This document shows, in pieces, positions 1 to 64,000 of a stretch of DNA of 64,000 nucleotides (position 1 is the stretch's first letter; every line of letters starts with the position of its first letter). The DNA is from a virus. Under the pieces are notes generated by a model. That model was not told the origin of the DNA. It worked only from the letters and a program-made list of their open reading frames with translations, and did not search any database. The DNA lies in IMG/VR virus record IMGVR_UViG_3300031569_001508, positions 1-64,000 of that record; one strand, 5' to 3'. The translations under genes were made by a program, and so were the position numbers.

Positions 1-1
1 T

Positions 2-650
2 ACTACAGGTACAGGTGGTTCATCAGGTAATTCAGGTACTACAGGTACAGGTGGTTCATCAGGTACTTCAGGTACAAGTGGTTCATCAGGTTTAAGTGGT
101 ACTACAGGTACAGCAGGTTCATCAGGTGATTCAGGTACTACAGGTACAGGTGGTTCATCAGGTAATTCAGGTACTTCAGGTACAGCAGGTTCATCAGGTA
201 ATTCAGGTGCAAGTGGTACAGCAGGTACAGCAGGTTCATCAGGTGATTCAGGTACTACAGGTACTTCAGGTTCATCAGGTTTAAGTGGTACTTCAGGTAC
301 AGGTGGTTCATCAGGTAATTCAGGTACTTCAGGTACAGCAGGTTCCTCAGGTAATTCAGGTGCAAGTGGTACAGCAGGTACAGCAGGTTCATCAGGTAAC
401 TCAGGTACTACAGGTACAAGTGGTTCATCAGGTAATTCAGGTACTACAGGTACAGGTGGTTCATCAGGTAATTCAGGTACTACAGGTACAGGTGGTTCAT
501 CAGGTAATTCAGGTACTTCAGGTACAGGTGGTTCATCAGGTAATTCAGGTACTTCAGGTACAGCAGGTTCATCAGGTACTTCAGGTGCAAGTGGTACAGC
601 AGGTTTATCAGGTACTTCAGGTTCATCAGGTACAAGTGGTATATCAGCTG
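2..650 (+). repeat. Tandem 9-bp-periodic coding repeat (GGT every third codon; GTS/GSS/GNS/GTT triplets)
   Basis: Repeated units such as ggttcatcaggtaattcaggtactacaggtaca. Confidence 0.95.
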
Positions 651-1570
651 CATTTGTAATATCAGATGAAGGAACTACTATTGGTACAGGAACAGTTACA
701 CAAATAAATTTTGCAGGAGGAGGTGTAACAGCTACGGCTGCAGCTGCAGGTTATGCTAATATTAGTATCCCATCCAACGCTTATGATTTCTCTTTATTTG
801 CTGATACAGGGGATATTGATCCTGTAGCAAGTGGTGATCAGGTAGAGATTTTTGGTGGTACAAATGTTACCACAGGGATTAGTGGAACTACGCTAACTAT
901 AAATGCTGCAGGTGGTGTAACATTTGATCAAACCCCACCAGCTGGAACAAAAGATGTATTAACATTCCAAAGTAATACTGTAATTAATTCAAATAGTAAC
1001 TTTCAATGGAATCAATCCACTCGAGCGATTACTATTGGATCTACATATCAAATTGAACAACTCCAAACAGGAGTATTTACACTTAATTCAGGTAATGAAG
1101 ATGAATACACAGAAATTCGAGGATTTGGTGGTAATATAGTACAAAGATGGGATGAAGATTTCACTTACATTAATGGTGGTGGGTTAATTGTTGGTGCTAC
1201 TACAGCTACAACTACTAATGGATTAATTAGAGCCACAAATGATGTTATTGCATTTTACTCATCAGATAGAAGATTAAAAACCAACATATTAAATATACCA
1301 AATGCTTTAGAAAAAGTAAATATGTTAAATGGTGTTACATTTGATTGGAAAGAGTTTGAAGAAAATAAAAATAAAGAAATCCATGCTAATGAAGGAGCAG
1401 ATGTAGGTATTATAGCACAAGAAGTTGAAGCAATATTCCCAGAGTTAGTAGATAACAGAGAAAATGGATATAAAGCCGTTAAATATGATAAATTAGTAGC
1501 AGTATTAATTGAAGCAGTTAAAGAACTAAATGAAAAAGTCAATATTTTAGAAAATAAAAGTAAAAATTAA
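2..1570 (+). CDS. Tail fibre protein (5'-truncated): proline-free Gly-X-Y Ser/Thr-rich repeat plus C-terminal peptidase S74-type intramolecular chaperone domain
   Basis: Frame 2 is open from the window start to TAA at 1568-1570 and reads GTTGTGGSSGNSG... The C-terminus has SSDRRLKTNI...GVTFDW...VGIIAQEVEAIFPELV...YKAVKYDKLVAVLIEAVKEL. Track ORF 1322-1570 is its 3' end. Confidence 0.88.
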   Translation, partial: TTGTGGSSGNSGTTGTGGSSGTSGTSGSSGLSGTTGTAGSSGDSGTTGTGGSSGNSGTSGTAGSSGNSGASGTAGTAGSSGDSGTTGTSGSSGLSGTSGTGGSSGNSGTSGTAGSSGNSGASGTAGTAGSSGNSGTTGTSGSSGNSGTTGTGGSSGNSGTTGTGGSSGNSGTSGTGGSSGNSGTSGTAGSSGTSGASGTAGLSGTSGSSGTSGISAAFVISDEGTTIGTGTVTQINFAGGGVTATAAAAGYANISIPSNAYDFSLFADTGDIDPVASGDQVEIFGGTNVTTGISGTTLTINAAGGVTFDQTPPAGTKDVLTFQSNTVINSNSNFQWNQSTRAITIGSTYQIEQLQTGVFTLNSGNEDEYTEIRGFGGNIVQRWDEDFTYINGGGLIVGATTATTTNGLIRATNDVIAFYSSDRRLKTNILNIPNALEKVNMLNGVTFDWKEFEENKNKEIHANEGADVGIIAQEVEAIFPELVDNRENGYKAVKYDKLVAVLIEAVKELNEKVNILENKSKN

Positions 1571-2761
1571 ATGGCTAATAATTCACTAGATGACATATAT
1601 GATGTAGCTTATAAAGCATCAGCTTCAGTATCAGGATTTAACGCTGGAAACAAATCTTTAACAAGTTTATGTCAAAATATGCCTCCTTTTTCTAGCTCAG
1701 CAATTCCATCTGCTGCTGTCGCGAATTTACTAATAAAGTATAATAATGGAAATATGTCAGGGCAGGATGCACCTGGTAATGCAGTAACAAGTGTTAATAA
1801 TACAAATATATCTTTAGGAACATTATCTTCATTTTCAGGTTCATTTGCTAATAATTATACTTTTGGGGCTACATATAATTTCCCAACCATGTTTTTTAAA
1901 TATGTTCCTGAAGGAAGTAATAATACTAAAATTAATTTATATAGAGAAGCAACTCAAAAAGTAGTAGATACTACTAATTTTCAATCTGTTAATTCTAGTG
2001 CAAACCCCGAACAATCAGGAAGTTTTGGGTTACCATGGAAAAAGGGAACTGGATCATTTCCTACACCAGACTTTGCAGGGACACTTACGTGTGGTGGAGT
2101 TTCTAACAACTATTGGCATATTAGTAGTTCATGTGAAAATGGAGATCCAATACCTCCAGGATCAGGTTCGTATATGATACCAAATGGTGCAGATGGTGAA
2201 GATACTGTTTTTATAGCATTTTGGATAAAACCTGCTGAAGGTCAAGAAGTAACTAAAACTGTATGGTGTTCTAATAACCAAGCAGGTGGTAATTATGATT
2301 GGGACCCATATGCTGGAATCCAATTCCAATTAACTTCTACAGGAAATTTAATAATAAGTAAAGGAGATTGTACAGGTACTACATCTCGTAATAGAACAAC
2401 ATTTCAAACTAGTTGGCAATTAGTTTTTGGTGTCTGGAATCTTGTATGTATAAGAGTTACATCAGCAGGAAGTAATGTTGCAACCAGTACAAATTATGCT
2501 TGGGGTTATTTTCCAAATCGAGGAGTTTATGGTTGGAATGGTGCTGGATTAAGTTATTTAAACGGAACTGGTGGTAATATCTGTTTTAGAGGAGATAGAG
2601 AACTTGTAGTTAATCCTGGAGATGGAGAAGAATATTTTACGGGACAAATAGGACATTGGTATTTCTTTGCAGAAAAAGGAAATACTCAAGTAACAGATAG
2701 TCAAAGATTTCAACTTCAATATTCAACAAATAGTGGAAGTTATGAATTATATACATCTTAA
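1571..2761 (+). CDS. Virion/tail protein with probable C-terminal LamG/concanavalin-A-like beta-sandwich
   Basis: 396 aa, G/S/N/T rich. Contains FIAFWIKP, WNLVCIRV and YFTGQIGHWYFF patterns typical of LamG-like folds. Directly follows the tail fibre gene. Confidence 0.55.
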   Translation: MANNSLDDIYDVAYKASASVSGFNAGNKSLTSLCQNMPPFSSSAIPSAAVANLLIKYNNGNMSGQDAPGNAVTSVNNTNISLGTLSSFSGSFANNYTFGATYNFPTMFFKYVPEGSNNTKINLYREATQKVVDTTNFQSVNSSANPEQSGSFGLPWKKGTGSFPTPDFAGTLTCGGVSNNYWHISSSCENGDPIPPGSGSYMIPNGADGEDTVFIAFWIKPAEGQEVTKTVWCSNNQAGGNYDWDPYAGIQFQLTSTGNLIISKGDCTGTTSRNRTTFQTSWQLVFGVWNLVCIRVTSAGSNVATSTNYAWGYFPNRGVYGWNGAGLSYLNGTGGNICFRGDRELVVNPGDGEEYFTGQIGHWYFFAEKGNTQVTDSQRFQLQYSTNSGSYELYTS

Positions 2762-2772
2762 ATTAAAAAATT

Positions 2773-3036
2773 ATGTCATTATTTGAAGACTTATCTAGAG
2801 GAGCAAGACTTACCTTTAAAAGAGGAGATACGGATGAATTTAACTTTGAAGGAGAATTCGAAGGTGGAGTATTGGTGCAACTTATTGGTGGAAGACCTAC
2901 AGGTATTACATATGTTTGTTCGTTTGATCAAAGAGATCCAACAAAAATATACATACAATTTATAAATAGACAAAACACTGAAAATTATTATCCAAAAGCT
3001 GAAGGAAATGGTGGTATATATAGTGTAATTCTATAA
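2773..3036 (+). CDS. Hypothetical protein
   Basis: 87-aa ORF filling the gap, with A-rich leader. Confidence 0.6.
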   Translation: MSLFEDLSRGARLTFKRGDTDEFNFEGEFEGGVLVQLIGGRPTGITYVCSFDQRDPTKIYIQFINRQNTENYYPKAEGNGGIYSVIL

Positions 3037-3064
3037 CTTATTTCAAATATTTAAATTTTTTATT

Positions 3065-3073
3065 ATATTTATA
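3065..3073 (+). promoter_or_regulatory. Putative late promoter ATAT(T/G)TAT(A), representative copy
   Basis: Same motif upstream of genes at 4855, 5163, 7827, 8407, 9615, 13067, 21153, 29355, 30287, 45274, 51694 and 61669. Confidence 0.7.
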
Positions 3074-3086
3074 ACAAAATTATAAT

Positions 3087-4817
3087 ATGGCTCATCAAGA
3101 TCTATCAGCAGCAGGAATAGTAACAGGACAAATTGTAGAAGCATCCGAAATAACACAATTTGTAAATGCTCTCACAGGTACACCCGTTGGGGGAACAGGA
3201 TATGACATTACTATATCTGGATCACTTAATTTAACAGGTTCATTTTTAATGACTGGCTCTTTGATTAATGAATACTCAGGACAGTTTAGTGCATTAGGGT
3301 TAGGAGTAACAGCTCCAACAGCTCCAACAATGTTACACATTAAAGATACAGCTGCAGGAGGGGATCCTATTGCTTTACTTGAAGCTAATGCTGGTACAGA
3401 CAATGCTAGAATAAGATTTTCAAATTCAGATGTATTGTATGATTTAGGAGCTTATGGTTCATCAGGTGATAGTTTTCAAATAGTACAAGATCAAACAGGT
3501 ACCCCAAGATTTCCCTTTACAATAAATAAAGACACAGTTAGCTATACATTATATTCAGCAGGTGATAGTGTTGGTATAGGGTTAGGTGCAAGTACTTCAA
3601 CAATATTAACTCCTTTACCTGCAGGTTCTTTACAAGCAGCAGGAAGGGTAAGTGGTAGTTCATTAAGAGCAGGAATAATATCAGCTAGTGATAGTGGAAT
3701 AAACATACATGGAACAGCTTCATATGCTAATTATGCTACTACAGCAGGTTCAGTAACAGCAGTTAACTTAAGTGAAGTAGTTATGGCAGGCGGAGGAGCC
3801 GCTTCATTATATTCTGCAAGTAATGCTTTTAATTCAGCATTTAATATAGTTTCTAATGGGGGAACTATAAAAGGAACTAATATACAATATTTGACCGGTG
3901 GTGAATTAAAGGACAGTTCAGGTGAGACTATAATTAATGGAAATATTCAAACCAATACTTTACAATTTGGAGATATAAGTCAAGGTGGAGGTGGAAATGG
4001 TGCTCGTTGGTATTTAGATACAACTAATGATATATCATATTTTAAAACAGATAATACTGACCCTCATAGTATACATGCAAGTGGAAACATTACAAGTGTT
4101 AATAAGTTACTTGCATCTGGTAGTGCATCACCATCAGTAGTAGTAGGGCCTAATGCAAATGCAGGTTCTGCAAATGCTGCCTCAGCCTCATTATTTATTA
4201 ATAACTTAGAATTTTGTAATGATGCTACAGCTTATATAAGTAACAATAATTCTTCTCCTTTAGCTAATTTAGCATTTTCAGCTCAAGGAGGCTCATCAAA
4301 TGTCTCGGCAATTATATCAGGTTCAAAAGATTTTACTTTAAACCAATCACTTATAGTACTTAACAAAACAGGACAAAGTGATGATAGTCTTAGAATGTCT
4401 TATAAGTATGGATCAACTTCAAACCATGCTAGAATGGTATTTGAAGGTAACGGTGTAATTACAACAAATGCTGCTACAGGAAATGTGTGGGATTGGCAAC
4501 CAAATACCTCTGACACAGGAACTTATGTGTTTAAATATAGTATAATAGGTGCTGATGAAACTAATCCAACATCCCAACAAACCAACCAAGTTTATGTAAG
4601 AACTGATCAAGTAACTTTTTGGAATGGAACAAGGTTTTTTCTTATAGGAACTAATAACATTACTAATATTACTGGTGGTTTAAGTAGTGCAATAGTAAAT
4701 ATTGGACTTGGAGCCGGAAACAATACAATGGCCGTTGATTGTACTGGACAAGCTGGAAAGTCTATATCTTGGAAAATATTTGTAGAAGTTGAAATGGTTA
4801 ATGCAGCTATAATATAA
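3087..4817 (+). CDS. Tail fibre-like structural protein
   Basis: 576 aa, G/S/T/A rich, ITISGSLNLTGS and LGLGVTAPTAPTMLHI fibre-type motifs; preceded by the late-type motif. Confidence 0.65.
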   Translation: MAHQDLSAAGIVTGQIVEASEITQFVNALTGTPVGGTGYDITISGSLNLTGSFLMTGSLINEYSGQFSALGLGVTAPTAPTMLHIKDTAAGGDPIALLEANAGTDNARIRFSNSDVLYDLGAYGSSGDSFQIVQDQTGTPRFPFTINKDTVSYTLYSAGDSVGIGLGASTSTILTPLPAGSLQAAGRVSGSSLRAGIISASDSGINIHGTASYANYATTAGSVTAVNLSEVVMAGGGAASLYSASNAFNSAFNIVSNGGTIKGTNIQYLTGGELKDSSGETIINGNIQTNTLQFGDISQGGGGNGARWYLDTTNDISYFKTDNTDPHSIHASGNITSVNKLLASGSASPSVVVGPNANAGSANAASASLFINNLEFCNDATAYISNNNSSPLANLAFSAQGGSSNVSAIISGSKDFTLNQSLIVLNKTGQSDDSLRMSYKYGSTSNHARMVFEGNGVITTNAATGNVWDWQPNTSDTGTYVFKYSIIGADETNPTSQQTNQVYVRTDQVTFWNGTRFFLIGTNNITNITGGLSSAIVNIGLGAGNNTMAVDCTGQAGKSISWKIFVEVEMVNAAII

Positions 4818-4888
4818 TTTTATTACACTCTTTAGGTTTTTGATTAAAAAACTAATATGTATAACAAAACATAAATAGTAAAAATATT

Positions 4889-5143
4889 ATGAACGAAAAA
4901 AAAGTTTTATCCCAAGAAGAAATTGATGAATTAAAAGAATTACAAAATACTTTTAAAAACTTAACAGAAGTTTCAGGCGTTATTGAAATGCAACATTACA
5001 ACATACAATTAAAAAAAGAACAATTGAAGTCAAATTTACAAAGTTTACAAGAAAAAGAAGTTATCCTTGCTAAAAATTTAGAAGATAAATATGGTCAAGG
5101 AAGCATTTCTTTAGAAACAGGTGAATTTTTACCAAGTAAATAG
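4889..5143 (+). CDS. Small coiled-coil hypothetical protein
   Basis: 84 aa, ends KYGQGSISLETGEF; lies just upstream of the sheath gene. Confidence 0.7.
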   Translation: MNEKKVLSQEEIDELKELQNTFKNLTEVSGVIEMQHYNIQLKKEQLKSNLQSLQEKEVILAKNLEDKYGQGSISLETGEFLPSK

Positions 5144-5187
5144 ACTTTTGAAAAAATTTAGTATATTTATCATAAAAATAACATAAA

Positions 5188-7812
5188 ATGGCAGAAACAT
5201 TAATTTCCCCAGGAGTATTAGCAAGAGAAAATGATCAATCTCAAATTACTTCACAACCAATACAAGCCGGAGCAGCTATTGTTGGTCCTACTGTATTAGG
5301 TAAAAAAGGAGTTCCAAAACTAGTAACTAGTTACTCAGAGTTCCTAGCTAATTTTGGTAGCACTTTTTCAAGTGGTTCAGATCAATTCACTTATTTTACT
5401 TCGGTATCAGCATATAATTATTTTAATAATGGAGGAACTTCATTACTAGTAGATAGAGTAAATTCAGGATCATTTAGTCCTGCAGTTTCAACACTAGTTC
5501 CAGCTGTAGAAGCAGAAAGTGGTAATTTATTAGTTGGTGGAAGTCTTTTAACTGAATTAACAAGTGGTGGATCAGGTGGTACAGCAGGTACTTTTGCCGA
5601 TAAAGATTTAGCTACTGTAACTGGTACTGGATCAGGAGGTAAAGTTGATATTGTAACATCTACTTCTCTTGGAAAATTATTAACAACTGCAGATGCTTTA
5701 TTACCAGAAATTAATGCAGGTACTAACCCAACAGATTGTGGTACAGCAGTTTATACAGATGTTATCATAACACAAGGTTCAACAGTATCAGGTAAAGCAA
5801 CAGTAACGGTAACAGGAACAACAGCTCCAACTATAACAGGTATTACAGTTACTACCCCAGGAACAGGATATGTAGCTGGAGGAATTACAATAGCAGAAGG
5901 GTTATTAGGAACTGGACAATTAATAACAGCTCAAGATGTATTATCTATTAGTGCCCTATCAGGTGGTACTACATTAGGTAATGTAGTAGGACCATTTACA
6001 ATTGCACAATCAGGAGCAGTTACAGGTGGTTCACAACAAACAGGATTAGGTGCTACTATAGCAGTAACAGGTGATGGAGCAGGTGCTTTATCAGCAGTTT
6101 CAGTTGCAAATATTGGAACTAATTATGTTACTGGTAATATTATAAAAATTACAGCAGCAGATTTATTAGCAGCTGGATTTACGTCATGTGATCAAGATTT
6201 AGATATTACATTAGCAGTTGGAAATGTCTCTAATTCTTCAGCAGTAGCAGCTACTATAACAGTAGCAGATTTATTAGTTGAAGTTTCCTCAGCTACAATA
6301 GACACAGCTGGAACAGGGTACGCAATTGGTGATCAAGTACAAGTAATAACATCAGACATAGGTAACTCAGCAGCTCCTGCATTATTTACATTAGTAAATG
6401 CTAATATAATAGATACAAATGTATTTACATTAGAAACAATTTCTGAAGGTACTATAATGAATAGTACAGGACCAGAAAATATTAATGGTGCTTTAGCTAG
6501 TGGGTCAAGAAATAACATTAGATGGGAAATACAAGCCCCAAATACAGGATCAGGAACATTTAGTTTAATTATTAGACAAGGTAATGATAATTCAAAATCA
6601 AAATCTATTTTAGAAATATTCCCTAATGTTTCATTAGATCCAAAACAATCAAACTACATAGCTAGAATTGTTGGAGATTTTACAGAAAATTTGATAGGAG
6701 CTGGAACAAATGATCCTTACATACAAACAACTGGATCATATGCAAATGGATCTAGATTTGTAAGAGTTTCATCTGTTAATTTAAAAACTCCTGATTATTT
6801 TGATAATGATGGTATTGCAAAAGCAGAATTTACAGGATCAATTCCTGGAGCAAGTAGTGGATCATTTGGAGGTGCAGATGGAGCAATAGTTTCTGCAAAT
6901 CAAAATTACTACCAAGAAATTAATAATAGTGATACTCAAGGGGTTGATGCAGCATCAATTCCAGATTATACAGATGCATTTAATTTATTAGCAAATAAAG
7001 ATGATTATAGATATAACATACTATCATCCCCAGGATTAGTTTATGCTAATTCAGCTCATGCTACTCCATTAAATGTAGGAGTTCAAAACGTACAAAGAAG
7101 AGGTGATGCAATATTTATTTTAGATTTAGAAAATTATTCATCAACTGTATCAGCAGCTGTTGGAACAGCAGCAAGTATAGATAACTCATATGCAGCAGCA
7201 TATTGGCCATGGTTACAGCTAGCAGATCCAGATTCAAGACAGTTAGTATGGGTACCAGCTTCAACGTTAATGCCTGGAGTATATGCGTATAACGACAAGT
7301 CAGCTGAAGCATGGTTCGCTCCGGCGGGTATTAATAGAGGCGGTTTAAGTACGGTAGTTCAAGCTGAAAGAAAATTAACTCAAACTAATAGAGATGATCT
7401 TTATACAGGGAAAGTTAATCCAATAGCAACATTCCCAGGAAGGGGAGTTGTAGTATTTGGACAAAAAACATTACAATCTCAAGCATCAGCTTTAGATAGA
7501 GTAAATGTTAGAAGATTATTAATTGAACTTAAATCATACATTTCACAAGTAGCTGATAATTTAGTATTTGAACAAAATACAGCAGCAACAAGAAATGGAT
7601 TTTTAGCTCAAGTAAATCCATATTTGGAGTCAGTACAACAAAGACAAGGTTTATACGCGTTTAAAGTCGTTATGGATGCTTCAAATAATGGACCCGACGT
7701 AGTCGATAGAAACCAAATGGTAGGTGCTATATACTTACAGCCAACAAAAACAGCTGAATTTATATACTTAGATTTTAATATCTTACCAACTGGAGCTTCA
7801 TTCCCGTCGTAA
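5188..7812 (+). CDS. Contractile tail sheath protein (T4 gp18-like) with large internal insertion
   Basis: N-terminal SPGVLARENDQS...GPT...YFNNGG; C-terminal YWPW, WFAPAGINRG, VNPIATFPGRGVVVFGQKTL, DRVNVRRLL, FEQN. Confidence 0.95.
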   Translation: MAETLISPGVLARENDQSQITSQPIQAGAAIVGPTVLGKKGVPKLVTSYSEFLANFGSTFSSGSDQFTYFTSVSAYNYFNNGGTSLLVDRVNSGSFSPAVSTLVPAVEAESGNLLVGGSLLTELTSGGSGGTAGTFADKDLATVTGTGSGGKVDIVTSTSLGKLLTTADALLPEINAGTNPTDCGTAVYTDVIITQGSTVSGKATVTVTGTTAPTITGITVTTPGTGYVAGGITIAEGLLGTGQLITAQDVLSISALSGGTTLGNVVGPFTIAQSGAVTGGSQQTGLGATIAVTGDGAGALSAVSVANIGTNYVTGNIIKITAADLLAAGFTSCDQDLDITLAVGNVSNSSAVAATITVADLLVEVSSATIDTAGTGYAIGDQVQVITSDIGNSAAPALFTLVNANIIDTNVFTLETISEGTIMNSTGPENINGALASGSRNNIRWEIQAPNTGSGTFSLIIRQGNDNSKSKSILEIFPNVSLDPKQSNYIARIVGDFTENLIGAGTNDPYIQTTGSYANGSRFVRVSSVNLKTPDYFDNDGIAKAEFTGSIPGASSGSFGGADGAIVSANQNYYQEINNSDTQGVDAASIPDYTDAFNLLANKDDYRYNILSSPGLVYANSAHATPLNVGVQNVQRRGDAIFILDLENYSSTVSAAVGTAASIDNSYAAAYWPWLQLADPDSRQLVWVPASTLMPGVYAYNDKSAEAWFAPAGINRGGLSTVVQAERKLTQTNRDDLYTGKVNPIATFPGRGVVVFGQKTLQSQASALDRVNVRRLLIELKSYISQVADNLVFEQNTAATRNGFLAQVNPYLESVQQRQGLYAFKVVMDASNNGPDVVDRNQMVGAIYLQPTKTAEFIYLDFNILPTGASFPS

Positions 7813-7826
7813 AAACTTAAAAATTA

Positions 7827-7835
7827 GATATTTAT
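7827..7835 (+). promoter_or_regulatory. Putative late promoter before tail tube
   Basis: ATATTTATA about 22 nt upstream of ATG. Confidence 0.7.
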
Positions 7836-7857
7836 AATAAAATAAAAAAGAAATAAA

Positions 7858-8346
7858 ATGGCAGTATTAAACCCAAACGAAATATTTTTCACAGCTTTTG
7901 AACCAAAAGTAGCTAATAGATTTATAATGTATGTAGATGGAATTCCTTCTTATATAATTAAAGGTATTAGTGGAATGGGTTTTGCACAAGATGAAATCGT
8001 ACTTAACCATATCAATACTTATAGAAAAGTAAAAGGTAAGTTAAGATGGAATGATATCACAATGCAATTATTCGATCCAATTACACCATCTGGAGCTCAA
8101 GCAGTAATGGAATGGACTAGATTACATCATGAATCAGTAACTGGTAGAGACGGTTATTCTGATTTTTACAAGAAAGATCTTACAATTGATGTATTAGGCC
8201 CTGTAGGTGATGTAGTTTCTGAATGGATTATTAAAGGAGCATTTATTAAAGATGCATCATTTGGAGATTATAACTGGGATGAAGATGGAACAGCGCAAAA
8301 TATTGATATGACAATAGGAATGGATTACTGCGTCTTGAATTTCTAA
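7858..8346 (+). CDS. Tail tube protein (gp19-like)
   Basis: 162 aa directly after the sheath gene; NRF...WNDITMQLFDP...YKKDLTIDVLGPVG...EWIIKGAF. Confidence 0.88.
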   Translation: MAVLNPNEIFFTAFEPKVANRFIMYVDGIPSYIIKGISGMGFAQDEIVLNHINTYRKVKGKLRWNDITMQLFDPITPSGAQAVMEWTRLHHESVTGRDGYSDFYKKDLTIDVLGPVGDVVSEWIIKGAFIKDASFGDYNWDEDGTAQNIDMTIGMDYCVLNF

Positions 8347-8372
8347 AAAACAATCAACATACTTTTAAAAAT

Positions 8373-8399
8373 AGCTTGGCTTACGTCAAGCTTTTTTTT
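8373..8399 (+). terminator. Rho-independent terminator after tail tube
   Basis: AGCTTGGC-ttac-GTCAAGCT stem followed by a T-run. Confidence 0.85.
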
Positions 8400-8448
8400 A
8401 TATTATATATGTATAATAAGAAATTAAGTTATAACAAATAAAATTTAT

Positions 8449-9273
8449 ATGGACCAAACACCAAAAACAACATCCAAAGTAGCAGCACCTCAAGTAGCAG
8501 CACCTCAAGTTACAGCACCTCAAGTATCAGCAGCTCCAAAATTTAAATTCCCATCAGAAACTGTAGATTTACCTTCTAAAGGGATAGTGTATCCATCCAC
8601 TTCTCCATTTTCATCAGGAAAAGTAGAAATGAAATACATGACTGCTAGGGAAGAAGATATTATTACAAATAATGCCTACATTCAAAAAGGACAAGTTATA
8701 GATAAATTATTAGAAGCGTTAGTAGTAACTCCTGGAGCAGATATTGCTGATTTAATAGTAGGTGATAAAAATGCATTATTAGTAGCATCTCGTGTATTAG
8801 GGTATGGTTCAATTTATAAATTTGAATATATGGGTGAAGATCATGAAGTTGATTTAGCTACTTTAGAAAACAAACCATTTAATGAGTCATTATTTACTAA
8901 AGGTATAAATAAATTCCATTTTCAAACTCCTACTGGAGACAATTTAATTGAATTTCAATTAATGACTGATAAAACAGAAAAATTGGTAAATGCTGAATTA
9001 AAAGGTTTAAGAAAACTAAACAAAGCAGTAAATCCAGAAATGTCTACAAGAATGAAACATATGATTATTTCAGTAGATGGAAACCCAGATAAAAAAGACG
9101 TTAGAGAATTTGTAGACAATTATTTCTTAGCAAGAGATGCAAAAGCTCTTCGAGACTACATTGTCGAAATTCAACCCGATGTCGATTTTTCATTCGATCG
9201 GGAAAAGCCAAATGGTGATATAGAAGAAATTGACATTCCAATAGGTGCCAACTTTTTTTTCCCTGACGCATAA
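8449..9273 (+). CDS. Baseplate hub assembly / tail assembly chaperone (gp26-like)
   Basis: VDLPSKG..Y, MTAREEDII, GDKNALLVASRVLGYG; C-terminal FFFPDA; lies between tube and tape measure genes. Confidence 0.75.
   Translation: MDQTPKTTSKVAAPQVAAPQVTAPQVSAAPKFKFPSETVDLPSKGIVYPSTSPFSSGKVEMKYMTAREEDIITNNAYIQKGQVIDKLLEALVVTPGADIADLIVGDKNALLVASRVLGYGSIYKFEYMGEDHEVDLATLENKPFNESLFTKGINKFHFQTPTGDNLIEFQLMTDKTEKLVNAELKGLRKLNKAVNPEMSTRMKHMIISVDGNPDKKDVREFVDNYFLARDAKALRDYIVEIQPDVDFSFDREKPNGDIEEIDIPIGANFFFPDA
8479..8538 (+). repeat. 15-bp tandem repeat encoding (VAAPQ)x4-like linker
   Basis: gtagcagcacctcaa x2, gttacagcacctcaa, gtatcagcagctcca. Confidence 0.9.
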
Positions 9274-9607
9274 TCAAGCAGTAGAATATAGACAAAACTT
9301 ATTTAATCAAATCCACGAAATTGTTTTTCATGGGAATGGGGGTTATGACTGGCATACGGTATATGAAATGCCTATATGGTTAAGAAATTTTACTTATAAA
9401 AAAATATCAGATCATTTTGAAGCTCAAAATAAAGCACAAAGTGGTACGTCTACTAATGATTTAGAAAAAGGAAGAGAGATTTTAAAACAAGCTCAAAGAA
9501 GTGATCCCGCAAATGCCCAAAAGGATAAATACATAGAAAAATTTTCTAAACCATCACAAAAAGTAAAAATACCAGATTTTGTTACTACTAAGGCTAAAAA
9601 AGCATAA
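9245..9607 (+). CDS. Second tail-chaperone ORF, probably expressed as a frameshifted extension of 8449-9273
   Basis: Overlaps the upstream gene across a T8 run; IHEIVFHGNGGYDWHTVYEMPIWLR motif; weak GTG start. Confidence 0.65.
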   Translation: MPTFFSLTHNQAVEYRQNLFNQIHEIVFHGNGGYDWHTVYEMPIWLRNFTYKKISDHFEAQNKAQSGTSTNDLEKGREILKQAQRSDPANAQKDKYIEKFSKPSQKVKIPDFVTTKAKKA

Positions 9608-9614
9608 TTTAGTA

Positions 9615-9623
9615 ATATTTATA
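9615..9623 (+). promoter_or_regulatory. Putative late promoter before tape measure
   Basis: ATATTTATAACAAAA, same as the copy at 3065. Confidence 0.7.
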
Positions 9624-9639
9624 ACAAAATAACCGGCTA

Positions 9640-12600
9640 ATGTCAAAAGCATCAGAAATAAGAGAATTAAACAAGCAGTTAGAAGCACTTGAAAAAAAAT
9701 ACAAGGAATTAAATAGAATTTCTCCTTTTCAAGGGAAAGATGCTAAAGAAGTAGCAAAACAATATGGCTCTGTAAATAAAGCAATGAAGGAAGTTGCAAC
9801 TTCTTTTACGGGCATTAGGGCTGACATCTTAGAAATGGACTCTGGATTAGATGGTTTAAAGTCTATATTTGCAGACATTGGTAAAGAATTAGGGGATATG
9901 GATAATCCTTTAAAAGCAGCAACTAAATCATTCAAAAAATTAAGAAACTTTGCTGAAGATTTATCTGATATACAATATGATATATCTTCATCTTCAATGA
10001 AAGAAACTAAATCTTTAAAAACTAAAGTAAATTTAGAATTTAATAGATTAAAACGACAAAAAGCAGCTTTACAAAACCAATTACAAAGTAGTAACTTAAC
10101 TGCAAAAGAAAGAGATGCTACTATAGAATTAATTGAATTAGCATCTGATAAGGAAAAAGCAATGGAAGGTCAAGTTGGATATCAATCTGACTTTAACAAA
10201 GCTTTAAATACAACCCTTAAACGCCAAAAAAGAATTAGTAATGCTACTGGTTTAACAGGAAAAGCAATAAAAGGATTAAGTGGATTTGCAGAAAAGATAG
10301 GTTTTGGTGATATGGGTGATGATCTTGATGACATACAATCGCAAATGAAAGATCAAGCTGTTACTTTAACAGATAATGGTAAAAAGGCAGCAGGTTTAGG
10401 AGGACAGTTTAAAATAATGGGTACTGGATTAAAAGGTTTAGGTAAATCTTTAGCTTCAGCTTTAACAGATCCTCTTGTTATTGTAACTATGATAGTAAAA
10501 GCTGTTAAATTTTTATTTAAAATATTTACATCAACTTTAGATAAAGTTAATAAAGTAGGACAAGCCTTTGGGGTAGCAGGAAAAAATGCTGAATTTTTAA
10601 AAAATCAAATTACCGCAGCTGGGGATGCATCTGGAAATGTTTTTTACTTTACTGAAGAATTAATAGAAGCTCAAAAAGAATTAAATAATGTAGCTGGAGT
10701 AACTTTAAAATTTAATGAAGCTAATGCAAAATCTTTTCAAGATTTAACTTTATACGCTGGTTATAGTGCAGAGCAAATAAAAGCATTAACAAAATTATCC
10801 TATGAGGCAGGAGTTCCTTTAATGGAGATGGAAAATGCTGTGGTAGGTACATTAAATGCAGCTAATGATGCAACTGGCATTTATATAGATCAAAATGCTA
10901 TATTTAACCAATTACAGGGTGCTAGTGCAAGTGTAAGATTTAATATTAAAGGTGGAACTGAAGGTTTAGTAAAAGCAGCACATACTGCAGCTAGGTTAGG
11001 AACTACAATGGATGAAATAGCTGCAGCTTCTAAAACACATTTAGATTTTGAGTCTTCAATAGCTAAAGAAATTGAAGCAGAAATGTTTCTCCAAAAAGAT
11101 TTAAGTTTAGATAAATTAAGACATGCAGTAGCAACAGGAGACACAGCTACTATGGCAGCAGAACAATTAAGACTTGTTACAGAGAATAAAAAAGCACTTG
11201 AGGGTAATGTATTTGCTCAAGAAGCATTTTCTGGTTTATTAGGAATATCTCAGGATAAACTAACTGAAATGATGTTAGGTGAGAAAAAGTTAGCAAATAT
11301 TAAAAAAGATCAATTAAAGACTGAAAAAGCTTCAGGTAAAGAAATGTCTGATCAAGGTAAAGAAGCAGTTGCATTTGATAGAAGTATGCAAAGTGCTGTA
11401 AAGCAATTAAAGACTGCTTTAGAACCTATAGCTAAAAAAATAGGTCCTGTTATATTAAACATGGTTCAAGCAATAGGTCCTATAATTGAAAAAGTATTAA
11501 CTTTCTTAGGAGGCCCATATGGAAAAATAATGATGGGATTAGCAGCAGGATTTTTAGCTATTAAGGGTGCTGTAGCTATAGTAAGTAAAGTTAAAAGTTT
11601 CTTTGGAAAAGGTTTTGCGGCATTTGGAAAAAGAGGTTCAAATCCTTTTAACCCTATGTTTGTAGAAGATGCTACTGGAAGTGGTGGTGGTGGTGGCGGC
11701 GGCGGTGGCGGCGGCGGAGGTGGAAGTCGAGGAAATAAAGGAGTTACGTACGATAAAAAAGCTAAGAGATATAGAAACTCAAAAGGCCAATTTACTAAAA
11801 AACCAAAAGGATTTAAACCAAAAACAAGATTTAAAGGTAGAGGTAGAGGACTAGCGGGTTTACTACTAGCTGGAGGGGGAATGATGTTGGCAAATTCATT
11901 AATGTCAGGTGGAGGTGAAAATAGTGAAGGTGTAGATGAATATGGAAACCCAATTGAAGGTGGAGGTGGAATGAGTACAAATGCTATGGTTGGTGGCGGA
12001 ATGATGGGTGTTAGTGGAATGGATATGGGTTTAATGGGTGCTGAAGTAGGAGCAGATGCATTAACTGGGAATATGGGTAATAAAGCAAAAACAACACCAA
12101 AACCAAAACCAAAACCAAAACCTAAACCAAAACCAAAAGCAAGTAAAGGATTTTTTAGTAATCTATATGATGGGGCAAAAAATATGGCTAGCAATGCCTA
12201 CTCAGGAGCAAAAGGAATGGCTAGCAGTGCCTACTCAGGAGTTAGTAATGCCTATCAAGGAGCAAAAGGAATGGCTAGTAATGCCTATCAAGGAGCAAAA
12301 GGAATGGCTAGTAATGCTTATCAAGGAGCAAAAGGAATGGCTAGTAGCGCTTATCAAGGAGCAAAAGGAATGATGCCTGATTTTGTTGGGCAGTCTAAAA
12401 AATGGTTAGGATCTAAAATGGGTAGCATTTTTCCAACCTTAATTAAAAAAGTAAAAGATCCTTTAAAGTCAGTTTTAAGTAAAATCCCATTTATAGGAGC
12501 TATTATGGAGATGTTATTTACAGGAATGGATGTAAATTCAATTGCTAAATCTAAAGATATGTCTCCATCTGAAATGTATGGGGAGATGGGTTCATCTATA

Positions 12601-13035
12601 ATAAGTGGTGGTATGGGATTAGTTGGTGGTTCTTTAGCAGCTGCTGGGGTTTCATCTTTACAGGCAGTAGGAATACCTGGATGGTTACTTTCAGGTGCAG
12701 CTTATATGGGAGGTGATTATTTAGGTAGAATGTTAGGAGATGCAATAGCAGATTATGTAGGAGGACCGGCATTAGGAAAATCAATATTTGATTTATTTTA
12801 CTCAGATTCTCCAAAAGGGGGAGATGGGGAAGTCGCTATGTTAGCAAAAGGAGGTATAGTAAATCAAGCAACTCCTGCAATTATAGGAGAAGCAGGGCCA
12901 GAAGCAGTTATACCTTTAACTAAATTTTATGAAAAAATAGATGAACTAATAAAAGTTGTAAAACAGCAAGGAACAGTTTATTTAGATGGAGTTAAAGTAG
13001 GAGAAGTATTAGCTTTACAATCATCAGCAATGTAG
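9640..13035 (+). CDS. Tape measure protein
   Basis: 1131 aa, helical, A/G/K/M rich; C-terminal LAKGGIV...IIGEAGPEAVIPL; position after the tail chaperones. Confidence 0.88.
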   Translation: MSKASEIRELNKQLEALEKKYKELNRISPFQGKDAKEVAKQYGSVNKAMKEVATSFTGIRADILEMDSGLDGLKSIFADIGKELGDMDNPLKAATKSFKKLRNFAEDLSDIQYDISSSSMKETKSLKTKVNLEFNRLKRQKAALQNQLQSSNLTAKERDATIELIELASDKEKAMEGQVGYQSDFNKALNTTLKRQKRISNATGLTGKAIKGLSGFAEKIGFGDMGDDLDDIQSQMKDQAVTLTDNGKKAAGLGGQFKIMGTGLKGLGKSLASALTDPLVIVTMIVKAVKFLFKIFTSTLDKVNKVGQAFGVAGKNAEFLKNQITAAGDASGNVFYFTEELIEAQKELNNVAGVTLKFNEANAKSFQDLTLYAGYSAEQIKALTKLSYEAGVPLMEMENAVVGTLNAANDATGIYIDQNAIFNQLQGASASVRFNIKGGTEGLVKAAHTAARLGTTMDEIAAASKTHLDFESSIAKEIEAEMFLQKDLSLDKLRHAVATGDTATMAAEQLRLVTENKKALEGNVFAQEAFSGLLGISQDKLTEMMLGEKKLANIKKDQLKTEKASGKEMSDQGKEAVAFDRSMQSAVKQLKTALEPIAKKIGPVILNMVQAIGPIIEKVLTFLGGPYGKIMMGLAAGFLAIKGAVAIVSKVKSFFGKGFAAFGKRGSNPFNPMFVEDATGSGGGGGGGGGGGGGGSRGNKGVTYDKKAKRYRNSKGQFTKKPKGFKPKTRFKGRGRGLAGLLLAGGGMMLANSLMSGGGENSEGVDEYGNPIEGGGGMSTNAMVGGGMMGVSGMDMGLMGAEVGADALTGNMGNKAKTTPKPKPKPKPKPKPKASKGFFSNLYDGAKNMASNAYSGAKGMASSAYSGVSNAYQGAKGMASNAYQGAKGMASNAYQGAKGMASSAYQGAKGMMPDFVGQSKKWLGSKMGSIFPTLIKKVKDPLKSVLSKIPFIGAIMEMLFTGMDVNSIAKSKDMSPSEMYGEMGSSIISGGMGLVGGSLAAAGVSSLQAVGIPGWLLSGAAYMGGDYLGRMLGDAIADYVGGPALGKSIFDLFYSDSPKGGDGEVAMLAKGGIVNQATPAIIGEAGPEAVIPLTKFYEKIDELIKVVKQQGTVYLDGVKVGEVLALQSSAM
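12172..12373 (+). repeat. 33-bp tandem repeat (GAKGMASNAYQ, 11 aa) in the tape measure gene
   Basis: ggagcaaaaggaatggctagtaatgcctatcaa repeated about 5-6 times, with one shortened unit. Confidence 0.92.
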
Positions 13036-13099
13036 ATAAGGTATTGTAATCTTCCTAAATAGGTTAATATTTATAATAAAACCAATAAAAATTTAAATT

Positions 13100-13396
13100 A
13101 TGGCAAATTCATTATTAAACAAATTCGATTCAAATGGTTCACTTTTAGGTGTACCTGTTTCACCTGCAGATGGAACTATGAATGATGACATTAGTGTTCA
13201 AGGTCTTTCAAGATTACATAACCAATATTCAAATATAGGTGATCCAAATCTAACAGCACCAGCATATAATAATATGGGAGCAGCAGCTATGGGGTATTCA
13301 AATCCAAACCCATCATCATTAGGTCAAAGGACGCAACTTTATCAAGAACCATCATCAAGATATAAACAAAACGCACCAGAAAACAGGTCATTTTAA
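13100..13396 (+). CDS. Hypothetical virion protein
   Basis: 98-aa ORF after a late-type motif. Confidence 0.65.
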   Translation: MANSLLNKFDSNGSLLGVPVSPADGTMNDDISVQGLSRLHNQYSNIGDPNLTAPAYNNMGAAAMGYSNPNPSSLGQRTQLYQEPSSRYKQNAPENRSF

Positions 13397-13406
13397 ATAC
13401 TAGCAA

Positions 13407-15836
13407 ATGCCTTTAATAACTTCTACTACAGCTCTTAATAAACTGAAGTGGGGTAACGATAGATTTAATTCTGGTATGGGAAATGGTAGTAACCAACCTT
13501 ATATTAGGACTGATATTCCAGGGGTTAATTTAAATAATCCTAACCCTACACTTTTTAATGATGGCGCTGATTTTCTTCAATCATCTAATTTTCAGGATGG
13601 GGGAGATCTTCCTGCAAAAACAGGAATTGACTTCTTAATCAGAAATGGGTTTAAAGCTCCAGCAGATGCTTTAACTGATGTTAGTAGACTTTTTAAAATG
13701 TTTACAGATTTAAAATCACCTAATGGTCTTTTATTTACAGCAGCTCAAAATATATTATCTCGAACAGCTGTAAAAACAGAAGCATCTTATGGAATTGGGT
13801 ATGGTGGAGTTAAACCACCAAATTTTATAACAGGTGAAGGTGGAGGAGCTTTAAATGAAGGTATTTATACTCCTTTAAGTACAATAGCTCAAGCAGGTGT
13901 AGGTTTTACAGGTACACATTTAAATTTAATGGGTTTAGACCCAACTTCACCTATGTCAGGGGTTGTAGAAGGTGGATTATTTCCCAATGCAGGTTTAACT
14001 CGTTATAGTGAAGTAATTAAAGCAAAAAATGCACCAGCTGCATTTGCTGAAAGAGAAATAAAACAAACCGTAAAAGTAAAAAATCCTGATTATTCAATTT
14101 TTAGTGCAGAACCTTTAATATTAGGGAGTGAAGGACAAAACAACCCGATAGTACCTGAATTTATAGAAAAAGAAGTAACAACATTTGTACCTAACGATCA
14201 AGGTGATTTTGATAATAGATTAACTAAACTTTTAAGTAATAAAATAAATATAGGAACAAATGATGTTAATATTATATCATATACAGGGGGACCAGGTTCA
14301 ATATTAGGTATAGGAAGTACAAATATTAGATTCGCAGATCAAAGAACAGGTATAAATAATTCTTTATTTACTTCAGACCCAGCTTATTTTAAAGGAGGAC
14401 CTAGTGCTACAAAAGATAAATTTAACAGAAGTCCAGAATCAAAAGATTATATTTCAAAATTAGGAGCATCTTTATGGGCTCAAAAAACTTTTAGGGATGA
14501 AGAAGATAGAGAATCTATAATTGGTTATAACACAAATGAACAAATTGAAGCTGAAAATACAAAACAATCAACAATAAGACCAGCAGCTTTAACATTGGGT
14601 GCTTCTTCATTTTTTACAGCTACTCCTAGTACAGTACCAAATGATTATTCTATTTTTTTAAGACCAAATACTCCTACTTCATTAATAAATAAAACTAATA
14701 TTTTTTATATTGGGGCCTCTGCAAAATTTACTCAAGCCTTTTCAAATGATGACCTTTATGTTGAGCTTAATGTTGATAGTGACGGAGCAATACAGGGGTG
14801 GGAAAATAATGTATATAAAAACAATCTAGTTAGTGTAGGTGTTAATGAAGGAGGTAAACAATGGGCTAATAATACTTGGACATTCACACAACTACAAATT
14901 AACTCCCAAGAGTTATATAGAATAAATCCAAGAGTACAAGATTTTAGAAAAAGAATAATTGAAGATGCTGGTATTACTGAATCAAGTGTATTATCACTAG
15001 CTCCAGATTATGTTACTAAAGCAGCAAATTCAAGAATTAATAGAGGTGATCCTGGAAAATCTTTTAAAAATGTATTTAATTATGGTTTACCTGCTACACA
15101 AACAGCAGCTTTAGATAAACTAACGGCAATGCCCATGTACGAAAGTGCAGGACCTAATACAAATTTTGCTATTAATGATTTTTGTAAATTTAGAATAGCA
15201 GCTATAAGCAATGAACCTGACGCAAATGGTAAAGCTGTTTATATGCACTTTAGAGCATTTATAGATTCATTTACTGATTCATATAATGCAGGGTGGGACC
15301 CAGTAAAATATTCTGGTAGAGGTGAAAGTTTATATAATTATACAGGGTTTGAAAGAAGCATAAATTTATCATTTACTTGTTTTGCTCAATCAAAAGCAGA
15401 ACTTATCCCTATGTATAAAAAATTAAATTATTTAGCATCAACATTAGCTCCTGATTATACAGCAGCTGGGTTTATGAGAGGAAATATAGTAAGATTAACA
15501 ATGGGGGGCTATTTATATGAACAACCTGGATTTATATCTTCATTAACCTATGATATTCCCCAAGAAGCTCCTTGGGAAATAGCTATCAATGCTGAAGGTG
15601 GAGGTGATGGTAGTGTTAAAGAATTACCTCATATGATTAAAGTAAGTAGTTTTCAATTCACCCCAATCCATACTTTCTTACCACAAAAACCAAATTCAGC
15701 AAATAACCCAGATGAAAGATATATAGCATTATCTAATGCTTTTAATAGCAGAGGAAACTATGCAGATGAATACTTAATGCAAACAGCAGATGGTGATGGA
15801 GATGGTAACAGCGCAAATAATATACCAGGTGAATAG
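13407..15836 (+). CDS. Baseplate / tail-tube initiator-like protein
   Basis: C-terminal FRAFIDSFTDSYNAGW...GRGESLYNYTGFERSINLSF...LTMGGYLYEQPGFISSLTY, typical of tube-initiator folds. Confidence 0.65.
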   Translation: MPLITSTTALNKLKWGNDRFNSGMGNGSNQPYIRTDIPGVNLNNPNPTLFNDGADFLQSSNFQDGGDLPAKTGIDFLIRNGFKAPADALTDVSRLFKMFTDLKSPNGLLFTAAQNILSRTAVKTEASYGIGYGGVKPPNFITGEGGGALNEGIYTPLSTIAQAGVGFTGTHLNLMGLDPTSPMSGVVEGGLFPNAGLTRYSEVIKAKNAPAAFAEREIKQTVKVKNPDYSIFSAEPLILGSEGQNNPIVPEFIEKEVTTFVPNDQGDFDNRLTKLLSNKINIGTNDVNIISYTGGPGSILGIGSTNIRFADQRTGINNSLFTSDPAYFKGGPSATKDKFNRSPESKDYISKLGASLWAQKTFRDEEDRESIIGYNTNEQIEAENTKQSTIRPAALTLGASSFFTATPSTVPNDYSIFLRPNTPTSLINKTNIFYIGASAKFTQAFSNDDLYVELNVDSDGAIQGWENNVYKNNLVSVGVNEGGKQWANNTWTFTQLQINSQELYRINPRVQDFRKRIIEDAGITESSVLSLAPDYVTKAANSRINRGDPGKSFKNVFNYGLPATQTAALDKLTAMPMYESAGPNTNFAINDFCKFRIAAISNEPDANGKAVYMHFRAFIDSFTDSYNAGWDPVKYSGRGESLYNYTGFERSINLSFTCFAQSKAELIPMYKKLNYLASTLAPDYTAAGFMRGNIVRLTMGGYLYEQPGFISSLTYDIPQEAPWEIAINAEGGGDGSVKELPHMIKVSSFQFTPIHTFLPQKPNSANNPDERYIALSNAFNSRGNYADEYLMQTADGDGDGNSANNIPGE

Positions 15837-16152
15837 ATATAATAACATACAACAAATAAGAAACACAAATGAGTTTGTAGGAACCATAGGAGATTTGTAT
15901 TTTAGGACAGTATTTTATCCAGAAATAGAACCTCAAGAATCAGACATTTATGTTGAAACTGAGTTTGGAGATAGATTAGATTTATTAGCTAATCAATTTT
16001 ACGGAGATGTTACACTATATTGGATTATATCATTAGCTAACCCTAATGCTATGGGTTTTAGTGCTTTATTTCCTCCAATAGGTTCTCAATTAAGGATACC
16101 TACAAATGTTAGCGGAATAATAGATAGTTATAATCAATTAAATGTTTTATAA
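15829..16152 (+). CDS. Baseplate wedge protein, LysM-like (gp53-like)
   Basis: GDRLDLLANQFYGDVTLYWIISLANP...GSQLRIP; likely GTG start at 15829 (track start 15790). Confidence 0.8.
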   Translation: MNRYNNIQQIRNTNEFVGTIGDLYFRTVFYPEIEPQESDIYVETEFGDRLDLLANQFYGDVTLYWIISLANPNAMGFSALFPPIGSQLRIPTNVSGIIDSYNQLNVL

Positions 16153-16154
16153 AA

Positions 16155-19100
16155 ATGAACAGACTTGGAACGCCTTTTGTACCCTGGGTTACTAAACAAA
16201 TTAACACCAGACAATCTTCTTTAGGTAAAAGTATAGATTTACCTGTACAAGACTTACTCTATCAAAATGCAAAATCACCTTGGTTACGATTATCTAGTAC
16301 AGTTGACATAGAAAAACTCCCAGAAAGTGATGGTGCTCATCAAGCATTATTAGACCTTGGATTTAATGGAAATCAAATTGAAGGAAGTAATATAGCAAAA
16401 AATTTTATACTTCAAGGGGGAACAACTTTTTTAGATGGTGATACTGGAAGTCCTAATGTAGGGTTAAATGCTAGTAATCAATCATTTAGAGGAGCTTATG
16501 GGTGGGGAGGGTTAGATCAAAGAGGATATGCGCCAATGCCTGGATTAACAGGAGCTACAGTACAATATCAAGGAAACGGAGCCTTATCTAAAACTACTAT
16601 TAAAATGAAATGTTATACTAGAAATCAGTTAGCATTAATGGATATGCTTTACATGAGACCTGGATATAATCTTCTTTTAGAATTTGGATGGAGTCAATAT
16701 TTAAATAATGATGGGGTTTTAGTTACTTATGATAATTTCTACTCAGACGCTTTAAGCTTTTTATTTAACCCACAAGCAATAAGTAGTGAAAAACCTAATC
16801 ATTTTGATGTTTTAGATTTAATACAAAAAGAAAGAAGAAATAGAGATGGTAATTATGAGGGAGTATTTGGTAAAGTAGTTAACTTTGATTGGAGTTTTAA
16901 CCCTGATGGAAGTTATGATTGTTCTACTGTTATAAGTGGGATGGGTGATATGATGGAATCCCTTAAAGTTAATATAAAATTAGATACCCAAAAAGATGAT
17001 GAACAAAATACAACAGCTCCTACAGTAGCTGGAGAAACAGAGTTACCACCTTTAATAGCTAATAAAACAAAAACAACATTAAATAAGATTTTATTTAATT
17101 TATATGAAAAAGTTAATAGTCCTAGTGATAAAGATCAATATTGGGATGTAAAACTACCATCTTTTCCTAATGCCCCCGTTGAAATAACAGCTGAAGGAGA
17201 ACAATCAACAGCTTTTAAAAAAGAAGACATAAACATTAAAGATGGGATGTTATCACTCCAAAATATTACTACAGATCTTGCAACTAATGCATCTCCTCAA
17301 GTGTATATAACTTTTGGAACTTTATTAGCTTTTATTCAACAAAAAATACTTATTTTTAATAAAGATGGGGCTCCTTTATTTGCATTTGATGTTGATTTTA
17401 ATGACTTACCTAATGATAAAAACTATATAGTAAAAATTCCAGGGCAATTTTCTTCAGATCCTCTAGTATGTTTAGTACCTTATTCAGGTCTTCCTAAGGA
17501 TGTAGCTAATGATGCTATAATTTATAAAACTTCTATTAATGAAACATTAAAACAAAAAGCAAGTAACTACAATTTTAGTGAGTATTTAGGAAAATTATGT
17601 AACATTTATTTAAATATAAATAATATTGCAACTATACTAGATACTTCACCTAGACAAGAAGACAATAGCTTATCAGTACTATCATTTTTAAATAATGTTG
17701 TATCTTCTTTTACAAAAGCATTAGGGGGAATAAATATGATTTCAATAAAAGTTGATGAACAAACCCAAAAAATAAAATTTATAGAAGGAGCTCCTCAAAG
17801 ATTTGAACAAGTACCACCACTTTCAACTTATGCTAGAATTAATACTTTTGGGGTAAAACCTAACACAGAGGGAAGTTTTGTAAGAAACATTAATATGGTA
17901 GGGGCAATAGGATCTAATTTTATGTCTGCAATAGCAATAGGTGCTCAATATAGTGGAAACAAAATTTCATCAAATTCAACAGGATTATCAGTCTATAATA
18001 GAGGATTAAAAGATAGAGTAATACCTCAACGAAACAATTCAACATACACAGCTGCATCAACGGATGAATCAGATAAAGAAGAAACAAAAACTATATCTGA
18101 TTGTTGGAATAAACAAATAAATAGAGCTGGGGAAAGTGGTAAGTCACTTTTCTACAGTATCTATCAAGATAGATTATTAATTTTAGAAGATATAAATGCT
18201 TTAAAAGAATTAAATACTACTTTTATGTCTATGGTAAGTGGAAAACTAGTTTTAATGAAACAGTTACAATCACCTACATTTTTACCTTTTAATTTAAGTT
18301 TTGACATAGATGGAATATCAGGTATGAGAATGTTTGAAAGATTTTTAATTGATGATAGAGTGTTACCCCCATCATATGGAGAGGGAAATGTAAATTTATT
18401 AGTTAAATCATTAAACCATATGATATCTCCTTCATCTTGGATTACACAAATAGATACTCAAGCAGTACCATCAAGACCATTAGATCCTGTAGCAAAACCA
18501 GTTCAATTAGATTCAATATCAACTACACAATCAACATCAGTTGTAGGTAATGATTCACCACCTCCTCCTGGAGAACAACCCTCAGAAGATGAATTATTAA
18601 GAATAAGATTAACAAGAATATTAGATGACGGAACCCAAACCTTGGGTTATATGGAAATATTAGATACAGATGAAACAACAGTATTATATACTTTAGCAAC
18701 TTCAGAATTGCCTTGGAAAGGAAATAGAAATAAAGTTAGTTCTATCCCAACAGATAAATATAGAGTAAAATCTCATGTTAGTGGTAAACATGGTCAATGT
18801 TTTTGGTTAATAGGTAATGAACAAGGAGGATATGCAAAAAATAGATTATTTGGTAATGGGTATACTAGAACAGCTGTTTTAATTCATAAATTTCCAAAAG
18901 CTCCTGGATGGGCTTTAGGCTGTATAGGACCTGGTCTTAGATTTAATGATCAAGCTAACCAAAGAGGAAGACAAAAGGGAACAGGACAAAATTATCTTGA
19001 ACCTGCATTACCTCAATCTAACCAAGCTATGGCTAAAATTATAGGCACATTATATAGTGAAGGATCATTCAAAATGGAAATTGTAAATCAAGGAGGAGTT

Positions 19101-19187
19101 AGTTCAAATCAATTACCTAAGTCATTTGACACTGTAAGAGGGATAGCTACTAGTAAAAATTTATTACCTAACCCATATAATAAGTAA
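16155..19187 (+). CDS. Baseplate hub/central spike-associated protein with C-terminal DUF5675-like (L,D-peptidase-like) domain
   Basis: N-terminal RPGYNLLLEFGW and GKVVNFDWSFNPDGSYDC hub motifs; C-terminal TLGYM...SELPWKGN...SSIPTDKY...RTAVLIH...GCIGPG. Confidence 0.65.
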   Translation: MNRLGTPFVPWVTKQINTRQSSLGKSIDLPVQDLLYQNAKSPWLRLSSTVDIEKLPESDGAHQALLDLGFNGNQIEGSNIAKNFILQGGTTFLDGDTGSPNVGLNASNQSFRGAYGWGGLDQRGYAPMPGLTGATVQYQGNGALSKTTIKMKCYTRNQLALMDMLYMRPGYNLLLEFGWSQYLNNDGVLVTYDNFYSDALSFLFNPQAISSEKPNHFDVLDLIQKERRNRDGNYEGVFGKVVNFDWSFNPDGSYDCSTVISGMGDMMESLKVNIKLDTQKDDEQNTTAPTVAGETELPPLIANKTKTTLNKILFNLYEKVNSPSDKDQYWDVKLPSFPNAPVEITAEGEQSTAFKKEDINIKDGMLSLQNITTDLATNASPQVYITFGTLLAFIQQKILIFNKDGAPLFAFDVDFNDLPNDKNYIVKIPGQFSSDPLVCLVPYSGLPKDVANDAIIYKTSINETLKQKASNYNFSEYLGKLCNIYLNINNIATILDTSPRQEDNSLSVLSFLNNVVSSFTKALGGINMISIKVDEQTQKIKFIEGAPQRFEQVPPLSTYARINTFGVKPNTEGSFVRNINMVGAIGSNFMSAIAIGAQYSGNKISSNSTGLSVYNRGLKDRVIPQRNNSTYTAASTDESDKEETKTISDCWNKQINRAGESGKSLFYSIYQDRLLILEDINALKELNTTFMSMVSGKLVLMKQLQSPTFLPFNLSFDIDGISGMRMFERFLIDDRVLPPSYGEGNVNLLVKSLNHMISPSSWITQIDTQAVPSRPLDPVAKPVQLDSISTTQSTSVVGNDSPPPPGEQPSEDELLRIRLTRILDDGTQTLGYMEILDTDETTVLYTLATSELPWKGNRNKVSSIPTDKYRVKSHVSGKHGQCFWLIGNEQGGYAKNRLFGNGYTRTAVLIHKFPKAPGWALGCIGPGLRFNDQANQRGRQKGTGQNYLEPALPQSNQAMAKIIGTLYSEGSFKMEIVNQGGVSSNQLPKSFDTVRGIATSKNLLPNPYNK

Positions 19188-19837
19188 TGTACATACCTAA
19201 AAGTAGAATAAAGACAAATTTATATACATCTGGTGATGAGTATATGTTAAAATCAACTCAAAAAGAGTATATTGGGTTTTACCACACATTATACACAGGG
19301 AAGGCATATACCGGAAAAACACAAAATGATAAACCTATAGAGGAATTAATAGCATTTAAAAATACAACAGAAGAAATATTTAAATTAACCTCAGAAGGAA
19401 AAATATTTCAACAATATGCTGAAAATTGGGATGGTGAAGTAATCCCAGGCCAGTTCCAAAATATGGAAGATGTTAGAATTTATAACAATATAACAGAAAC
19501 TGATATTTCTAAAACAGCACTTATTCCCCAACAATCATACCCTAACCCAACAGAAGAAGATTATGAATTAGGCTCATTTACTAGATATTTTGCTGTTAAA
19601 ACAAACCAAGATATATATTTAGAATTGGATTACACTACTTATAAAAAATTAAAGAAAAAAGATGCTAACTGGAATTGGCAGTTATACGAGTGTTTTTCAA
19701 TACAATGGACACTAGTTGGAGAAGCTGTTCGAACTGCCCAAATTAATAGAAATCAAATTTTAATAGCTGAACAAAGAACAAAAAGATTAGGGTTTGATGT
19801 ATTTTTAAGAAAAAACTATTTAAAATTTTATAGATAG
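19187..19837 (+). CDS. Conserved hypothetical (baseplate-associated) protein
   Basis: 216 aa, NLYTSGDEY...YIGFYH...YTGK; stop-start overlap with the hub gene. Confidence 0.65.
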   Translation: MYIPKSRIKTNLYTSGDEYMLKSTQKEYIGFYHTLYTGKAYTGKTQNDKPIEELIAFKNTTEEIFKLTSEGKIFQQYAENWDGEVIPGQFQNMEDVRIYNNITETDISKTALIPQQSYPNPTEEDYELGSFTRYFAVKTNQDIYLELDYTTYKKLKKKDANWNWQLYECFSIQWTLVGEAVRTAQINRNQILIAEQRTKRLGFDVFLRKNYLKFYR

Positions 19838-19838
19838 A

Positions 19839-19867
19839 TTGGAGTTATAATATTATTTTTGTATATT
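19839..19867 (+). promoter_or_regulatory. Early/middle promoter TTGG-N18-GTATATT
   Basis: Matches the repeated motif; marks the boundary between structural and replication genes. Confidence 0.75.
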
Positions 19868-19884
19868 GGTACAAAATAATAGTT

Positions 19885-21144
19885 ATGTTTTGGTTAGTTG
19901 AAGATGAAGAGCAGTTAAAAACGTTTAAAAACTATTGTAGTGGAGATGTTTTTATTGAAATCATTCCATACGATAATAGAGAACATCCTACTCAAAATAA
20001 AATATGTGCTTTTTATATTCGCCCGTTAAATTCAACAAAAGGTTATATATTGCCCATATCCCACGACGAAACATTAAACATTGATTTATACGCCGTAAAA
20101 CGCGTAATAGACAATATAAACAACATATATGTACGTGATAAAAAAGAATTTTTACATTATTTAATATTTAAAAGCCTTTTGGACACAACACTAAATGGTC
20201 CTATGTATATACCAGAGTTAACAAAAACACATAATTACTTTTATACTAAATATCCTAATAAAAAAGACATAAACAGAATAATACCTATAGTTAAACATTA
20301 TGAGTATTGTGAAAACATATTTAACGACTTAAAAACAAAAATAAATGAGCCAATCAACGACTTTTACAACACGAAAGCCACAGTGGTTTTCAACGCCATG
20401 GAGCAAAGTGGTGTACGAATTGATAAAGAAAGATTTGAATCGCACTTTCACCCTATCGATAGAGAATTCATCTACACGCAATACAACTTTAAAACAACAA
20501 CAACAAGACCCTCAAACAAATTTGGAGGAGTAAATTATGCGGCACTTAATAAAGAAAATGGATGTAGAGAAAGCTTTATACCACGCAATGATAGGTTTAT
20601 TGAGTTGGACATTGGTGCTTATCATCCTACTCTTTTGGGTTTGTTGGTTGGGTATAATTTTGGTAATAAAGATATACATGAATCTTTTGCAAAAATGTAC
20701 GGCGTTAATTACAAAAAAGCTAAAGAGTTAACATTTAAACAACTATACGGAGGAGTATTTGAACAGTTTAAAGATCTGGAGTTTTTTAAGAAAGTACAAG
20801 TATATGTAGATGAAATGTGGGAAAAATTTAACCAAGAAGGTTACATTGAGTGTCCTATTTCAAACCATAAATACGAAAAGAGTAAATTAGAGGATATGAA
20901 ACCTCAAAAGTTATTAAATTATGTACTCCAAAACTTGGAGACAGCAATGAATATTCGTATATTATGGGAGATATTTAAGTTATTAAGGGGGTATAAAACT
21001 AAATTAGTATTATATACTTATGATAGTTTCTTATTTGATTTTAAGGAGGGAGAAGAAACACTAATTATGGAAATAAAAGCTATATTTAACAATAATAAGC
21101 TTCAAATAAAAGAAAGTTATGGAAACAACTACAATTTTAAATAA
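19885..21144 (+). CDS. Short divergent family-A DNA polymerase-like protein
   Basis: TTTRPSN; motif A ELDIGAYHP, motif B KAKELTFKQLYGG, motif C LYTYDSFLFD; only 419 aa. Confidence 0.8.
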   Translation: MFWLVEDEEQLKTFKNYCSGDVFIEIIPYDNREHPTQNKICAFYIRPLNSTKGYILPISHDETLNIDLYAVKRVIDNINNIYVRDKKEFLHYLIFKSLLDTTLNGPMYIPELTKTHNYFYTKYPNKKDINRIIPIVKHYEYCENIFNDLKTKINEPINDFYNTKATVVFNAMEQSGVRIDKERFESHFHPIDREFIYTQYNFKTTTTRPSNKFGGVNYAALNKENGCRESFIPRNDRFIELDIGAYHPTLLGLLVGYNFGNKDIHESFAKMYGVNYKKAKELTFKQLYGGVFEQFKDLEFFKKVQVYVDEMWEKFNQEGYIECPISNHKYEKSKLEDMKPQKLLNYVLQNLETAMNIRILWEIFKLLRGYKTKLVLYTYDSFLFDFKEGEETLIMEIKAIFNNNKLQIKESYGNNYNFK

Positions 21145-21592
21145 ATCAGTTAATATGTATACTATAGATGATTTTAAGGAATTCTCTACATTAAATATAG
21201 GTGATTTGAATAATAAACTATTTTGTACATTTACTACGTTAGATGAGTTAAACCCATTAATAGAGGATTTAACTTCTACATATGATATCATGTATAACAA
21301 AATATTCGTTTTGCATGTTAAAAGCAATAATGAGTATGTTTGTACCTATAACATCGACCAAACTAATCTTAATTCACTCCCAGAAAACACAATTCTTGTA
21401 CATAGAAAAAAAGAATCTAATACTTTATATACTATAAACGCTTTAAATGAATTAATTAAAAGGTTAAATGGTGGAGTAGTTGATACTAAATTTCCAATTA
21501 CTTGGGAGCATTATAGAAATACTATCCTTCTTACTCAAAGAGATGAGCTAAAAGAATTAAAGACAAAAATCTATAAGATTCTTGAAGTATAG
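21119..21592 (+). CDS. Conserved hypothetical phage protein (true start may be TTG near 21206)
   Basis: KLFCTF...HRKKESNTLYTINALN; a late-type motif at 21153 suggests a downstream start. Confidence 0.7.
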   Translation: METTTILNKSVNMYTIDDFKEFSTLNIGDLNNKLFCTFTTLDELNPLIEDLTSTYDIMYNKIFVLHVKSNNEYVCTYNIDQTNLNSLPENTILVHRKKESNTLYTINALNELIKRLNGGVVDTKFPITWEHYRNTILLTQRDELKELKTKIYKILEV

Positions 21593-21593
21593 T

Positions 21594-21622
21594 TAGGCAA
21601 ACCGAACATCCGTTCGTATATT
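21594..21622 (+). promoter_or_regulatory. Early/middle promoter TAGG-N18-GTATATT
   Basis: Motif upstream of the SSB gene. Confidence 0.7.
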
Positions 21623-21667
21623 CATTACAATTAATAAACGTTATAAAACAATTAAAAGTTATCTATT

Positions 21668-22480
21668 ATGGATTTAAATGAAATCAAAAATCGCTTGGAG
21701 CAAATGAACAAGCAAACATCAAACAATAGTGGTGGAGGAACATCATTATTTTTTAAACCTTCCGTTGGTAAAGAAGTAGTTAGAGTGGTTCCTAACAAGT
21801 ATAACAAACAATTCCCATTTACAGAAATGATGTTCTATTATGGAATTGGGAGTAGAGTAATGCCCTCACCTCAAAATTGGAATGAAAAAGACCCAATTCA
21901 AGAGTTTACAAAACAATTACGTAGTAGTGGAGACAAAGAAAATTGGAGATTAGCTAAAAAATTAGATGCTAAAACTCGTATTTTTGCTCCTATTATAGTA
22001 AGAGGAAAAGAAGATGAAGGTGTTAAATTATGGCAATTTGGTAAAGAAGTTTATCAAGATTTCTTGAATATGGCTTCTGATGATGAAATTGGTGATTATA
22101 CAGACATTGAAGGAGGTAGAGATATTAAATTAACCACTGTAGGACCTGAAGTAACAGGAACACCTTATAATAAAACATCAGTAGGACCATCTTTAAAAAC
22201 AACACCTTTATCAGATGATGTAAATGTTGTAAAGAGTCTTATTTCTAACCAACCAAACCCGTTAGAAGTATTTAAAAAGTTAACATTTGAAGAAGTAAAA
22301 GCAAATTTACAAGAGTTTTTATCTACAGGTGAAGAGCAAGAGGTTTCAACACCTTCTAAAACACCACTACCTTCATCTAATAACTACTCATTAGATACTA
22401 ACAAATCTAAATCTAAAGCAGATCAATTTGATGATCTATTTTCTGAGGGTAAAGATAAAAAAGACGATTTACCGTTTTAA
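21668..22480 (+). CDS. Single-stranded DNA-binding protein (gp32-like)
   Basis: FFKPSVGKEVVRVVP, GVKLWQFGK, GDYTDIEGGRDI; acidic DDLPF tail. Confidence 0.82.
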   Translation: MDLNEIKNRLEQMNKQTSNNSGGGTSLFFKPSVGKEVVRVVPNKYNKQFPFTEMMFYYGIGSRVMPSPQNWNEKDPIQEFTKQLRSSGDKENWRLAKKLDAKTRIFAPIIVRGKEDEGVKLWQFGKEVYQDFLNMASDDEIGDYTDIEGGRDIKLTTVGPEVTGTPYNKTSVGPSLKTTPLSDDVNVVKSLISNQPNPLEVFKKLTFEEVKANLQEFLSTGEEQEVSTPSKTPLPSSNNYSLDTNKSKSKADQFDDLFSEGKDKKDDLPF

Positions 22481-22492
22481 TAAATAAAATAC

Positions 22493-23569
22493 ATGGCGAG
22501 AACTAAAAAAACACTAGGGGAGGCAGTCTCTAAAGAAATACAATCTAATTTTAACCTTGATGCTTTTAAAACAAAAAAAGGGTTAAAATCTAATATTAAA
22601 TTTAAGGATCAAGACTGGATTCCAATTTCGACAGCATTTCAAGAAGTAACTTCAATTCCAGGTATTCCTATGGGGCACATTGTGCTCCTTAGGGGTCACT
22701 CTGATACTGGAAAAACTACAGCTTTATTAGAAGCAGCAGTTTCAGCACAAAAACGAGATATTATGCCTGTTTTTATTATTACTGAAATGAAGTGGTCATG
22801 GGATCATGCTAAAATGATGGGACTTGAGGTTGATGAAGTTTTAGATCCTGACACGGGTGAAGTAGTTAATTATGAAGGTAATTTTATTTATGTAGATAGA
22901 GAAACTATTAACTCTATTGAAGATGTAGCTGGTTTTATTTTAGATTTAATTGATGAACAAAAAAATGGTAATTTACCTTATGATTTATTATTCTTATGGG
23001 ATTCTATTGGATCAGTTCCTTGTGAAATGTCAATAAAATCAAATAAAAACAATAATGAATGGAACGCAGGTGCTATGTCAACCCAATTTGGTAATAGTGT
23101 AAACCAAAAAATTACTTTATCCAGAAAAGAATCATCACCATTTACTAATACATTAGTTTGTATTAATAAAGTTTGGACATTAAAAGCAGAATCTCCTATG
23201 GGAAAACCCAAATTGATGAATAAAGGAGGTTATGCTATGTGGTTTGATTCAACCTTTGTAGTAACATTTGGTAACGTTATGTCAGCTGGAACCTCAAAAA
23301 TTAAAGCTATTAAAGATGGTAAACAAGTTGAATTTGCAAAAAGAGTAAACATTCAAATTGACAAAAACCACATCAATGGTGTTACTACTAGAGGAAAAAT
23401 TGTTATGACTCCTCATGGATTTATTTTAGACAATGATCGAGATCTTAAAAATTATAAGGATGCTAGAAAAGAAGATTGGGCTAAAATTCTAGGTGGGGGA
23501 GATTTTAGAGTTGTTGAAGAAGGTCAGGCATTTACTGATATAACATCCTTTGAAGACGAACCACAATAA
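22493..23569 (+). CDS. uvsX: RecA/UvsX-like recombinase
   Basis: GIPMGHIVLLRGHSDTGKT Walker A; LFLWDSIGS Walker B. Confidence 0.88.
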   Translation: MARTKKTLGEAVSKEIQSNFNLDAFKTKKGLKSNIKFKDQDWIPISTAFQEVTSIPGIPMGHIVLLRGHSDTGKTTALLEAAVSAQKRDIMPVFIITEMKWSWDHAKMMGLEVDEVLDPDTGEVVNYEGNFIYVDRETINSIEDVAGFILDLIDEQKNGNLPYDLLFLWDSIGSVPCEMSIKSNKNNNEWNAGAMSTQFGNSVNQKITLSRKESSPFTNTLVCINKVWTLKAESPMGKPKLMNKGGYAMWFDSTFVVTFGNVMSAGTSKIKAIKDGKQVEFAKRVNIQIDKNHINGVTTRGKIVMTPHGFILDNDRDLKNYKDARKEDWAKILGGGDFRVVEEGQAFTDITSFEDEPQ

Positions 23570-23572
23570 ACT

Positions 23573-23608
23573 TTGATACCCGGAGTATTTTTCGTATATT
23601 CCGGGTAT
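23573..23608 (+). promoter_or_regulatory. Promoter embedded in a 13-bp inverted repeat
   Basis: ATACCCGGAGTAT-ttttcgt-ATATTCCGGGTAT overlapping TTGA-N17-GTATATT. Confidence 0.75.
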
Positions 23609-23621
23609 AAAAATTAATCAT

Positions 23622-24656
23622 ATGAAACAGAAAGAATTATTTAAACTCCTGGATGGCATTCAGGAGCAAGGAGAAAGTACTGCAGTAAATAGTGAAAGAG
23701 TTTTATTAATAGATGGGTTAAATTTATTTTTTAGAAATTTTGCTATGATGAATATGGTTAATCCTGAGGGGATTCATGTAGGAGGATTAGGTGGTTTTTT
23801 TCGTTCATTAGGGGCTTTAATTCGTCAAATAGATCCAACACAAGTATATATAGTATTTGATGGAGCAGGGTCAGCTAATAATAGGAAAAACATTCTTCCT
23901 GAATATAAATCAGGTAGAGATTTACAACGTATTACTAATTGGGATGCTTTTGATGATTTAGAAGATGAACATGATGCGAAAGTAGACCAAATGGTTAGGA
24001 TTATTCAATATCTAAAAACCTTACCTGTTAAAACTTGTAGTATTGATAAGGTAGAAGCAGATGATATAATTGCATATTTTAGTAAAATTATTCCCCAAAA
24101 ACCCGAAGATAAAGTATTTATAGTATCTTCTGATAAAGATTTTATACAATTAGTGAATGAAAATGTTATTGTATATCGCCCTATGGAGAAAGAATATTAT
24201 ACAGAACAAACAGTAATTGATAAGTATAAAATGTCTCCTAAAAATTTTATACTACATAAAACTTTATTAGGTGATAATTCTGATAAAGTTAAAGGTGTTA
24301 AAGGATTAGGTGAAAAAGGCTTATATAAAAAATTCCCTGAATTGATGGAAAAGGATATGACAATGGATGACATATATAACATATGTGAAGCAAAGTTTAA
24401 AGAGCATGTAGTTTATGCTAGGGTAATTCAAGGTTTTGAACAGTTAGAAAAAAATTATAAGATTATGGATTTAGATAATCCTATGATTAGTAAAGATGAT
24501 GAAAAGTATTTAGATGCGGTTGTTAGTTCAGAAATTCCACCGTATATTCCAGAACAATTTGTAGCATTTTACAACCAGGATAAACTTGGGGGTATGATAC
24601 GAAATGTTGAGTTTTGGGTAAAAGAGATTTTTGAAAAATTAGTTATAAAAAAATAA
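23622..24656 (+). CDS. 5'-3' exonuclease / flap endonuclease (T4 RNase H-like)
   Basis: LLIDGLNLFFR, VFDG, YKSGR, EADDII, SSDKDFIQL, LLGDNSDKVKGVKGLG. Confidence 0.92.
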   Translation: MKQKELFKLLDGIQEQGESTAVNSERVLLIDGLNLFFRNFAMMNMVNPEGIHVGGLGGFFRSLGALIRQIDPTQVYIVFDGAGSANNRKNILPEYKSGRDLQRITNWDAFDDLEDEHDAKVDQMVRIIQYLKTLPVKTCSIDKVEADDIIAYFSKIIPQKPEDKVFIVSSDKDFIQLVNENVIVYRPMEKEYYTEQTVIDKYKMSPKNFILHKTLLGDNSDKVKGVKGLGEKGLYKKFPELMEKDMTMDDIYNICEAKFKEHVVYARVIQGFEQLEKNYKIMDLDNPMISKDDEKYLDAVVSSEIPPYIPEQFVAFYNQDKLGGMIRNVEFWVKEIFEKLVIKK

Positions 24657-24661
24657 GTTAT

Positions 24662-26026
24662 ATGACATTATTAAATTTAAACCAATATGGTCCTCATTTT
24701 CAAATAAAGGCCATATCTTCACTATTAACACATAAAAAGTTTTTAATTAGCATACATGATGTTTTAAGTGAAGAATATTTTGATAATCAAGCACATAAGT
24801 GGATTATTAAAGAAATACTTAGATATTATGATAAATATCATACAACTCCTTCAATGGATATTCTTAAGGTTGAGGTTAAAAAAATTGATAATGAAGTATT
24901 ACAAGTGTCTGTTAAGGAACAACTTAGAGAAGCATACCAAGCATCCGAAGAAGATTTAGAGTATGTACAAGAAGAATTTTCAACATTTTGTAAAAACCAA
25001 CAATTAAAAAAAGCATTATTAAATAGTGTTGATTTATTAAAAGCTGGGGATTTTGATGGTATTAAACATTTAGTAGAGTCTGCTTTAAAGGCTGGCAATG
25101 ATAAAAATGTAGGACATGAATATAATAAAGATATTGAAACAAGATTTAGGGAAGATGCTAGAACTACAATTCCAACTCCTTGGGTTAAAATTAATGAATT
25201 GTTACAAGGTGGATTGGGAAATGGAGATTTTGGTCTTATATTTGGTAGCCCAGGAGGTGGTAAATCTTGGTCGTTAGTAGCATTAGGAGGATATGCTGTA
25301 AGAATGGGTTATAATGTAATTCATTATACTTTAGAGTTAGGTGAAGCTTATGTAGGAAGAAGATATGATGCTTTCTTTAGCAAAATCCCAGTTGATAAAA
25401 TACTCCAAAATAGGGAAAAAATAGAAGATATTATCCCCCAACTTCAGGGAGAGTTAATTATTAAAGAATTCCCAACAGGTAGGGCAACAATGTCTACAAT
25501 AGAATCTCACATATCTAAGGTTTCAGATGGGGGGCTAAAACCAGATTTAATAATTATTGATTATGTAGACCTTTTAGGAACAAAAAAGAAAACAGCTGAT
25601 CGTAAAGGTGAAATAGATGATATTTATACAAGCACTAAGGGATTAGCTAGAGAATTAGATATACCAATTTGGTCTGTTTCTCAAGTTAATAGAGCTGGTG
25701 CTAAAGATGACATTGTAGAGGGAGATAAAGCAGCAGGATCTTATGATAAAATTATGATTACTGATGTTTGTATTTCTTTGTCAAGGAAAAAAGCCGATAA
25801 GGTAAATGGTACTGGAAGATTTCATATTATGAAAAATAGATATGGTATTGATGGTCTTACTTTTGGGGTTAAAGCTGACACATCTACAGGTCATTTTGAA
25901 GTTATAGATTACGATCCTGAAGATTACGAGAAGGAAGAAGTTCAACCTTCAAATAGTTTTAATAGTGGTCTTGATACTTTTGATAAACAAATGTTAAAAA
26001 ATAAATTTTTTGAATTAAATAAATAA
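24662..26026 (+). CDS. Replicative DnaB-like helicase (gp41-like)
   Basis: GSPGGGKS Walker A, YTLEL, IIIDYVDLL, SQVNR, KNRYG. Confidence 0.92.
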   Translation: MTLLNLNQYGPHFQIKAISSLLTHKKFLISIHDVLSEEYFDNQAHKWIIKEILRYYDKYHTTPSMDILKVEVKKIDNEVLQVSVKEQLREAYQASEEDLEYVQEEFSTFCKNQQLKKALLNSVDLLKAGDFDGIKHLVESALKAGNDKNVGHEYNKDIETRFREDARTTIPTPWVKINELLQGGLGNGDFGLIFGSPGGGKSWSLVALGGYAVRMGYNVIHYTLELGEAYVGRRYDAFFSKIPVDKILQNREKIEDIIPQLQGELIIKEFPTGRATMSTIESHISKVSDGGLKPDLIIIDYVDLLGTKKKTADRKGEIDDIYTSTKGLARELDIPIWSVSQVNRAGAKDDIVEGDKAAGSYDKIMITDVCISLSRKKADKVNGTGRFHIMKNRYGIDGLTFGVKADTSTGHFEVIDYDPEDYEKEEVQPSNSFNSGLDTFDKQMLKNKFFELNK

Positions 26027-26032
26027 AACTAA

Positions 26033-27019
26033 ATGGCAAAAACTTCCCTACTAAAAGAACGTATAGTATATAAACCTTTTGAATATCAAGAGGCATCAGA
26101 TTATTGGTTACAACAACAACAGGCACATTGGTTACATACAGAAGTACCTATGATGAGTGATGTTAATGATTGGAAACAAAATTTATCCGAAACAGAAAAA
26201 AACATAATTGGTACAATTTTAAAAGGTTTTGCTCAGACGGAAACTGTAGTAAATGATTATTGGACCCAGTTAGTTACAAAATGGTTTAGAAAACCTGAAG
26301 TAATTAAAATGGCTGTTACGTTTGGGGCTTTTGAAACTATTCATGCTGAAGCTTATTCTTTGTTAAATGAAGAATTAGGATTAGATGATTTTAGTGAGTT
26401 TTTAGAGGATGAAGCAACAATGGCTAAAATTAATGCTTTAACAACAGTAAGAGATTCACATGATGGTACTCCTAACTGGCATGAAAGAGCTAAATCATTA
26501 GCTATATTTTCAGCATTTACAGAAGGTGTTAATTTATTTTCTTCATTTGCTGTTTTATTATCATTTAAATTAGATAATAAACTTAAAGGCGTAGGTCAAA
26601 TAGTTGAATGGAGTATTAGAGATGAATCATTACACTCAGAAGCTGGATGTTGGTTATTTAGAACTTTAATGCAAGAACATCCTGAATTTAATACACCAGA
26701 ATTAAAAGTAGATATTGAAGAAGCAGCTTTATTATCATTAAAATTAGAATTAGATTTTATTGATAAAGTATATGAAATGGGGGATCTAAAAGGATGCCCA
26801 AAATATGATTTAGTATCATTTATTAAACATAGAGTAAACACTAAAATGGGTGATTTAGGATATGGACCGGTTGTTAATGGTATAGATAAAGATGCAGTAA
26901 AAAGAATGAAGTGGTTTGATAGTCTATCAGCTGGAAAACAGCATACAGATTTCTTTGCAAACAGAGTTACTAACTATTCAAAAGGTGTCCAAGATTGGGA
27001 CGCTAATTCAATATTTTAA
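26033..27019 (+). CDS. nrdB: Ribonucleotide reductase class I beta subunit
   Basis: ETIHAEAYS, EGVNLFSSF, RDESLH, DFFANRVTNY. Confidence 0.95.
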   Translation: MAKTSLLKERIVYKPFEYQEASDYWLQQQQAHWLHTEVPMMSDVNDWKQNLSETEKNIIGTILKGFAQTETVVNDYWTQLVTKWFRKPEVIKMAVTFGAFETIHAEAYSLLNEELGLDDFSEFLEDEATMAKINALTTVRDSHDGTPNWHERAKSLAIFSAFTEGVNLFSSFAVLLSFKLDNKLKGVGQIVEWSIRDESLHSEAGCWLFRTLMQEHPEFNTPELKVDIEEAALLSLKLELDFIDKVYEMGDLKGCPKYDLVSFIKHRVNTKMGDLGYGPVVNGIDKDAVKRMKWFDSLSAGKQHTDFFANRVTNYSKGVQDWDANSIF

Positions 27020-27022
27020 AAT

Positions 27023-28738
27023 ATGGAAAATAACGCATTACAAGTAGACTACAGCCAATGGGAAGCTGGAAAACAATACCCTGAGTGGATGGATGAAATT
27101 TCACTAGCAACAATATCAAAAGGATATTTACTTCCAGGTGAAACTGTAAGAACAGCATATAGAAGAGTATCAACTGCTGCTGCCGTAAGATTAAAAAAAC
27201 CAGAATTAGCAAGTAAATTTTTTAAGATAATGTGGAATGGTTGGCTAGGCTTAGCATCCCCGGTTTTATCAAACATGGGAACTGATAGAGGTTTACCAAT
27301 TTCATGTTTTGGTGTAGATACTCCAGATTCTATACGTGGTATAGGGTTAACTAACGCAGAACTAATGAAGTTAACAGCATCCGGTGGAGGTGTAGGCATT
27401 TCACTATCACGCATTAGAACACGTGGGGTAGAAATTACAGGAAATGGTAAAAGTGAAGGCGTAGTACCATGGGCTAAAATATTTGATTCATCAATTATAG
27501 CAACTAACCAAGGAAATGTAAGAAGAGGGGCAGCATCAGTTAATTTAGATATTGAACATGGGGATATAGATGAATTTTTACAAATTCGTAGACCCAAAGG
27601 TGATCCTAATAGACAATGTCTTAATTTACACCAATGTGTTGTTGTTGGAGATTCATTTATGAGAAAATTAGAAGCTAGAGACCCAGAATCAATGGATAGG
27701 TGGACTACAGTTTTAAAATCAAGAATGGAAACTGGAGAACCTTATATAATGTATAAAGATAATGTTAATAAAGATAATCCAATTGCTTATAGACTAAATA
27801 ACTTAGATGTAAGTATGACTAATATATGTTCTGAAATTACTTTATTTACAGATGAAGAGCATTCATTTATATGTTGTTTATCTTCTATGAATTTAGCTAA
27901 ATATGATGAGTGGAAAGACACAGATGCTGTTGAATTAGCTACTTGGTTTTTAGATGGTGTAATGCAAGAATTTATAGATAAATCTAATGGTAAAGATTCG
28001 TTAAGAAGAACTCACAACCATGCTAAGAAGGGAAGAGCATTAGGTTTAGGTGTAATGGGTTGGCATTCGTTTTTACAACAAAAAGGATTACCTTTTAATT
28101 CTATAGCATCAACAGCTCATACTCATAATATATTTTCAGATATTAGAGGTAAAGCCGAAAAAGCGTCAATGGCGTTAGCTCAAGAATATGGAGAACCACT
28201 ATGGTGTAAAGGAACAGGTATGAGAAATACCCATTTACTAGCAATTGCTCCTACAGTATCTAATTCAGTTATTTGTGGTGGTATTTCAGCTGGAATTGAA
28301 CCATTGCCAGCTAATATTTACACATTTAATGGTGCTAAAGGTACTTTTATTAGAAAAAATAAAGAATTACAAAAAATACTAATATCAAAAGGAGAAGATA
28401 AAGATAAATGGTGGGATCAAATGTTAGCAGATGATGGATCGGCCCAAAATCTACCAGATAATGTTTTAACACCTGATGAAAAGGAATTGTTTTTAACATT
28501 TCCCGAAATTAATCAATTAGAGTTAGTAAGACAGGCTGCTATACGTCAAAAATATATTGATCAGACACAATCTTTAAATTTAGCATTTGATCCAAGTGAT
28601 TCACCAAAATGGATTAATCAAGTACATTTAGAAGGATGGAAGTTAGGAATAAAAACATTCTATTATTTAAGAACAGATTCAGTAATAAAAGGAGATTTAG
28701 GGTCTCGAATGGCTGATTGTGTATCTTGTGATGGGTAA
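27023..28738 (+). CDS. nrdA: Ribonucleotide reductase class I alpha subunit (no N-terminal ATP cone evident)
   Basis: PISCF, GGGVG, TNICSEI, CCLSS, AIAPTVSNS, KTFYYLR; C-terminal CVSCDG. Confidence 0.95.
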   Translation: MENNALQVDYSQWEAGKQYPEWMDEISLATISKGYLLPGETVRTAYRRVSTAAAVRLKKPELASKFFKIMWNGWLGLASPVLSNMGTDRGLPISCFGVDTPDSIRGIGLTNAELMKLTASGGGVGISLSRIRTRGVEITGNGKSEGVVPWAKIFDSSIIATNQGNVRRGAASVNLDIEHGDIDEFLQIRRPKGDPNRQCLNLHQCVVVGDSFMRKLEARDPESMDRWTTVLKSRMETGEPYIMYKDNVNKDNPIAYRLNNLDVSMTNICSEITLFTDEEHSFICCLSSMNLAKYDEWKDTDAVELATWFLDGVMQEFIDKSNGKDSLRRTHNHAKKGRALGLGVMGWHSFLQQKGLPFNSIASTAHTHNIFSDIRGKAEKASMALAQEYGEPLWCKGTGMRNTHLLAIAPTVSNSVICGGISAGIEPLPANIYTFNGAKGTFIRKNKELQKILISKGEDKDKWWDQMLADDGSAQNLPDNVLTPDEKELFLTFPEINQLELVRQAAIRQKYIDQTQSLNLAFDPSDSPKWINQVHLEGWKLGIKTFYYLRTDSVIKGDLGSRMADCVSCDG

Positions 28739-28791
28739 ATAAAATAATATAGTTATAAATTAAATAAATAATAAATCAAAATTCAAAAAAA

Positions 28792-29298
28792 ATGAAAAAA
28801 ATTTTTACACTTTTGTTAGCATCTACTTTATTAGTAGCATGTAATAACACTAAAACAGAAAAAGCGGAAAAGGTAGAAACCGACCCTGCTAAGTTTACTT
28901 TAACAGTAATTAATAATACTGATCAAGACATGAAATGGGCTCAAACATGGGCTATGACAGGACCAACATCAGGGGTAGTAGCAGCAGGAGATACTGTATT
29001 ACTATCTTCAAATGAAACAGGTGGTGATGAAATAACAATAAATCCCCTACCTCCAAAATCAGTAGAAGCAGCAAACCCAGCAAGTGGGATATTTCAAATG
29101 ACCTATGGTTGGGATGGACACATTGCTCGTATTTATGCTGATAACACGGTAAATAAAGGGAATCCAATGTCGGATGTATGTTATGGTTGTAATTGGGTTT
29201 ATAAAACAGACTTTTTATTACCTTCAGGAGTACAAACAAACGCAACCAATACTGTTACATTTACAACAGAAGCTTTTACTCCACCTGTAGTTGAGTAA
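28792..29298 (+). CDS. Lipoprotein
   Basis: MKKIFTLLLASTLLVAC lipobox followed by a K/E-rich segment; own terminator. Confidence 0.8.
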   Translation: MKKIFTLLLASTLLVACNNTKTEKAEKVETDPAKFTLTVINNTDQDMKWAQTWAMTGPTSGVVAAGDTVLLSSNETGGDEITINPLPPKSVEAANPASGIFQMTYGWDGHIARIYADNTVNKGNPMSDVCYGCNWVYKTDFLLPSGVQTNATNTVTFTTEAFTPPVVE

Positions 29299-29328
29299 AT
29301 AAGAAAAAAATATAACTATATTATTAAG

Positions 29329-29354
29329 AGAGGTGCATAAGCACCTCTTTTTTT
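29329..29354 (+). terminator. Rho-independent terminator
   Basis: AGAGGTGC-ataa-GCACCTCT followed by a T-run. Confidence 0.88.
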
Positions 29355-29388
29355 ATATTTATTATTGAATAACAAAAATCAATTAATT

Positions 29389-29676
29389 ATGGAAATATTT
29401 GGAGTAATTTGTTTAATTTTATTAGTAAGTGCAGGAGTTATTATTTATCTACAAAAATCTGGAAGAATTGGAGATAGAGATAAAGACTTAATTCCTGATG
29501 TTGTAGAGGATACTATTGAAGATGTTAAAAAGGCATCTAAAGAAGTAAAATCTAGAATAAAAAATGTAAAAAAAGAAATTAAAGATGTTAAATCTGCAGC
29601 TAAATCCCTAAAAAAGGAAGCAAAAGATGTTTTAGATGCCGCAAAAGGTAAAAAAACAAAAAAAAAACGTAAATAA
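29389..29676 (+). CDS. Membrane-anchored Lys-rich coiled-coil protein
   Basis: N-terminal TM helix, DRDKDLIPD motif, K-rich helix; ATG at 29389 (track start 29365). Confidence 0.65.
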   Translation: MEIFGVICLILLVSAGVIIYLQKSGRIGDRDKDLIPDVVEDTIEDVKKASKEVKSRIKNVKKEIKDVKSAAKSLKKEAKDVLDAAKGKKTKKKRK

Positions 29677-29711
29677 TTTCAATAAAAGTTTTTATTAAAA
29701 GTTTTAATAGT

Positions 29712-29969
29712 ATGAATTTTATAAAAAGGAAAATTATGGCTTTTAAAGATATTTTTAAAGATGATAATAACATTAACGAAAAAAGTGTTATTGGTTTTAT
29801 GTCCTTTTCTGTAATGGTAATTTTTGCTGTTATGGATTTACTAACAGGGTATTTTAGTAAAGATTTAGTAATCAATGAATTTATTTATGAATCTTTTTTA
29901 ATAATAACATTAGGTTGTTTTGGTATAGCTGGATTAGAAAAAATATTTAGTAAGAAAAAGGATGTATAA
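29712..29969 (+). CDS. Small two-TM membrane protein (holin-like)
   Basis: Two hydrophobic segments and a charged C-terminus; in the lysis region. Confidence 0.55.
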   Translation: MNFIKRKIMAFKDIFKDDNNINEKSVIGFMSFSVMVIFAVMDLLTGYFSKDLVINEFIYESFLIITLGCFGIAGLEKIFSKKKDV

Positions 29970-29987
29970 AAAATTATTCCTAATAAA

Positions 29988-30272
29988 ATGATGGAGGGAA
30001 ATGAACCCCTCTTAATAGCACTCATATCAGCACTGGGGGTGAAAGAAATTTGGACTATTGTTAAAAAGAAAATGGACCAATCTGCATCCAAAGATGCAAG
30101 AGAAGATAAATTATCTCTTCAAATAATACTTGAATTAAAAGAAAAAGTAATAAGTTTAGAAAATAAAGTTAATGGGTTGATTGAAGAAAATGTTAATTTA
30201 AAAGTTAAAATAGCAAGGATGGAAGAGAGAATAATTAAAAGTGCGGCTCATAGTAAAAAAAGAAATAATTGA
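29988..30272 (+). CDS. Membrane-anchored coiled-coil protein (lysis-associated)
   Basis: N-terminal hydrophobic helix plus coiled coil, just before the endolysin. Confidence 0.55.
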   Translation: MMEGNEPLLIALISALGVKEIWTIVKKKMDQSASKDAREDKLSLQIILELKEKVISLENKVNGLIEENVNLKVKIARMEERIIKSAAHSKKRNN

Positions 30273-30286
30273 TAATATAATTTACA

Positions 30287-30295
30287 ATATTTATA
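30287..30295 (+). promoter_or_regulatory. Putative late promoter before endolysin
   Basis: ATATTTATAATAAA. Confidence 0.7.
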
Positions 30296-30309
30296 ATAAA
30301 TAAAGAATA

Positions 30310-31245
30310 ATGATATTAAAAGTAGGATCCAAAGGTAAAGAAGTTAAAGAGTTACAAGAAGCTTTAGAAATTAATATTGATGGTGATTTTGGTTATGGAA
30401 CTGAAGCAGCTGTTAAATTTTTTCAAAAAGAAAATGATTTGTATGTAGATGGGATTGTTGGCAATAAAACCTGGGAAATATTAGGGATAGATACTGATGA
30501 GTTTCCAAAAGAATTAAAATATATGTCTACCGATCTTGAAAAATCATACATGACATCCGCAGGGCTTACTATTAATAGACAATATCTTGATAAAGATGAA
30601 TATGTAAGAGATTATGGCAAAATAGAACCTTTAGGATTTTTTATCCACCATACAGCAGGTTGGGATAATCCTTATAAAACTATTAGACATTGGAATAATG
30701 ATACAAGAGGAAGAGTAGCAACTCAGTATGTAATTGGAGGGTCAAATATAAAAGGAAATACTAAATATGATGGAGAAGTAGTCGAATGCTTTCCTAATAA
30801 TTATTTAGGATGGCATTTAGGAAAAGTAGGTAATTTTGCAATATCTAAATTCTCAGGAGGGGTAGAATTAAATAATTTTGGTTATCTAAAAGAAAAAGAT
30901 GGTAAGTTTTTTAATTATGTTAATGTAGAAGTCCCAGAAGAAATGGTTTGTGATTTAGGGTATGAGTTTAGAGGATTTAGATATTGGCATGCTTACACAA
31001 CAAAACAAATTGAAAGTCTTAGATTATTAATTTTACATTTAAAAAATATATACCCAAAAATGGATTTAGAAAATGGGTTACCTGAATTGTTAAAAGGAGG
31101 TATGGATCCAAAAGATGCTTTTGAATTTAATGATAAAGCATATAACGCTGAACAATTTGGTTTATGGACTCACACAAATGTAAGAAAAGATAAATTTGAT
31201 TGTTCCCCACAACCTCTATTAGTTGAAATGTTAATAACAATATAA
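30310..31245 (+). CDS. Endolysin: peptidoglycan-binding domain plus N-acetylmuramoyl-L-alanine amidase
   Basis: LKVGSKGKEVKELQ...DGDFG..TEAAVK.FQ...DGIVG; IHHTAG, GWHLG, VELNN, THTNVRKDKFDC. Confidence 0.9.
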   Translation: MILKVGSKGKEVKELQEALEINIDGDFGYGTEAAVKFFQKENDLYVDGIVGNKTWEILGIDTDEFPKELKYMSTDLEKSYMTSAGLTINRQYLDKDEYVRDYGKIEPLGFFIHHTAGWDNPYKTIRHWNNDTRGRVATQYVIGGSNIKGNTKYDGEVVECFPNNYLGWHLGKVGNFAISKFSGGVELNNFGYLKEKDGKFFNYVNVEVPEEMVCDLGYEFRGFRYWHAYTTKQIESLRLLILHLKNIYPKMDLENGLPELLKGGMDPKDAFEFNDKAYNAEQFGLWTHTNVRKDKFDCSPQPLLVEMLITI

Positions 31246-31658
31246 TGAATACTAAATTAGCTATAGTGGGAATAACATCATTTTGCACATATTTGTGTAC
31301 CTATTTCTTAGATTTATCAATGGATAACATAGAACAATATTTAGCTGTAGTAGCTGTATTATGGTTAGATGGAATTTTTGGAATATGGTCTGGAATAAAA
31401 AGAGAAGGATTTAAAACATATAAAGCGTTAAAAATAACAAAAAATACATTTGTTTGGTTAGCTTTTTTAACAGTTATATTAATGGTAGAAAAAGGGTTTA
31501 GTGGAACAGCTTGGCTATCTGAAGTAATTATCGTACCATTCATGATATTACAATTAATAAGCGCCCTTAAAAATGCTTCTATGGCTGGTTTAATTAAAGG
31601 AGATCAATTAAATAAAATTCTAGACCGTATAGATAAGCATAAGGGTTTTAGAGATTAA
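31245..31658 (+). CDS. Holin-like membrane protein
   Basis: Three TM segments, LDGIFGIW and QLISALKNA motifs; overlaps the endolysin stop. Confidence 0.7.
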   Translation: MNTKLAIVGITSFCTYLCTYFLDLSMDNIEQYLAVVAVLWLDGIFGIWSGIKREGFKTYKALKITKNTFVWLAFLTVILMVEKGFSGTAWLSEVIIVPFMILQLISALKNASMAGLIKGDQLNKILDRIDKHKGFRD

Positions 31659-31670
31659 AACTTTTAAAAT

Positions 31671-32810
31671 ATGTGGTTAAAAATCCAAAAAAGAATATTT
31701 CCCTTTATAATAGCATTTTCTGCATTATCAGTATCAGCTTCAGCTGCATTTTATTCAGTTAGTGGTTTATCAAAACTATTTGCTGGAGCAACTTTTGCTG
31801 TAATTGTTATGGCAGCATCTTTAGAAATAGCAAAATTAGTAATTGCATCTCTTTTATACCAATATAGAAAAGGTTTACCAAAATTTTTAAAATATTATCT
31901 ATCAGTAGCTTGTATAGTACTCATATTAATTACTAGTATGGGGATATATGGGTTTTTAAGCGCAGCTTATCAAGAAACAGCAGCAAAATCTGGGTCAATT
32001 GATGCCCAAATTAGTTTAATTGAAGTAAAAAGAGATAATGTTAAAGGACAGCTACTCGTATATAACGAAGAAAAATCATCTATTAATGAGGCGGTGTCTA
32101 GTTTGCGAAACGGTTTATCTACGAATAGAATACAGTATAAAGACACATTAGGTAACATAATTACCACTCAATCTTCCTCAACTCGTAGAGCTTTAGAAAA
32201 ACAATTAGATCAAGCTATTGAAAGACAAACTATAATAAATTCTAAGGTAGATATATTAAATGAAGATTTATTTAAGTACGAAACAGAAATTGTAGAAGTA
32301 TCTACTAATAATGATGTAGCAGGAGAATTAGGTCCTCTTAAATATCTATCAGGATTAACAGGAATTCCTATGGATAAAATTATTAACTATTTATTATTAA
32401 CAATTATATTTGTATTTGACCCTCTAGCAATTGCTTTAGTAGTAGCTGCTAACTATGCTTTTGAACAGATTAGACCAAAAACTAAAGAAAATTTATATGG
32501 TGAAAAGGTTGAAATTAAAGAAGAACCTAAAATAGAACCTTTATTTGAAGAAAATGATAAAAGAATGAATATAATAGGTCAAAATGGTAATGATGGAATC
32601 CATTATGGTAAAGAAGCAGAGACAGAAATAGAAGAAGAATTAATTCCCCCTAAAACATATACACAGCCGGGATATGTTAAAAATAATTTAATAGAAGAAA
32701 AACAAGAAATAGAAAAAATTATTAAAAGACCTTTAATGGCTCATGAGATAAAACAATTACAACAGTCAAAATTAAATATTTTTAATGATGATTTAACCAT
32801 TACATATTAA
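31671..32810 (+). CDS. Multi-TM protein with long coiled coil (conserved in large phages)
   Basis: SAAFYSVSGL, LEIAKLV, ITSMGIYGFLS, ELGPLKYLS, IIFVFDPLAI. Confidence 0.7.
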   Translation: MWLKIQKRIFPFIIAFSALSVSASAAFYSVSGLSKLFAGATFAVIVMAASLEIAKLVIASLLYQYRKGLPKFLKYYLSVACIVLILITSMGIYGFLSAAYQETAAKSGSIDAQISLIEVKRDNVKGQLLVYNEEKSSINEAVSSLRNGLSTNRIQYKDTLGNIITTQSSSTRRALEKQLDQAIERQTIINSKVDILNEDLFKYETEIVEVSTNNDVAGELGPLKYLSGLTGIPMDKIINYLLLTIIFVFDPLAIALVVAANYAFEQIRPKTKENLYGEKVEIKEEPKIEPLFEENDKRMNIIGQNGNDGIHYGKEAETEIEEELIPPKTYTQPGYVKNNLIEEKQEIEKIIKRPLMAHEIKQLQQSKLNIFNDDLTITY

Positions 32811-32820
32811 ACCAAAAGTT

Positions 32821-33033
32821 ATGCTAAGTAAACAATCTATAAGAGGAACTACAAAAATTCACATGAATGGAGAATTAATAACTGATAAAGAAGTATTAAT
32901 TGCTGAAAGTGAATCATGGACCGAAAAAGAAGAATCTTTTTTTAAGAAAATGATTAGACAAGGGGGTAAATTTAATGTAGGTGGGAGAAAATATTTTATA
33001 ATTCCTAACAATAATATTAATTCATTAGATTAA
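32821..33033 (+). CDS. Hypothetical protein
   Basis: 70 aa, AAAAGTTATG leader. Confidence 0.65.
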   Translation: MLSKQSIRGTTKIHMNGELITDKEVLIAESESWTEKEESFFKKMIRQGGKFNVGGRKYFIIPNNNINSLD

Positions 33034-33050
33034 ATTTCCCCTAAAAATAT

Positions 33051-33079
33051 TTGGAAAAGCCAGATATTGTTCGTATATT
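33051..33079 (+). promoter_or_regulatory. Early promoter TTGG-N18-GTATATT
   Basis: ttggaaaagccagatattgttcgtatatt. Confidence 0.8.
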
Positions 33080-33085
33080 CATGTC

Positions 33086-33469
33086 ATGAATAAAGATGCA
33101 GTTAAAAAAATAGTAGATTCTATTTATCCAAAGGTCCAACAATTTTATGGTTTATCTAAGTTTAATAGTAAAACCCCTAAAGTTAAGTACCACCATAATA
33201 TCTACGCTAGAATTACAGGAATAGCAGAAGCAGAAGGTGAATGCTCACCTGCAGCCGAATTTGAAAGGGAAACAAATACAATTTGGATCTACTACCCAGA
33301 AGCAACTAATAAAGAATGGGTTATTCAAACATTAATCCATGAATATATTCACTATTTACAATCTCCCTTATGGATGAAAAGATATTACGATATGGGTTAT
33401 GAATATGATACTCACCCATATGAATTAGCTGCAACAAAAGCTGAAGATAATTGGAAGACTTTTGCGTAA
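33086..33469 (+). CDS. Zincin-like (HExxH) putative metalloprotein
   Basis: TLIHEYIHYLQ...HPYELAA. Confidence 0.7.
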   Translation: MNKDAVKKIVDSIYPKVQQFYGLSKFNSKTPKVKYHHNIYARITGIAEAEGECSPAAEFERETNTIWIYYPEATNKEWVIQTLIHEYIHYLQSPLWMKRYYDMGYEYDTHPYELAATKAEDNWKTFA

Positions 33470-33473
33470 ATAT

Positions 33474-33502
33474 TTGGAGAAGCGAAATATTGTTCGTATA
33501 TT
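33474..33502 (+). promoter_or_regulatory. Early promoter TTGG-N18-GTATATT
   Basis: ttggagaagcgaaatattgttcgtatatt. Confidence 0.8.
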
Positions 33503-33553
33503 TATGGGGTAAATGAGGTGAGAAATCACAAATATTAATTAAAAATAAAGGTT

Positions 33554-33736
33554 ATGTTAAAAAAAGTAGATTTAAAATTTTTCTCAATTTTTATAGTTTC
33601 AATGTTAGTAGGGATTTTTACTATAACAGGAACTATTCAATCAATTATTCCTTTTGCTGGTGCTTTAAATGAAATGGCGTTCTGTTTATTATCTTTTACA
33701 ATAGGGGTAATTAGTTTATCATGTATAAAAAAATAG
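33554..33736 (+). CDS. Small two-TM membrane protein
   Basis: 60 aa, hydrophobic. Confidence 0.65.
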   Translation: MLKKVDLKFFSIFIVSMLVGIFTITGTIQSIIPFAGALNEMAFCLLSFTIGVISLSCIKK

Positions 33737-33738
33737 TT

Positions 33739-34005
33739 ATGGATATTAAAAAACAACTACAAAAAGGAGGGGCTAAATTTACAATTAAAGGTATCACGGC
33801 TTACAGACCAAATAAAGATAAAAAATGGGGGGATTTTCCAAAAATATTTGAGGTAAGTAAAGATGGAGAGTCTATTTGGAGTGAATTTAATGGTATGAAT
33901 GTTACTAAATGGGGTCCTACGTGTGTTACATTATTTACATTTGATATTTTAGGTAAAAAATCAGTAGGTAAAATAAATTATAAAGAAGTAGAAATTATTA
34001 ATTAA
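33739..34005 (+). CDS. Hypothetical protein
   Basis: AGTTATG start at 33739 (track start 33721); GMNVTKWGPTCVTLFTFD. Confidence 0.7.
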   Translation: MDIKKQLQKGGAKFTIKGITAYRPNKDKKWGDFPKIFEVSKDGESIWSEFNGMNVTKWGPTCVTLFTFDILGKKSVGKINYKEVEIIN

Positions 34006-34021
34006 TAAAAATAAAAGTTAT

Positions 34022-34441
34022 ATGAAAAAAGTAAGAGAAGTAAAAAAAGTAAAAAAAGATTTTTTAACACCTAAATGGTTAGTAGTTAAAGAAATATATG
34101 AAAGTGGAACTAATGGTTCTGAAAAATACGGTACTAATTTTGAAATTGGTGGTGAGTTAGATAAATTAACACGTGAGTTTGTAGATTATATTGGAGAATT
34201 TACTCGTCAATTTGGTTGGGGTTGTGTTATTGAAAACATTAAGATGGATTTATGGAAAGAAAGGATTTGGTCATTAATTGAAAATGCTGGATTATTACCT
34301 GAAATAGCTTGGAAAGATGAATTAGCTGCTGAAGCTAAAAAAGCATCTAAATTAGAAGAAGAGATGTATAATGATGGAGAATTCGATATTGAAGAATACG
34401 AACCATCAGACGAAGAAATTTTAAATGTAAGTTATGAATAA
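34022..34441 (+). CDS. Hypothetical protein with acidic C-terminus
   Basis: 139 aa, AAAAGTTATATG leader. Confidence 0.7.
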   Translation: MKKVREVKKVKKDFLTPKWLVVKEIYESGTNGSEKYGTNFEIGGELDKLTREFVDYIGEFTRQFGWGCVIENIKMDLWKERIWSLIENAGLLPEIAWKDELAAEAKKASKLEEEMYNDGEFDIEEYEPSDEEILNVSYE

Positions 34442-34667
34442 AGAAAAAAGATATGTAGTACAAATGGAAATGTATGTTTATGCTGAAAATGATTACATGG
34501 CCACAAAACGAGCTAATGATTTAAAATTATCAATCGAAAACAGACGCCATTCAGATCAAGTTAAAGTTTCTGAGATAGGAGAGCAACCATTTGCTAGTCT
34601 TAATTATCGTAAATTAGATAGTACTGAATTTATAGAGAATTATTTTGATGAGCCGCTCCCATTCTAA
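34434..34667 (+). CDS. Hypothetical protein
   Basis: 77 aa ending DEPLPF. Confidence 0.65.
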   Translation: MNKEKRYVVQMEMYVYAENDYMATKRANDLKLSIENRRHSDQVKVSEIGEQPFASLNYRKLDSTEFIENYFDEPLPF

Positions 34668-34806
34668 CCCTCCTAAAAAAAAACTCAAGGAAGTAGAACT
34701 AACTTACCAAGAGTGGCTCCTTGCTCTGCGCATGCCTACGCCAGTGAAGAACAAGAAGAAATACAACAGAAGAAAAAAACATCCCAAAAAAGATTTGGAA
34801 AATTAA
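34648..34806 (+). CDS. Small basic protein with ArfA-like C-terminal motif (not in ORF track)
   Basis: Manual translation MSRSHSNPPKKKLKEVELTYQEWLLALRMPTPVKNKKKYNRRKKHPKKDLEN (52 aa). Confidence 0.55.
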   Translation: MSRSHSNPPKKKLKEVELTYQEWLLALRMPTPVKNKKKYNRRKKHPKKDLEN

Positions 34807-34823
34807 AATAAGGGTCGTATATT
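34795..34823 (+). promoter_or_regulatory. Early promoter TTGG-N18-GTATATT
   Basis: Upstream of uvsE. Confidence 0.78.
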
Positions 34824-34842
34824 ACGGCAAAATAAAAGTTAT

Positions 34843-35739
34843 ATGAATTTAGGTTATGCGTGTATTAATACAGTACTTAGTGAAAATAAAATCACTACAA
34901 ATCGTACTATGCGTCGAAAAACATTCGATGCAAAAGGGATAGAATATGTTTCAGATTTAGCATTAGCTAATGTTAAGGATTTAAAAACATATATTCAATG
35001 GAATAATGAAATGAAAATTAAATTATTTCGATTATCATCACAAATTTTCCCTTGGTCAGATGAATATAATATTAAAGACCTTAAGGATTATGATGAAATT
35101 GCATCTATAATGCTTGAAGTAGGAAAAATTGCTAAAGATGCAGGTCAACGACTTACAATGCATCCCGGTCCTTATAATTGTTTAGCATCTCCAACTAAAA
35201 AAGTTGTAGAAAAAACTATTAGAGAATTAAACTTCCATAGTGAGCAGTTTAATATGATGGGTTATGATCCTTCACCTTATAATAAAATAAATATTCATGT
35301 AGGGGGCGCTTACGGTGACAAAGAATCAACATTACTTCGTTTCTGTGATAATTTTAAATTGTTAAACGATGATACAAAAAAACGTCTAGTTGTTGAAAAT
35401 GATGATAGTCCGAATGAATACTCTGTTAAAGATTTAGTAAATGGAGTTCATTTAAGGATTGGAATTCCAATTACTTTTGATTATTTTCATCATAAATTTA
35501 ATACTGGAGGTTTAACTGAAGAAGAAGCACTAATTGTAGCATCAGCTACTTGGCCTAAAGGTGTAACTCAATGCTGTCATTATTCTGAAAGTCGTAGAAA
35601 AGAAAAATTAGATGAGTCAATTCGTCCTCAAGCTCATTCTGATTTAATCTATGAAAAAATACAAACATATGGTCTTGAACCAGATATTGTAATTGAGGCA
35701 AAATTAAAAGAACAATCAATTTTTAAAAGAGTAATATAA
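34843..35739 (+). CDS. uvsE: UV-damage endonuclease
   Basis: LGYACIN, LFRLSS, RLTMHPGPY, INIHVGGAYGDK, LVVENDD, FDYFHH, HYSES, AHSD, IEAKLKE. Confidence 0.93.
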   Translation: MNLGYACINTVLSENKITTNRTMRRKTFDAKGIEYVSDLALANVKDLKTYIQWNNEMKIKLFRLSSQIFPWSDEYNIKDLKDYDEIASIMLEVGKIAKDAGQRLTMHPGPYNCLASPTKKVVEKTIRELNFHSEQFNMMGYDPSPYNKINIHVGGAYGDKESTLLRFCDNFKLLNDDTKKRLVVENDDSPNEYSVKDLVNGVHLRIGIPITFDYFHHKFNTGGLTEEEALIVASATWPKGVTQCCHYSESRRKEKLDESIRPQAHSDLIYEKIQTYGLEPDIVIEAKLKEQSIFKRVI

Positions 35740-35936
35740 TGGCAAAATTAACAAGAACAGTAAATTACGCAAACTTCAGATGGGAAGAATATGTGTTAAC
35801 AGAAGAAGAATTAACTCAGTGGAAGACCGGTGATGAAGATATTCAACAAGATATCATAGATGATGCCGATTGGGACCTAGTAAGAGATAAACCAATTGAT
35901 GATTACGGAGACGTAGAATTCGTAGAAGAAGACTAA
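35739..35936 (+). CDS. Small acidic hypothetical protein
   Basis: 65 aa, TAATG overlaps at both ends. Confidence 0.65.
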   Translation: MAKLTRTVNYANFRWEEYVLTEEELTQWKTGDEDIQQDIIDDADWDLVRDKPIDDYGDVEFVEED

Positions 35937-36082
35937 TGGTAGAATTTTTTAAACATGCATTTGGGCTTTGTGGTGAACATTGGCATCCAAATATTTGGAC
36001 TTTTCTTCTAGGTGGGCTTGGACTGCAACAATCTTTTACGTATATTAATTATAAAATAAAAAGTTATGGCAATAAAAGTTAG
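35936..36082 (+). CDS. Small His/Cys-containing hypothetical protein (not in ORF track)
   Basis: Manual translation MVEFFKHAFGLCGEHWHPNIWTFLLGGLGLQQSFTYINYKIKSYGNKS; TAATG coupling. Confidence 0.55.
   Translation: MVEFFKHAFGLCGEHWHPNIWTFLLGGLGLQQSFTYINYKIKSYGNKS
36018..36046 (+). promoter_or_regulatory. Early promoter TTGG-N18-GTATATT driving the deazaguanine cluster
   Basis: ttggactgcaacaatcttttacgtatatt. Confidence 0.72.
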
Positions 36083-36857
36083 TCACGAAGCACCCATGTG
36101 CCTTTTAGACGATAGTATGAGATTTAATGATTATGACTATTGTCTTCCTCATTTATTAGATCAAGAACCTAAATATTTAGAATATTTTAAAAAAGCTAAA
36201 GCAGCGGGTCGTTATATTATAATGGATAATTCACTTCATGAATTAGGTGAAGCATATGACCATTCACGTTTGATACATTGGGTAAACGAGCTAAAACCAA
36301 ATGAATTTATAATTCCGGATGTATGGGAAAATATGGAGGAATCTATTCAAAATGCTACTATTTGGGAAATTTATGATTTTCCTAATAGTGTAGAAAAAAT
36401 AGCAGTTGTTCAAGCTAAAACGATTCATGAGGCATCTGAATGTACTAAAGCTTATAAAGATATGGGGTTTGGCAAAATATGTTATTCATATGGAGCATCT
36501 TATTATAATGATGTTTGCCCCCACCCAAATAAGGATTTAGGAAAAGCATTAGGAAGATTGGCAGTAATATCAGCCTTAATGAAAATGGGGGATATAAAAC
36601 AAGATGATAGGATTCATTTATTAGGGTGTGCTGTTCCTCAAGAATTTGGATGGTATAAGGATATTAATTGTATAGAATCTATAGATACATCAAATCCTAT
36701 AATGGCTACTTTAGAAGATATTCAATACATGAATAGTGGTTTGTATAAAAAACCTAAAGCAAATATGAATGATTTTTTCTATATGTTAGATAATCAAGTT
36801 GATTTTGATCTTTTAACTTATAATTTAGAAATGTTTAAAAAAATTAATAATTTATAA
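36066..36857 (+). CDS. dpdA: TGT-fold protein, DpdA-like (7-deazaguanine DNA modification)
   Basis: IIMDNS, IAVVQ, RIHLLG and IESIDTS motifs of the TGT/DpdA barrel; immediately upstream of queC. Confidence 0.7.
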   Translation: MAIKVSHEAPMCLLDDSMRFNDYDYCLPHLLDQEPKYLEYFKKAKAAGRYIIMDNSLHELGEAYDHSRLIHWVNELKPNEFIIPDVWENMEESIQNATIWEIYDFPNSVEKIAVVQAKTIHEASECTKAYKDMGFGKICYSYGASYYNDVCPHPNKDLGKALGRLAVISALMKMGDIKQDDRIHLLGCAVPQEFGWYKDINCIESIDTSNPIMATLEDIQYMNSGLYKKPKANMNDFFYMLDNQVDFDLLTYNLEMFKKINNL

Positions 36858-36865
36858 AATAAAAA

Positions 36866-37696
36866 ATGACACAAATGGAAATTAATTTTAAGGATTCACA
36901 ACGTCCTAAACACGCAGTAGTATCACTTTCAGGTGGTATGGATTCAAGTACATTATTACTTAAATGTCTTGATAAATTTAAAACGGTAACAGCTTTATCT
37001 TTTGATTATGGTCAAAAACACAAAGTTGAACTTAAAAGAGCAAGAGCATTAGTAGATTATTTAAAGAGAAATGGACATAATGTTACATATCAAATAATTG
37101 AATTAAAGGGGTTGGTATCATTACTTGACTCAGCATTAGTAGAAGGTGGGGATGAAGTTCCAGAAGGACATTATGCTGCTGAAAATATGAAAGCTACAGT
37201 AGTACCTAATCGTAATAAAATATTTGCATCAATTTCCCAAGCAGTAGCTTTATCAATAGCTAATAAAACAGAAGAAAAAACTTCAATTGCTTTAGGAATT
37301 CATGCAGGTGACCATGATATTTATCCTGATTGTAGACAAGAATTTAGAGATGCAGATGATAAAGCATTTAGAGAAGGTAATTGGGATGCTGATAGAGTGG
37401 GGTATTATACACCTTATTTAAAAGGAGATAAATTTACAATTCTTCAAGATGGAGAAATATTATGTAAAAAGTTAGGAATTGATTTTGATGAAGTATATGC
37501 TAGAACTAATACTTCATATAAACCAACACCTGAAGGATGGTCAGATTATAAATCAGCGTCATCAGTTGAAAGAGTAGAAGCATTCATAAAATTAGGAAGA
37601 CCTGATCCTGTACAATATGCAGATGAAACTGGTCCTGTTGATTATGAAGTAGCAAAATCTTATGTTGAACAAGTGTTAGAAAATTATGAAGGATAA
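36866..37696 (+). CDS. queC: 7-cyano-7-deazaguanine synthase
   Basis: SLSGGMDSS, FDYGQKH, TVVPNRN, YPDCR. Confidence 0.92.
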   Translation: MTQMEINFKDSQRPKHAVVSLSGGMDSSTLLLKCLDKFKTVTALSFDYGQKHKVELKRARALVDYLKRNGHNVTYQIIELKGLVSLLDSALVEGGDEVPEGHYAAENMKATVVPNRNKIFASISQAVALSIANKTEEKTSIALGIHAGDHDIYPDCRQEFRDADDKAFREGNWDADRVGYYTPYLKGDKFTILQDGEILCKKLGIDFDEVYARTNTSYKPTPEGWSDYKSASSVERVEAFIKLGRPDPVQYADETGPVDYEVAKSYVEQVLENYEG

Positions 37697-37859
37697 TAAA
37701 TTAGAAAAAATCCCAGATCCAAAACTACACCAACAGATAAGTTTTATTAAGTCAGGTGTTCGTATATTAGGGTATTGTTTTATTCCTTTTAGCTTGGTTT
37801 TTGCAACTATTTTACTTATATTAAGTGAATTAATAGGTATAATTGAAGAATTAGTTTAA
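37686..37859 (+). CDS. Small membrane protein (not in ORF track)
   Basis: Manual translation MKDNKLEKIPDPKLHQQISFIKSGVRILGYCFIPFSLVFATILLILSELIGIIEELV. Confidence 0.7.
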   Translation: MKDNKLEKIPDPKLHQQISFIKSGVRILGYCFIPFSLVFATILLILSELIGIIEELV

Positions 37860-37875
37860 TAATAAAAACAAAAAA

Positions 37876-38127
37876 ATGAAAAAAATATTATATTTCTCAG
37901 CAGCATGGTGTGGTCCTTGTAAAGTACTGGGCCCTGTAATGGATAAATTAAAAATGGATGGAATGCCCGTTCAAAAAATAGATGTAGATTCAAACCAGGA
38001 AATGTCAACAAAGTATGGAGTTAGAAATATTCCATGTTTAGTATTAGTTGATAACATGGGGAATGAACTTAAAAGATTAGTTGGTAATAAACCTTCTAAT
38101 GAAATTCAAAATTGGTACAATAATTAA
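37876..38127 (+). CDS. trxA: Thioredoxin
   Basis: WCGPC active site, YGVRNIP. Confidence 0.92.
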   Translation: MKKILYFSAAWCGPCKVLGPVMDKLKMDGMPVQKIDVDSNQEMSTKYGVRNIPCLVLVDNMGNELKRLVGNKPSNEIQNWYNN

Positions 38128-38137
38128 AAACAAAAAA

Positions 38138-38458
38138 ATGAAATATCAAAATCAAAATGTTGGCATATTATACTTTTCAAATCCCTCTTCTGAAGCAGAA
38201 AGTGTTGGTAAAATAGTAGACGGGGTTATGAGACAAGTAGGTAGAGACATACCAGTAAGAAAAGTAAATTCTGATTATGAAGTAACTATAGTAGAAAAAG
38301 CAAAACCTACAAAAGTTCCATCAATTATATTTACAGATAATTCTGGGGATCTAGAGCACCTTAGAATAGAAGGATCAAGTTTATCAACTATAACTGTTGA
38401 AGGGGTATTAAATATAGTACAAGATATTATTAAATTTAATTCAAAAAATAATGGGTAA
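38138..38458 (+). CDS. Thioredoxin-fold paralogue lacking CXXC
   Basis: ILYFSNPSSEAES aligns with ILYFSAAWCGPCK; IPVRKVNSD, KVPSIIF; ATG at 38138 (track start 38081). Confidence 0.65.
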   Translation: MKYQNQNVGILYFSNPSSEAESVGKIVDGVMRQVGRDIPVRKVNSDYEVTIVEKAKPTKVPSIIFTDNSGDLEHLRIEGSSLSTITVEGVLNIVQDIIKFNSKNNG

Positions 38459-38915
38459 ATATCAATCAAGTAAAGTATTTGATGGCTTTAGCACAGTATT
38501 CCGTCAATGGAAAGCAAAAGAAACACATTGTAGATTTGTTCATGGTTATGGTATTTCCTTTAAAGTTTACTTCGAAGGTGACTTAGATGAAAAAAATTGG
38601 GTTTGGGATTTTGGAGGGATGAAGCGTGCTAAAACCTTAATTAATGGTTTACAACCTAAAGCGTGGATGGATTATATGTTTGATCATACTATGGTTATAG
38701 CAGAAGATGATCCTGAAATAGATGCATTTAAACAAATGGATCAAGCAGGAGTAGCACAAGTAAGAATTATACCCGCTACTGGAGCAGAGAAATTTGCTGA
38801 ATATATTTATAATAACATAAATGAATTTGTTAAAACTGAAACTAGTAATAGGGTTAGGGTTACTAAAGTTAAATTTATGGAACATGGTAAAAATGCTGCA
38901 TATTACAGCGAGTAA
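38451..38915 (+). CDS. queD: 6-carboxytetrahydropterin synthase
   Basis: HCRFVHGY, WVWDFG, FDHT, GAEKFAEY. Confidence 0.9.
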   Translation: MGKYQSSKVFDGFSTVFRQWKAKETHCRFVHGYGISFKVYFEGDLDEKNWVWDFGGMKRAKTLINGLQPKAWMDYMFDHTMVIAEDDPEIDAFKQMDQAGVAQVRIIPATGAEKFAEYIYNNINEFVKTETSNRVRVTKVKFMEHGKNAAYYSE

Positions 38916-38957
38916 AAGAATAATAGTGAATGAAAAACCACTTAAAAAAATTAACGG

Positions 38958-39743
38958 ATGCATAAGCAATTAAAAAGGGTTACAGACTACGAAAAAAACT
39001 TACCCATTGTAGAAATCTACACAGCAGTACAATCAGAAGGATCTAGAGCAGGCTATCCTACAGTAGTAATTAGAACAACAGGATGCACACATAGGTGTTA
39101 TTTTGGAGAAGGAGGATGGTGTGATTCATGGTATACAAGCATTCACCCTGAAAAAGGACATTTCAATTTTAATGATATAATTGCAATGTATAAAAAAAAT
39201 CCCCATATTAAAGAAATGATGCTAACTGGAGGTTCTCCTACTATGCATGCTGCTTTAGTAAATGAACTAACACACTTTGCACATGAAAATAATATATTTA
39301 TTACTATTGAAACTGAGGGAAGTCATTTTCTACCCACAGACTATCCTATTAATCTTTTATCTATTAGCCCTAAGTTTTCTAATTCTGTCCCAGTTGTAGG
39401 GGTTTTAACACCTCAAGGAGGAATTACTGATGAAAAGATGATAAAAACACATAATAGGCTTAGACTTAATTATGATGCAATTAAGCAATCTATTGCTTAT
39501 CACTCAGATTATCATATAAAACCTGTTTGGGATGGTAAAGATGAAAATGCTTTAGCTGAAATTATGGAATGTTTAAAGATACTTGATGTATCCCAAGATA
39601 AAGTTTGGTTTATGCCTGCAGGAGATTCAAGAGAATCTTTATTTAAATCTTATCCTGTATTATTTGATTGGGTTAGAGATAATGGTTATAGAATGACATG
39701 GAGACCTCATATTATCGCTTTTGAAGATAAAAGAGAAGTATAA
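38958..39743 (+). CDS. queE: 7-carboxy-7-deazaguanine synthase (radical SAM)
   Basis: VQSEG, RTTGCTHRC...WCDS, LTGGSP, IETEG, SISPK. Confidence 0.92.
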   Translation: MHKQLKRVTDYEKNLPIVEIYTAVQSEGSRAGYPTVVIRTTGCTHRCYFGEGGWCDSWYTSIHPEKGHFNFNDIIAMYKKNPHIKEMMLTGGSPTMHAALVNELTHFAHENNIFITIETEGSHFLPTDYPINLLSISPKFSNSVPVVGVLTPQGGITDEKMIKTHNRLRLNYDAIKQSIAYHSDYHIKPVWDGKDENALAEIMECLKILDVSQDKVWFMPAGDSRESLFKSYPVLFDWVRDNGYRMTWRPHIIAFEDKREV

Positions 39744-39877
39744 TGTCTAAAGAAGAAGCAATTGAGGTGCTAGAAGAAATAGCTGAAAATGTTAGCGTTT
39801 GTTGTGCTATAACGATGGAACCCGATGAAGTATTAGTATTAATTGATAAATTAAAAAAATATTTAGAAAATGAATAA
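39743..39877 (+). CDS. Small hypothetical protein (not in ORF track)
   Basis: MSKEEAIEVLEEIAENVSVCCAITMEPDEVLVLIDKLKKYLENE; TAATG coupling. Confidence 0.6.
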   Translation: MSKEEAIEVLEEIAENVSVCCAITMEPDEVLVLIDKLKKYLENE

Positions 39878-40241
39878 ATATATTTATGGAGCAAAATTAT
39901 TAAGAGTAGTAGACGGAGACACAGCTGATTGTATGATTGATTTAGGTTTTGATACTTGGGTAAAAGCAAGATTAAGATTTAAAGGTGTAGATACTTGGGA
40001 GAAAAGAACAAGAGATAAGGGTGAAAAAGTAAAAGGAATAGCAGCATCTGCTTTTACTACTAGTTATTTAGAAAAAAATGACGGTAATTTTACTATCCAA
40101 TCTTATGGGAAAGGAAAATATGGTAGAATATTAGCAGAAATTTTTATTGAAGGGGAAGAAAAATCATTAAATACACTATTAATAGAAAATGGACATGCTT
40201 ATGTTTATGATGGGGGTAAAAAACAAATATTTAAAGGATAA
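39870..40241 (+). CDS. Staphylococcal nuclease (thermonuclease) homologue
   Basis: RVVDGDT, RLRFKGVDTWE, GKYGRILA, LIENGHAYVY. Confidence 0.88.
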   Translation: MNKYIYGAKLLRVVDGDTADCMIDLGFDTWVKARLRFKGVDTWEKRTRDKGEKVKGIAASAFTTSYLEKNDGNFTIQSYGKGKYGRILAEIFIEGEEKSLNTLLIENGHAYVYDGGKKQIFKG

Positions 40242-40244
40242 ATA

Positions 40245-40676
40245 ATGTTACAAATAGGAAATAAATCCTTCCTTAGTTGGGATGATGTAGAAGTTTTAGT
40301 AAAAAAGTTATGTAATAAAATTACACAATCGAACTTAGATATAAAGTATATTTGGGGTCTTCCAAGAGGAGGATTAATTCCAGCAGTTATGGTTTCACAC
40401 AAATTAGGGATTCCAATGACTAAAGGTACAATAACTCCCGATACTCTAATTATAGATGATATATGTGATAGTGGTGTTACATTAGCAAATTTCTATAAAA
40501 CCTATCAAGACGAATTTGCATTTCCGTTTGATTTAAAAACAGCAGTTTTACACTATAAACCCCAAACATCAGTTTTTGAACCAACTCTATTTGCTAATCA
40601 ATGGAGTAGTAACAACTGGATTATTTATCCTTGGGAAAGAAAAGACTCAAAGTCTATTCAAGACTATAAAATATAG
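40245..40676 (+). CDS. Purine phosphoribosyltransferase (Gpt-like type I PRTase)
   Basis: GLPRGGLIPA; PRPP-binding LIIDDICDSGVT; WIIYPWE. Confidence 0.9.
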   Translation: MLQIGNKSFLSWDDVEVLVKKLCNKITQSNLDIKYIWGLPRGGLIPAVMVSHKLGIPMTKGTITPDTLIIDDICDSGVTLANFYKTYQDEFAFPFDLKTAVLHYKPQTSVFEPTLFANQWSSNNWIIYPWERKDSKSIQDYKI

Positions 40677-40677
40677 T

Positions 40678-40706
40678 TTGGAATTCCACTAAATTATTCG
40701 TATATT
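40678..40706 (+). promoter_or_regulatory. Early promoter TTGG-N18-GTATATT
   Basis: Upstream of folE. Confidence 0.8.
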
Positions 40707-40727
40707 ATATCAAATAAAAAATTAATA

Positions 40728-41426
40728 ATGGCAGAAAACAAACGAAGAAAAATTCACGAGGAATTAGAAGTAGTACAAGAAGGTTTTGCTAATGGTGTTG
40801 CACCTGGTTTTCCTTTAAAACAGTCTGAAAAAGATAAAATGATTATTCAAGCAGAAAAGGCATATGGTCAATTTTTAGATGCTTTAAAATGTGATTGGAG
40901 AAATGATCCAAATTCAATGGAAACACCTCGTCGAGTAGCTAAAGCATATGTAAACGATTTATGGGCTGGCAGATACACTGCAATGTCTCCAATAACATCA
41001 TTTCCTTCAGATGGCTATGATGGAATTATTATAGAACGTAATATACCTTTAACTTCAATGTGTTCCCATCACCACCAAACAATAGGGGGTGTAGTTCATA
41101 TTGGTTATATAGCTGGAGATAATGGCCAAGTAATTGGTTTATCTAAATTAAATAGAATTGTAGAATTGTTTGGTAGAAGAGGTGCTATTCAAGAACAACT
41201 CACATCAGCAATACATAATGCTGTAAATAAAGTAACTGAAGGTAATAAAGGTGTTATTATTACTATAGTTGCAGGACATAATTGTGTAAGTTGTAGAGGT
41301 GTAAAACATCAAGGAGCTGCTATGGTAACAACAAAGGCATCAGGTGTATTTAGAGAAAATGATAATTTAGCAAGAAAAGAATTTTTTGACAGTCTAAAGA
41401 TTAATAACGGAGGACATAATATTTAA
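40728..41426 (+). CDS. folE: GTP cyclohydrolase I
   Basis: ETPRRVAK, SMCSHHH, GLSKLNRIV, QEQLT, HNCVSCRGV. Confidence 0.95.
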   Translation: MAENKRRKIHEELEVVQEGFANGVAPGFPLKQSEKDKMIIQAEKAYGQFLDALKCDWRNDPNSMETPRRVAKAYVNDLWAGRYTAMSPITSFPSDGYDGIIIERNIPLTSMCSHHHQTIGGVVHIGYIAGDNGQVIGLSKLNRIVELFGRRGAIQEQLTSAIHNAVNKVTEGNKGVIITIVAGHNCVSCRGVKHQGAAMVTTKASGVFRENDNLARKEFFDSLKINNGGHNI

Positions 41427-41439
41427 ATAAATAAAAGTT

Positions 41440-41937
41440 ATGAATAAAAATAATGTACCATTTGTAAATGAAGTAGAGGAATTTAATTCCACTATGGGTA
41501 AACCTAATAATTATGAACCTACAATTCCCGAAAAAAAAGAATGGCAGTTTGTATACGATTTTATCCTTGAAGAACTTGAAGAATATAAAGAAGCTTGCGA
41601 AAGAGGAGATATCGTGGAAGTTTTGGATGCTCTTTGTGATATTACTTATGTTTCCCTTGGGAACGGTGCTATGTTACATGGTCTTAAGGATAAGGTATGG
41701 CCAGCCTATCAAGAAGTACAAGGTTCGAATATGTCAAAGGCTTGCATTAACGAAGAAGAAGCACAAGCGACAGTTAAAGTCCGTTCCAAAGAACAAGATG
41801 AACCGTGTCACTATGAAAAGGTTGGTAAATATTATATTGTCTATAGAACACGTGATAAAAAAGTAATGAAAAATGTTAATTATTATAGACCAAATTTATC
41901 ACAATTTTTTACTAAAGAAGAATTAAAGAATGTATAA
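41440..41937 (+). CDS. All-alpha NTP pyrophosphohydrolase (MazG-like)
   Basis: EELEEY...EVLDALCDITYV...EVQGSNMSK. Confidence 0.85.
   Translation: MNKNNVPFVNEVEEFNSTMGKPNNYEPTIPEKKEWQFVYDFILEELEEYKEACERGDIVEVLDALCDITYVSLGNGAMLHGLKDKVWPAYQEVQGSNMSKACINEEEAQATVKVRSKEQDEPCHYEKVGKYYIVYRTRDKKVMKNVNYYRPNLSQFFTKEELKNV
41513..41866 (+). CDS. Candidate overprinted (+1 frame) basic membrane protein within the MazG-like gene
   Basis: 117-aa open frame with TM segment WKFWMLFVILLMFPLGTVLCYMVL; host-gene codons avoid +1 stops. Confidence 0.45.
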   Translation: MNLQFPKKKNGSLYTILSLKNLKNIKKLAKEEISWKFWMLFVILLMFPLGTVLCYMVLRIRYGQPIKKYKVRICQRLALTKKKHKRQLKSVPKNKMNRVTMKRLVNIILSIEHVIKK

Positions 41938-43612
41938 AAAGGCATTTGCACGACGTCTTAAAGATAATAAATTTTTAATTCATTTATGGGAAGATAGTGG
42001 CTATTCTAAAGTAGAATGGGATAATAAAGCTTACATAGAATGTCATGAAGCCGATGCTCAATATACTGGGTTAAATGGTGAACCTCTAAAAAAGATATCT
42101 AATTGGAGGTCTGATAATTCAAAATTGCATTTTCATGATATGCCTGCTTATCAAAAGTTTTTAGTAGAAAAATATGGTGTTAATGATGAACCCTCTACAA
42201 CACATAGAGAAGTATTTTTTGATATTGAAACCGAAATGGGGGATGCTCTTACTGAAGAGTATATTAAATCTGCTCCTAAAAAAGTAACATCAATTGCTTG
42301 GTATGATAAACAGGTAGACTTATGGGGTATTGTGATTCTTGATCCTAAGGGTCAACTAGAACATACTAAAGCTAAAAATAAAGAAATTATACCTTGTAAG
42401 ACAGAAGGGGAGTTATTAGCAAAATTTTTAGAATTATTTAGAGAAATAGACCCAGATATAATTGTAGGGTGGAATAGTGATTATTTTGATGTTCCATATC
42501 TATACTATAGAATGTGTAATGTGTTAGGGGAAGAGTTTGCTAAACATTTATCTCCTATAGGGTATGTAAGAGAAACACCTTGGTTTAAGGACCAATACAT
42601 ACAAATATGTGGTGTTGAGTCTTTAGATTATATGCGTTTACATAAAAAGTTTAGTTGGGCAGATGAACCTTCAATGAGGTTAGACGCTATTGGGGAGAAA
42701 TATGTTGGTATGAATAAGATAGAATATGAGGGTAATCTTGATGCTTTATTTGAAACTGACATACATAAATTCATTAAATATAACTTTGTTGATGTTGAAA
42801 TATTAAAAAAGTTAGATGAAAAATTGGATTATTTAGCACTTGTTAAAAATCTATCTCATAAAGGAAAACATAACTATAGTGAAGTATATGCTAATACTAA
42901 AACCCAAGATGGAGCAATTTCCGCTTACTTATTAAGTAAAAATATAATTCCACCTGCTAAAGATAGAAACCCAATGTCTAAAAAAGGATATGCTGGTGGT
43001 TATTTATTTTGCCCTAAAGCAGGAATTTATAATTATGTGTTTGATGAAGATTTAACTTCACTATATCCATCAATTATAATGACTATTAATATTGGTAAAG
43101 AAACTATGGTTGGTAGAATTATAGATGCTGATGACAGAAATAATCGTTTAGGATTAAATGATTTAAAGTGTAGAGATTACGCAGAAGAAGTTATTGTTGA
43201 AAATATTAAAAGGAATAGAACTAAAGTTAGTATAGGTAGAATAGTTAAAATGATAGAAGGAAATAATTTATCAGTTTCAGCAAATGGTGTCATGTTTAAC
43301 ACAGATCGTGAATCAGTACTTTCTACAATATTAAAAAAGTGGTTTGACGAAAGGGTTTTATATAAAAATAAAATGCAAAAAGCATTTAAATCAGGTAATA
43401 AAGAGTTAGGTGTTGCTTACCATATGAAACAATATACTATGAAGATTCTACTTAATTCGTTATATGGCGCTACAGCATTGGGCTCATTCCGTTATGGGAA
43501 TGTTATATTATCTGAAGCTATAACGCTTAGTGGACAGCGTATAATACAAGAATCTGCACTAACAGCAAATACTCATATGAATAAAGTTATAAGAGAAGAA
43601 ATTACATTATGA
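41930..43612 (+). CDS. DNA polymerase family B, N-terminal part (exonuclease plus motifs A and B)
   Basis: FFDIET, GWNSDYFDVPY, YNFVDV, DLTSLYPSI, KILLNSLYG. Confidence 0.92.
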   Translation: MYKKAFARRLKDNKFLIHLWEDSGYSKVEWDNKAYIECHEADAQYTGLNGEPLKKISNWRSDNSKLHFHDMPAYQKFLVEKYGVNDEPSTTHREVFFDIETEMGDALTEEYIKSAPKKVTSIAWYDKQVDLWGIVILDPKGQLEHTKAKNKEIIPCKTEGELLAKFLELFREIDPDIIVGWNSDYFDVPYLYYRMCNVLGEEFAKHLSPIGYVRETPWFKDQYIQICGVESLDYMRLHKKFSWADEPSMRLDAIGEKYVGMNKIEYEGNLDALFETDIHKFIKYNFVDVEILKKLDEKLDYLALVKNLSHKGKHNYSEVYANTKTQDGAISAYLLSKNIIPPAKDRNPMSKKGYAGGYLFCPKAGIYNYVFDEDLTSLYPSIIMTINIGKETMVGRIIDADDRNNRLGLNDLKCRDYAEEVIVENIKRNRTKVSIGRIVKMIEGNNLSVSANGVMFNTDRESVLSTILKKWFDERVLYKNKMQKAFKSGNKELGVAYHMKQYTMKILLNSLYGATALGSFRYGNVILSEAITLSGQRIIQESALTANTHMNKVIREEITL

Positions 43613-44541
43613 AACATTTAGAAGATACTCCTTGGTGGATTTGTGATCCTGATGATAATAATTATGTAGCATATTCTGACACAGATTCTATTTACATCCA
43701 TGCTGAACCTTTACTTAGACATTTATACCCATCATTTGATGAAATGCCTAGTGAAGAAAAAGATGATAAATTAGAAGAAATTGCTTTAAAATATCAAGAT
43801 ATTATAACAGATTCTTATAGTTCTTTAGCTATGGATTGTTTTAACGCTAAGGGAAAACACAGGTTAGAAATGAAAACAGAATGTGTTATTAGATCAGCTT
43901 ATTTTAGAGCTACAAGGCGTTATGCTCAATGGATTACTAAACAAGAAGGCATAACAAAGGAAACATTAGATGTTAAAGGGCTAGAATTTAAAAAGGCAAA
44001 TTTTCCTCCAGTGTTAGGTGATTTTTTTAGAAAAGCATTAATTGATGTTTTAAAAGGAGCGGAACAAAGTGAAATAGATGGTAGACTAAAATTATTTAAA
44101 ACACAGATTCTAGATGGGACTATACCTTTAACTAAGTTAGGGAACCCAACATCCGTAAAAAAATTAAATAAATACACAGAACGTAAAGCTAGAGCTGGAG
44201 AAATGTTTTCAATTATGGCTAAAGGAGCACCTGCAGCTGTTAAAGCAACTGTAGTTTATAATGATTTATTAAAATTTTGGGGTTTACATAAAGAACATAA
44301 TTATATAACCCAAGGTAGTAAAGTAAAATGGATATATATGAGGCCAAACCCTTACCAAATTGATGCTATTGCTTTTTTAGATTATGATTTACCAGATAAA
44401 ATTCGTATATTCATTGAGCAATATGCAGATAGAAAGAAAATATTCGAGTCCATATTATTAAATAAATTAGAGGGATTTTATAATGATTTAGGGTGGACAC
44501 TAAATTTAAACCCCTACCAACAAATGTTTTTCAATATATGA
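43609..44541 (+). CDS. DNA polymerase family B, C-terminal part (motif C and thumb)
   Basis: YSDTDSIY, RRYA, KGLE; ATGA overlap with the upstream half. Confidence 0.9.
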   Translation: MKHLEDTPWWICDPDDNNYVAYSDTDSIYIHAEPLLRHLYPSFDEMPSEEKDDKLEEIALKYQDIITDSYSSLAMDCFNAKGKHRLEMKTECVIRSAYFRATRRYAQWITKQEGITKETLDVKGLEFKKANFPPVLGDFFRKALIDVLKGAEQSEIDGRLKLFKTQILDGTIPLTKLGNPTSVKKLNKYTERKARAGEMFSIMAKGAPAAVKATVVYNDLLKFWGLHKEHNYITQGSKVKWIYMRPNPYQIDAIAFLDYDLPDKIRIFIEQYADRKKIFESILLNKLEGFYNDLGWTLNLNPYQQMFFNI

Positions 44542-45272
44542 TAAATAAAGCAAAGCTACAATCAGTAATTAACAAATATTATTTAAATGTTAATGAAGCC
44601 GTAAAATGGGTTGTTGAAGATAATAAACTTCAAATTGATTTTATGTCACCAACTAAAGACATTATAGGAAAGTTAACCTGTAATGATTTTCAATTAGAAG
44701 ATAGTACTCTTGCTATTTATGATACTAAAAAATTAAATAGTTTAGTTAGTATATGTAATGGAGACTTACTTTTAGAGTTAGAAAAAACTAATAAAATATA
44801 CACAAAATTAAAAATATCAGACCTAAATTTTAATTTAACTTATGCCTTATCTGATGCATTATTAATTGGTAAAGTAGGAACGATAAATATGCCTGAATTT
44901 GTAGTTAAATTAAATCTAACTACTGAAGATATTGAAAATCTTATTAAAGCAAAAAGTGCATTATCTCAAGTAGATAATATGTTAATAACAACTACTACTA
45001 ATTTAGATGGAGAGAATGTTTGTGAGTTTATATTTGGTGATGAATCTGGACATAATAATAAAATTACATATCAAATATTAGGTGATATTACAGAACAAGA
45101 TTTAAAAATACCATTTAATTCAGATACATTTAAAACTATACTTCATGCTAATAAGGATATGGAAGAAGGAACATTAAATATTAGTAGTATGGGATTAATT
45201 GAAATGAAATTTAAAACAGATACAATTTCTTCAGAATATTTTATGGTAAGAAAAGCAGAAACTGACTTTTAA
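44538..45272 (+). CDS. Sliding clamp (gp45-like)
   Basis: About 245 aa after polB, LAIYDTKKL; ATG at 44538 in an ATGA overlap (track start 44493). Confidence 0.7.
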   Translation: MINKAKLQSVINKYYLNVNEAVKWVVEDNKLQIDFMSPTKDIIGKLTCNDFQLEDSTLAIYDTKKLNSLVSICNGDLLLELEKTNKIYTKLKISDLNFNLTYALSDALLIGKVGTINMPEFVVKLNLTTEDIENLIKAKSALSQVDNMLITTTTNLDGENVCEFIFGDESGHNNKITYQILGDITEQDLKIPFNSDTFKTILHANKDMEEGTLNISSMGLIEMKFKTDTISSEYFMVRKAETDF

Positions 45273-45364
45273 TATATGTATTAGAGAATAAACTGACCTA
45301 AGGGCGTAAGTTATTTATTTTATTATTAACCGCTGATCTAACGACAGCACAAAAACAAAGTGAT

Positions 45365-45784
45365 ATGAGTACACATTTTTTAGAGAGATTTTACAATCCG
45401 TATGATCTATTATTTCGCAACCTGTTTGAATCAGGAGCAACATTTACACCGGCTGGAGAAGCCAAACAACAATATCCAATTAACATTTTTGAAGATGATC
45501 TAGGTCTAACTTTTGAGTTAGCTTGCACTGGCATTCCTAAAGAAGCCATTGAAGTTAAATTAGAAGGAGATATGATCACCTTTTCTTATGATAAGGACAA
45601 AACCCCCGACCCCGAAAGAAGTTATATTCATAGAGGGATTGCAAAACGTTCTTTTAATTTAGCTTATAAATTAGGAACTAAATTTACACCAAATAAAGCA
45701 ACAGCTAATTTTAATGATGGTTTGTTAATAGTAACAGTACCATTTGCAAAAGAAGCAGCATCAAAAGTTATAAAAATTAATTAA
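45365..45784 (+). CDS. Small heat-shock protein Hsp20
   Basis: YPINI, ELACTGI, YIHRGIAKRSF, ANFNDGLL. Confidence 0.92.
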   Translation: MSTHFLERFYNPYDLLFRNLFESGATFTPAGEAKQQYPINIFEDDLGLTFELACTGIPKEAIEVKLEGDMITFSYDKDKTPDPERSYIHRGIAKRSFNLAYKLGTKFTPNKATANFNDGLLIVTVPFAKEAASKVIKIN

Positions 45785-45811
45785 AGTCTTAACCTAAGTT
45801 CGCCCTTTAGG

Positions 45812-45840
45812 TTGGATTATTAATATATTTTTCGTATATT
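45812..45840 (+). promoter_or_regulatory. Early promoter TTGG-N18-GTATATT for the groES/groEL operon
   Basis: ttggattattaatatatttttcgtatatt. Confidence 0.78.
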
Positions 45841-45861
45841 AACGTAAATAAAAAAAGTTAT

Positions 45862-46161
45862 ATGACTACAAAAATCAAAGACCCAAAAATGGATCCCTAT
45901 TATATAGGAAAAGACACATACTGTTATACAGTATATGAAATTGTAACACCTCAAGCAAAATATTTGGAAGAAGGTAGTGAAGGTAAAGATTATGAAAAAC
46001 CACAAGCACATTTTTCTAATTTCGGATCGGCTCTTCAATGCGTTGCTAAACTTAAACTAAACAACTCACAAACCCAATATAATAGTATAAAAGAATATAT
46101 TGAAAAGTGGGAATTATTAATGGTTGAATTAAAAGAACTACAAAATTATAAAGGATTATGA
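45862..46161 (+). CDS. Hypothetical protein
   Basis: 99 aa, AAAAGTTATATG leader. Confidence 0.7.
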   Translation: MTTKIKDPKMDPYYIGKDTYCYTVYEIVTPQAKYLEEGSEGKDYEKPQAHFSNFGSALQCVAKLKLNNSQTQYNSIKEYIEKWELLMVELKELQNYKGL

Positions 46162-46550
46162 ATTTAGAAGCATTATTTAACGCAGTTATTGTAAAACCTC
46201 TAGAAGTAGAAGAGGAGACGTATGGATCAATTGTTGTACCAGATATTGGTAAAGATAAAAACGAGCATGGTGAAGTAGTAGCAGTAGGGCCAGGTTCAAA
46301 TACACATATGGGGCATTTTATCCCAGCTGTAATTGAAGTAGGTGATATTGTTGTACTACCTACTCAAGGTTTTACTAAATTAGAACATGAAGGGGAGGAG
46401 TTTTATATCGGACCTGAAAATCAAGTATTAGCTAGAGTAAAAAGAGAAGTTAATGTTAAGGATGTTTTATCTAAAACAGAGCCTTTAAATAAAGAACACT
46501 TAATAAGTGAAGAAGAATTAAATAAATTAGAAAATAAAAACCATGAGTAA
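46158..46550 (+). CDS. groES: Co-chaperonin GroES with C-terminal extension
   Basis: GSIVVPD, GEVVAVGPG, VGDIV. Confidence 0.88.
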   Translation: MNLEALFNAVIVKPLEVEEETYGSIVVPDIGKDKNEHGEVVAVGPGSNTHMGHFIPAVIEVGDIVVLPTQGFTKLEHEGEEFYIGPENQVLARVKREVNVKDVLSKTEPLNKEHLISEEELNKLENKNHE

Positions 46551-48168
46551 AATTATAGAATTTGGCCCTGAAGGGAGAAAAAAATTAGTAAAAGGAATTG
46601 ATACGTTAGCTGATGCCGTAGTATCAACATTAGGACCTAATGGTAGAAATGTGGTAATTGAAAAAGACCATCAACAGGTTCAATCTACTAAGGATGGTGT
46701 AACAGTTGCAAGACATATATCATTAAAAGATCCTGTAGAAAATTTAGGAGTGAATTTAGTTAGAGAAGCTTCTATTAAAACAGCAGATAAAGCTGGTGAT
46801 GGAACTACTACCTCAACTTTACTTGCTAGAGAAATGATTAGAGAAGGATTACAACATTTAACAAATGGAGCTAATGCTGTAGATATTAAAAGAGGAATTG
46901 ATAAAGCAGTAAAAGATGTTATCACATCATTAAGAAAAAATATTTCTGAAGATATATCTGAAGAAGGACAATTAGAACAAGTTGCAACTATATCAGCAAA
47001 TAACGACCCTGAAGTAGGAAAATTAATTGCTACAGCAATTGATAAAGTAGGACATGAAGGAGTAGTACATATTGAAGAAAGCAAATCAGGAGAAACATAT
47101 CTTGAAACAGTTGAAGGTATGCAGTTTGAAAGAGGTTATAAATCTCATTATTTTGTTACTAATAACAATACTATGACTTCTATTTTAGAAGATGTTCAAA
47201 TTCTTATTGTAGATGAAAAATTAACAACAGTTAAAGCATTACTTCCAATTTTAGAAAGTGTAGCATCTCAAAACAAATCTTTACTAATTATTGCAGAAGA
47301 TATTGATAATGAAGCATTAGCTACTTTAATAGTAAATAAAGGAAGAGGTACTATTAAAACTTGTGCTGTAAAAGCCCCAGATTTTGGTGATAGGAGAAAA
47401 TTAATTTTAGAAGATATAGCTACATTAACAGGTGGAACGGTTTTTTCTAAAGAAAAGGGACATAAATGGGATAAATTCCAACACAGTTGGTTCGGAGAAG
47501 CTCGAACAGTAACTATTACTAAAGATAAAACTACTATTATTGATGGAAAGGGAAATGAAGAAGCTGTTAACAGCAGAGTTGACAATTTAACTAACCAGAT
47601 TGATAGTGCTGAAAGTGATTTTGAAAAAGAACAATTACAAAATAGATTAGCTAGATTATGTGGAGGTATTTCAATAATTCATGTTGGGGGTTTTACAGAA
47701 ACTGAAATGAATGAGAAAAAAGATAGAGTTGATGATGCTTTAAATGCCACTAAAGCAGCAATTGAAGAAGGAATAGTACCAGGTGGAGGAACAGCATTAC
47801 TGTATGCTAGAAATTCTATTATTAATGATAATATTGGAGCTGGAATTGTTTATAAAGCTTGTGGTAAACCTTTTGAACAAATACTTATAAATGCTGGTTA
47901 TGAATCCGTAGAGGCTCAAATGTTAGGTAAGTACCAACTAGTTGAAAGTGGGGATAATACATGGACTGGATATAATATTAAAACTGATAAAGTTGTTGAT
48001 ATGAAAAAAGCTGGTATTATTGACCCTACAAAAGTAACAAGGGTTGCTATTGAAAATGCAGCAGCCGTAGCAGGTACTGTATTATTAACAGAATGTATAG
48101 TAGTAAATGAACCCAAAGAAGAAGAGAAACAACAACAAATAGATCCATCACAAATGATGGGAATGTAA
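46543..48168 (+). CDS. groEL: Chaperonin GroEL
   Basis: TLGPNGRNV, TKDGVTVA, AGDGTTT, KAPDFGDRRK, GIVPGGG, GIIDPTKV. Confidence 0.97.
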   Translation: MSKIIEFGPEGRKKLVKGIDTLADAVVSTLGPNGRNVVIEKDHQQVQSTKDGVTVARHISLKDPVENLGVNLVREASIKTADKAGDGTTTSTLLAREMIREGLQHLTNGANAVDIKRGIDKAVKDVITSLRKNISEDISEEGQLEQVATISANNDPEVGKLIATAIDKVGHEGVVHIEESKSGETYLETVEGMQFERGYKSHYFVTNNNTMTSILEDVQILIVDEKLTTVKALLPILESVASQNKSLLIIAEDIDNEALATLIVNKGRGTIKTCAVKAPDFGDRRKLILEDIATLTGGTVFSKEKGHKWDKFQHSWFGEARTVTITKDKTTIIDGKGNEEAVNSRVDNLTNQIDSAESDFEKEQLQNRLARLCGGISIIHVGGFTETEMNEKKDRVDDALNATKAAIEEGIVPGGGTALLYARNSIINDNIGAGIVYKACGKPFEQILINAGYESVEAQMLGKYQLVESGDNTWTGYNIKTDKVVDMKKAGIIDPTKVTRVAIENAAAVAGTVLLTECIVVNEPKEEEKQQQIDPSQMMGM

Positions 48169-48169
48169 A

Positions 48170-48442
48170 ATGGAAACAGTAATAAACGAACATAATGAAT
48201 TAATAGCAACAAGAGTACCACCTGGGGACAGGTGGCAACTTGTTGGTGATGTTAAAAAACAAGTATGGCCTACTTTAACGGATGTTTTAGAAGCATATTT
48301 AAACAAAACAGGTTTTAAAGGAGAATATAGATTAGATCCTTTAAGCAGTAAGTTGTATGCTATACAAACAACTGAGGAACAAGTACAGCCTCAAGAAGAA
48401 AAACTATTTTCTTTATATGGAGAGTTTAGACAAGGTATTTAA
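48170..48442 (+). CDS. Hypothetical protein
   Basis: 90 aa, IATRVPPGDRW. Confidence 0.7.
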   Translation: METVINEHNELIATRVPPGDRWQLVGDVKKQVWPTLTDVLEAYLNKTGFKGEYRLDPLSSKLYAIQTTEEQVQPQEEKLFSLYGEFRQGI

Positions 48443-48444
48443 AG

Positions 48445-48473
48445 TTGGTAGTTTAATTATATTTTCGTATATT
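48445..48473 (+). promoter_or_regulatory. Early promoter TTGG-N18-GTATATT
   Basis: Upstream of the clamp loader. Confidence 0.8.
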
Positions 48474-48489
48474 ATATAAAATAAAAGTT

Positions 48490-49401
48490 ATGAATAAAAA
48501 ACATTCACTATGGGTTGAAAAGTATAGACCCACTACATTAAAAAATTATGTTGGAAATGAAAGTATTAAAAAATCAATATCAAATTATATTGAACAAAAT
48601 GATATTCAAAATTTAATATTTTATGGCCCAGCAGGAACAGGAAAAACAACATTAGCTAAACTTATTGTTAAAAATATTGATTGTGACTATCTTTACATAA
48701 ATGCTAGTGATGAGAGGGGGATTGAAACAATTAGAGATAAAGTATCAGGATTTGCAAGTACAATGTCTTTTAAACCCCTTAAAGTAATTATTTTAGATGA
48801 AGCTGATTTTCTTACAATTCAAGCACAAGCATCTTTAAGAAATATAATAGAAACATTTTCACGTACTACTAGATTTATATTAACTTGTAATTATATTGAA
48901 CGTGTAATTGATCCCCTACAATCTAGGTGTCAAACTTTAAAAGTAATTCCTCCATCAAAGCAAGATATTGTTTACCATATTATAGATATTCTTACTGCAG
49001 AAAATTTAGGAATGGGGGCTGATGAATTAAAATTAGTTATTAACCAACATTACCCAGATATTCGTAAAGTACTTAATACTCTACAGGTTTCTAATGTAGA
49101 AGATGATACTATTATTATAGATAAAACAACATTAGTATCATCAAGTTATATGAGAAAAGTATTAAAGGAATTATCTGATGATAAACCAAGATTTAATGAT
49201 ATTAGACAAATAATTGCGGATGCAAATGTTCAAGATTTTGAAGAATTATATAGATATCTTTATGATCATGCCCATATATTTGCTTTAGGTAAAGAAGGTA
49301 CAGTAGCCTATTATATAAATGAGTACACATACCAGTCCAATTTTAGAATTGATAAAGAAATAAACTGTATGGCATTAATAAGTCAACTTATTAAACTATA
49401 A
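48490..49401 (+). CDS. Clamp loader AAA+ subunit (gp44/RFC-like)
   Basis: WVEKYRP, GPAGTGKT, NASDERG, ILDEAD, LQSRC. Confidence 0.95.
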   Translation: MNKKHSLWVEKYRPTTLKNYVGNESIKKSISNYIEQNDIQNLIFYGPAGTGKTTLAKLIVKNIDCDYLYINASDERGIETIRDKVSGFASTMSFKPLKVIILDEADFLTIQAQASLRNIIETFSRTTRFILTCNYIERVIDPLQSRCQTLKVIPPSKQDIVYHIIDILTAENLGMGADELKLVINQHYPDIRKVLNTLQVSNVEDDTIIIDKTTLVSSSYMRKVLKELSDDKPRFNDIRQIIADANVQDFEELYRYLYDHAHIFALGKEGTVAYYINEYTYQSNFRIDKEINCMALISQLIKL

Positions 49402-49439
49402 AAATAATAATAAATAAACAATTAATAAAAAAAAACAAA

Positions 49440-49682
49440 ATGAGCGAACAAGTACAACAACCCCAAATAGATCTAAAAAGTACTACTGGATTTGAAGATG
49501 AAAATGGAAATAAAATTTTTCAACAAGGATATATTCTTAGAAAAGTCTCTAAATTTATATCTGGAGGTAATGAAGATGCTATAATGCCTATTCCTGTATT
49601 TTATGAACCAAAGACAGGAAAAATAGTAGAATCAACACTCCACCCAGATTTAAAAGAAGAATTTAAGAATGACTGTATTTAA
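49440..49682 (+). CDS. Hypothetical protein
   Basis: 80 aa between the clamp-loader genes. Confidence 0.7.
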   Translation: MSEQVQQPQIDLKSTTGFEDENGNKIFQQGYILRKVSKFISGGNEDAIMPIPVFYEPKTGKIVESTLHPDLKEEFKNDCI

Positions 49683-50085
49683 TTGGTTAAACGAAGTTAC
49701 TGTTAAAAAAACCCCAACCACTCAATTTTCTCAAGAAGATTGGGATGGTTGGAATTCTTATATGGTCCATAGATTTTTATCTATGAATAAATCATATATT
49801 GATGTGGTTAATGTAGCACAAAAATTTCACCCAACTGATAAAAAAGGAATTTATAACTTTTATAAAGAAACTCTTCCAAGTAAAAAAATTTGGAACAAAT
49901 ATATAAAAAACCAAAATAAAAAAGATACTAAAGAGCTATCTAAAATAATAGCTCATTATTTTGAATTAGGGATTCATGAATCAAATTCGTATATTCCCAT
50001 ATTAGGGAAAGATAACATAATTGATATACTTAATTCTATAGGACTAGAAAAAAAAGAAATTAAAAAACTTATAAAAACAATATGA
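49669..50085 (+). CDS. Clamp loader small subunit (gp62-like)
   Basis: YMVHRFLSM...K.WNKYIK...IAHYFE; near the gp44-like gene. Confidence 0.7.
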   Translation: MTVFNWLNEVTVKKTPTTQFSQEDWDGWNSYMVHRFLSMNKSYIDVVNVAQKFHPTDKKGIYNFYKETLPSKKIWNKYIKNQNKKDTKELSKIIAHYFELGIHESNSYIPILGKDNIIDILNSIGLEKKEIKKLIKTI

Positions 50086-50312
50086 TATTACAAGTATACA
50101 ACATGTTAAAATCATCAGCTGAAGCTGATAAAAATAAAGCATTACTCAGTTTAGAATTATTAACTAAACATGCAGCAGGTATTGGTGACCATTCTACTGG
50201 GGATTTTTATAAAAATGCTGAAGAAGCACTTATAATGTTAGTAGATGCTGATGATAGATTAGCTACATTAGATAAATATTTTTCACAACCAAAAGAAGTA
50301 ATTAATGAGTGA
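50082..50312 (+). CDS. Hypothetical protein
   Basis: 76 aa, AGIGDHS motif. Confidence 0.7.
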   Translation: MILQVYNMLKSSAEADKNKALLSLELLTKHAAGIGDHSTGDFYKNAEEALIMLVDADDRLATLDKYFSQPKEVINE

Positions 50313-50727
50313 TATAATTAAAAAATACGAAGAAATGAGTAGTGAAGAGATAATAGATTATAAAACTCAAAATACAACACCTGATTTAAATTCAACACCT
50401 GTAGAAATATTCGAACATGAATATCCAGAATTATCAAAGGAATTTAAACAAATACAAAAAGAAATGTATAAAATGTTTGCTGCTAAGCATATGGATTATG
50501 GATTACAAAATATTTCGTTAGGTGGGGATTTGACTAATGCAAATGATAAAAAGTTTTCATTAACAGGTCTTGCAATTAGACTAACTGATAAAATATCAAG
50601 ATTAAGAAATTTACTTACTAATGGTAGAAGTTTTGTTAAAGGTGAAGGAATGGAAGATACGTTTATTGATATTGCTAATTATGGAATAATTGGTATGTTA
50701 GTGGGACGTAACAAATGGAAAAAATAA
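50305..50727 (+). CDS. Nucleotide-modification-associated domain 1 (DUF1599-like, all-alpha NTP-PPase fold)
   Basis: KHMDYG, IRLTDKISRL, EDTFIDIANYGII. Confidence 0.8.
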   Translation: MSDIIKKYEEMSSEEIIDYKTQNTTPDLNSTPVEIFEHEYPELSKEFKQIQKEMYKMFAAKHMDYGLQNISLGGDLTNANDKKFSLTGLAIRLTDKISRLRNLLTNGRSFVKGEGMEDTFIDIANYGIIGMLVGRNKWKK

Positions 50728-51686
50728 TTTTGGGAAAGAAAAAATTACCAATTATAGTAAGGGAAATAAGAGAAAACCCTCCAACTCCCCTAAATTTTGC
50801 AGTTGAAAAAAACATTTCTTATTCTCAACTATCAATGTTCACTCAGTGTCCTAAAAAATGGGCCCTTCAATATAGAGATGGTCATAAAATCAGCGAACAA
50901 AGCATTCATATGACTTTTGGAACAGCTTTACATGAAGTTTTACAACATTATTTAGATGTAATGTATGAAACAAGTGGAGCTGAAGCAGATAGAATTGATA
51001 TTGAAGAGTTATTTGAAGATACCTTAAGAGAATGTTATGCTAATGATTATAAAAAAAATAAAGGTAAACATTTTAGCTCGCCAGAAGAATTAAGAGAGTT
51101 TTTTGAAGATGGTAAATCTATTTTAGATAATTTTAAAAAAAATAAAGGTGGACATTTTAATAAAAAAGGATGGTATTTAGTAGGTTGTGAAATACCATTA
51201 GTTATCGCGCCTAATATGCGCCTTAACCGCGTAAAATACATGGGTTACTTAGATATCGTAATGTACCATGAACCAACAAATACATTTAAGATAATCGATA
51301 TAAAAACGTCAACTAAAGGATGGGGTTCGTATGCTAAAAAAGATGAGTCTAAACAATTTCAACTAGTACTTTACAAATATTTCTTCAGTAAGCAATATAA
51401 CATACCAATTGAAAACATTGACATTGAATTTTTTATTGTTAGACGTAAAGTATATTTAGATGGTGAATATCCTCAAAAGAGAATCCAAACATTCACCCCA
51501 GCTTCTGGAAAAAATAAAGTTAATAAAGCTACTAGAAATTTAGATGAATTTATAAATAGAGCATTTAACTTGGATGGGTCATATAAAGATACTATATTTG
51601 AGGCAAATCCAAGTAGATGGAATTGTAATTTTTGTCCTTATAAAACAAAAAAGGAATTATGTAATGCAGTTGGTAAATCTTTATAA
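50715..51686 (+). CDS. PD-(D/E)xK exonuclease (Cas4/RecB-like)
   Basis: SYSQL...CP, FGTALHE, GYLD...IIDIKT, QLVLY, CNFCPY...C. Confidence 0.85.
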   Translation: MEKIILGKKKLPIIVREIRENPPTPLNFAVEKNISYSQLSMFTQCPKKWALQYRDGHKISEQSIHMTFGTALHEVLQHYLDVMYETSGAEADRIDIEELFEDTLRECYANDYKKNKGKHFSSPEELREFFEDGKSILDNFKKNKGGHFNKKGWYLVGCEIPLVIAPNMRLNRVKYMGYLDIVMYHEPTNTFKIIDIKTSTKGWGSYAKKDESKQFQLVLYKYFFSKQYNIPIENIDIEFFIVRRKVYLDGEYPQKRIQTFTPASGKNKVNKATRNLDEFINRAFNLDGSYKDTIFEANPSRWNCNFCPYKTKKELCNAVGKSL

Positions 51687-51730
51687 TCTGCATATATGTA
51701 TAGACAAATATAACAATAAAAACAAATATT

Positions 51731-51916
51731 ATGGCACAAAAAGAAATGACACTAACTAGTGTAAAAGTAAAAAGTAATTTATTTGATGATTTTAAAATCG
51801 AATGTGTAAAAAGAAAATTTAGTTTTCAAAAATTAGCAGATAGATCTTTATTTTTATACTTAACAGACGAAGATTTTAGGAAAAAAATTAACTCACAGGT
51901 AAATTTAGAAAAATAA
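51731..51916 (+). CDS. Small ribbon-helix-helix-like DNA-binding protein
   Basis: LTSVKV strand followed by two helices; heads the glycosylation cluster. Confidence 0.5.
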   Translation: MAQKEMTLTSVKVKSNLFDDFKIECVKRKFSFQKLADRSLFLYLTDEDFRKKINSQVNLEK

Positions 51917-51942
51917 CAAAAAATAACAAAAAAGTTTTATAA

Positions 51943-53373
51943 ATGAGAGAAGGTTACATTAAAAAAGAAGATAGAAAAAAAATTCTACTTTTAACAGATG
52001 ATATTAGAGTCCATTCAGGAGTAGCTCAAATAGGAAGGGAAACAGTAGAACATACAGCTCATAGATATAATTGGGTTCAAATAGCTGGGGCAATTCAACA
52101 TCCTGAAAAAGGAAAAATACAAGATTTAAGTGAATCTATAAATAAACGAATGGATTTAAATGATTCATCAGTTTTACTATATCCTTGTGATGGTTATGGA
52201 GATGAAAAATTAGTAAGAATGATTATCAAAAGAGAAAAACCAGATATTATCTTATTAATTACAGATCCACGTTATTTTGAATGGTTATTTCAAATAGAAA
52301 ATGAAATTAGAAGTCAAATTCCTATTACATATTTAAATATTTGGGATGACTTACCAGCTCCCATGTATAATAGAGAATTTTATGATTCATGTGATGCTTT
52401 GTTTGGTATTTCTAAACAAACAAAAAATATTAATGAAATGGTTTTAGGTGAATTATCTAAAAACAAAGTAATGAAATTTATCCCTCATGGATTAAATGAA
52501 AAAAACTTTTTTCCTTTAAAATCTACCGATCCTAAATTAAAAGAACTATCAACACATCTTCAAAAAGATAAGGATATTAAATTTTCATTATTATTTAATT
52601 CTAGAAATATTAGAAGAAAATGTATTCCTGATACTATAATGGCTTGGAAGTTATTTTTAGATAATCTTACTACAGAAGAAAGAAATCAATGTCAAATGGT
52701 AATGCACACCCAACCAATTGACCAAAATGGAACGGATCTACCAGCAGTAATTAACTTTTTATTCCCCGAAAATGATCATAATATTGTAATGTCTCACCAA
52801 AAATTTACAACAGATCAAATGAATTTATTATATAATAATGCTGATGGTGTTATATTATTATCATCTGCAGAAGGATGGGGGTTATCATTGACAGAAGCAC
52901 TATTAACTGGTACTCCATTTATAGCAAACGTAACAGGTGGTATGCAAGATCAAATGAGATTCGTAGATGAAAGTGGTAAGTGGTATACTCCAAACCCAGA
53001 TGTCCCATCAAACCATAGAAAAACATACACAAAATGTGGTGAATGGGCTCTACCAGTCTTTCCAACTAATCTATCATTAGTAGGATCTCCAAAAACACCA
53101 TACATTTATGATGACAGATGTTCATTTGAAGATGCTGCTGAGCAAATAATGAAGTTGTATAAAATGGGAGATAAAAAAAGAAAATCAATTGGTGAAAAAG
53201 GAAGAAAATGGGCTTTAAGTAAAGAGGCTGGATTTACATCTGAAATTATGGCTGAAAGAATAACAGAGGGTTTTGAAGAGACATTAAAAAACTTTAAACC
53301 AAAATCTAAATTTACATTTTCTAGCGACACTGATAGTAATAAAAAAGTTTTAAATCACAAATTAATATATTAA
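51943..53373 (+). CDS. Glycosyltransferase (GT-B, GT4-like)
   Basis: IPHG, NSRNIRRK, SSAEGWGLSLTEA, NVTGGMQDQ. Confidence 0.88.
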   Translation: MREGYIKKEDRKKILLLTDDIRVHSGVAQIGRETVEHTAHRYNWVQIAGAIQHPEKGKIQDLSESINKRMDLNDSSVLLYPCDGYGDEKLVRMIIKREKPDIILLITDPRYFEWLFQIENEIRSQIPITYLNIWDDLPAPMYNREFYDSCDALFGISKQTKNINEMVLGELSKNKVMKFIPHGLNEKNFFPLKSTDPKLKELSTHLQKDKDIKFSLLFNSRNIRRKCIPDTIMAWKLFLDNLTTEERNQCQMVMHTQPIDQNGTDLPAVINFLFPENDHNIVMSHQKFTTDQMNLLYNNADGVILLSSAEGWGLSLTEALLTGTPFIANVTGGMQDQMRFVDESGKWYTPNPDVPSNHRKTYTKCGEWALPVFPTNLSLVGSPKTPYIYDDRCSFEDAAEQIMKLYKMGDKKRKSIGEKGRKWALSKEAGFTSEIMAERITEGFEETLKNFKPKSKFTFSSDTDSNKKVLNHKLIY

Positions 53374-53374
53374 T

Positions 53375-54652
53375 ATGAAAAATACATTTGTAATTAGTTG
53401 TCCAATAGATACTTATAGTGGTTATGGAGCAAGATCTAGAGATTTTGTAAAAGCATTAATAGAGTTGGACGAATATGAAGTACAAATATTACCTCAAAGG
53501 TGGGGAAGTTGTGCTGAGGGTTTTATAGAAGATAATAAAGAATGGGAGTTTTTAAATAAACATCTAATTCCACAACTAATGGCAAAACCTGATTATTGGT
53601 GCCAGATAACTGTCCCAAATGAGTTTCAACCTGTAGGGAAATATAATATTGGTTTAACAGCTGGTATGGAAACTACTATAGTTGATGGAAGTTGGATTGA
53701 GGGTTGTAATAGAATGGATTTAATTTTAACCTCGTCAACACATTCAAAAAATGTTTTTAAAAATTCAACTTTTTATAGAAATGGAGATGAAAAAGATTTA
53801 ATAGAATTATCTAAACCAATTGAGGTATTAATTGAGGGTTTAAATTTAGATGTTTATAAACCCATTAAAAAGTTTAAAAATAAAGAATTATACAATCACC
53901 TAGATTCTATCCCAGAGAAATTTGCTTACATATCAGTAGGACATTGGATGCAGGGTGAAATGGGTGAAGATAGAAAAAATATAGGATTAACCGTTAAGGC
54001 TTTTTATGAATTATTTAAAAATAAAAAACATTCACCAGCTTTAATTTTAAAATGCTGTATAGTAAATGGCAGTATTATGGATAGGTCAGAAATACTTAGA
54101 AGAATTAAAATTATAAGAGATTCAATTACTGACGCTAAGATATTACCTAAAATCTATCTCTTACATGGTAATTTTACAGATCCTGAAATGAATGAATTAT
54201 ACAACCATCCAAAAATAAAGGCAATGGTTAGTTTAACAAAAGGAGAAGGTTTTGGGAGGCCATTATTAGAATTTAGTGCGATTAATAAACCTATAATAGC
54301 AACAAATTGGTCGGGCCATGTTGATTTTTTAAAGAATGTAAGTTTTGTAGAAGGTAAGTTGAATAAAGTTCATCCATCAGCTGTTGTTAAAAATATGATT
54401 TTACCAGAAGCAGAGTGGTTTGCCCCAGAATTAGCAGATATAGGATACTCATTTAATAATGTTTGGGAAGCTTATGATGAGTGGTTAAAAGATGCAAAAC
54501 AGCAAGGTTTCCATTCACGAAAGAATTTTTCATATGATGTTATGAAAAAACAAATAAAAACCATTTTTTCTAAAAATTTAACAAAATTACCTAAAAAGAT
54601 GGATTTAAACATAGGTAAAATTGAAATGCCTAAAAAACTAAAAAAAGTATAA
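53375..54652 (+). CDS. Glycosyltransferase (GT-B, GT4-like)
   Basis: SGYG, DRKNIG, TKGEGFGRPLLEF, ATNWSGHVDF. Confidence 0.88.
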   Translation: MKNTFVISCPIDTYSGYGARSRDFVKALIELDEYEVQILPQRWGSCAEGFIEDNKEWEFLNKHLIPQLMAKPDYWCQITVPNEFQPVGKYNIGLTAGMETTIVDGSWIEGCNRMDLILTSSTHSKNVFKNSTFYRNGDEKDLIELSKPIEVLIEGLNLDVYKPIKKFKNKELYNHLDSIPEKFAYISVGHWMQGEMGEDRKNIGLTVKAFYELFKNKKHSPALILKCCIVNGSIMDRSEILRRIKIIRDSITDAKILPKIYLLHGNFTDPEMNELYNHPKIKAMVSLTKGEGFGRPLLEFSAINKPIIATNWSGHVDFLKNVSFVEGKLNKVHPSAVVKNMILPEAEWFAPELADIGYSFNNVWEAYDEWLKDAKQQGFHSRKNFSYDVMKKQIKTIFSKNLTKLPKKMDLNIGKIEMPKKLKKV

Positions 54653-54654
54653 TT

Positions 54655-55155
54655 ATGGGAGTAGAAACAGATAAATTAATTAAATGTAATAGATGTGAAG
54701 GTGATGCTTGTTACTATCAAGAAGTAAATAATATTAAATTATATTCATGTTATGGTTGTGGTTTTCAAACCTCATCAATAATGAAAAAAGATGAGAAATT
54801 TTTTGAAGAACAGATGGAAATACTTCCTGAATTATATAAAGCTTTACTAGGTGAAGACGATGAAGGATTAATTTGGATGCCCCAAACTGTAAACCTACCA
54901 CAAACTGGAATGGTATTCGCATCAGTAGCTAAAGAACATGGTATAGTAAATGAAACACCTTCTCAAGATAATTATGAATGGGCTGCCGTAAAAGCTATTA
55001 AAATAAAAGAAGAAGATAAAGAAAAATACCCCATCCCTAATAAAAAAGGTGAATTTTATGAATGGAGAATGGATATGACAACTGAAAAAAGATTTCCACA
55101 TAAGGATTTTGTAGAGGCTTTAGATTACATAGGAATTTTTGGAGAAGAAAAATAA
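54655..55155 (+). CDS. Zinc-ribbon hypothetical protein
   Basis: CNRC...CYGCG. Confidence 0.65.
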   Translation: MGVETDKLIKCNRCEGDACYYQEVNNIKLYSCYGCGFQTSSIMKKDEKFFEEQMEILPELYKALLGEDDEGLIWMPQTVNLPQTGMVFASVAKEHGIVNETPSQDNYEWAAVKAIKIKEEDKEKYPIPNKKGEFYEWRMDMTTEKRFPHKDFVEALDYIGIFGEEK

Positions 55156-55160
55156 ATTTA

Positions 55161-55784
55161 ATGAAAATAAGTTATGCAATTACAGTTTGTAATGAGTTTG
55201 TAGAAATACAAAAACTCATACCATTTCTTTTAGAACATAAAAGACATGAAGATGAAATCGTAGTTCTATACGATTCAAAAAATGGTTCTAAATCAATAGA
55301 ACAATTCCTAAGAGCAAAATCAATCAATGGTGAATTCAGTTGGCATAAAGGAGAGTTTAATGGACACTTTGCTAATTGGAAAAATAAACTTACGTCAATG
55401 TGTAGTGGAGATTGGATATTCCAAATTGATGCTGATGAAATACCTCATATAGACTTAATTACATTTCTTCCTGAAATCATTTTAAGTAATCCCAAAAATG
55501 AAGTAATTAGAGTTCCAAGAGTAAATACAGTTTATGGATTAACAGAAGAATATTCTAGAAAATGGAGATGGAATGTGAATGATAAAGGTTGGGTTAATTG
55601 GCCTGATTTTCAGTGGAGAATTTGGAAAAATCATCCAAGAATAGAATGGGTAAATAAGGTACATGAAGTATTAGAAGGTTACAATGTTTATGCTGATTTA
55701 AATCAAGAAGAACGTTTTGCTTTGTACCATCCAAAAGATATAGAAAGACAAATAAAGCAAAATAATTATTATGAAAGTTTATAG
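55161..55784 (+). CDS. Glycosyltransferase (GT-A, GT2-like)
   Basis: ISYAITVCNE, WIFQIDADE, WPDFQWR, VHE. Confidence 0.85.
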   Translation: MKISYAITVCNEFVEIQKLIPFLLEHKRHEDEIVVLYDSKNGSKSIEQFLRAKSINGEFSWHKGEFNGHFANWKNKLTSMCSGDWIFQIDADEIPHIDLITFLPEIILSNPKNEVIRVPRVNTVYGLTEEYSRKWRWNVNDKGWVNWPDFQWRIWKNHPRIEWVNKVHEVLEGYNVYADLNQEERFALYHPKDIERQIKQNNYYESL

Positions 55785-56670
55785 CAGTTTTTTACCTATT
55801 GAGAGGTATGAAAAGTTTATTTTAAGTAATAAAAGATTTGAAAAAATTCCAATTACTATATTTAATGATTATTTTACTAAAGATAATTGGAATGAGTTAA
55901 ATGAAAATAAAGTAAATATTCTTATCTTAAATGAGCCTGACCAATTATTTGGACATCATACTTATGCACAAAAACTATACACAAATTATGATTTAATTTT
56001 AACTTGGGGTCAAGATGTTATAGATAACTGCCCTAATGCTCATTTATTTATTCATGGTGAAACTAATTTAAGTAAAGATTATATAGATTCATTTTATTAC
56101 CATAAAAAAAGAAAATTTGAAGTAACTTTTTTAAGTGGTGTATTAGAATTAATTGAAGGTCATAAATTAAGACAAAAAATACTACATATAGAAAATAAAG
56201 TAAAAATACCTACTAAATTTTGGAGGGTATTAAGTGATTTCAATCATAAAACCGGGAATAGACCAGGTTATAGAGACCCGGGATGTGAAGTAATTACTTT
56301 AGATGGTTCACCAATTGAGGGAGAAGGTAAAAAAGAAATTTGGAATAGGAATTCTATGTTTCATGTAGCTGTAGAAAATTCTAAAAATTTAAATTATTAT
56401 ACAGATAAAATAGTAGATTGTTTTGCTACTAAATCTATTCCTATATATTGGGGTGCTCCTAATATAGGAGATTACTTTAATAAAGATGGAATAATTACTT
56501 TTGAAAATGAAAATGATCTAGTAGACATTTTAAATAATTTAACAGAAGAGGATTATAAAAATAGGTTGGAAGCTGTAGAAGAAAATTATATATTGGCTCT
56601 AGAAAATGGGTTCTTTTTTGAAAGATTAGAAAACGCTTTAGATCAAATAATAAAACAAAATAATTTATGA
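55771..56670 (+). CDS. GT10 (alpha-1,3-fucosyltransferase)-like glycosyltransferase
   Basis: FHVAVENSKNLNYYTDKIVDCFATKSIPIYWGAPN resembles the GT10 ENS...YxTEK...PIYxG motif. Confidence 0.72.
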   Translation: MKVYSSFLPIERYEKFILSNKRFEKIPITIFNDYFTKDNWNELNENKVNILILNEPDQLFGHHTYAQKLYTNYDLILTWGQDVIDNCPNAHLFIHGETNLSKDYIDSFYYHKKRKFEVTFLSGVLELIEGHKLRQKILHIENKVKIPTKFWRVLSDFNHKTGNRPGYRDPGCEVITLDGSPIEGEGKKEIWNRNSMFHVAVENSKNLNYYTDKIVDCFATKSIPIYWGAPNIGDYFNKDGIITFENENDLVDILNNLTEEDYKNRLEAVEENYILALENGFFFERLENALDQIIKQNNL

Positions 56671-57065
56671 GTAGAAAATATTTACCAACATTAGCAGAAT
56701 TAGTTGATAGATTATCAATTGCACAACTTAAAGAAGTTTTTATTAAAGATCATAAAAATGAATACTCTAAAGAAATCAAAGATATAACTCATGATATAGA
56801 TTTAATATTAAATGATGAAAATATTAAACTAAATGGTAAAGATATTAGAGCAATTGTTGTTTTATCACAAATGAATTTACACATTTGGCATAATGAAACT
56901 AAATACCGTGCTGGAACAGGTAATGGTAATTTAGGTTTAACCCATGGATTAAATGGCATCAGAAATACAGCTAAGAATATGATTCAAGAAAATAGTGGGG
57001 GGAGAAAAGATTATAAAATTGACTGCATAGCAGCAGAATTTAAAGATTGGGAGATATCATGGTAA
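56667..57065 (+). CDS. Hypothetical protein (DUF4254/DUF6165-like, glycan-cluster associated)
   Basis: TLAELVDRLSIAQLKE...NLHIWHNE. Confidence 0.5.
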   Translation: MSRKYLPTLAELVDRLSIAQLKEVFIKDHKNEYSKEIKDITHDIDLILNDENIKLNGKDIRAIVVLSQMNLHIWHNETKYRAGTGNGNLGLTHGLNGIRNTAKNMIQENSGGRKDYKIDCIAAEFKDWEISW

Positions 57066-57820
57066 AAGTATTAGTAATAGGAGATAGTTGTTTAGATGAA
57101 TATATTTATTGTGCAACAGATAGATTTTGTCCAGATGCACCAGTGCCTATCTTAAAACCAGAATCATATGTTTCTACAGAAGGTATGGCCGGAAATGTAG
57201 CAGATAATTTAAGAGCATTAGGTATTAGTGTAGATTTAATTTCAAATGCTAATAGAATTAAAAAAACAAGATATGTTGATGAAAGGACAAATCATATGTT
57301 TATTAGAATTGATGAAGGTGAAGATGATATATTTCCTATAGCTAAAAAAACACTAGAAAATATTAAATGGAATAAATATGATGCTGTTGTTATAAGTGAT
57401 TATTGTAAGGGATTTCTAACAGAAGATGAAATTGCTTATATTTCAAATCAACACATAAATACCTTTTTAGATACAAAAAAATCTATTGGCAATTGGGCTT
57501 CAAATATTAATTTTATCAAAATAAATGAAGTTGAATCAAATCATAATAAAATCTTTCTAGAAGGTAATAAAGATTTATTTTTTAATAAAGTAATTTCAAC
57601 ATTAGGAAGTAAAGGGGCACGTTATAAAGATAAATTATTTCCCGTAGATAAAGTAGATGTTAGAGACACCAGCGGAGCTGGTGATACATTCATGGCTGGT
57701 TTAGTATACGCATATATAACCGAAAATAACGTAGAAAATGCAATTAAATTCGCAAATAAATGTTCCACCCAAGTAGTACAGAAAAAAGGTACTGCAAAAA
57801 TAAATAAAAAAGAATTATGA
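57059..57820 (+). CDS. PfkB-family sugar kinase (HldE/RfaE kinase-domain-like)
   Basis: VIGDSCLDEY, PDAPVP, GMAGNVADNL, ISDYCKG, DTSGAGDTF; ATG at 57059. Confidence 0.85.
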   Translation: MVKVLVIGDSCLDEYIYCATDRFCPDAPVPILKPESYVSTEGMAGNVADNLRALGISVDLISNANRIKKTRYVDERTNHMFIRIDEGEDDIFPIAKKTLENIKWNKYDAVVISDYCKGFLTEDEIAYISNQHINTFLDTKKSIGNWASNINFIKINEVESNHNKIFLEGNKDLFFNKVISTLGSKGARYKDKLFPVDKVDVRDTSGAGDTFMAGLVYAYITENNVENAIKFANKCSTQVVQKKGTAKINKKEL

Positions 57821-58353
57821 AGTATAAATTTAGTAAAAAATTACCAGAAGTAGCAATCATTGAACCAGAGGTGCATTATGATTATAGAGGAGAATACATA
57901 GAAACTTGGAATATAGAAAATTATAAAGTATTTGATTACTTAAATAAAAACTCAGAAAAAATTGTATTTAAACAAGATGACATTAGTACATCAGTAAAAC
58001 ATACTTTAAGAGGACTACATGGCGATACAAAAACTTTTAAATTAGTTCAATGTCTTTATGGTTCATTACTACAAGTAGTAGTAGATTTTAGAGAAGATAG
58101 TGATACTTATTTAGAATTTGATATGTTTCCTTTAAATGATAAAAATAGAAATCAAATATTAATTCCACCTGGCTATGTAAATGGTCATTTAGTAATGAGT
58201 GAATCAGCAATGTTTAGTTACAAACAATCTACTTTATATGGGGGACCTGGTTCTCAATTTACTATAAAATGGAATGACCCAAAATTAAATATACCTTGGC
58301 CTATTGATAATCCTATATTATCGTTAAGGGATAAAAACGCAGATACTATATGA
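57817..58353 (+). CDS. rmlC: dTDP-4-dehydrorhamnose 3,5-epimerase family
   Basis: DYRGEY, TLRGLH, KLVQC, IPPGYVNGH, WNDPKLNIPWP, LSLRD. Confidence 0.88.
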   Translation: MKYKFSKKLPEVAIIEPEVHYDYRGEYIETWNIENYKVFDYLNKNSEKIVFKQDDISTSVKHTLRGLHGDTKTFKLVQCLYGSLLQVVVDFREDSDTYLEFDMFPLNDKNRNQILIPPGYVNGHLVMSESAMFSYKQSTLYGGPGSQFTIKWNDPKLNIPWPIDNPILSLRDKNADTI

Positions 58354-59291
58354 AAAAATTCGTATTAATAACAGGAGGAGCTGGTTATTTAGGATCAGTA
58401 TTAGCTGAAGTTTTATTAGATAATGATTACACTGTAACTGTATTTGATAATTTAATGTATAAACAAACATCATTATTGCATTTGTGTGATAATAAAAATT
58501 TTAATTTCATTAAAGGGGATGTTACTAATAAAAAACAATTTTTACCACAAATTATTAATCATGATATTATAATACCCTTAGCAGCTATAGTTGGTGCACC
58601 TGCTTGTGATGCAAATCAAGATTTAGCAACAGCTATTAATTACAATCAGATAGAATTTATAGTTGATAACTTAAGAAAGGATCAAAAATTATTAATGCCT
58701 AATACAAACAGTCAATATGGGAGTTCAGATAGTATAATTACTGAAGAGTCTCCATTTAATCCTTTATCACATTATGCTGTTACTAAATGTAAAGCAGAAG
58801 AATATATTATGGATTGGGGTAATGGGATTTGTTTAAGATTAGCAACAGTATTTGGCACATCCCCTAGAATGCGTACTGATTTATTAGTTAATGATTTCGT
58901 GTATAAATCTATAACTGAGGGATGTTTAGTTTTATTTCAATCTCATTTTAAAAGAAATTATATACACGTAAGAGATATTGCTTATACCTTTCTTCACTGT
59001 ATTGAAAATTATAGTAAATTAAATGGTGAAGTATTTAATGTAGGATTATCTAATGCTAATTTAAATAAAAAAGAATTAGCTGAAACTATTAAAAATTATT
59101 TTCCTAATTTAGTAATAATTGAAAATGAGTTTTCAACTGATATAGATAATAGAAATTATATAGTATCTAATGATAAATTAGAAGCCACAGGGTGGAAACC
59201 AAAATATACTATTGAAGATGGCATTAATGAGTTAATGTTAGCCTATAAGATGGTTATTGCAGATAATAATAAAAAATATACAAATTTATGA
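58350..59291 (+). CDS. NAD-dependent epimerase/dehydratase
   Basis: ITGGAGYLG, LAAIVG, YAVTK, LRLATVFG. Confidence 0.9.
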   Translation: MKKFVLITGGAGYLGSVLAEVLLDNDYTVTVFDNLMYKQTSLLHLCDNKNFNFIKGDVTNKKQFLPQIINHDIIIPLAAIVGAPACDANQDLATAINYNQIEFIVDNLRKDQKLLMPNTNSQYGSSDSIITEESPFNPLSHYAVTKCKAEEYIMDWGNGICLRLATVFGTSPRMRTDLLVNDFVYKSITEGCLVLFQSHFKRNYIHVRDIAYTFLHCIENYSKLNGEVFNVGLSNANLNKKELAETIKNYFPNLVIIENEFSTDIDNRNYIVSNDKLEATGWKPKYTIEDGINELMLAYKMVIADNNKKYTNL

Positions 59292-59935
59292 TAACATTAC
59301 AAACATCTAATCCCATAGCATATGACTCGCCAGATCACATTTTTCCTTGGGGAACTAAAAATGATAATTCAACAAATGAAGGATTTATTAATGAAACTTT
59401 AGAGTTTTGGAAACAGAGAGGTAAGGATAAAATTAATTTTTTAGATTTAGGGTGTTCAGGTGGTCAACTTGTAGTTGATTATGTTAATAAAGGACATTTA
59501 GGGGTTGGTTTAGAAGGAAGTGATTATAGTGTAGTACATAAAAGAGCTAATTGGCCTAAATATTATAATAAAAACTTATTTACTTGTGATGTTACTAAAG
59601 AATATAAACTATTTAATAACGATAAAAGAATAAAATTTGACGTAATATCAGCTTGGGAAGTTATAGAACATATCAAACCCGAAGACCTAAAATCATTTTT
59701 TAAACATATTAATGATAACTTAAATTCAGGTGGTTTTTTCTGTGGTTCTGTTTCTATGAATGTAGAAATATTAGAAGGTCATGTTTTACACCAAACAGTA
59801 TGGAATGAAAAAACTTGGTATGAAAATTTTCCTGAGTTATTAAAAGAAACTAATTTAGAATTATATGATTATCCTTTTGCTAATAAAGTAAGAGAAGATG
59901 GAGGCTCATTTCATATTTTACTATTAAAAAAATAA
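59288..59935 (+). CDS. SAM-dependent methyltransferase
   Basis: FLDLGCSGG, FDVISAWEVIEH. Confidence 0.85.
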   Translation: MITLQTSNPIAYDSPDHIFPWGTKNDNSTNEGFINETLEFWKQRGKDKINFLDLGCSGGQLVVDYVNKGHLGVGLEGSDYSVVHKRANWPKYYNKNLFTCDVTKEYKLFNNDKRIKFDVISAWEVIEHIKPEDLKSFFKHINDNLNSGGFFCGSVSMNVEILEGHVLHQTVWNEKTWYENFPELLKETNLELYDYPFANKVREDGGSFHILLLKK

Positions 59936-59937
59936 AT

Positions 59938-60825
59938 ATGAAGATATTACTAACAGGCGCCTCAGGATTTGTAGGAAGACATTTGATACAAAAATTAGAA
60001 AAGGAAAAACATGAAATCATTAGTTTTAATTCTAGCAATTTTACTGAAATGTGGTATTGTGAAAAGAATTCATTTGATATTATAATACATCTAGCAGTTA
60101 AAACAGCAGCAGGTGGTTATTGTCAAAACCACCCAGGAGAACAATGGATAGTGAATAATAGCATTAATTCTGATATGTTAGCTTATTGGACTCAATATCA
60201 ACAAAGAGCAACAATGATTACTTTTGGATCCTCCTGTGGGTATAGTAATGATGTAATAAAAACAGAAAAAAATTATTTAGTAGGAGAACCTGAAGAAGGT
60301 TATGAGGTATATGGGATGTCTAAACGTAATTTATTAGTTGGCTTAAAGGCATTAGCTAAAGAATTTCAAATGGATTCTAATTATTTAATACCCTCGGTAT
60401 TTTATGGTCCTGATTATGATTTAAATGATAAACACTTTATATTTGACTTAATAAAAAAGATAGTTAATGCTAAGAATGGAAAAGATGAAGTAGTTCTTTG
60501 GGGTGATGGTACACAAGAAAGAGAATTAATTTATATAGATGATGCTGTAAATATTATAATGGCTTGCATGAACAACCCAGAAGCACCTAAAATGTTTAAT
60601 TTATCATCTGGTAATACCTATATGCTTAAAGAATACGCACAAACTATTTGTGATATAGTAGATTATGATTTTAATTTAATTAAATGGGATATTAATGCTT
60701 TTGTAGGTTCTCCTAGTAAAAAATTGATTAATACTCATTTAAAAGGTTTTAAATTTACTCCCCTTAAAATAGGGTTAGAAAAAACAATAAAATATTATGA
60801 AAATAGCATCAGTAGTAGTAAATAG
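59938..60825 (+). CDS. GDP-L-fucose synthase-like NAD(P)-dependent epimerase/reductase
   Basis: LTGASGFVG, GSSCGY, YGMSK, LWGDGTQERELIY. Confidence 0.8.
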   Translation: MKILLTGASGFVGRHLIQKLEKEKHEIISFNSSNFTEMWYCEKNSFDIIIHLAVKTAAGGYCQNHPGEQWIVNNSINSDMLAYWTQYQQRATMITFGSSCGYSNDVIKTEKNYLVGEPEEGYEVYGMSKRNLLVGLKALAKEFQMDSNYLIPSVFYGPDYDLNDKHFIFDLIKKIVNAKNGKDEVVLWGDGTQERELIYIDDAVNIIMACMNNPEAPKMFNLSSGNTYMLKEYAQTICDIVDYDFNLIKWDINAFVGSPSKKLINTHLKGFKFTPLKIGLEKTIKYYENSISSSK

Positions 60826-61669
60826 AAATGACGGTTATAAAGATCTAAGTCGAGGTATTATCCACTTTAGATATATGTGTGAAACTTTTGATGAAGTTAA
60901 TTATGTAGATTGGAATTCAAAGGATGGTTCTTTTTTATGGGAGATTGAAAATAAAATCCCTTCAAATGGAAAAATAAAACACTATTGTATACCCTCTAAT
61001 GTAGTAGATCAAATTATAATGGATTCAAATGCCCAAAAATGTAATGAAGCTATTAGTAGAAATATAGCTATTAAGAGAAGCAATGCAGATTGGATTGTTT
61101 CAACTAATTTAGATATTATACCCCCTACAAGAAGAGAGTTAAAAAATTTAATAAAAACATTAGACAAAAATACATTTTATACTGTATCTCGGAGAGAAGC
61201 ACCTAAAGATATAGTGTATAATACAAAATCAAAAGAATTAAGAGAAGCGCTGTCAACCATACCAGCAAGACATTTTCCAGCTAAGGTAACTCCTAATGAT
61301 AATTATAGTTTAATTAATTGTTGTGGAGATTTTCAAATAGCTCATAAAGATGTATGGGATAAAATTAAAGGATTTGAAGAAGAAATGATATATGCCTGTT
61401 ATGTAGACACTAATGTTCAGAAAAAAGCAATATTAAATGATTTTAATTTAGAGGTGTTATATGAACCAGCATTATATCATATGGAGCATGGAGCTTATTA
61501 TACTAAAGAAGACGGTACTCGAGTATTAGATAGTGAAAATAAAGGTTCTTATAAAGGAGATAATAAAGCTTATAATGATCCTTGGAAATGGGTTGAAAAT
61601 TTTGATAAAACTCGTAATACTGAAAATTGGGGATTAGGAAACATTGATATAGAAGTAGAAGTAATTTAA
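60797..61669 (+). CDS. Glycosyltransferase (GT-A-like)
   Basis: NRND, VDWNS, SRNIAIKR, STNLDI, GDFQ, GFEE, YHMEH. Confidence 0.72.
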   Translation: MKIASVVVNRNDGYKDLSRGIIHFRYMCETFDEVNYVDWNSKDGSFLWEIENKIPSNGKIKHYCIPSNVVDQIIMDSNAQKCNEAISRNIAIKRSNADWIVSTNLDIIPPTRRELKNLIKTLDKNTFYTVSRREAPKDIVYNTKSKELREALSTIPARHFPAKVTPNDNYSLINCCGDFQIAHKDVWDKIKGFEEEMIYACYVDTNVQKKAILNDFNLEVLYEPALYHMEHGAYYTKEDGTRVLDSENKGSYKGDNKAYNDPWKWVENFDKTRNTENWGLGNIDIEVEVI

Positions 61670-61678
61670 TATTTATAA

Positions 61679-62029
61679 ATGAATCTCTTAAATGCTGTAC
61701 CAATGGAAAAAAAAGAAAAATTAACAAAAAGAGAAGCTACAAGTATAGAAATTATATATAATAATAGTGAAGATTTGAAAAATTTATCAACTCGAGAAGA
61801 GTTTGTTCAATTTATATTGGAAGATAGTTTTAAATCTATAGAAATGGCTTTAGAAAATAAATTAGATAAAGTTGAATTATTTAACATATACAATTTATCA
61901 TTAGTAGTTGAAATAGAAAAATCTAATTATAAAAATGCACTTAATAATTTAATTGAATACTATGTTACAGAAGAAAATTATGAAAAATGTTTACTAATAA
62001 AATCGATAATAAAAAAATATGAAATATAA
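61679..62029 (+). CDS. Hypothetical protein with C-terminal UVR-like motif
   Basis: Ends YVTEENYEKCLLIK. Confidence 0.65.
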   Translation: MNLLNAVPMEKKEKLTKREATSIEIIYNNSEDLKNLSTREEFVQFILEDSFKSIEMALENKLDKVELFNIYNLSLVVEIEKSNYKNALNNLIEYYVTEENYEKCLLIKSIIKKYEI

Positions 62030-62168
62030 ATTTCAATCTAAAACTTCAACAGATGTATTAGGGTATACTAATGCTCATAGTTTAGAAAAAGCACAAGAAT
62101 ATTTTTCAAAAATCAAAGTTCTTCCTTTAGATAAATTTTTAAAAATATTTGTAGTAAAAGAAGCATAA
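62019..62168 (+). CDS. Small hypothetical protein (not in ORF track)
   Basis: MKYKFQSKTSTDVLGYTNAHSLEKAQEYFSKIKVLPLDKFLKIFVVKEA; overlaps at both ends. Confidence 0.6.
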   Translation: MKYKFQSKTSTDVLGYTNAHSLEKAQEYFSKIKVLPLDKFLKIFVVKEA

Positions 62169-62566
62169 TGGAAGAAGAATTTGAAGGAGCAGAAGATTTA
62201 AAAAAATTATTTGAGAATATATTAGGATCTAGTATTACTCTTAAAGATACTATAAGTGCTACAGAAGAAAGTGTTTTTTGTTTAATTGTAAATAAATTAG
62301 ATAAAGCACATAAAGATGATGAAGCTTTATATGAATTGTCTGGAATGGATTTGTCTAGATGTAAAGAAGATTTATTATTTGTTATTGAGGCATTGTTAAA
62401 GATTTCATATGGTCAGGATGCCTTTGATATGATTATGTGGTACATTTTAGATAGATTTAACCCAGATGGTAAAGTAGTTCCATTTGAAGATGAAAATGGA
62501 AAGCAATTTTCATTAATTACTTCTAAAGATTTACATGCATTTTTAAAGCATAGATTCCCCAATTAA
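62168..62566 (+). CDS. Hypothetical protein
   Basis: 132 aa, TAATG coupling. Confidence 0.7.
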   Translation: MEEEFEGAEDLKKLFENILGSSITLKDTISATEESVFCLIVNKLDKAHKDDEALYELSGMDLSRCKEDLLFVIEALLKISYGQDAFDMIMWYILDRFNPDGKVVPFEDENGKQFSLITSKDLHAFLKHRFPN

Positions 62567-62568
62567 AC

Positions 62569-62599
62569 TTGGATCCCCAATAAATAGTTTGTATATTTG
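62569..62599 (+). promoter_or_regulatory. Promoter with full Bacteroidota -7 element (TATATTTG)
   Basis: ttgg-N18-gtatatttg. Confidence 0.8.
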
Positions 62600-62634
62600 C
62601 GTAAGATTTTTAAAGGTTACGTATAATTATAATT

Positions 62635-62895
62635 ATGAAGAAGACAAATCTAAAAATGATAAAATGTGTAGCATGTCATGAAGACATGCCTGAGTTAAGG
62701 CTAACTAAATTTGGATATAAAGTTTGTGTAAATTGCTCAACAACAGGAGCATATAGAGCTGTATCTACCATTAATGGTAGTGGAGACCATACATGGAACG
62801 ACATACAAATAATGACACCCGAACAATATAATTCGTATGAAAAGACTGAAAAATTAGGTACAAAATCCTTAGATTCATTTAAAACAGAAGACTAA
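62635..62895 (+). CDS. DksA/TraR-type C4 zinc-finger protein
   Basis: CVACHEDMPELRL...CVNC. Confidence 0.65.
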   Translation: MKKTNLKMIKCVACHEDMPELRLTKFGYKVCVNCSTTGAYRAVSTINGSGDHTWNDIQIMTPEQYNSYEKTEKLGTKSLDSFKTED

Positions 62896-62896
62896 T

Positions 62897-63523
62897 ATGC
62901 CAAAAGCAAAACCTTTAAGTAAGGAATTAATAATGGCTGCTGTTAATAAAACTAAGTCTAATAGAGCAGCTGCTAGATATTTAAATGTTTCATATATTCA
63001 TTATAAAAAGTGGGCTAAATTATACGAAAGTAAAACCCATGATAGTTTATTTGAACAACATAAAAATCAATCAGGAAAAGGTATACCTAAATTTTTAAAA
63101 AATAAGGGTAAAGAACCAGCACTAATTGACATTATAGAAGGTAGAGTTGATGTTTCTTCATTTTCCCCTGATAAACTTAAGTATAGACTTATAACTGAAG
63201 GATATTTATTAGAGGAATGCGCTTCGTGTGGTTTTCACGAACGCAGAGTTCTAGATTATAAAATGCCCTTACTCCTCCATTTTAAAGATGGAAATAAAAA
63301 AAATTATAGAAAGGAGAATACAGAGCTACTTTGTTACAATCATTTTTTTCTTACTGTAGGAGATATCTTTTCTAATAAACAATTAAAGGGTATAGAAGAT
63401 CATGTCCCTGTAAATCAGGGAGATGTCGAATGGGAGTTAGATGAATATCAAAAACAAAGGTTAACAGAGTTGGGTTTACATAATGAAAAAGATGATGGGT
63501 TAGATTTAATTTCAAGAATATGA
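62897..63523 (+). CDS. HTH plus HNH-type endonuclease-like protein
   Basis: SNRAAARYLNVSY HTH; CASCG...LLLHFKDGNKKNYRKENTELLCYNH. Confidence 0.75.
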   Translation: MPKAKPLSKELIMAAVNKTKSNRAAARYLNVSYIHYKKWAKLYESKTHDSLFEQHKNQSGKGIPKFLKNKGKEPALIDIIEGRVDVSSFSPDKLKYRLITEGYLLEECASCGFHERRVLDYKMPLLLHFKDGNKKNYRKENTELLCYNHFFLTVGDIFSNKQLKGIEDHVPVNQGDVEWELDEYQKQRLTELGLHNEKDDGLDLISRI

Positions 63524-63693
63524 AAAGAACAAGAAATATTAAAAAGAAAAAACATGATCAAATAGTAAATGATTATGATAAAATAAAATCAAGACATCTT
63601 GAAAAATTAGCAAATAAGATTCTTAAAGATGATGAAAAAAACAATAAATTGAAGAGTAAAAATATAAAAGGTAATTTTTTAGATAAATTTTAA
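63520..63693 (+). CDS. Small basic hypothetical protein (not in ORF track)
   Basis: 57 aa, MKRTRNIKKKKHDQIVNDY...; ATGA overlap. Confidence 0.6.
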   Translation: MKRTRNIKKKKHDQIVNDYDKIKSRHLEKLANKILKDDEKNNKLKSKNIKGNFLDKF

Positions 63694-63694
63694 T

Positions 63695-63991
63695 ATGGCT
63701 ATAACGATTAAAGTAAAAAATACTGAAGAATTTGAAGAACTAATTAAAAATAAGGATTTAAGAATATCAAAAGCAATAGTAAGTGGTATTTTAGAAAACT
63801 TAGTTGGTAAAAAGAAAAATATTTACGTATTAGAAATTTTCCTTAAAGATGAAGACTCGATAGTAGATATAACAGTTCATAGAGATGATTTTGTTGAAAC
63901 GTTAGAAGAAAATCTAAAAACCTTTATACATCATGAAGAGTATGAAGCTTGTTCTGGAATTAAAAAGGCAATTGATTATTTAAAAACATAA
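63695..63991 (+). CDS. Hypothetical protein with C-terminal UVR-like motif (paralogue of 61679)
   Basis: Ends FIHHEEYEACSGIK. Confidence 0.65.
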   Translation: MAITIKVKNTEEFEELIKNKDLRISKAIVSGILENLVGKKKNIYVLEIFLKDEDSIVDITVHRDDFVETLEENLKTFIHHEEYEACSGIKKAIDYLKT

Positions 63992-64000
63992 CATTATGAA

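Follow-up and report, generated by a model that had tools for sequence, protein, structure and literature searches.

A probable overprinted gene in the +1 frame of the MazG-like gene of Immutovirus-like phages

Gene E of phage phiX174 is embedded in the +1 frame of the scaffold gene D and encodes a lysis protein with a well-conserved N-terminal transmembrane (TM) helix; phiX174 is a ssDNA phage of 5.4 kb under strong size pressure. The o-spanin Rz1 of phage lambda, a lipoprotein with signal peptide and lipobox, is encoded in the embedded +1 frame of its host gene Rz and takes part in lysis jointly with the Rz protein. Most documented viral overprinted genes come from small RNA or ssDNA viruses; overprinted de novo genes of viruses in general are the subject of Pavesi (2021, PMC8227390) and Sabath et al. 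(2012, PMC3494269). The open reading frame (ORF) described here occupies positions 41513..41866 (+ strand) of the window, that is, of the whole 64-kb stretch of phage DNA under study. Judging from comparative sequence analysis, it is very probably a genuine coding gene, born de novo when the MazG-like gene was overprinted in a clade of Immutovirus-like Flavobacterium phages.

The host gene (41440..41937, + strand, frame 0) encodes a MazG-like/PRA-PH all-alpha NTP pyrophosphohydrolase of 165 aa, which matched Pfam PF01503 (E 7.9e-11) and the PHROG nucleotide pyrophosphohydrolase family phrog_671 (E 3e-28). In Flavobacterium phage immuto, a cultured relative with the host Flavobacterium sp. LMO8, the annotated nucleoside triphosphate pyrophosphohydrolase is 78% identical to this protein. 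The +1 ORF is present in phage immuto as well, where it also comprises 117 aa and occupies positions 1562-1912 of locus L001, and the GenBank record of this phage has nothing annotated inside the pyrophosphohydrolase gene. The phage genome is dsDNA of about 160 kb, with the MazG gene situated within a nucleotide and replication module. The phage group consists of aquatic Bacteroidota phages, Immutovirus-like and with 7-deazaguanine DNA. The start of the gene 3' of MazG overlaps the MazG stop, and the end of the +1 ORF lies 64 nt upstream of that gene.

The initial annotation had reported a +1-frame ORF of 117 aa hidden within the MazG-like gene, and an ATG-started ORF of this length was located as claimed. 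Its ATG (41513..41515, + strand) is formed from the host codons Tyr25-Glu26 (TAT GAA), and its stop codon (41864-41866) belongs to the tandem +1 stops TAA TGA (41864..41869, + strand) across host Val142-Met143-Lys144, the usual ORF end. The nearest upstream +1 stop is a TAG across host Val12-Glu13 (41474..41476, + strand), and most homologues likewise have a stop here. From the stop at 41474 to the one at 41864 the frame stays open for 129 codons, in agreement with the approximately 130 reported before. An A8 run in host codons 31-33 (41531..41538, + strand) is a candidate slippage site by its sequence. The predicted product contains 7 R, 3 E and 0 D next to 22 K among its 117 aa (pI 10.8), and its earlier description as Lys-rich was correct. 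The codon pattern was likewise recovered, as CTT, TTG, ATC and GTG precede purines and GTA and TTA precede pyrimidines only.

An estimate by eye of about one +1 stop per 10 codons proved accurate when 1947 stops were counted in the 19625 codons of 73 ORFs (0.099 per codon). The 129-codon stretch is the longest +1 open run among these 73 ORFs of the window. The runner-up, a run of 102 codons in gene 9640..13035, lies in a low-complexity repeat and was rejected as a repeat artefact. Three shuffling schemes of 20000 replicates each served as nulls for the length of the MazG +1 run, and, as the initial annotation had anticipated, such lengths were rare (P 5e-5 to 3e-3). The probability of a run of at least 129 codons was 5e-5 with synonymous resampling from the codon usage of the window, again 5e-5 when the codon order of the MazG gene was shuffled, and 0.003 with synonymous permutation within the gene. 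The last value indicates that part of the single-sequence signal is the gene's own codon usage. The open stretch comprises 15 at-risk codon pairs, for which 8.5 stops were expected.

In a first set of 70 distinct homologous sequences, 69 were without a +1 stop in host codons 25-127. The enlarged set was taken from IMG/VR (191 of 199 loci) and contained 148 distinct sequences, which were divided into a crown of 119 and a basal grade of 29. The crown was delimited on a nucleotide tree which included the risk sites and was rooted by outgroup; on a protein tree, L111, L121, L161 and L124, which bear the ORF or nearly so, were placed among the grade with low support. Within the crown, codons 25-127 were free of +1 stops in 106 sequences and contained one stop in 11 sequences and two in 2. 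The scattered stops that would have spoken against a conserved +1 ORF were thus not encountered in the crown. All 29 basal sequences were interrupted at the same risk sites by 2-9 stops (median 7), yet these orthologues are similar to the crown in protein identity. The more distant relatives L107-L110 had 8 +1 stops each.

The same avoidance was evident from the choice of NTA codons for Leu, Ile and Val. NTA was used in 1 of 693 cases before a purine versus 331 of 676 before a pyrimidine in the first set, and in 15 of 1200 (1.3%) versus 549 of 1159 (47%) in the crown; in the basal grade it preceded a purine in 184 of 321 cases. FolE of the same loci served as control and had NTA in 769 of 1618 cases before a purine and in 231 of 467 before a pyrimidine, and the contrast between MazG and FolE was pronounced (Fisher P 5e-150). 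The control gene contained 18.7 +1 stops per 232 codons, with a minimum of 9, and the +2 frame of the same MazG stretch had 12.9 stops per sequence. On the crown tree, 87 synonymous changes at risk sites were counted in codons 25-127, of which 5 created a stop, compared to 45 stop-creating changes among 98 in codons 128-157 outside the ORF core (binomial P 1e-16). The heterozygosity at synonymous sites was 0.346 against an expected 0.34; the sites look saturated and the sequences are therefore near-independent draws at these positions. With an open crown, outgroups interrupted 2-9 times and shuffles that rarely match the observed run, the earlier proposal that selection maintains a second reading frame is borne out: in a single monophyletic set of host genes, purifying selection purges +1 stops along about 100 codons, and it likewise preserves an ATG and about eight synonymous host sites.

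An ATG-started ORF spanning the core was found in 118 of the 119 crown sequences and had a length of at least 87 aa in 117 of those 118. The ATG is situated at host codon 25 in 88 crown sequences, upstream of it in 13 and downstream in 17, and one sequence has none. None of the 29 basal sequences possesses the ATG at host codon 25, because codon 26 is mostly Thr in these genes; TAT encodes host Tyr25 in 115 of 118 sequences of the crown and in 19 of 25 of the grade. Five of the eight lineages in the first set without the codon-25 ATG were also without upstream +1 stops. In a subclade of 11 sequences the frame is interrupted by a +1 stop in host codon 43 and is open further on, following an ATG situated at about codon 51. 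In some lineages the ORF ends earlier, at host codon 112, 117, 128, 133 or 140.

A general suppression of synonymous variation, proposed as a further hallmark of the second gene, was not observed. The pairwise synonymous difference was 0.373 in MazG codons 25-127 versus 0.361 in the neighbouring FolE, falling only locally, to 0.24-0.26 in codons 76-91, and the crown had a mean third-position entropy of 0.99 compared to 0.91 for the grade. Since synonymous diversity is not reduced overall, most of the +1 protein evolves almost freely. Frozen host-synonymous sites number about eight and are confined to the crown, and each of them specifies Leu, Ile or Phe when read in the +1 frame. Ala64 is GCT in 118 of 119 crown sequences, while the grade has GCA in 17, GCT in 10 and GCC in 2; Ala101 is GCT in all 107 crown and in 15 of 25 grade sequences. 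Further crown codons of this kind are Asp84 (GAT in 110 of 111), Ile68 (ATT in 107 of 117) and Leu82 (CTT in 115 of 117). Fourfold sites were invariant at 4 of 28 positions in MazG versus 0 of 71 in FolE. The +1 amino-acid changes that result from host-synonymous differences were also gentler than expected (BLOSUM -0.28 versus -0.78), an effect which was absent from the FolE control (-1.52 versus -1.46). A comparison of the frame-0 amino-acid entropy between crown and grade, with five far outgroups left out, revealed no regional freezing, and differences of more than 1 bit were confined to Trp87, Gln91 and position 122. A structured RNA behind the codon pattern was considered and rejected, given that 41300..42100 yielded no Rfam match at E up to 1 and that there is no general synonymous constraint.

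The initial annotation had assigned one clear TM helix to the product, a description which suits the window's copy by its hydropathy and does not seem to hold across the family. Hydropathy was measured as the best 19-residue Kyte-Doolittle (KD) average, with the TM hydropathy cut-off at KD 1.6. The hydrophobic segment of the window's copy (residues 36-59; 41618..41689, + strand) reaches a maximum of 2.52, and the cut-off is attained by 52 of 118 crown copies. Positions 37-42, 44 and 53-58 are hydrophobic in 88-100% of the crown. The centre of the segment at positions 48-52 varies freely, with 40 different 5-mers, and the crown copies have Arg or His at position 48 in 35% and Glu at position 52 in 44%. 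The segment overlaps the most conserved MazG core (DIVEVLDALCDITYVSLGNGAML). Its hydropathy was 1.51 compared to 1.05 under resampling of synonymous codons, with a median per-sequence P of 0.16 and values below 0.05 in only 4 of 69 sequences. The hydrophobic character of the segment is therefore for the most part imposed by the host frame. The N-terminal 35 residues are polar and Lys-rich, and the sole conserved Cys (position 54) is located inside the hydrophobic segment.

No Pfam or PHROG family matched the +1 protein of the window. Profile searches with 68 members of the +1 family gave weak, scattered matches only (best E 1.4e-4, Cornichon), and the best match of the +1 protein in a PDB profile search had an E of 0.59. 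A database search with the +1 protein retrieved 40 proteins at E up to 0.001 among 60 candidates. Eighteen of these 40, mostly the longer ones, were examined and comprised 16 MazG/+1 chimeras, which switch between the two frames at many different places, and 2 pure +1 ORFs. A free-standing homologue was not among the 18 matched proteins examined, and the database matches thus add no independent support. The many partial, high-identity matches of a representative search are probably such chimeras too. A paralogue was not found in the phage record either; the lack of both is as expected for a de novo origin. Marine metatranscriptome contigs from four libraries of three studies aligned to 40700..42700, with error-free pieces 41492-41602 and 41747-41904 in one RNA run, but these contigs may stem from DNA, give neither strand nor level and were not counted as expression.

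A chance or compositional artefact would require that a locally GC3-richer codon usage of a conserved gene was inherited by its relatives. The weaker P of 0.003 in the within-gene permutation is in line with such an origin, as is the observation that the crown is richer than the grade in C- and G-ending codons at many sites. However, the NTA avoidance depends on the context (47% before pyrimidines versus 1.3% before purines), the effect has sharp edges at host codons 12-19 and 128-143, neither the +2 frame nor FolE shows it, nor do basal orthologues with the same protein identity, and 82 of the 87 independent synonymous risk-site changes avoided a stop. The context dependence, the control frames and genes and the stop-avoiding changes refute this explanation, to which we attach next to no credence. 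It is also highly improbable that the +1 frame is expressed as a trans-frame product, in which slippage of the RNA polymerase or the ribosome at the A-run would fuse MazG(1-33) to the +1 reading. The A8 run at 41531-41538 lies just past the ATG in the window, and 3 of the 18 examined database proteins change frame exactly at the A-run, with PEKK followed by NG. The slippery site is not conserved, though, as just 24 of the 119 crown sequences have an A-run of 8 and 59 have runs no longer than 4, and in the subclade of 11 the stop at host codon 43 lies 3' of the A-run, with the rest open behind the ATG near codon 51. Frameshifted genes amounted to 0 of 191 in IMG/VR, so that assembly errors or rare variants appear to be the source of the database chimeras. 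The RNA-library contigs, which drop rare variants, contained no indel at the A-run.

The frame might also be translated into a functionless polypeptide, with selection acting on translation itself through ribosome traffic, mRNA protection or the avoidance of a harmful short peptide that a strong internal start would otherwise produce. The normal overall synonymous variation, the freely varying centre of the hydrophobic segment and the missing stops as the most visible signal would all be compatible with this. We nevertheless consider it improbable, since the crown alone has some eight frozen sites, each of which reads as Leu, Ile or Phe in the +1 protein, host-synonymous changes are gentler in that protein than expected, unlike in FolE, and the N-truncated subclade retains precisely the hydrophobic and the basic C-terminal part. 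Translational coupling would gain nothing, as the ORF ends 64 nt before the next gene, whose start overlaps the MazG stop.

If 41513..41866 is a genuine overprinted gene, ribosomes would start directly at the internal ATG of a folE-PRT-mazG-polB message, 73 nt past the MazG start; the hosts probably use A-rich leaders without Shine-Dalgarno pairing. The predicted product has 87-138 aa, a pI of about 11 and a basic N-tail. Its core is predicted to be a hydrophobic helix-turn-helix with a first part at positions 33-47, a variable turn at 48-52 and a second part at 53-58, and the C-terminal part would form two basic amphipathic helices. It is about an even call whether the product resides on or in the cytoplasmic membrane and acts in the early or middle phase along with the nucleotide and replication genes. 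Its topology might be that of a re-entrant hairpin whose two basic tails lie in the cytoplasm, and it might serve, for instance, in host takeover or in the exclusion of superinfecting phages. The membrane effector or exclusion factor proposed in the initial annotation is likewise speculative. As the main alternative, the product may be a soluble, nucleic-acid-binding helical protein.

The comparison is unusually clean, with an open crown of 119 sequences, a closed basal grade of 29 and start-codon turnover within the crown, and the locus would be a natural case well suited to illustrate how overprinting gives birth to a gene in a large dsDNA phage. The profile is that of a young overlapping gene: stops are purged, a few hydrophobic positions are frozen and the remainder is drifting. 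Averages of synonymous suppression of the Synplot type would miss such a gene. Gene callers bar long overlaps on the same strand, and genes of this kind are therefore invisible in phage annotation. The cultured pair of phage immuto and Flavobacterium sp. LMO8 carries the ORF, which makes the claim directly testable. No report of a +1 gene inside phage MazG was found in a literature search and in GenBank annotation, and the word "overlapping" is absent from the main text of a preprint on 7-deazaguanine (10.1101/2023.04.13.536721). A wider claim appears doubtful to us, namely that the phage group has at least two conserved +1 embedded genes, one being the MazG +1 ORF with a de novo origin and a birth that can be bracketed, and the other lying in a PolA-like gene, at 20345..20731 of the window. 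If true, replication and nucleotide-metabolism genes would be overprinted routinely, and small hydrophobic and basic proteins would have a source that has been overlooked, in big phages with ample coding space. In the boldest version, the product would cooperate with the module in which it is encoded and might, for instance, tether the dNTP-pool or 7-deazaguanine replication machinery to the membrane, or time it.

Similar to gene E of phiX174, the MazG +1 ORF is wholly embedded in the +1 frame of the same strand and very probably overprinted, and its predicted small protein would combine a hydrophobic helix with a basic tail. Pfam, PHROG and PDB profile searches revealed no sequence similarity between the +1 protein and E. 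Unlike E, the ORF resides in the nucleotide/replication module of a dsDNA genome of about 160 kb, its hydrophobic segment is central and apparently not conserved as a TM helix, and no lysis role is indicated. With Rz1 it shares the complete embedding in a +1 frame, the setting in a dsDNA tailed phage and the tendency to escape annotation pipelines. It differs from Rz1 in having neither N-terminal signal nor lipobox, as judged by eye against the familiar pattern, and nothing ties the +1 protein functionally to MazG.

Like overprinted de novo genes of viruses in general, the ORF has a narrower range than its host gene and would encode a weakly constrained new protein, and the host frame sets a biased composition, here with an acidic host protein and a basic +1 product. 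In contrast to most documented cases, it is found in a large dsDNA phage, and the node of its birth can be bracketed by sampled orthologues that lack the ORF and orthologues that bear it.

The ORF under study is nested in one of five genes that lie head to tail on the + strand, namely a thermonuclease-like gene (39870..40241), a phosphoribosyltransferase gene (40245..40676), the gene for GTP cyclohydrolase I, FolE (40728..41426), the PRA-PH/MazG-like NTP pyrophosphohydrolase gene (41440..41937) and a family-B DNA polymerase gene (PolB), whose start at 41930 overlaps the MazG stop. In the +1 frame of the MazG-like gene, the stops at 41474 and 41864 enclose 129 open codons, which hold, likewise on the + strand, an ATG-started ORF of 117 aa (41513..41866). 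The source IMG/VR virus record has 82,170 bases and an estimated completeness of about 50%. Its nearest cultured relative is the Flavobacterium phage vB_FspM_immuto (genus Immutovirus, 160 kb), in which every dG is reported to be replaced with a formylated preQ1 derivative (10.1101/2023.04.13.536721). The MazG-like genes of both share 78% identity at the DNA and protein level alike. In the window the gene is located within the FolE/PRTase/PolB portion of a 7-deazaguanine DNA-modification module (36066..44541). In immuto its neighbours are a DUF4494 gene, a 66-aa ORF and DpdA instead of PolB, which means that its gene context varies among members of the ORF-bearing clade (the crown).

The expectation of the initial annotation that shuffling would seldom produce so long a +1 run was borne out. 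Among 73 non-overlapping window ORFs (at least 80 aa, ATG-started, chosen greedily by length), stop density per codon was 0.099 in the +1 frame and 0.143 in the +2 frame. Across its 166 codons the MazG-like gene has six +1 stops, and none of the other ORFs has an open run as long as its 129 codons. The next longest run, of 102 codons (12065..12373, in the 1132-codon gene 9640..13035) was rejected as a second case, since it is explained by repeat composition (Pro-Lys and Gly-Ala, a GAKGMASNAYQ-type repeat). The open stretch contains 15 codon pairs able to form a stop by synonymous choice, at which 8.5 stops are expected from window codon usage. Over 20,000 replicates each, a run of at least 129 codons had a probability of 5e-5 under both synonymous resampling and codon-order shuffling, and of 0.003 under synonymous permutation inside the gene. 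The latter value indicates that the unusual codon usage of the gene itself supplies part of the signal; such usage is expected from a second frame, but could also have other causes.

Conservation of the ORF in homologues, which had also been proposed, was confirmed in a set of 70 distinct nucleotide sequences, derived from the best 80 of 482 IMG/VR relatives and the immuto locus (protein identity 78-100%). Host codons 25-127 were free of +1 stops in 69 of the 70, and stops were frequent just outside, at codons 9, 12, 18, 19, 142, 143, 153 and 162. Leu, Ile and Val codons ending in TA (NTA) create a +1 stop when the next codon begins with a purine. At Leu43, Leu46, Leu62, Leu73 and Leu82, which precede purines, a mixture of CTT, CTC, TTG and CTG was found and TTA or CTA was nearly absent; before pyrimidines, TTA or CTA occurred at Leu65 (44/70) and Leu79 (70/70). 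Pooled over codons 25-127, NTA was used at 1 of 693 sites before purines and 331 of 676 before pyrimidines. FolE, identified at 45 of these 70 loci, served as control and gave 769/1618 and 231/467, respectively. Composition alone is thus excluded, since the avoidance depends on the following base. The +1 frame of FolE carried 18.7 stops per 232 codons (minimum 9), and the +2 frame across the MazG stretch 12.9. On the tree of this set, risk sites in codons 25-127 underwent 50 synonymous changes, one of them stop-making, compared with 23 stop-making changes of 53 in codons 128-157 (Fisher P 2e-7).

The set was enlarged via protein representatives at 50-70% identity and one intermediate locus to 199 loci. 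A near-full gene was present in 191, which yielded 148 distinct sequences; the dropped loci were L082-L085 and L107-L110 (20-40% identity), the latter four with eight +1 stops apiece. Trees rooted with the most distant orthologues resolved the crown (n=119, node support 0.87 in the nucleotide tree) and a basal grade (n=29). Within codons 25-127, 106 crown sequences had no +1 stop, 11 had one and two had two; grade sequences had 2-9 (median 7), falling on sites protected in the crown (codons 43, 46, 58, 59, 62, 68, 73, 82 and 112). Many grade sequences match the window protein over this stretch at 75-83%, no less than crown members do, and divergence of the host protein is therefore not the cause of the difference. 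NTA preceded a purine at 15 of 1200 sites in the crown and 184 of 321 in the grade. Within the crown, synonymous changes at risk sites numbered 87 in codons 25-127, five of them stop-making, and 98 in codons 128-157, of which 45 made a stop (binomial P 1e-16). The nucleotide tree was built with the risk sites included; the protein tree had the same outline, but there L111/L121, L161 and L124 fell within the grade at low support.

The start codon arises from host codons 25-26 (TAT GAA) in 88/119 crown and 0/29 grade sequences; codon 26 of the grade mostly encodes Thr. The other 31 crown sequences have an upstream (13) or downstream ATG (17), or none (L149). Of the eight first-set sequences lacking the codon-25 ATG, five have also lost both upstream stops (codons 9 and 12) and start at about codon 5. 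A subclade of 11 is interrupted by a stop at codon 43 and has its ATG near codon 51; its proteins of 91-95 aa retain the hydrophobic and C-terminal parts. The ORF usually ends at TAA TGA, formed from Val142-Met143-Lys144, and in some lineages at codons 112-140. As read from these sequences, start turnover with a retained core is the behaviour of a translated gene, unlike that of a frameshift site. It is improbable that the +1 frame is entered by slippage at the A8 run (41531-41538): just 24 of the 119 crown members have that run, and the product would stop immediately in the codon-43 subclade. Dozens of predicted proteins from public metagenome assemblies (P0001-P0040 and many partial matches) do join the MazG and +1 frames; however, their switch points are spread along the whole gene, some revert to the first frame, and none of the 191 IMG/VR genes is frameshifted. 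These chimeras are probably indel errors in assemblies, unnoticed because the second frame is open.

A less likely alternative is that the +1 frame is translated into a functionless product. Mean synonymous diversity was not suppressed over the overlap, contrary to what had been anticipated (0.373 in MazG codons 25-127 vs 0.361 in FolE); codons 76-91 show a local decrease to about 0.25. Third-position entropy was equal in crown and grade. Functionless translation, however, leaves unexplained several host-synonymous sites that are frozen in the crown alone and all read Leu, Ile or Phe in the +1 frame: Val61 (GTT 80/94), Ala64 (GCT 118/119; grade GCA 17, GCT 10, GCC 2), Ile68 (ATT 107/117), Leu82 (CTT 115/117), Asp84 (GAT 110/111) and Ala101 (GCT 107/107; grade 15/25). 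The +1 replacements resulting from host-synonymous differences were milder than expected (mean BLOSUM62 -0.28 vs -0.78), in FolE -1.52 vs -1.46. Together these patterns suggest weak selection on the +1 amino-acid sequence. Trp occupies host position 87 in 113 of 119 crown sequences, but the grade is highly variable there (Leu, Ile, Met, Glu and others). In the +1 protein this site reads Gly63, which is nearly invariant, and here the new frame may constrain the old protein.

The +1 protein of the window is basic (pI 10.8, 22 Lys, 7 Arg) because it mirrors an acidic host protein, GAA/GAG being read as AAG/AGG; its hydrophobicity is also mostly forced by the host frame. Crown proteins are hydrophobic at positions 33-47 and 53-58. 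The intervening positions 48-52 vary freely (40 different 5-mers): position 48 is Arg or His in 35% of copies, and position 52 is Glu in 44%. Arg-Ile-Lys/Arg-Tyr-Gly and two basic amphipathic stretches (about 66-81 and 99-115) follow. The single clear transmembrane helix described initially holds for the window's copy, with a best 19-residue Kyte-Doolittle score of 2.52, but not for the family, in which only 52 of 118 crown copies reach at least 1.6. A re-entrant hydrophobic hairpin with basic tails on the same side, or a small helical bundle, would fit the conservation better. Searches of Pfam, PHROG and PDB profiles and for paralogues in the record gave no family, structure or paralogue match.

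A second overprinted locus of this phage group probably lies in the PolA-like gene (19885..21144). This gene contains two tandem +1 ORFs of 62 and 64-65 aa at 20345..20731, the second of which is hydrophobic. Among IMG/VR homologues, 25 distinct sequences that are 62-88% identical over this part had just 1-2 +1 stops in codons 154-283, against flank means of 15.4 and 10.1; L223 and L237 (7 and 8 stops, respectively) were excluded. NTA preceded a purine at 47/367 sites there vs 359/540 and 176/338 in the flanks.

Overprinting is well documented as a source of new viral genes (PMC8227390; PMC3494269). The nested +1 gene carries no annotation in the immuto record, nor did literature searches on phage MazG overlapping genes, immuto and overprinting reveal it. 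E of phiX174 and Rz1 of lambda are textbook examples of embedded +1 genes in phages.
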